Below are positions 1-20,000 of a stretch of 20,000 nucleotides of DNA, piece after piece. This stretch comes from an uncultured virus (IMG/VR IMGVR_UViG_3300013132_004380). Its lineage: Duplodnaviria; Heunggongvirae; Uroviricota; Caudoviricetes. The first letter of the stretch is position 1. Every line of letters begins with the position of its first letter. The notes under the pieces are model-generated. The model made no database searches. It had not been told where the DNA came from and worked only from the letters and a program-made list of their open reading frames with translations. The position numbers and the translations under genes were made by a program. The DNA lies in IMG/VR virus record IMGVR_UViG_3300013132_004380. One strand, given 5' to 3'.

Positions 1-570
1 AATACCATTTAAAAATAGTTGAATTATACCATCTCTGATTATCCATGTATCCATTTGCAATTTCCAATTACTGTCATACAAATGATTTATAAAATATTTA
101 ATTGCTAGTTGAGTAGATTTATCTATCTTACTAGATCTGTAAGGGTGATCATAATTTTCAGCAAGACTAAAAATTGTTTCACAGATCATATTATATTCTT
201 TATTGTTATAATTTATATTTTTCATCCCGTCTTGAGGTCTATAACCATTCTGAATACTATTATTTTGCAGATGATTTTGTAAGTCTGATCCCCAACCTTT
301 ATTTTCATTAGCAGGCGCAACATAAGGTGCCGCCGAAGCAGGAATTTCCATTCTATCATGAAAAGTGGGGGCAATTATTGCAAAGTCAGGTCGTTGCCTG
401 ATTACTTCATCTATCATAATCCTGATCCCACCGTTGCTAACACCTTGTCTTGCTAAATGAACTAAATCCCAATCCAATTTTTTAGCTAACAACTCGCCAT
501 AACTAGTGCCCGGTAGTGAGGCACTAGGTGCGCTAAAACTACAGCCACAGATGATAAGTTTCTTTTTCAT
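1..570 (-). CDS. SGNH/GDSL-hydrolase-like phage protein (3' end runs off the window)
   Basis: Not in the ORF track. My translation from ATG 570 is open to position 1: MKKKLIICGCSFSAPS...LARQGVSNGGIRIMIDE... The GCSFS and GxSN motifs resemble SGNH blocks I and II. The start overlaps the upstream stop (TAATG). Confidence 0.65.
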   Translation of the reverse strand, partial: MKKKLIICGCSFSAPSASLPGTSYGELLAKKLDWDLVHLARQGVSNGGIRIMIDEVIRQRPDFAIIAPTFHDRMEIPASAAPYVAPANENKGWGSDLQNHLQNNSIQNGYRPQDGMKNINYNNKEYNMICETIFSLAENYDHPYRSSKIDKSTQLAIKYFINHLYDSNWKLQMDTWIIRDGIIQLFLNGI

Positions 571-1073
571 TACCATGCTTTAGAAAAGTTAACTACTTCG
601 CACTGACGACTAATATCTTTGACAAAGTAAACACATAACGGTTTAGGTCGATCAGTTTCCAAAGGTACTGCTAACAATTGCCCAGGTTTCAGTTTAGGAA
701 AATACCATTTAACATCTTGATAGATGTCAATTACTTCAACTGGAAAAAACTCTGGACGAAAACTGCCCAAGGGATTAAAAGCAAACGCACTAAATCCTCT
801 GTCATTAATTGATGTTAATGGAACAACTTCTAAATCTCCCGAATCAGGCTCACCGATTAATAGTTGCCAATCTAAAGGCATTTTTACTACGTGATCGCCA
901 ATTCGTAAAACCAATGCAGGACTGTTAAAACTTTCTAAAAAAATCAAAGGAATAAAAAAGTAGTCTGGATTTTTTGCGTCACTGTTATCTAATACACAAA
1001 ATCTAACGTCATCTACTTCTTCGGGAATTTCACTAAGTTCGTATGATGTGTTGTCGAGAGTTAACAAGCGCAG
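570..1073 (-). CDS. conserved hypothetical phage protein; probable CTG start
   Basis: 165-aa ORF in the track (TTG 1067). AAGGAG at 1085-1080 lies 6 nt before an in-frame CTG at 1073, giving MRLLTLDN... Confidence 0.7.
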   Translation of the reverse strand: MRLLTLDNTSYELSEIPEEVDDVRFCVLDNSDAKNPDYFFIPLIFLESFNSPALVLRIGDHVVKMPLDWQLLIGEPDSGDLEVVPLTSINDRGFSAFAFNPLGSFRPEFFPVEVIDIYQDVKWYFPKLKPGQLLAVPLETDRPKPLCVYFVKDISRQCEVVNFSKAW

Positions 1074-1101
1074 AATAATCTCCTTTTGTATAAAGAAAAA
1101 T

Positions 1102-1153
1102 GCTAGTCACGATATTTGCCGTATCCACTAGCTCTAACGATTATTAAGGAATC
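1102..1153 (+). promoter_or_regulatory. structured leader of the homing endonuclease gene, with an SD-containing hairpin
   Basis: GCTAGT 1102-1107 pairs with ACTAGC 1127-1132, with inner GATA/TATC. GATT 1139-1142 and AATC 1150-1153 enclose TAAGG ahead of ATG 1161. Confidence 0.45.
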
Positions 1154-1160
1154 ATCAGCA

Positions 1161-1997
1161 ATGTATTTACAAAACAAATATACTAATTGGTATAATAACA
1201 TTATTGCTAATGCAATGTCAAGGATATTACCAAAAGAAACATATACCGAAAAACATCATATTATACCAAGAAGTTTGGGCGGTGATAATTCAGACGAAAA
1301 TCTGATTAGATTGACCGCCCGGGAACATTTTTTATGTCATTTGCTATTACCAAAAATGCTCAGTGGTGTTGCTAAAAGAAATATGACTTTTGCTATTTGG
1401 TCCATGTTAAACAGGGACCATTCTAGACAACGATCTAGACACAAAGTTAATTCACACACATATAGCCGTCTCAAAATTCAAATCGCTCAAGCTTCTTCTG
1501 AATTACACAAAGGTAAGTCTAAATCAGAAGAAACTAAAAGGAAAATTTCTGAAAAGGCAAAAGGACGAGTTTCACCTAATAAAGGAAAGCCAATGACTGC
1601 CGAACAACGAGAAAAACTTTCAATTGCACATAAAGGCAAAACTATTTCTCCCATCGTTGTTGCAAAGATATTAGAATCACGAAAACATTACACACACTCA
1701 GAAGAAACAAAACAAAAAATAGGCAGAGCACACAAAGGAAAAACTCAAATAGTCTCCGAAGAAACCAAACAAAAAATTTCTAATTCGCTGAAAGGTAGAC
1801 CAAATCATAATAAAGGAAAACCTGCCTACAACTTGGGAATTTCTCATACAGACGAAACTATAAAAAAGTTGCAGTTAGCAGCGCAAAATAGAGAAAGACT
1901 TACTTGTATTCATTGCGGTAAATCTGCACCTAAATGTAGCTTTACACGATGGCACGGTGATAATTGCAAACACAAATATTCAACTCTGCCACTCTAA
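1161..1997 (+). CDS. HNH homing endonuclease with NUMOD3 repeats (free-standing, selfish element)
   Basis: HNH motif EKHHIIPRSLGG...NLIRLTAREHFLCHLLL, several NUMOD3-like repeats (KSEETKRKIS, HSEETKQKIG, VSEETKQKIS) and a C-terminal CIHCGK...RWHGDNC. ATG 1161 follows AAGGA. It is the only credible plus-strand gene. Confidence 0.9.
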   Translation: MYLQNKYTNWYNNIIANAMSRILPKETYTEKHHIIPRSLGGDNSDENLIRLTAREHFLCHLLLPKMLSGVAKRNMTFAIWSMLNRDHSRQRSRHKVNSHTYSRLKIQIAQASSELHKGKSKSEETKRKISEKAKGRVSPNKGKPMTAEQREKLSIAHKGKTISPIVVAKILESRKHYTHSEETKQKIGRAHKGKTQIVSEETKQKISNSLKGRPNHNKGKPAYNLGISHTDETIKKLQLAAQNRERLTCIHCGKSAPKCSFTRWHGDNCKHKYSTLPL

Positions 1998-3422
1998 TTT
2001 TTCTACACTAAAAGGATAGCGAGCTTCTTTATAAAAAGCCCGCCTTTTAGTTAAATGTCTTTTTGCAAATTTACAGGTGCTGGTTAAGTCCCAAATTTCT
2101 ACATGGTCTTTATCTGCAGCTTTTCTAATACCTCGCCCAATGCTTTGTATGACCCTAACAAAGCTCTTTCCGGGCTCCAAAAGAACCAGATTAAAAATCC
2201 TAGGGATATTAATACCCACAGCGGCCACACCATAAGTCGCCACAATAACCTTGTCATTTGAAATTTCAATTTCGTCATATTCTTCTTTGCGGTTTTTTGC
2301 TTTCGTAGCACCACTTACAAATACTGCATTATTAATTTTGGCGGCTAGTTGTTTACCGGGATCTACCCGATCTACTAAGATTAGTGTGTTGCCAGACTCA
2401 GCGATCTTATTTACTAAAGTTGCAATGAAGTCCAATCTTTCTTCTGTTTCTAACAAATATCGTAATTCATCTTGGTAGTTTTTGTATTCTACATAATCTA
2501 CTAATTGCACCACATTAACATGACAGTCACTGAGATGTCCGGCTTCTTGTAGTTCACTGGCACTTAATCGACCTACTACTTGACCGATGCAGCACACTAA
2601 CGCCTGTCTTGCATAGTCCTCTTTGGGAACTGTTCCGGTTAGTCCCCAACGAATTGGTACCTGCGCAAATATTCCACTTAACAGTGTTTTCAATGCGTCT
2701 GCTTTAGCACTGTGTGCCTCGTCCACCATGACACAGATCACCCCTTCAACAAAATCGTGAATAGTTACATCTGTTTCATAGTTCTTTGTGTTTTTCAACA
2801 ATGCATTCAAGCTTTGCCAAGTACAGATTGTGTGTGTTTTAGTATACTCTTTTCTATCACCATACAATACACCCACATCCAGTCCCATGGTTTTGTAGTC
2901 AGTTTCGGTCTGTGTTACTAAGCTTTTGCTAGGCACAATAACAATGCTGCGTCCCAGATGTTGCACACTTGCACTTAATGCAGCAGTCATAATTGTTTTA
3001 CCTGCGCCAGTAGCTACTTCTTGTATGCATTGGGGTGTGGATAAAAATCTGTTTACAATTTCAACTTGATAATCTCTGAGCACTATAGGTTTACCGTCAG
3101 GCCATTGACGGTGAGAAAAAGTAGTTTCCGACACCTGTGCTAGTTCTAGTACTGTACTGTATGTTCTTTGATCATCAATGTCAACATCATACCCCCGTTC
3201 ATCTAAGTATGGAAGAATATCTGGCAAAAGATTGATGTACGTGGTACCTCCGAGGTTAAAAAATGCCACCTTACCGTCCCACCTACCTAAACGCACTGCC
3301 GGTAGATATTTTGCACCAGGTATGTCGTACTTAAATTTGTTAACTAGATTTTTACGATCAGAAAGATCTAACCCTTCTAGCTTAACGTTGACTTCATCTC
3401 GAATTATTAATTTACATTTCAT
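1980..3422 (-). CDS. uvsW: UvsW-like superfamily 2 DNA helicase
   Basis: LRDYQ Q-motif, ATGAGKT Walker A, DEAH, GLTGT and QSIGRGIR motif VI. The N-terminal GRWDGK resembles T4 UvsW. ATG 3422 overlaps the upstream stop (ATGA). Confidence 0.88.
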   Translation of the reverse strand: MKCKLIIRDEVNVKLEGLDLSDRKNLVNKFKYDIPGAKYLPAVRLGRWDGKVAFFNLGGTTYINLLPDILPYLDERGYDVDIDDQRTYSTVLELAQVSETTFSHRQWPDGKPIVLRDYQVEIVNRFLSTPQCIQEVATGAGKTIMTAALSASVQHLGRSIVIVPSKSLVTQTETDYKTMGLDVGVLYGDRKEYTKTHTICTWQSLNALLKNTKNYETDVTIHDFVEGVICVMVDEAHSAKADALKTLLSGIFAQVPIRWGLTGTVPKEDYARQALVCCIGQVVGRLSASELQEAGHLSDCHVNVVQLVDYVEYKNYQDELRYLLETEERLDFIATLVNKIAESGNTLILVDRVDPGKQLAAKINNAVFVSGATKAKNRKEEYDEIEISNDKVIVATYGVAAVGINIPRIFNLVLLEPGKSFVRVIQSIGRGIRKAADKDHVEIWDLTSTCKFAKRHLTKRRAFYKEARYPFSVEKLEWQS

Positions 3423-4456
3423 TCTAGTATAATGGTCTTTTCTGCTTTTGCTAACCAATTTTGTTTTTTCGGTCCTATCATCATTGCTGTGTTAGAAATT
3501 AACAATTTAGGTTCAATATCAAAGCTTGTAGTTTTATTCAGGTATCGAATTTCGTCTGTATCAGTCTGACTCGGACCAGTGTCGTACACATACACAGGTA
3601 TCCTGTGTGTCAATTTTGCATACATTAAAAGTTGTTTTAAAGAAGTAGTCTGTTTTGATAAAGTAATTTGTCTACTACAAAAAATTTTATAAAATTCAGG
3701 ATATTGCTGTTTAATTATTGCCTGCAACTCATCACTAACAGTATAACCTAAAACAGGGGCATTGTCTACTAATAGTAAAAGATTTTCTTTAGCAAATCCA
3801 CCAAGATTAGTTTCAATGTAATCTGTCAGACTTAGTTCACCGTTTTCTATATAAAGAAAATCATTCCTTTGTATAAGTTCGATTTGATATTGACTTTGTT
3901 CTACTTCTATCAATTGATTATAAAGTTCTTTAACTTCGTCAGCAACGTCAAATTGATTAGCTGTGGCTAAAGTCATAGTCCAATTCAGCATAGGCTCAGT
4001 CAACGACAATGTCCACAATTTAGTGTCATGGTCGAATTCGGATCCACCGTGACTTTCTTTAGTGTACTTTCTGACAACGGTCAATAATTTTGTATCGTAT
4101 GGAAATTTTAAAATTAATTTATCATTTTCTATATACAGTCTTTTAGTTCTGTCAATTTGACGAATGCCGTACTTAAAATTTGTCAAGCTTTGGGGAATAA
4201 TAACGCCAATGCTGCCAAGTTGCCTTACATATTTTTTAACCAGAGTAACAGCCAGTTCTGCCTGTTTGTCCGTATATGCTCTGTTTAATTCACTGGTTTG
4301 TGTTGCCAAACTTTCGATTATTTTAACATCATATCTGGCTAAACTTATTGGGGGTTCCAGCTTTTCAAAAAACATCAAAGTCCTGTTATTGGCCGAACGT
4401 AGTCCAGCAATAAATTCTATGTAATCTTCAATGTAAGGAAAAGTTGCACTTTGCAT
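3419..4456 (-). CDS. hypothetical phage protein, coupled to the helicase gene
   Basis: 345-aa ORF. Its stop overlaps the helicase start and it has its own promoter. No motif recognised with confidence. Confidence 0.75.
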   Translation of the reverse strand: MQSATFPYIEDYIEFIAGLRSANNRTLMFFEKLEPPISLARYDVKIIESLATQTSELNRAYTDKQAELAVTLVKKYVRQLGSIGVIIPQSLTNFKYGIRQIDRTKRLYIENDKLILKFPYDTKLLTVVRKYTKESHGGSEFDHDTKLWTLSLTEPMLNWTMTLATANQFDVADEVKELYNQLIEVEQSQYQIELIQRNDFLYIENGELSLTDYIETNLGGFAKENLLLLVDNAPVLGYTVSDELQAIIKQQYPEFYKIFCSRQITLSKQTTSLKQLLMYAKLTHRIPVYVYDTGPSQTDTDEIRYLNKTTSFDIEPKLLISNTAMMIGPKKQNWLAKAEKTIILE

Positions 4457-4463
4457 TTTTACA

Positions 4464-4492
4464 ATTATACATTGTTCTTTTCACAAAGTCAA
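4464..4492 (-). promoter_or_regulatory. sigma70-type promoter, probably giving a leaderless mRNA
   Basis: TTGACT(4492-4487)-17 nt-TATAAT(4469-4464) with extended TG. Only 7 nt separate it from ATG 4456 and there is no SD. Confidence 0.7.
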
Positions 4493-5010
4493 AAAAGTTC
4501 ATTCATTATTTTAATAGCGTAATCGAATGCAATGTCGGCTTCAGCGGCCATGCTATCGTCGCACTTGGCTCTTATAAATGCTATCAAATTGTCTCTGTCA
4601 TCAAATTGTAATGCCAAATTGTTGCCAGGAGTTAACTTTCTTATCATTTGCCCACCGTATAAATCTCCCATATGCCAAACATACATATGGGCAATAATTT
4701 TGACCGGTTTCTTTTCTAATGTTTGCAAATAATTATAGTAATCAAGTGTCGATGATTTAAAATTGTAAGGGCTGCCTTTGCTTAATTCTATAAAATCTTG
4801 ATACAATAAAAAAGCTCTGTAAATGCAAGGTTGTTGATTGAATCCACAGTATGCCCCAGCAAGTCCTTCTAGCAGTTTGTAGAACAACCATTTTTGGTAA
4901 ATGAAATCTGTCCACACTTCAGTCGGTAATTGTTTTTGTATCACTGCCTGCATGAACCTTGTTTGTTCTGCTTCGCGATGTTTGTTTAATGTTAGTTCTT
5001 TTAGGCTCAT
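4489..5010 (-). CDS. heme oxygenase (biliverdin-producing type)
   Basis: LKELTLNKHREAE (proximal His) and the distal-helix motif AHMYVWHMGDLYGGQMI. Confidence 0.88.
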   Translation of the reverse strand: MSLKELTLNKHREAEQTRFMQAVIQKQLPTEVWTDFIYQKWLFYKLLEGLAGAYCGFNQQPCIYRAFLLYQDFIELSKGSPYNFKSSTLDYYNYLQTLEKKPVKIIAHMYVWHMGDLYGGQMIRKLTPGNNLALQFDDRDNLIAFIRAKCDDSMAAEADIAFDYAIKIMNELF

Positions 5011-5036
5011 ACTGTTACTTATCCAGAATTTCAGTC

Positions 5037-5066
5037 AAAAAAATACCCCGCTTGAGCAGGGGTATT
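5037..5066 (-). terminator. intrinsic terminator after the AAA ATPase gene
   Basis: AATACCCC-TGC-TCAA-GC-GGGGTATT followed by a T-run on the minus strand. Confidence 0.8.
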
Positions 5067-5124
5067 GTAATTATCGAAACAGGACTTATTGACGTTGCCT
5101 GTTACGCACACGGCAGGGGTAATC

Positions 5125-6165
5125 TTATGCGGCCTTCATGCAAGTCGTTTCTGCCATACGCTGCCAACGAAGCGGAAAGCTCTTACGCAAGTCTGCAATC
5201 TTAAGTGCCATACGCAGACTCATTTCACGCAAACGACTAGCATTAGTATGCATGAACTCCAACAGTTCGTCTTGTTCAACTTGTCCAAAATCATAATCTT
5301 GAAACAGAACACCATCTTGCGCAATCTGCTTAATACGCAGGAACTTGTCACGCATACTGTCCAAAGTCAGATCCAAATAGTGGCAACGACTTTGCAGTGC
5401 ATCCAAATGGTCACGAAGTTTCTGCGACTTCATTTGATCAAACTTAAGGTTGGTGATGAAGATTACACTGCCTTTGAAATCGAAACTATCGGGCACACCC
5501 TCACGACGCAGCATGTGGCTGTCTGACAGCCAACTAATCTTACGCTTCTTGCCGGAGTCCAGCGCGCCTTTAAGCAGGTTAAGACTAACGTCGTCGAGCA
5601 GAATGCTGTCGCAGTCATCAAACACCAGTACGCAATTGGGATCGCTGTACTTGTACAGAGTGCAATACAGACCCAACGCTGTTGCACTGCCTTTGACAAC
5701 TTCGGCCCGCAGTTTCTTGCCACTGATTTGATCAAACAAGCAGGCTTTCTCGACTTCTTGCTCAACACCGTGGCTCTTGCCTACTCCGGGGGGACCCGAA
5801 ACAATCATAGCACGGATATCGCCAGTAGTGGCAGCTTTGGTCATTTCCGTAAGGATATCGAAACGCTCACGGATACGGGTCATAACTTCTTCGTCAGTTT
5901 CCTGTTTTGCAGGAATAACTTCTTGGGTCACAGTGTCCTCATTGGAATCGATAACATCGTTACGGCCCACAAAAGTGTAAGCCCTGGGGCCAGCTACATT
6001 GATACGAATAGTCTCGGGCATGTTAGGGAAAGTGCCTCCATTACGCACAGTAACAAACGAACTCTTGCCAGTGCTCTTGAACTTTTCAACAAGTTCAAAG
6101 GTCATGCCAGCCACGCTTTTGTTGCGATAGGAGCCTTCAACAAAACGAACAATGGATTTAGCCAT
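5125..6165 (-). CDS. AAA+/P-loop ATPase (early gene)
   Basis: Walker A GPPGVGKS, Walker B VLVFDDCD, IFITN sensor-1-like motif and ALQSRC arginine finger. SD GAGGA and an upstream promoter cassette are present. Confidence 0.85.
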   Translation of the reverse strand: MAKSIVRFVEGSYRNKSVAGMTFELVEKFKSTGKSSFVTVRNGGTFPNMPETIRINVAGPRAYTFVGRNDVIDSNEDTVTQEVIPAKQETDEEVMTRIRERFDILTEMTKAATTGDIRAMIVSGPPGVGKSHGVEQEVEKACLFDQISGKKLRAEVVKGSATALGLYCTLYKYSDPNCVLVFDDCDSILLDDVSLNLLKGALDSGKKRKISWLSDSHMLRREGVPDSFDFKGSVIFITNLKFDQMKSQKLRDHLDALQSRCHYLDLTLDSMRDKFLRIKQIAQDGVLFQDYDFGQVEQDELLEFMHTNASRLREMSLRMALKIADLRKSFPLRWQRMAETTCMKAA

Positions 6166-6177
6166 TTCAGTCCTCAG

Positions 6178-6234
6178 TTGGATTAGTTACTATACCAATA
6201 TTATACGAAATATTAGAATATTTGTCAACCAAAT
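6178..6234 (-). promoter_or_regulatory. early promoter cassette, copy 1
   Basis: TTGACA(6228-6223)-AATATTCTAATATTTCG-TATAAT(6205-6200), then ATTGGTATAGTAACTAATCCAA. Confidence 0.9.
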
Positions 6235-6902
6235 TACAGGGATTTGACAAAGTTTACAGTGGTAACTTTAGCCCCATTGTGATAGCGACTTTGTTCTGTA
6301 CGCTTGATTTTGGCAGTGTAGACACCGTTTTGGGTGCAGTCTTGTTTACTGGTAAAGAAACTGATAAGATTGCCCCGATCATCTTTACCGTTAACAGACC
6401 AGCAGTTGAACTGGTCGCTCCAACGTGAAGTCATCACAGTAAGGGAGAATTTAATCTTTTCGCCGTTTTTGCCAAGGTATTCGCTGATTTGGCTCAGCCC
6501 AGCAATTTCTTCGTCCCGTTGCTGTCTTGCACGGATCTGTCCTGCCAGACTGGGAAGGAATGCCATCAACCCTGCGTCCTTCATCGTGCATTCTGCACCT
6601 TTAATCAAATTGGACATAGTGTTTTGGAAGTCGCTGACAGTTTGATTTTTAAGAATACGCATAACCAGATCCTGGGTCAGCAACTCAATTGCTTGGGCAG
6701 CATCTGCACGATCCTGATCTGTTATTGTAAGATTACAGTCAAGCATAAGAACTTTATTGGGAGTAACTGCGATTACAGCATCTTTTTCTTTGTCAAAGAA
6801 TGACGTGTCTTTGTGAACTTGATCATTGTTTTTGCGGAAAGCAGCAAAAGCAAGAGCAGCAAGATCTTGGGTAGCAATCTTCACAGGGGTGTAGCGGGCC
6901 AT
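6234..6902 (-). CDS. hypothetical protein; C-terminal region is possibly OB-fold-like
   Basis: 222-aa ORF with SD AAGGA. The beta-rich C-terminus (YLGKNGEKIKFSLTV...TTVNFVK) suggests an OB fold, which is inference only. Confidence 0.7.
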   Translation of the reverse strand: MARYTPVKIATQDLAALAFAAFRKNNDQVHKDTSFFDKEKDAVIAVTPNKVLMLDCNLTITDQDRADAAQAIELLTQDLVMRILKNQTVSDFQNTMSNLIKGAECTMKDAGLMAFLPSLAGQIRARQQRDEEIAGLSQISEYLGKNGEKIKFSLTVMTSRWSDQFNCWSVNGKDDRGNLISFFTSKQDCTQNGVYTAKIKRTEQSRYHNGAKVTTVNFVKSL

Positions 6903-6914
6903 GTCGTTCCTTGA

Positions 6915-6971
6915 TTGGATTAGTTACTATACCAATATTATAAGAAATATTGGATTATTTGTCAACCAAAT
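6915..6971 (-). promoter_or_regulatory. early promoter cassette, copy 2
   Basis: TTGACA(6965-6960)-AATAATCCAATATTTCT-TATAAT(6942-6937). It has the same 22-nt downstream leader as copy 1. Confidence 0.9.
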
Positions 6972-7209
6972 CAACTTGAAATTCGATGCGTTCTTGTTGC
7001 ATGTTTTCGTTGTAGAACGTGGTGCTGGAAGCAAAACCACGGATCCTTTCACGACTAATACGCTCAAGGGCTTGCCAAACTGCGACCCGTTGGGCTGTGA
7101 AACACATTTCTGTCATGCCCTGCACAGTTGTCGTAAAGCCAACCCCATTGACAATAATACGAATCTTTTGGCTGTTATTCAAACCTTCGATGATACGCTT
7201 TTGACGCAT
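6955..7209 (-). CDS. hypothetical protein (early)
   Basis: 84-aa ORF lying between two promoter cassettes. Its last codons (LVDK*) are inside cassette 2. Confidence 0.7.
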   Translation of the reverse strand: MRQKRIIEGLNNSQKIRIIVNGVGFTTTVQGMTEMCFTAQRVAVWQALERISRERIRGFASSTTFYNENMQQERIEFQVDLVDK

Positions 7210-7226
7210 GTTTTACACCGTGTTGT

Positions 7227-7275
7227 TTACTATACCAATATTGTATCGAAATATTGAATATTTGTCAACCAAATT
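7227..7275 (-). promoter_or_regulatory. early promoter cassette, copy 3
   Basis: TTGACA(7268-7263)-AATATTCAATATTTCGA-TACAAT(7245-7240), then ATTGGTATAGTAA. Confidence 0.85.
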
Positions 7276-7459
7276 TTAAAAGATAGGCAGTGTATTCAGC
7301 AGGGGTGTTGGGCTTACTGTAACTATCGTGGCTTACTAAATCAAAGCAATCACCACAAAAATATCCTGTTACACCAAAATAATTTTGCAAGTTCCAAAAT
7401 TGTTTTTCTTTTGTAGTGTTTTCCATCCCGCAGACTTTACAATTTCTATTAGAAGTCAT
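7265..7459 (-). CDS. small hypothetical protein with two CxxC pairs (possible zinc binder)
   Basis: 64 aa with CKVC and CGDC. It overlaps the stop of the HD gene and its own stop is within the -35 box of cassette 3. Confidence 0.6.
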   Translation of the reverse strand: MTSNRNCKVCGMENTTKEKQFWNLQNYFGVTGYFCGDCFDLVSHDSYSKPNTPAEYTAYLLKFG

Positions 7460-7907
7460 CTTTTACTTCCAGTCGCTGTTTAATTTCCATATAGAACTGC
7501 TGGTAACGAACCATGCGCTCTATGTCTTTTTCTTTAATGCCTTTAAGACGACGAATGTCGGTATTGTGACGCAGATCCGCCATCTTTACTTGCATAGCAT
7601 CTGGGTTGGCAAAAACAGATTCTTTGTATTCTCCGTAGGTCTGTCCAGGCTGTTTAGTTAGTGCTCGGATACCGGCAATAACACGCTCCGAAATGCCTGC
7701 GTCACGAAGTTCTTGATAAGTGACAGGGGTATCTTCAATTACATCATGCCCTAAAGCAATGCACATAAGTTCCTCATCGTCGGACTTGAGGTAATGCATT
7801 ACCTTGAGCGGATGTAAAATGTAAGGATTGCCACCTTTGTCAAACTGTCCAGCATGGGCATTAGTGGCAATAACTAACATCTTTCCTAACATAGTGCCTT
7901 TGGACAT
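7449..7907 (-). CDS. HD-domain small alarmone hydrolase (RelA/SpoT hydrolase domain, Mesh1-like)
   Basis: HAGQFDKGGNPYILHP, LGHDVIEDT and VKMADLRHN motifs. Start reassigned to ATG 7907 after AAGGA (152 aa). Confidence 0.85.
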   Translation of the reverse strand: MSKGTMLGKMLVIATNAHAGQFDKGGNPYILHPLKVMHYLKSDDEELMCIALGHDVIEDTPVTYQELRDAGISERVIAGIRALTKQPGQTYGEYKESVFANPDAMQVKMADLRHNTDIRRLKGIKEKDIERMVRYQQFYMEIKQRLEVKDDF

Positions 7908-7938
7908 TTTGTTTTCCTTATTGGAATTTCGTATTATT

Positions 7939-7967
7939 ACTATACAAAATATTCCAATATTTGTCAA
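7939..7967 (-). promoter_or_regulatory. early promoter, cassette variant 4
   Basis: TTGACA(7967-7962)-AATATTGGAATATTTTG-TATAGT(7944-7939). Confidence 0.8.
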
Positions 7968-8125
7968 TCTTCGGATTCTTTACTATTAGGACCTTCAATA
8001 TACTGTTTAACTGCCCGCATCAAACGACGTGAAGTATCGTAAACAAACTCTTGGTCATCTTCTTCACTGTGAACTACAAGAATGAAGCCATTTGCGGCTC
8101 GACGAATTTCAATCGATTCAAACAT
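7964..8125 (-). CDS. small hypothetical protein (53 aa, absent from the ORF track)
   Basis: MFESIEIRRAANGFILVVHSEEDDQEFVYDTSRRLMRAVKQYIEGPNSKESED*. Strong SD GAGAGG, fills the gap, and its TGA is inside the downstream TTGACA. Confidence 0.75.
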   Translation of the reverse strand: MFESIEIRRAANGFILVVHSEEDDQEFVYDTSRRLMRAVKQYIEGPNSKESED

Positions 8126-8167
8126 GTTATTACCTCTCTTTTTAAGAGTATAACAGATTAATTTTTA

Positions 8168-8554
8168 TTATGCAATCTTTTTAAACACCGAATGCAGAAC
8201 GTGACTAGCAGAATCGAAATGTTTTTCCATTATAGTTAAGTTAGCTAATCCGTATGCTATTTGGCCCATATCTCTGTAATAAGTTTTGCTAGGCCATTTG
8301 TTTCGTCGAAATGGAAAACTGTTAATTAATAAACACTCATCTGCTATAGGTTGATAATCTTTGCCCGTTTGCATTGCTGTCAACATCTGGACTGCAACAG
8401 GCGTTTCCCCTATACCCGTTCGTTCAAAATTAGTTGCAAATAAGTGAACAATGTAAGCTTCTACTTCATTGTCGAGATAGGTAGACGTTTGACCTTCAAT
8501 CTCTAAAATAAGGTCATACGCTACACGACGATATTCAAGCCAATGGGGACTCAT
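8168..8554 (-). CDS. hypothetical protein
   Basis: 128-aa ORF contiguous with the upstream operon. Confidence 0.7.
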   Translation of the reverse strand: MSPHWLEYRRVAYDLILEIEGQTSTYLDNEVEAYIVHLFATNFERTGIGETPVAVQMLTAMQTGKDYQPIADECLLINSFPFRRNKWPSKTYYRDMGQIAYGLANLTIMEKHFDSASHVLHSVFKKIA

Positions 8555-8562
8555 ACATATAT

Positions 8563-9045
8563 TTAAACATTTCTTCTAATATTTAAATAACTAGGCTGCT
8601 TATTATACAAAAACTCTTCCCAAATGTCTGTAAGTTCCTGATCTGTTTCAGGTTTATAGATTCTGATGTTAGGAAATACCGACAAAGCACAGACATCATC
8701 TTCTGCCCAATGGCTGAATCCCAAATGGCCATAATCTCTGTCTCTGCCTGCTCCTACCAATTTGACCGGAGCCAGTTCTTCATTCAAATAATTTCTAAGC
8801 CATTCGTAAGGTCTAAAAATAACAAATGGTGTAATACTGTAGCAAATAGGAATTCTATCATTATGACTGAGGCCCACTGCTGCTCCTACCATAAGTTGTT
8901 CGCTTGCTCCCATGTTCAAACTACGGTTAGGAAAAGTTTTTCTAACCTGATCCAAGACACCAAATCCCAAATCCCCGGTCAGAGTCCAAATACGTGGATC
9001 CGTGCACATTGAATCAAACAATAATTCGCTAAACAATTTTCTCAT
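8563..9045 (-). CDS. transketolase-like, pyrimidine-binding subunit
   Basis: LTGDLGFG, NMGASEQLMVGAAVGL, RPYEWLRN and GFSHWAEDD. It lacks the C-terminal third domain. Confidence 0.88.
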   Translation of the reverse strand: MRKLFSELLFDSMCTDPRIWTLTGDLGFGVLDQVRKTFPNRSLNMGASEQLMVGAAVGLSHNDRIPICYSITPFVIFRPYEWLRNYLNEELAPVKLVGAGRDRDYGHLGFSHWAEDDVCALSVFPNIRIYKPETDQELTDIWEEFLYNKQPSYLNIRRNV

Positions 9046-9650
9046 AGTTTTTCCAAATCGTCAGGCTTCAAAACATAGTAATGAGTTAACACTCCCTCAG
9101 CAAACTTCCATTTCGGAGGTTCGGTATTTCTTATATTAATTGACGGCAAAAATGCAGTCAATCTTTTATTCATATAATCTCTGTCGATCATGTCATATGC
9201 AATCATACCATTTACATTTGCATAAACTTTAAGATTAGTTAATTTGGCCTCATGAATGAATCTTAAACTTTCCCAAATACTGCCTTCATTGGCTTCTCCA
9301 TCACTAATAAGACAGTAAACGTCCCGTGAAGTGTCTGCTAATGCATAACCAACTGCAACCGTTAGACCCTGTCCTAAACTTCCTGTAGAACAATAGATTC
9401 CATCACCGACTGACCTATGAGGATGTACTCCATGTTTATGAAACAGTTTTTCTGCATTCTTAAGTTGATACTTTTCAAGTATTACATAAAGAGCAAGTGC
9501 AGCATGACCTGAACTTAAAATAAAAATATCATCAGGACGTTTAGTTTTATAAATTTCTTCAATTATGTTTACTGCATTAAGATTAGAACTTAAATGCCCG
9601 ATTTTTTCTTTGTAGCTAATATCTATAATTCTTTTTTCAACATCATTCAT
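9042..9650 (-). CDS. transketolase-like, TPP-binding subunit
   Basis: GHLSS, FILSSGHAALALY, STGSLGQGL and the TPP motif SDGEANEGSIWE...N. Confidence 0.9.
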   Translation of the reverse strand: MNDVEKRIIDISYKEKIGHLSSNLNAVNIIEEIYKTKRPDDIFILSSGHAALALYVILEKYQLKNAEKLFHKHGVHPHRSVGDGIYCSTGSLGQGLTVAVGYALADTSRDVYCLISDGEANEGSIWESLRFIHEAKLTNLKVYANVNGMIAYDMIDRDYMNKRLTAFLPSINIRNTEPPKWKFAEGVLTHYYVLKPDDLEKL

Positions 9651-10458
9651 AATATGCTGTCTCTAAAAATTTTTGTATACCTTGTTCCAACGTAAACTTC
9701 GGCGACCAACCATATCGTACATTAATTCTATCATAATTACACTTCCAAACCGGTGGTGTAACAAATTTATCAATTAGTTCAACGTTACCCGATTGTCCAG
9801 TCAGTTTACGAAATATTTCTAATACTTGCAAATTAGTATATTCTATTCCCGAACTTACATTAAGAATTTCACCAGGTATGCGTTGTTTACTTTGGAGTAC
9901 AAGATCTACTGCCGCAACAAAATCGTCGATGTAACAAAAATCATGAACCCCATTTACTAATTGCATTGCACGATTTAATTTAAAACTGCGCCATAAGTTA
10001 GGAAATAATCTATGTGGTTGTTCACCCGGACCGTATGGACTATATGGACGTAAAATAGTTACATCCGAACCATACATGTTAGCATAGGTTTGACACAATA
10101 TTGTAGCAATACCTTTTGTGCCTGCATACATGTTTACTGGGTCAATTGCATCTGTTTCGGTCGTAGCCCTCGAATACTTATTACCGTATTCGCTACTAGA
10201 CCCAATTTGTATCAATGCAGAGTAAGTATGGCCTTTGATATAGTCTAAACATGATTTTACTAATTCAACATTAGATATCCACATGTCATCTGCATTATAT
10301 ATTTCAGCACCACAATTAATTATTACGTCAGGTACAAAGTGCTTTAGTTGAGCAGATATATCTTCTGTTCGTTTAAAAGAATGGATGTCATGTTCCTGGT
10401 AAAACTTTCGTAAATTACTGCCAATGAAACCACTAGCACCAGTCAAAAATATTTTCAT
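9643..10458 (-). CDS. NAD-dependent epimerase/reductase (extended SDR, NDP-sugar)
   Basis: TGASGFIG, GSSSEYG, YAGTK (YxxxK), RPYSPYGP and HDFCYIDD. Confidence 0.9.
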   Translation of the reverse strand: MKIFLTGASGFIGSNLRKFYQEHDIHSFKRTEDISAQLKHFVPDVIINCGAEIYNADDMWISNVELVKSCLDYIKGHTYSALIQIGSSSEYGNKYSRATTETDAIDPVNMYAGTKGIATILCQTYANMYGSDVTILRPYSPYGPGEQPHRLFPNLWRSFKLNRAMQLVNGVHDFCYIDDFVAAVDLVLQSKQRIPGEILNVSSGIEYTNLQVLEIFRKLTGQSGNVELIDKFVTPPVWKCNYDRINVRYGWSPKFTLEQGIQKFLETAYYE

Positions 10459-11774
10459 TGAAACAAACTTAGAAAATTCTCAACTTTATAACCAATATAG
10501 TCTATCTGTTCTGCAGTAATCACAGGACTAGTACCATGAAAAAAAGTATTAGTCATCGCAAAAGTTGCGTTTGGATATTTAGTTTTTGCTAGTTTAGGAT
10601 CCATAAGATGACTGTAAGCGGGCTGCAGCATAATGTTGCCGGCAAAATATGGCCTAGTTTGAATTAGATTCTCTTCGAGATAGTCCACAATATCATTTCT
10701 TGTAAATGGCGCACCTTGCCTAATCGTCAAAGGAAATGCAAACCAACTAGGATCTGATTTGGCTTGTGGTCTAGGCAAATGAAAAAATTCTTCATATTTT
10801 TCATAAACTTTAAAAAGCAAATTGTAATTGCGTTTACGGAGAGCATGAATCCTTGGCAGTTTTTCCAACTGTCGCAACCCCATCGCGCACTGAAGTTCGA
10901 TCGGTTTTAAATTATAACCAATTTCGTCGTAAACATATTTGTGATCAAAAATTTCGTCGGGCATGGTTTCAATCCAATTGCTGAATCGTTTACCACAGGT
11001 TCCACATTTAAGTTTATTTGCTTCAGGCCCAACACAATAACATCCTCGACCCCACTCGCGAAAACTACGCAGAATTACATCGGTGGTAGGATCATCTGTA
11101 GCTACATACCCACCTTCTCCCATGGTCATATGATGTGCTGGATAAAAACTACAACTAGCCATTAGGCCAAAAGATCCTAATGGCTGTCCATCGTAAGTAC
11201 TTCCTAAAGCATCGCAACAATCCTCTAATAGAACTAAATTATATTTTTTCACTAATTCCATGACATGATCCATGGCTGGGGGATTCCCCAAAACGTGAGC
11301 AAATGTAATTACCCTAATGTCGGGATTTAGTTTTAAAATTTGTTCAGCTTGATTGGTATTTAGATTAAGTGTATCTAGTTCAATGTCGACAAATACCGGT
11401 TGAAAACCAACTTGCAATGTGGGGTTAAGAGTAGTAGGAAACCCTGCAATAGGCATTAACACTTTAGTGCCTTTAGGTAAGTTATAGCCTCTTTTACTGG
11501 TCAGTGCGCTCATCATTAATAGATTACTACTACTACCACTATTAGTAACAATGCCTTTAGATTTTCCAAAATATTTAGGGAAAGTTCTTTCGAATTCTAA
11601 GCCAGCTGATCCCATAGCTAGCCATCCTTTGAGCAGACTTTCTACTCCTGCTACATATTCTTCTTCGTCATAGTATGCTCCTGCATAATTGACAAAATCT
11701 TGTCCAGCTTCCCAGGTTTTATTGTTTTGTTTTTGTTTAATATATTCGCGTACTTGATTTAAAATTTGTTCCAT
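10455..11774 (-). CDS. rfbH: RfbH/DdhC-type NDP-4-keto-6-deoxyglucose 3-dehydratase (PMP and Fe-S dependent; DegT family)
   Basis: NSGSSSNL, EDCCDALGS, SFYPAHHMTMGEGG (His in place of the Schiff-base Lys), Cys-rich WGRGCYC...CGTCGKRF and DHKYVYDEIGYNLK. Confidence 0.9.
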   Translation of the reverse strand: MEQILNQVREYIKQKQNNKTWEAGQDFVNYAGAYYDEEEYVAGVESLLKGWLAMGSAGLEFERTFPKYFGKSKGIVTNSGSSSNLLMMSALTSKRGYNLPKGTKVLMPIAGFPTTLNPTLQVGFQPVFVDIELDTLNLNTNQAEQILKLNPDIRVITFAHVLGNPPAMDHVMELVKKYNLVLLEDCCDALGSTYDGQPLGSFGLMASCSFYPAHHMTMGEGGYVATDDPTTDVILRSFREWGRGCYCVGPEANKLKCGTCGKRFSNWIETMPDEIFDHKYVYDEIGYNLKPIELQCAMGLRQLEKLPRIHALRKRNYNLLFKVYEKYEEFFHLPRPQAKSDPSWFAFPLTIRQGAPFTRNDIVDYLEENLIQTRPYFAGNIMLQPAYSHLMDPKLAKTKYPNATFAMTNTFFHGTSPVITAEQIDYIGYKVENFLSLFQ

Positions 11775-11777
11775 GCA

Positions 11778-12725
11778 TCACCAAATAAAGTTTTCTTTAT
11801 AGTATTGTACAATCTTTGCTAACTCTGTGTCAAAGTCTGCATAAGGTTTCCAACCTAACTTACGTAGTTTTGAATCATCTACGCTGTATCGAACATCTTG
11901 ACCGGCTCTTACCATGTGTTCGATGTAATCGTCAATTGGGCCCGTTAACCCCATCAAACTAACAATTTTTTTAACCACTTCAATGTTTTGTGTTTCGTAG
12001 TTACCGCTGACATTGAATATTTCATTTGTAACTCCGGAATTAATAATTTGTAATACCGCTTTGGCTGTGTCATTGGCGTTTAACCAGGTACGTACAGGTG
12101 TACCTTGATTATGTAAATCCACTTTTCTGCCTACACTTAAATACTTTACACTTTTTGGTATAAGTTTTTCAACATACTGGCCAATTCCGTAATTATTTGT
12201 AGGTCTTACAATTATGTAGGGCATATTATAAGTTCTGCCCCAACTTGTAACCAAATGATCTGCTGCAGCTTTAGTTGCACTGTAAGGATTACTAGGTTTT
12301 AGTAAATCTTCCTCAGTGTGAGATCCTGCTTCAATATCACCATAAACTTCATCTGTGCTAAAATGTAAAAACACAGGTCGTTTGTATTTCTTTTTGTTTA
12401 GCATTTTAAGTAAATGATGGACTCCATTAATATTACTATGCACAAAAGCATCGCTATCTTCGATGCTATTGTCTACATGAGTTTCTGCTGCAATATTAAT
12501 GATGTAATCGCAATCATACAATCTTTCTAGATTATTAATGTCTGCTTTAATGAAATTAAATTGATCTGGATATCTCATCCCCCAACTATCAATCCACCCT
12601 TCATTACTAGCATATGTGCATTTATCAACTCCGATCACATACCAGCCTTTGCTGAGACATAATTCAGTTACATGACTGCCGATAAACCCCAAACAACCGG
12701 TAATATAAACAATTTTTTTACTCAT
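11778..12725 (-). CDS. rfbB: dTDP-glucose 4,6-dehydratase-like (RmlB/RfbB)
   Basis: TGCLGFIG, DKCTYA, AAETHVDNSI, STDEVYGD, PYSATKAAAD and EKLIP. Confidence 0.88.
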   Translation of the reverse strand: MSKKIVYITGCLGFIGSHVTELCLSKGWYVIGVDKCTYASNEGWIDSWGMRYPDQFNFIKADINNLERLYDCDYIINIAAETHVDNSIEDSDAFVHSNINGVHHLLKMLNKKKYKRPVFLHFSTDEVYGDIEAGSHTEEDLLKPSNPYSATKAAADHLVTSWGRTYNMPYIIVRPTNNYGIGQYVEKLIPKSVKYLSVGRKVDLHNQGTPVRTWLNANDTAKAVLQIINSGVTNEIFNVSGNYETQNIEVVKKIVSLMGLTGPIDDYIEHMVRAGQDVRYSVDDSKLRKLGWKPYADFDTELAKIVQYYKENFIW

Positions 12726-12726
12726 A

Positions 12727-13491
12727 TTATTTTAGTTCTGTTAACAGCGGTACCCCTAAAGCTTCATTAACTTGTCGCATACATTCTAACTTAGTGGGAG
12801 CATGGCGACTACTATGCCAATGAACTACTTGTGCATCTTGGTAACTACATTGATTCCATTCGTCTTGTACTTCGATCGATGCCCAATTTGGAATCCATTG
12901 TGCTTGATAAAATAGTTCAGGTCTGTGTGCATCTGACCAAGCCAAATCTTGCATCCAAAACATTGTATTGTGGACGATTTGTTGATTATTATAACTATTC
13001 ATTCCTTCAGTTGTGTCCCAAGCAGCTCTCATTTCTCTTTCTTTTTTCCAAAGTTCTTCGGACATTGTATGAGGATAATACTGTAAATCATTGTTGAATA
13101 AATTTTCAAATTTAGCATTATATTGGTTGGGTTCATCCCACTTTTTAGGATCAGTCCAATTAAACAATCTAAATTCAGGAAATTCACCAAAAATTTTAGT
13201 AGGTTTTACAAATTGTACATCTGGCCCAACCCACAGAATATTACAAGGCTCTCGGTGCCACATTTCATATACTAAATCGTTGTTTCTAGGCATTGCAAAA
13301 TTGATGTGGTCCACAGGATCATCAAATAATACATATTCCCACTCACCTTCCAAAAATTGTCGAGCACTACTTAAACTGTGCAAACAAAGTTGACGATAAA
13401 TTTCGTAAATATCGCCTTCATCCTTAGTGTCTTTCCAAACCCATTTTGTGCTTTTGATTCTACGGTGAGCACACACCACATAATTTTTCAT
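12727..13491 (-). CDS. putative GT-A-fold glycosyltransferase-like protein
   Basis: ILWVGPDVQF sits where the DxD motif would be and VVHWH resembles the GT8 C-terminal His motif. It heads the sugar operon. This is inference. Confidence 0.5.
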   Translation of the reverse strand: MKNYVVCAHRRIKSTKWVWKDTKDEGDIYEIYRQLCLHSLSSARQFLEGEWEYVLFDDPVDHINFAMPRNNDLVYEMWHREPCNILWVGPDVQFVKPTKIFGEFPEFRLFNWTDPKKWDEPNQYNAKFENLFNNDLQYYPHTMSEELWKKEREMRAAWDTTEGMNSYNNQQIVHNTMFWMQDLAWSDAHRPELFYQAQWIPNWASIEVQDEWNQCSYQDAQVVHWHSSRHAPTKLECMRQVNEALGVPLLTELK

Positions 13492-13496
13492 TTGTA

Positions 13497-13937
13497 TTAG
13501 ATGTTTAAATATTCGTAATTTACTGTGTCATCATTAATTCTTAGAATCACTGCACCATTTCGAATATGAAATTTTCTGGCCATTTCAGTTACAGGACTCA
13601 AGGTAACAAATCTTTTGATTTCGGGCCTATTAGATCTTATAAAGTGCATACCTTCTCTAATTAATCTTTGACCATAACCAGACTGATAGCTCCATATTGT
13701 ATAAAAAATTGCTGAAGTGGGCATGTTGCTATGTTCTTCAAGAAGTTGTTGTTCATTGATTGGAATATTTTCACAGAACTTTGCACAAACAATTGCACCG
13801 ACTTTGTCTCGATCTTTTAAAACTAAAACGTGCGACCCATGGTCGAACCGTTTAGAGATAGGTATATGAGGCCTTACTGGATCGTCTTTAAGATAAATGG
13901 CTAAAGGATCGTTGATGTCTTTGATAAGGTATAGCAT
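13497..13937 (-). CDS. GNAT-like phage protein
   Basis: FYTIWSYQSGYGQRL (acyl-CoA binding loop-like) and FVTLSP..EMARKFHIRNGA. Confidence 0.55.
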   Translation of the reverse strand: MLYLIKDINDPLAIYLKDDPVRPHIPISKRFDHGSHVLVLKDRDKVGAIVCAKFCENIPINEQQLLEEHSNMPTSAIFYTIWSYQSGYGQRLIREGMHFIRSNRPEIKRFVTLSPVTEMARKFHIRNGAVILRINDDTVNYEYLNI

Positions 13938-13962
13938 AATAGAAACACAATTACTACCTTAT

Positions 13963-14928
13963 TTATTTTGCCCACATCGATCGGTCAATATTCCCTAATC
14001 CTGCGTATCTATTAGACTGTAAAGGATGGAGCAAGTTGTAAGGATTTTGTCTTTTAAAACTGCTAAATTTAATTCGATCTAAAATTTTATTTACTCTAGG
14101 TAAATCAATATCTGGAACTTGTAGGTATTCCAGAACAGTTTGTCTATTAGATACATCTTGGGTTTGGCATAGTGTTAGTAGCGCAATATCAAACTCTAAG
14201 TAACTAAATCCAAATTGATCTTCGTCACCTTCGCTAATTCCTAAACCATCGGTAGGAGTAGCAAAAACTGTGCTTTGCGGAACACCGTAAATTTCTGCCA
14301 GCTTAGGTACTTCCCAACTTTTTATCAAACTTTGAATTGGGGCTAAATCGCCAACGTCACCGTGTAAGGTCCAAAACCCAGCAGCTAATTCACTGAAATT
14401 ATCTGTACTAGCTACCAATCCTTTATTAAGACTAGCAATGTTGTACAATGTAATCATTCTACTTCTTACACGAAGATTGCCACGTCTAATAGAACTATCG
14501 TTGTCATCTATATTAGGATCGTAATCGCGAACACTTGCTAATAAATCTTCATATTGATCAGTAAGATCAATATGCATGTGATCCAATTTTAATGTCTGAC
14601 AGGCTTCAATTCCTCTATCAGTTTCTTCTTGTCGTTGATGAATAGGCATAGTAACACCTATTACATTCCACCCTGCAGATTTAAATAATGCAGAAGTTAA
14701 TGCACTATCTACTCCACCACTCATACCGATTATAGCAGTATTGATATTATAAGTTTGAGAATAAGTGGCCAATCCCCGAACTAATTTTTGACCAACGTCT
14801 TCTAATCCATTTAAGTCAGGATAAACACCCAAAGTAATTAATTCATCTAATTTAGAATCAAACCAAGGAGTTAAAGGCTGCATTTTTTCTTGACGACTAT
14901 ATTGTAAAATTTCTTGTTTGATAGACAT
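13963..14928 (-). CDS. nadE: NH3-dependent NAD+ synthetase
   Basis: GMSGGVDSA PP-loop, GNLRVRSRM, STDNFSE, GFWTLHGD, PTDGL and DEDQFGFSY. Confidence 0.9.
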   Translation of the reverse strand: MSIKQEILQYSRQEKMQPLTPWFDSKLDELITLGVYPDLNGLEDVGQKLVRGLATYSQTYNINTAIIGMSGGVDSALTSALFKSAGWNVIGVTMPIHQRQEETDRGIEACQTLKLDHMHIDLTDQYEDLLASVRDYDPNIDDNDSSIRRGNLRVRSRMITLYNIASLNKGLVASTDNFSELAAGFWTLHGDVGDLAPIQSLIKSWEVPKLAEIYGVPQSTVFATPTDGLGISEGDEDQFGFSYLEFDIALLTLCQTQDVSNRQTVLEYLQVPDIDLPRVNKILDRIKFSSFKRQNPYNLLHPLQSNRYAGLGNIDRSMWAK

Positions 14929-14929
14929 A

Positions 14930-15175
14930 TTATTGAATATTTTGTTGAAGTAATTTTGTATTTAATACAAAGTTTTCTACAGTTAATTTTACTGCCATAG
15001 CTAATAGCAATTGTAATCTTTCCTGATCAGAAGACGCTGAATTAAAATGTTCTAATACTCCTGCTGCAATTAATCGGTATGCCGACTTTTCATCGATAGC
15101 CAGCATACCCCAATCAATTGGATCTGTGATTTCTACTTCTTGCGCTAACTCAACTAGTTGTTCTAGTGTCATCAT
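14930..15175 (-). CDS. hypothetical protein
   Basis: Likely start at ATG 15175 (MMTLEQLVELA..., 81 aa), which removes most of the overlap with the upstream gene. Confidence 0.65.
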   Translation of the reverse strand: MMTLEQLVELAQEVEITDPIDWGMLAIDEKSAYRLIAAGVLEHFNSASSDQERLQLLLAMAVKLTVENFVLNTKLLQQNIQ

Positions 15176-15392
15176 TTCTGAATACCATATAAGGTTGAAT
15201 ATTGTTATCAAAAATTTGTGCCATTTGTCGCCACAACATTTGACGTTCTTCATCTGTCATTCCTGCAAGGTAAGGAAAACTATATCCCCCGGGATCTTTT
15301 TCCTTTGCAAGGCCGTAATCATGTCTCCATGTGTAACACATATCTGTAATAATTTGTTCTCTTGTTTTCAATTTATGTTCTCCAAATTTCAC
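15150..15392 (-). CDS. hypothetical protein
   Basis: 80-aa ORF with short overlaps to both neighbours and AAGGA upstream. Confidence 0.65.
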   Translation of the reverse strand: MKFGEHKLKTREQIITDMCYTWRHDYGLAKEKDPGGYSFPYLAGMTDEERQMLWRQMAQIFDNNIQPYMVFRNDDTRTTS

Positions 15393-15840
15393 TGAATCCT
15401 TCGTCCTTAGTAGGAGGCTCCATTTCTAAATCAAATGCCATTTGTTCTACTATTTTTATTGGAATATTTTTACCGGGCCTGTTATGTAATCGTCGATTTA
15501 ATTCCTCAGAGTCTGGCGTATTGAATACTACAGCAATGTGACGATAATCAGGCAACATTGTAAACTTTCTCCTACGACTAACAATGGAGGTGGAAGTCTG
15601 ATCCCATATGATATCTCGACCAGCAGCTCGAGCTTGCACCACTTGTTCAGCCATTAATTTGACTGCAGTAGGCATATAGGATTTAAACACTTCGTTATAA
15701 GTTTTTCCCTGTGACTGTGCATACTGCTCTACAAAATTATCAGTAGAAACAATAACACAATCTCCGGACCAAGTCTGATTTTGAACCCAAGTAGATTTAC
15801 CGCTTCCGGGCACACCTATTAATTGATAGCAAATTGGCAT
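15373..15840 (-). CDS. P-loop kinase, polynucleotide-kinase-like (AAA_33 type)
   Basis: LIGVPGSGKSTW, VSTD, IIWDQT and RLHNR lid motif. ATG 15840 follows GGAG. Confidence 0.85.
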   Translation of the reverse strand: MPICYQLIGVPGSGKSTWVQNQTWSGDCVIVSTDNFVEQYAQSQGKTYNEVFKSYMPTAVKLMAEQVVQARAAGRDIIWDQTSTSIVSRRRKFTMLPDYRHIAVVFNTPDSEELNRRLHNRPGKNIPIKIVEQMAFDLEMEPPTKDEGFSEIWRT

Positions 15841-15857
15841 GTTATTTCTCCAAAAAT

Positions 15858-16409
15858 TCATTCGCGAGTATGATGTTTCTTTATTTCGTTATTCATAATA
15901 GATTTAACAGCATCATCCATTAAAGTAACAACTTGCCCTGTGGCATCAAATGCAACATCTTTGCAACGATAATGTTCTTGTCCTGTCTTATTGCCATGGA
16001 GATGACCATAAAAATGCAATGATCCTCGATGCATTTGATCCCACTCCAGAAATGGATAATGTGACATTATGATTCTATGTCCATTATAGTTGATTGCCAA
16101 ATACTGATGTATGCTGAGGAAGCAGTCAATGAACCTACGATCCTTTACTAATTTGCTATCGTGATTGCCTTGTACAAGGATTTTATCACCATTTAAACTA
16201 TACAGAATCGATACAGCACGTTCCGCATTTAAAAAAGCCACATCGCCCAAAATATAAACCAGATCACCTGGTTTAACTGATTCATTCCATAGACGGATCA
16301 TTTCAGCGTTCATATGATCAACATCTTTAAAATGTCCACGGGTTTTGGGACAAAATTTTAAGATATTGGCATGTCCGAAATGGAGATCTGAGGTTATCCA
16401 GGTTTTCAT
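15858..16409 (-). CDS. calcineurin-like metallophosphoesterase
   Basis: SDLHFGH, LGDVAF, GNHD, SHYP and GHLH. Confidence 0.9.
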   Translation of the reverse strand: MKTWITSDLHFGHANILKFCPKTRGHFKDVDHMNAEMIRLWNESVKPGDLVYILGDVAFLNAERAVSILYSLNGDKILVQGNHDSKLVKDRRFIDCFLSIHQYLAINYNGHRIIMSHYPFLEWDQMHRGSLHFYGHLHGNKTGQEHYRCKDVAFDATGQVVTLMDDAVKSIMNNEIKKHHTRE

Positions 16410-16445
16410 AGTAGTATTATACCTTATTAAGAAATTCTAGTCAAT

Positions 16446-16469
16446 AAAAAACCCGTGTGAAGCGGGTTT
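16446..16469 (-). terminator. intrinsic terminator
   Basis: AAACCCG-CTTCACA-CGGGTTT followed by TTTATT on the minus strand. Confidence 0.7.
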
Positions 16470-16550
16470 GTAAATTTTTTTTGTGTCAGGAAAATTTACA
16501 AACCCCGCGGCAGCAGCCCATCCCACATTTCGCTCCGGCGGATGCTGAAT
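16446..16550 (-). ncRNA. candidate structured RNA of unknown class
   Basis: GC-rich island in AT-rich DNA with CAGC/GCTG and CATCC/GGATG stems, a perfect 15-bp hairpin (16505-16491 with 16478-16464) and an overlapping terminator. Confidence 0.5.
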
Positions 16551-16606
16551 GAATATTGTAAAAATTACAAGAGTGGGTCAGCAAATTCTACTAGATTCAA
16601 CCTATG

Positions 16607-17341
16607 TTAAATTACATAATTTTTACATTCATCTAGTGTCGATATTATAGTGATATTTGAATATTGTTTTAATATGCACTCTAATTTCTTTTTTTGAACT
16701 ATTTGTGCATGAGAATTTTTAGGATCTAAAAATAAATCATAATCGGGCAAGTAAAAATCAGGGAAATAATTATGTGTTACTCCATTATCGTCTATCCATG
16801 GAATCGGATCTGGTCTTGTCCATTTGACGTTAATTTCATCTAATCTTTTGGCTAATTCATATTCCCAAGTTGAATCTAACCATATGCCATGATATTCGAT
16901 TCTCTTTCTTCTTAATCTTCGATGATTAGATGCTAGCGCTCTTTCACGTAAATACTGCTTAGTTTCTTCGCTGTGAGGAGTGCCCGGTTTACCTTTTCTT
17001 TTAGCATAACTTTCGTCGTACTTTCCATCAGCATGAGCTTTTTTTAATGACGATATTCTTTTAGCCATAGCTTCGGCAGTTCGCATCTGAGAGCAATCAC
17101 TGTTTGTTTTTTTGTATTCATCTCTTTTAGGATTTTGTTCGCACCATCGAGAATGATTGGCTCTGATGTTTGCAGTCATTGCAGTATCAAAAGGCTTGTC
17201 ACAGTACTTACAATTTGTTAATTTTACAAATGGAGTATATGATCCATTGCATTTAGTAACGTGTTTTTGATAATTGCCGCCTTTTTTAGAAAAAAAGTTT
17301 TGACATTTAGGACATTCTATTTTAGTTTTTACTTTTGACAT
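16607..17341 (-). CDS. putative homing endonuclease: zinc fingers, NUMOD3 and PD-(D/E)XK nuclease domain
   Basis: CPKC..H...C and CKYC..HSRWC, GTPHSEETKQYLRE, and DSTWE...YFPDFYLPDYDLFLDPK. The true start is ATG 17341 because the track's extension runs through the tRNA-like RNA. Confidence 0.8.
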   Translation of the reverse strand: MSKVKTKIECPKCQNFFSKKGGNYQKHVTKCNGSYTPFVKLTNCKYCDKPFDTAMTANIRANHSRWCEQNPKRDEYKKTNSDCSQMRTAEAMAKRISSLKKAHADGKYDESYAKRKGKPGTPHSEETKQYLRERALASNHRRLRRKRIEYHGIWLDSTWEYELAKRLDEINVKWTRPDPIPWIDDNGVTHNYFPDFYLPDYDLFLDPKNSHAQIVQKKKLECILKQYSNITIISTLDECKNYVI

Positions 17342-17359
17342 GTTAATGTTAATAAAAAA

Positions 17360-17443
17360 TGGCACCACCGGGAGGAATCGAACCTCATGCCGTCCACCCA
17401 ACTCTAAGGATTGGTTTAGAAGACCAATGTCGGGCTCGGTGGT
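17360..17443 (-). tRNA. atypical tRNA-Arg(UCU)-like RNA lacking a canonical D-arm
   Basis: Acceptor ACCACCG/CGGTGGT-G-CCA, anticodon arm ATTGGT-CTTCTAA-ACCAAT and T-arm GAGG-TTCGATT-CCTC. Only AGCCCGAC lies between the acceptor and anticodon stems, and the variable region is about 22 nt. Confidence 0.7.
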
Positions 17444-17470
17444 GTAGTATTTTTATTTATCAAGAGTAAA

Positions 17471-17506
17471 CGAAAACTGCTGTCCTATCCGTTGAACGAC
17501 GGTCAG
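17471..17506 (-). pseudogene. orphan 5' half of a tRNA-Arg
   Basis: CTGACCG-TC-GTTC-AACGGATA-GGAC-A-GCAGT-TT-TCG, after which similarity stops. The D-loop has GG-A20. I found no matching 3' half nearby. Confidence 0.7.
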
Positions 17507-17522
17507 AATGATTTAAAAGTCT

Positions 17523-17551
17523 ATTATAAAAAATATTCTAATACTTGTCAA
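17523..17551 (-). promoter_or_regulatory. early-type promoter (cassette variant 5) upstream of the tRNA-like RNAs
   Basis: TTGACA(17551-17546)-AGTATTAGAATATTTTT-TATAAT(17528-17523). Confidence 0.85.
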
Positions 17552-17565
17552 GTTATAGATGCCAT

Positions 17566-18309
17566 CTACATCAACAAGACTCTGTTTATAATTGGCTTGA
17601 TGTTCTCAAGATTTTTATATTTTAAAACATTGGCGGTCATTGAATTTATGCTTTGTCTGATGTTTGCCCCTAACTGCGGCCAAACATCAACCAACGGTAC
17701 AACATCAACTTTTACTAAAAAAACACTGGATATATTATCCCCCAATGGCGCAGCAGTTTGTGTCTCTACTCTTAGATAAAGATCGTTTATGCTAGTAGGA
17801 ACAACATCTGACTTATATGCAGGATGATTACTTAAATTTGAATTTGTAGTCAAAGTCCACACTTGTCGTCTAAACGGACCTAAATTATTTTGGGCCATTG
17901 TTTCTGCCAAGCGTGGGCTAGCAGCAACCAATTTGTCGCTGTCTGCGACTGGTCGATGTATATCTGCTAGTGTCATTCCAATACGTTGACTGGGAATCCA
18001 ACTACTAGGAAAACAAAAACAAATAGAGGCCAAAACACCTTTGTGCATAATAGCAATATCTTCTTCTATTTGCAGTGCTAAGTCTTTTATTGAATCGGTT
18101 TCGCTTAGTTGTAAAAAGTTAGCAGTTTTCTTAACTAACTGATTAACTGTACTTTCATATGTATCAGCACACAAATCAGATTCTAGTTTGCTTAACTCTA
18201 GAACTTTTTGCTTAATATACTCTAAGTTAGGTGTGGTATTTAACAAACAGCCATCGAATCTTTTCATTCTTGGCTGTGTGGAATATGGAAATTGAATTTC
18301 AACTAACAT
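17566..18309 (-). CDS. DUF3445 / heme-dependent oxidative N-demethylase alpha-subunit-like protein
   Basis: QIEEDIAIM, CFCFPSSWIPSQRIGMTLADIHRPV, FRRQVWTL and LYLRVETQT match the family pattern as I recall it. Confidence 0.75.
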   Translation of the reverse strand: MLVEIQFPYSTQPRMKRFDGCLLNTTPNLEYIKQKVLELSKLESDLCADTYESTVNQLVKKTANFLQLSETDSIKDLALQIEEDIAIMHKGVLASICFCFPSSWIPSQRIGMTLADIHRPVADSDKLVAASPRLAETMAQNNLGPFRRQVWTLTTNSNLSNHPAYKSDVVPTSINDLYLRVETQTAAPLGDNISSVFLVKVDVVPLVDVWPQLGANIRQSINSMTANVLKYKNLENIKPIINRVLLM

Positions 18310-18484
18310 GAGAGTTAAGTTCTACCCTTTGTAATGCATCTTTGCGCATCAGAAAAGGCCTAGAATTAAGGTCTTTTCGTACGATCAAAAATTCTACCCC
18401 ATCAATGGTTTCTCGATGTTCTCGAATATTTTCGCAAATAACTTGTTCTCCTGTCACACGATTTTTAAATCGGACTGGTTTCAT
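18299..18484 (-). CDS. hypothetical protein
   Basis: 61 aa from ATG 18484 after SD GGAGG. Confidence 0.7.
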   Translation of the reverse strand: MKPVRFKNRVTGEQVICENIREHRETIDGVEFLIVRKDLNSRPFLMRKDALQRVELNSHVS

Positions 18485-18502
18485 AACTACCTCCAATATA
18501 AA

Positions 18503-18715
18503 TTAATTTAAATCTTCGTAAGGATCAGACTGAAGATATTGTGGATCATCGATGCTACGCCATTTTCCTGCAGGACACTCTGCTTGTGCAAATTTAACTT
18601 TAACAGGCATAATGCAATTGCAAATATTACAAAGTTTTAAGACAGTAAGTCTTGGACAACTTTTACAAATGTCATATCGTTGTTGTGCAATATCTCGACT
18701 AACAATCTTAAACAT
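18503..18715 (-). CDS. small Cys-rich protein (DUF6171-like)
   Basis: RYDICKSC...CNICNCIM..K......CPAGKW. Probable start at ATG 18715. Confidence 0.65.
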   Translation of the reverse strand: MFKIVSRDIAQQRYDICKSCPRLTVLKLCNICNCIMPVKVKFAQAECPAGKWRSIDDPQYLQSDPYEDLN

Positions 18716-19454
18716 TTGCCCACTTTCCATGTTCGATTGGAACGTAATGCGCTGGATCTCTTACAATCTCCCAACTAGTCGGGGGCCATGAAACTCCATT
18801 ACGATAAAGGTGTGTTTGCACAAGAAACTCAGGATTATACTTAATTCCATCTTTATACAAAGCATCAAAATGATCTACAGCATTAGTATATAAACTCATT
18901 GTATCAGGAAGTCCAATAGCGAATTGATCATTAAACCCCGTTTGAAAATATGTAAAATCGGTTATATACCCGTAACGCTGATTATTAGGAATAAAAATAC
19001 ATTTAGGATGCTGTTGTAATGTGGTTAGAGCCAATGGCAAATTAATTGGCTCACTTAATCCTAAGTCTGTCCTCGATCGTATAACTAAATCATATTTTCC
19101 AGCTATAACTCTTTTAGAATCACAGTATTTTAAAATATTGTATTGTTGCCAAACATTTATAGGTGTACTATTGTAAGATTCATAATCGAATGGTAAAGGG
19201 GCAATTTGCTCTTCTGTAATTACTTCGGCATGTTTAATAATATAATTTGCTGGTAAATGCGAACTTAGTTTTTGAATTATTTCCGAACCATCCCTAAGAT
19301 TACACCAGTTAGGCGACAATTTTGGATCCACACCGTCGGGCCGTCTCCAAAATACAATAAAAATATCAACTTCACTGCCTTGAAGATTTTGTAATTGACT
19401 ATCAAAATCAATACTAAATCTGGGATTACCTGATAACAAAAGTGCTGTTTTCAT
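18708..19454 (-). CDS. putative glycosyltransferase-like or glycan-modifying protein
   Basis: ALLLSGNPR, YDLVIRSRTDL, FNDQFAIG and NPE form a pattern I associate with phage and giant-virus glycan clusters. Function is inferred. Confidence 0.55.
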   Translation of the reverse strand: MKTALLLSGNPRFSIDFDSQLQNLQGSEVDIFIVFWRRPDGVDPKLSPNWCNLRDGSEIIQKLSSHLPANYIIKHAEVITEEQIAPLPFDYESYNSTPINVWQQYNILKYCDSKRVIAGKYDLVIRSRTDLGLSEPINLPLALTTLQQHPKCIFIPNNQRYGYITDFTYFQTGFNDQFAIGLPDTMSLYTNAVDHFDALYKDGIKYNPEFLVQTHLYRNGVSWPPTSWEIVRDPAHYVPIEHGKWANV

Positions 19455-19460
19455 GTATCC

Positions 19461-19736
19461 TTAAATAGTAGTAATAGCGAATTCAGGAACCGCTTGATTC
19501 AAATCAATTAATACCTCAGTGAGATAATTTTGATACTCTAATGCGGATGCCGAATCCACAAACACCATTCTATTTATTAGATTTCCAGCAATAATATTTC
19601 CTAAGGTATTAGCAGTTTTCATTTCATTGCATTTTATTGCTAAAAGCTCTGTCAGAGGATTGTAAGCAGGATTGGCATCTGGGGGCAAGCCTGTGGTATT
19701 GGGCGGCCAAGTAACAGTTAATTGTGTACCAAACAT
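19461..19736 (-). CDS. hypothetical protein
   Basis: 91-aa ORF with SD AGGA and a TATAAATA just upstream. Confidence 0.65.
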   Translation of the reverse strand: MFGTQLTVTWPPNTTGLPPDANPAYNPLTELLAIKCNEMKTANTLGNIIAGNLINRMVFVDSASALEYQNYLTEVLIDLNQAVPEFAITTI

Positions 19737-19757
19737 AATTTTTTCCTAATAGAATAT

Positions 19758-19765
19758 TATTTATA
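19758..19765 (-). promoter_or_regulatory. T4-type late promoter motif TATAAATA
   Basis: Exact TATAAATA in the intergenic gap. Related ATAAATA/ATAAGTA motifs occur at 17460-17454 and 5022-5016. Confidence 0.5.
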
Positions 19766-19796
19766 TTCAACAATAAAACAAAATAGTAATCGGGAG

Positions 19797-19871
19797 TGGT
19801 GGGGACAGGGGGATTCAAACCCCCAACTTACCGGTTAAAAGCCGGTTACTCTATCATTGAGTTATGCCCCC
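19797..19871 (-). tRNA. tRNA-Lys(UUU)
   Basis: GGGGGCA/TGTCCCC-A-CCA, ACTC/GAGT D-stem, ACCGG-CTTTTAA-CCGGT and GGGGG-TTTGAAT-CCCCC. Confidence 0.9.
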
Positions 19872-19877
19872 GATAAT

Positions 19878-19969
19878 TGGTGCCTCTGGTAGGATTCGAA
19901 CCTACGACCTGCCGCTTATCTGGCGCTACGGGGTATAAATCCGCTGCTCTTCCACTGAGCTACAGAGGC
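19878..19969 (-). tRNA. tRNA-Ile(UAU) with a 17-nt extra arm
   Basis: GCCTCTG/CAGAGGC-A-CCA, GCTC-AGTGGAA-GAGC, GCGGA-TTTATAC-CCCGT, then AGCGCCAGATAAGCGGC-AGGTC, then GTAGG-TTCGAAT-CCTAC. Confidence 0.85.
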
Positions 19970-19978
19970 AATAAACTT

Positions 19979-20000
19979 TGGCGGAAGAGGAGGGACTCGA
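19979..20000 (-). tRNA. 3' end of a further tRNA (truncated by the window; possibly Ser)
   Basis: TCGAGT-CCCTC-CTCTTCC-G-CCA. The anticodon is outside the window, so Ser is a guess from G73 and the acceptor stem. Confidence 0.7.

Follow-up and report, generated by a model that had tools for sequence, protein, structure and literature searches.

The Double-Arm tRNA Gene and Its Genomic Setting

The window analysed here, i.e., the whole stretch of 20,000 nt, has a G+C content of 37% and looks from its sequence like part of the genome of a large T4-like phage. The 28 ORFs scanned were found to include a UvsW-type helicase, an HNH/NUMOD3 endonuclease, nucleotide-sugar enzymes and an NAD synthase. 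The HNH/NUMOD3 endonuclease gene (1116–1997, plus strand) is located on the opposite strand and adjoins the UvsW-like helicase gene, and the nucleotide-sugar cluster (8563–14928, minus strand) contains two epimerase/dehydratases, a DegT aminotransferase and a transketolase in two ORFs, in addition to the NAD synthase. Besides, heme oxygenase and heme-dependent oxidative N-demethylase-like genes were observed at 4489–5010 and 17566–18309 (minus strand). AUA accounts for 98 of the 411 Ile codons in 26 window ORFs.

A tRNA-Ile gene with two anticodon-like arms is located close to the end of the window, and 6 nt downstream of it the tRNA cluster continues with an ordinary tRNA-Lys(UUU) gene (Table 1). 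The 3′ end of another tRNA, consisting of a T arm, an acceptor strand, a G discriminator and CCA, is found at 19979–20000 (minus strand), and since this tRNA is cut by the window edge, the cluster extends further upstream.

Table 1. Features of the double-arm tRNA gene and the adjacent tRNA gene in the window.
Feature	Position	Strand	Evidence or remark
Double-arm tRNA-Ile gene, 92 nt, CCA encoded	19878..19969	-	ARAGORN tRNA-Ile(TAT); Rfam RF00005, 63.3 bits
Acceptor stem 5′ strand, 7 bp	19963..19969	-	Partner 19882-19888; sequence and fold
D arm, class I type, 4-bp stem	19946..19960	-	Sequence and fold
First anticodon arm	19928..19944	-	Loop 19939-19933 = U32-U33-UAU-A37-C38
UAU anticodon, presumed AUA decoder	19937-19935	-	Sequence, ARAGORN
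17-nt insert between first arm and variable loop	19911..19927	-	Sequence, Rfam
Second arm CGC-CAGAUAA-GCG, presumed IleRS recognition arm	19913..19925	-	Family conservation
Second-arm loop, with GAU and A at position 33	19922-19916 (GAU 19920-19918)	-	Sequence
Class I variable loop AGGUC, 5 nt, intact	19906..19910	-	Sequence
T arm, 5-bp stem	19889..19905	-	Sequence and fold
Discriminator A73	19881	-	Sequence
Encoded CCA	19878-19880	-	Sequence
Ordinary tRNA-Lys(UUU) gene	19797..19871	-	ARAGORN, Rfam

The first-pass annotation had described a 92-nt tRNA with intact acceptor, D and T arms and a UAU anticodon; ARAGORN and Rfam concurred, and all of its coordinates stand. The cloverleaf features by which a tRNA is recognized with RF00005 (acceptor, D, anticodon and T arms, discriminator and CCA) are all present. 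The UAU loop conforms to Y32-U33-NNN-R37, and in the UAU stem G27-U43 is a wobble pair and A31-C39 a mismatch. The RF00005 alignment located the insert in the variable region, which is 22 nt in total, the insert being placed between positions 43 and 44; when the 17 nt are removed, a canonical 75-nt tRNA is left. That this insert precedes AGGUC and folds as a second hairpin, as proposed previously, was borne out by the sequence, and the comparisons below show that the hairpin is real and not due to chance. The gene scored 85.8 bits with the family model R1, the training set of which included the window sequence. Among the family members, A73 was found in 215 of 224, CCA in 195 of 224 and a 4-pair D stem in 173 of the 194 scored. 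The variable-loop 5-mer AGGUC was also present in 89 of 113 bacterial tRNA-Ile(GAU).

Two reservations expressed earlier about the second arm concern its short stem and its register. Its stem is short not only in the window gene, most stems in the family having 3–4 pairs. The alternative GCC/GGC pairing, which gives an 8-nt loop, is favoured by 2.0 kcal/mol in the window sequence according to the energy model (-31.8 vs -29.8), yet it can be formed in only 39 of the 224 unique family members, a set that was filtered for the 7-nt register.

Homologs and the Link Between the UAU and GAU Arms

Full-length relatives were detected by BLAST in two phages, Acinetobacter phage vB_AbaS_qsb1 and Stenotrophomonas phage DLP_6, as well as in ten Xanthomonas plasmid records; the match to an Alteromonas plasmid was partial. 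The loop CAGAU(A/U)A was present in all six phage and plasmid relatives that were fetched, on stems that differ. The double-arm family is mis-annotated. The copies in qsb1 and DLP_6 are annotated merely as tRNA-Ile, the Xanthomonas and Alteromonas plasmid feature tables checked contain no RNA genes, and genes of the subtype II described below are called Ile(GAT) or Glu by ARAGORN, reported as undetermined, or missed.

Patterns demanding the loop detected at least 119 loci in viral contigs and at least 120 in genomes, and these were used for sampling only and not for GAU conservation. With a pattern in which the variable region was left free, at least 120 viral and at least 120 genomic matches were obtained, and among the matches listed 117 viral and 109 genomic sequences were tRNA-like (3 and 11 were discarded). 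The length of the variable region was bimodal among the matches listed, with 46 short (4–6 nt) and 71 long (21–27 nt) regions on the viral side and 100 short and 9 long regions on the genomic side. Overall, single-arm genes have a variable region of 4–7 nt, compared to 21–27 nt in the double-arm family. The family is common on the viral side, where at least 71 of the 117 tRNA(UAU) matches listed are long-armed.

A GAY-centred 7-nt loop was found in 74 of the 75 unique long-armed tRNA(UAU) genes among the matches listed (72 GAU and 2 GAC), the lone exception being located on a giant-virus contig and intron-like in appearance. For the same 75 genes from the matches listed, the best 7-nt hairpin, when chosen blind to sequence, was GAU-centred in 66, and a GAU loop on at least three pairs was present in 70, compared to 210 of 14,800 shuffles (1.4%). 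In the converse test, in which the first anticodon was left free, UAU was found in 114 of 119 matches (108 directly and 6 with a one-base offset on inspection); the remaining matches were four sequences that are not tRNAs and one Lys-like oddity. The window gene is a genuine member of this widespread double-arm tRNA(UAU) family. Identity between tRNA bodies within the family (median 60%) is close to that with other tRNA classes (mean 55–58%) and does not separate one origin from several.

Small shares of a homologous locus were contained in 24 RNA runs. No joint skipping the second arm was detected in contigs of four RNA runs, which are possibly DNA-derived.

Variant forms were also observed. 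A natural GAC replaces GAU in the second loop of L203:285-374 (plus strand) and L339:286-374 (minus strand), and the double-arm gene L488:286-377 (minus strand) has G37 in its UAU loop. L370:771-872 and L444:2990-3090 (both minus strand) have a third hairpin, of small size and with a GNRA loop, between the UAU and GAU arms. Shortened, non-standard D arms were found in L372, L376, L381, L396, L441, L368 and related Acidobacteria arrays; such double-arm genes occur in Alphaproteobacteria and Acidobacteria, and several were missed by ARAGORN.

Conservation and Placement of the Second Arm

The consensus of the second loop in the 74 genes from the matches listed consists of Y32 (73), A33 (69), GAU and purine 38 (72), and position 37 is U in 41, A in 25, G in 5 and C in 3. 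The A at position 33, regarded as a defect in the first-pass annotation, is instead a conserved feature of the family. Compared with a decoding arm, the second arm shows U33 in 1/74 and a purine at position 37 in 30/74 of the matches listed, and has no general 5-bp stem.

The inner three pairs of the second arm are kept in 74, 72, and 73 of 74 genes from the matches listed, with several pair types. In alignment A1 of 86 diverse members, double-sided changes at these pairs numbered 29, 43, and 8; A1 was prefiltered for at least three second-arm pairs, so that its 100% pairing is by construction and only the variety of pair types is informative. RNAalifold predicted a five-arm fold from A1, which had been filtered for pairing. 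The behaviour of homologs had been set beforehand as the refutation test of the two-arm reading, and in the homologs the insert was kept, GAU was kept and the stem showed compensatory changes. That the loop stays invariant and the stem covaries in tRNA bodies with a median identity of 60% points to selection on the second arm.

Two further candidate rules were rejected. C29-G41 was considered as an IleRS identity element and is present in 70/74 second arms from the matches listed, but true bacterial tRNA-Ile(GAU) contain it in only 56/113, and the first arms did not differ from single-arm genes in this respect (20/74 vs 47/135, p = 0.28, matches listed). A 33-37 pair closing a GAU triloop does not hold as a rule, since A-U was found in 122 but A-A in 91 of 224 members.

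The distance from the end of the GAU loop to the T stem is 9 nt in 66/74 and 10 nt in 8/74 genes from the matches listed, compared to 10 nt in all 113 unique bacterial tRNA-Ile(GAU), and the linker 5′ of the GAU arm ranges from 4 to 17 nt. Thus, the UAU arm has a canonical position with respect to the D arm, and the GAU arm a near-canonical one with respect to the T arm. The second arm has a 7-nt loop and is followed by 4–7 unpaired nt in 223/224 members, whereas Leu, Ser and Tyr tRNAs have 0–2 unpaired nt after the arm in 127/146 cases and arm loops of mostly 4 nt.

Linkers of 12–13 nt were found in 15 of the 224 unique genes, 14 of which constitute subtype II (L401 does not fit). In these 14 genes the 3′ strand of the D stem is repeated ahead of a 5-bp GAU arm, and the repeated strand covaries with the D-stem 5′ strand and pairs with it at 4/4 positions in 10 genes and at 3/4 positions in 4. 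Two alternative cloverleafs are possible in subtype II, the two registers being within 1 kcal/mol of each other in 10/14 genes and both lying 1.5–9 kcal/mol above the predicted minimum fold. These registers may be taken as the strongest sign of selection for GAU in the anticodon position. The window gene belongs to the main subtype and is without the D-strand repeat. In the main subtype the second arm has only 3–4 pairs, is 1 nt short and lacks a second D strand, and an arm swap there would thus be an extrapolation from subtype II.

Host IleRS and tilS

From the loop-pattern loci detected in genomes, numbering at least 120, 30 carrier genomes were picked for taxonomic spread, and 30 + 30 genomes with single-arm tRNA-Ile(UAU) were taken from the unconstrained genomic matches listed for comparison. 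The zinc-domain residue of IleRS was Trp in 26 of the 29 readable carriers (one sequence was truncated). The three carriers that misfit this pattern had Arg, Tyr, and no zinc motif, respectively. Among the first 30 single-arm genomes, Trp was found in 0/19 readable sequences (Arg in 2, no zinc motif in 17); in the unreadable ones the C-terminus was outside the locus (8) or no hit was obtained (3). tilS was detected over the cut-off in 30/30 carriers vs 6/30 and 1/30 single-arm genomes. However, 23 of the first 30 single-arm genomes are of at most 1.2 Mb and are CPR or CPR-sized. The Fisher p-values are tiny but overstated, because the single-arm genomes are mostly CPR or CPR-sized and many are incomplete, and the correlation with host IleRS is confounded by lineage. 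The IleRS/tilS pattern of the Mycoplasma mobile type (Arg/Lys at the W905 position and loss of tilS) was not found in the genomes of the relatives.

The previous suggestion of decoding without TilS was only partly sustained. A bypass of lysidine is retained, but since tilS is present in 30/30 bacterial carriers, the double-arm tRNA would not replace a missing enzyme. Neither ileS nor tilS was found over the cut-off in 25 double-arm and 5 single-arm virus records, 14 of the 28 IMG/VR records searched being at least 90% complete.

Single-arm tRNA-Ile(UAU) was observed to be common in CPR-sized genomes without a tilS match (L247-L366; genomes G031-G060 and G089-G118), with C38 in 63/95 of the matches listed. 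Several of the single-arm MAGs are labelled Gammaproteobacteria although they are near 1 Mb.

Neighbourhood of the Bacterial Copies

The bacterial copies either belong to tRNA arrays, in which a normal Ile(GAU) gene is often adjacent, or stand alone, and some lone copies are located near transposase, integrase or plasmid genes. An Ile(GAT) call by ARAGORN was also made in 12/16 of the larger arrays listed, of which that in L444 may be the double-arm gene itself. Among 68 proteins neighbouring lone copies, no recurring toxin or nuclease was found.

A 160–190 aa protein annotated as a 3′-5′ exoribonuclease and weakly similar to RNase AS/Rv2179c is encoded near 9/29 lone copies, within about 3 kb and in both subtypes, and is absent at 20/29 lone loci. 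Examples are L004:3122-3640, L007:1303-1854, L419:2323-2874, and L404:4958-6000, in addition to five more loci. This RNase AS-like protein may be a processing partner or part of a shared mobile module.

Proposed Function and Alternative Explanations

In known isoleucine tRNAs the same loop serves IleRS identity and codon reading, and the bacterial solutions to the AUA/AUG problem are lysidine or an altered IleRS. The double-arm tRNA may instead divide the two jobs of the anticodon between two arms of one tRNA carried by mobile DNA. Probably, as judged from the comparative sequence data, AUA decoding is the task of the UAU arm, and the GAU arm serves as a handle for IleRS. No lysidine would be needed for AUA to be read by the UAU arm, which has a ribosome-type loop and its normal place after the D stem. 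The GAU arm, as far ahead of the T stem as an anticodon arm normally is, would be presented to the host IleRS, and as this enzyme is expected to read G34 and to charge U34 poorly, the GAU arm would supply G34-A35-U36. If the gene is expressed, charging with Ile would then depend on contact between IleRS and the GAU loop, and A33, often together with U37, would bar this loop from acting on the ribosome. The arms would likely be swapped: during charging it is the GAU arm that would stack under the D stem, and during decoding the UAU arm. We rate it a little short of even that this is a natural bistable tRNA with two anticodon arms, the GAU fold of which is offered to an unmodified host IleRS and the UAU fold to the ribosome, with lysidine-independent AUA reading by phages, plasmids and tRNA arrays as the outcome. 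The earlier proposal that the extra arm supplies IleRS identity while the UAU arm decodes has thereby gained comparative support from the loop placement, the alternative cloverleaf of subtype II and the host IleRS type.

As far as the accessible text of the papers cited goes, the charging of a UAU tRNA by E. coli IleRS reaches 1.1% of that of the native lysidine tRNA and is rescued by W905R, a change in the zinc domain (PMC3575796). Most carriers have an IleRS of the Trp type, for which UAU is a very poor substrate in E. coli, and the host correlation counts for the GAU arm as a handle. S. aureus IleRS is described as reading G34 via Trp890/Arg888 in the zinc domain, with no base contact from its anticodon-binding domain to U33 and with C32 and U33 partly exposed (PMC11685878), so that A33 need not block IleRS. 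A precedent for an anticodon-like arm that can help charging exists in an engineered pseudo-anticodon arm, which counts for the handle; that its effect was modest and depended on a synthetase to which a further domain had been fused counts against it (the accessible text of PMC7590224).

Other published data weigh against recognition of the second loop. t6A37 is reported to be important for charging by E. coli IleRS (PMC3575796), and the second loop has U37, which cannot carry t6A, in 41/74 and A37 in only 25/74 of the matches listed. According to the accessible part of a preprint, U33 contacts U36 in the S. aureus IleRS complex (10.64898/2026.02.03.703510), a contact that A33 would change. 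For the window gene the swap is weakened by its main-subtype arm and by a lowest-energy fold in another register. Finally, unmodified UAU has been described to misread AUG on E. coli ribosomes (PMC3575796), and such misreading is a cost that the proposed function leaves unexplained.

It is unlikely that the GAU arm acts as a decoy, or as a site to which a tRNA-Ile-directed host defence nuclease or toxin binds, and so protects the UAU arm or the tRNA pool. Such a role would suit a family found on phages, plasmids and tRNA arrays, anticodon nucleases are known from the accessible text of PMC13191261 as an antiviral defence, and an A33/U37 loop might resist cleavage. However, a decoy could function without any link to UAU, which was found in 114/119 matches, and would require neither the canonical distance to the T stem nor a second D-stem register; nor did a nuclease or toxin recur among the 68 proteins around lone copies.

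Recruitment by the GAU arm of another host factor that recognizes tRNA-Ile(GAU), i.e., a modifying or processing enzyme, with indirect aid to charging or AUA/AUG discrimination, is considered quite unlikely. The conservation of A33 (69/74) and of a C-G third pair (70/74; both among the matches listed) beyond known IleRS needs argues for it, true tRNA-Ile(GAU) having C29-G41 in only 56/113. The RNase AS-like gene speaks for such a factor by its presence near 9/29 lone copies and against it by its absence at the other 20. IleRS is the protein known, from the accessible literature, to read G34-A35-U36, and the host correlation tracks the wobble residue of IleRS.

A two-headed decoder, either arm of which enters the ribosome so that one tRNA serves AUA in addition to AUU and AUC, appears very unlikely. 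Nearly all decoding tRNAs have U33 and a purine at position 37, but in the second loop these were found in only 1/74 and 30/74 of the matches listed, respectively, and the larger arrays listed have an Ile(GAT) call in 12/16 cases (with the reservation made above for L444). These data outweigh that subtype II can place its 5-bp GAU arm canonically and that ARAGORN reads some of these genes as Ile(GAT).

It is highly improbable that the insert is intron-like and removable, as had also been suggested in the first-pass annotation, or a neutral duplication scar. The canonical 75-nt remainder would fit either, and subtype II resembles a tandem duplication of the D strand and the anticodon arm, but the invariant loop and covarying stem across divergent bodies indicate selection, the only Rfam match over the insert is the tRNA model, with no intron family match, and the insert is located between positions 43 and 44 instead of in the anticodon loop and has no group I intron fold.

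Charging of a class II-like tRNA by LeuRS or SerRS, with AUA read as Leu or Ser as for the nematode nev-tRNA-Ile(UAU), is scarcely credible although A73 is compatible with Leu identity and counts for it. According to the accessible text, nev-tRNA-Ile(UAU) with its V arm takes Leu in vitro (PMC4300185), but the unpaired stretch after the second arm (4–7 nt in 223/224, vs 0–2 nt in 127/146 Leu/Ser/Tyr tRNAs), the 4-bp D stem and the intact class I variable loop stand against it, and GAU conservation would be left unexplained.

Comparison with Known Systems

By their defining features, the window gene does not fall within the M. mobile type, the class II/nev-tRNA geometry or the allo-tRNA subclasses; the comparisons below refer to the accessible text of the papers cited. 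The single-arm tRNA-Ile2(UAU) of M. mobile shares UAU, a class I body, A73 and presumed lysidine-free AUA reading with the double-arm family, but its charging is solved in the enzyme (Trp to Arg) in the absence of tilS (PMC3575796), whereas the double-arm family has a second GAU arm, mostly Trp-type IleRS and tilS in all 30 genomes tested. Besides, the variable region is 4–5 nt in the M. mobile type and 22 nt in the window gene. In the engineered V-arm tRNA-His, recognition by a synthetase is likewise aided by an anticodon-like hairpin located in the variable region (Mukai 2020, PMC7590224). This tRNA is synthetic, with a long class II arm, a HisRS fused to an extra anticodon-binding domain and a modest effect, whereas the double-arm family is natural, and no IleRS was found in the 25 virus records tested.

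The nematode nev-tRNA-Ile(UAU) also combines UAU with an extra arm thought to set identity, but it is eukaryotic and Leu-charged with a Leu-type class II arm, and the accessible text mentions no conserved GAU loop (PMC4300185). Allo-tRNAs, too, are bacterial tRNAs of non-canonical form, and UAU is common among their anticodons (Mukai 2017, PMC5389517; PMC7609411). They have 8/4 or 9/3 acceptor/T stems and are mainly charged with Ala or Ser (PMC5389517, PMC7609411), compared to 7/5 acceptor/T stems in the window gene and alignment A1. The E. coli thrS operator is likewise a natural RNA in which two anticodon-like hairpins are presented to a synthetase, but it is an mRNA leader for translational control that has no acceptor arm and is neither charged nor decoding (PMC9976931).

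A description of the GAU arm was not found in the literature searched, with most subscription papers outside the search and the supplements of PMC5389517 possibly listing such genes, and the accessible text of the PhiM1 papers (PMC5377504, PMC6115819) mentions just “a tRNA-Ile”. The double-arm tRNA would be a new structural variant of tRNA, and a new mechanism if charging depends on the second loop. If the UAU arm does decode AUA and the GAU arm is the handle for IleRS, mobile DNA would own a third solution to the AUA/AUG problem, based on RNA alone, and charging identity would be naturally uncoupled from decoding. Genetic-code engineering could then draw on the idea of a portable identity arm, and the uncoupling would also bear on the reasons why phages carry tRNAs.

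Long variable arms were also observed in phage tRNAs other than those for Leu, Ser and Tyr, i.e., in L003:2963-3051, L221, and L067 (Asn), L230, L238, and L044 (Thr), L154 (Met), L091 (Cys), L043 (Trp), and L053 (Gly, Glu, and Pro).
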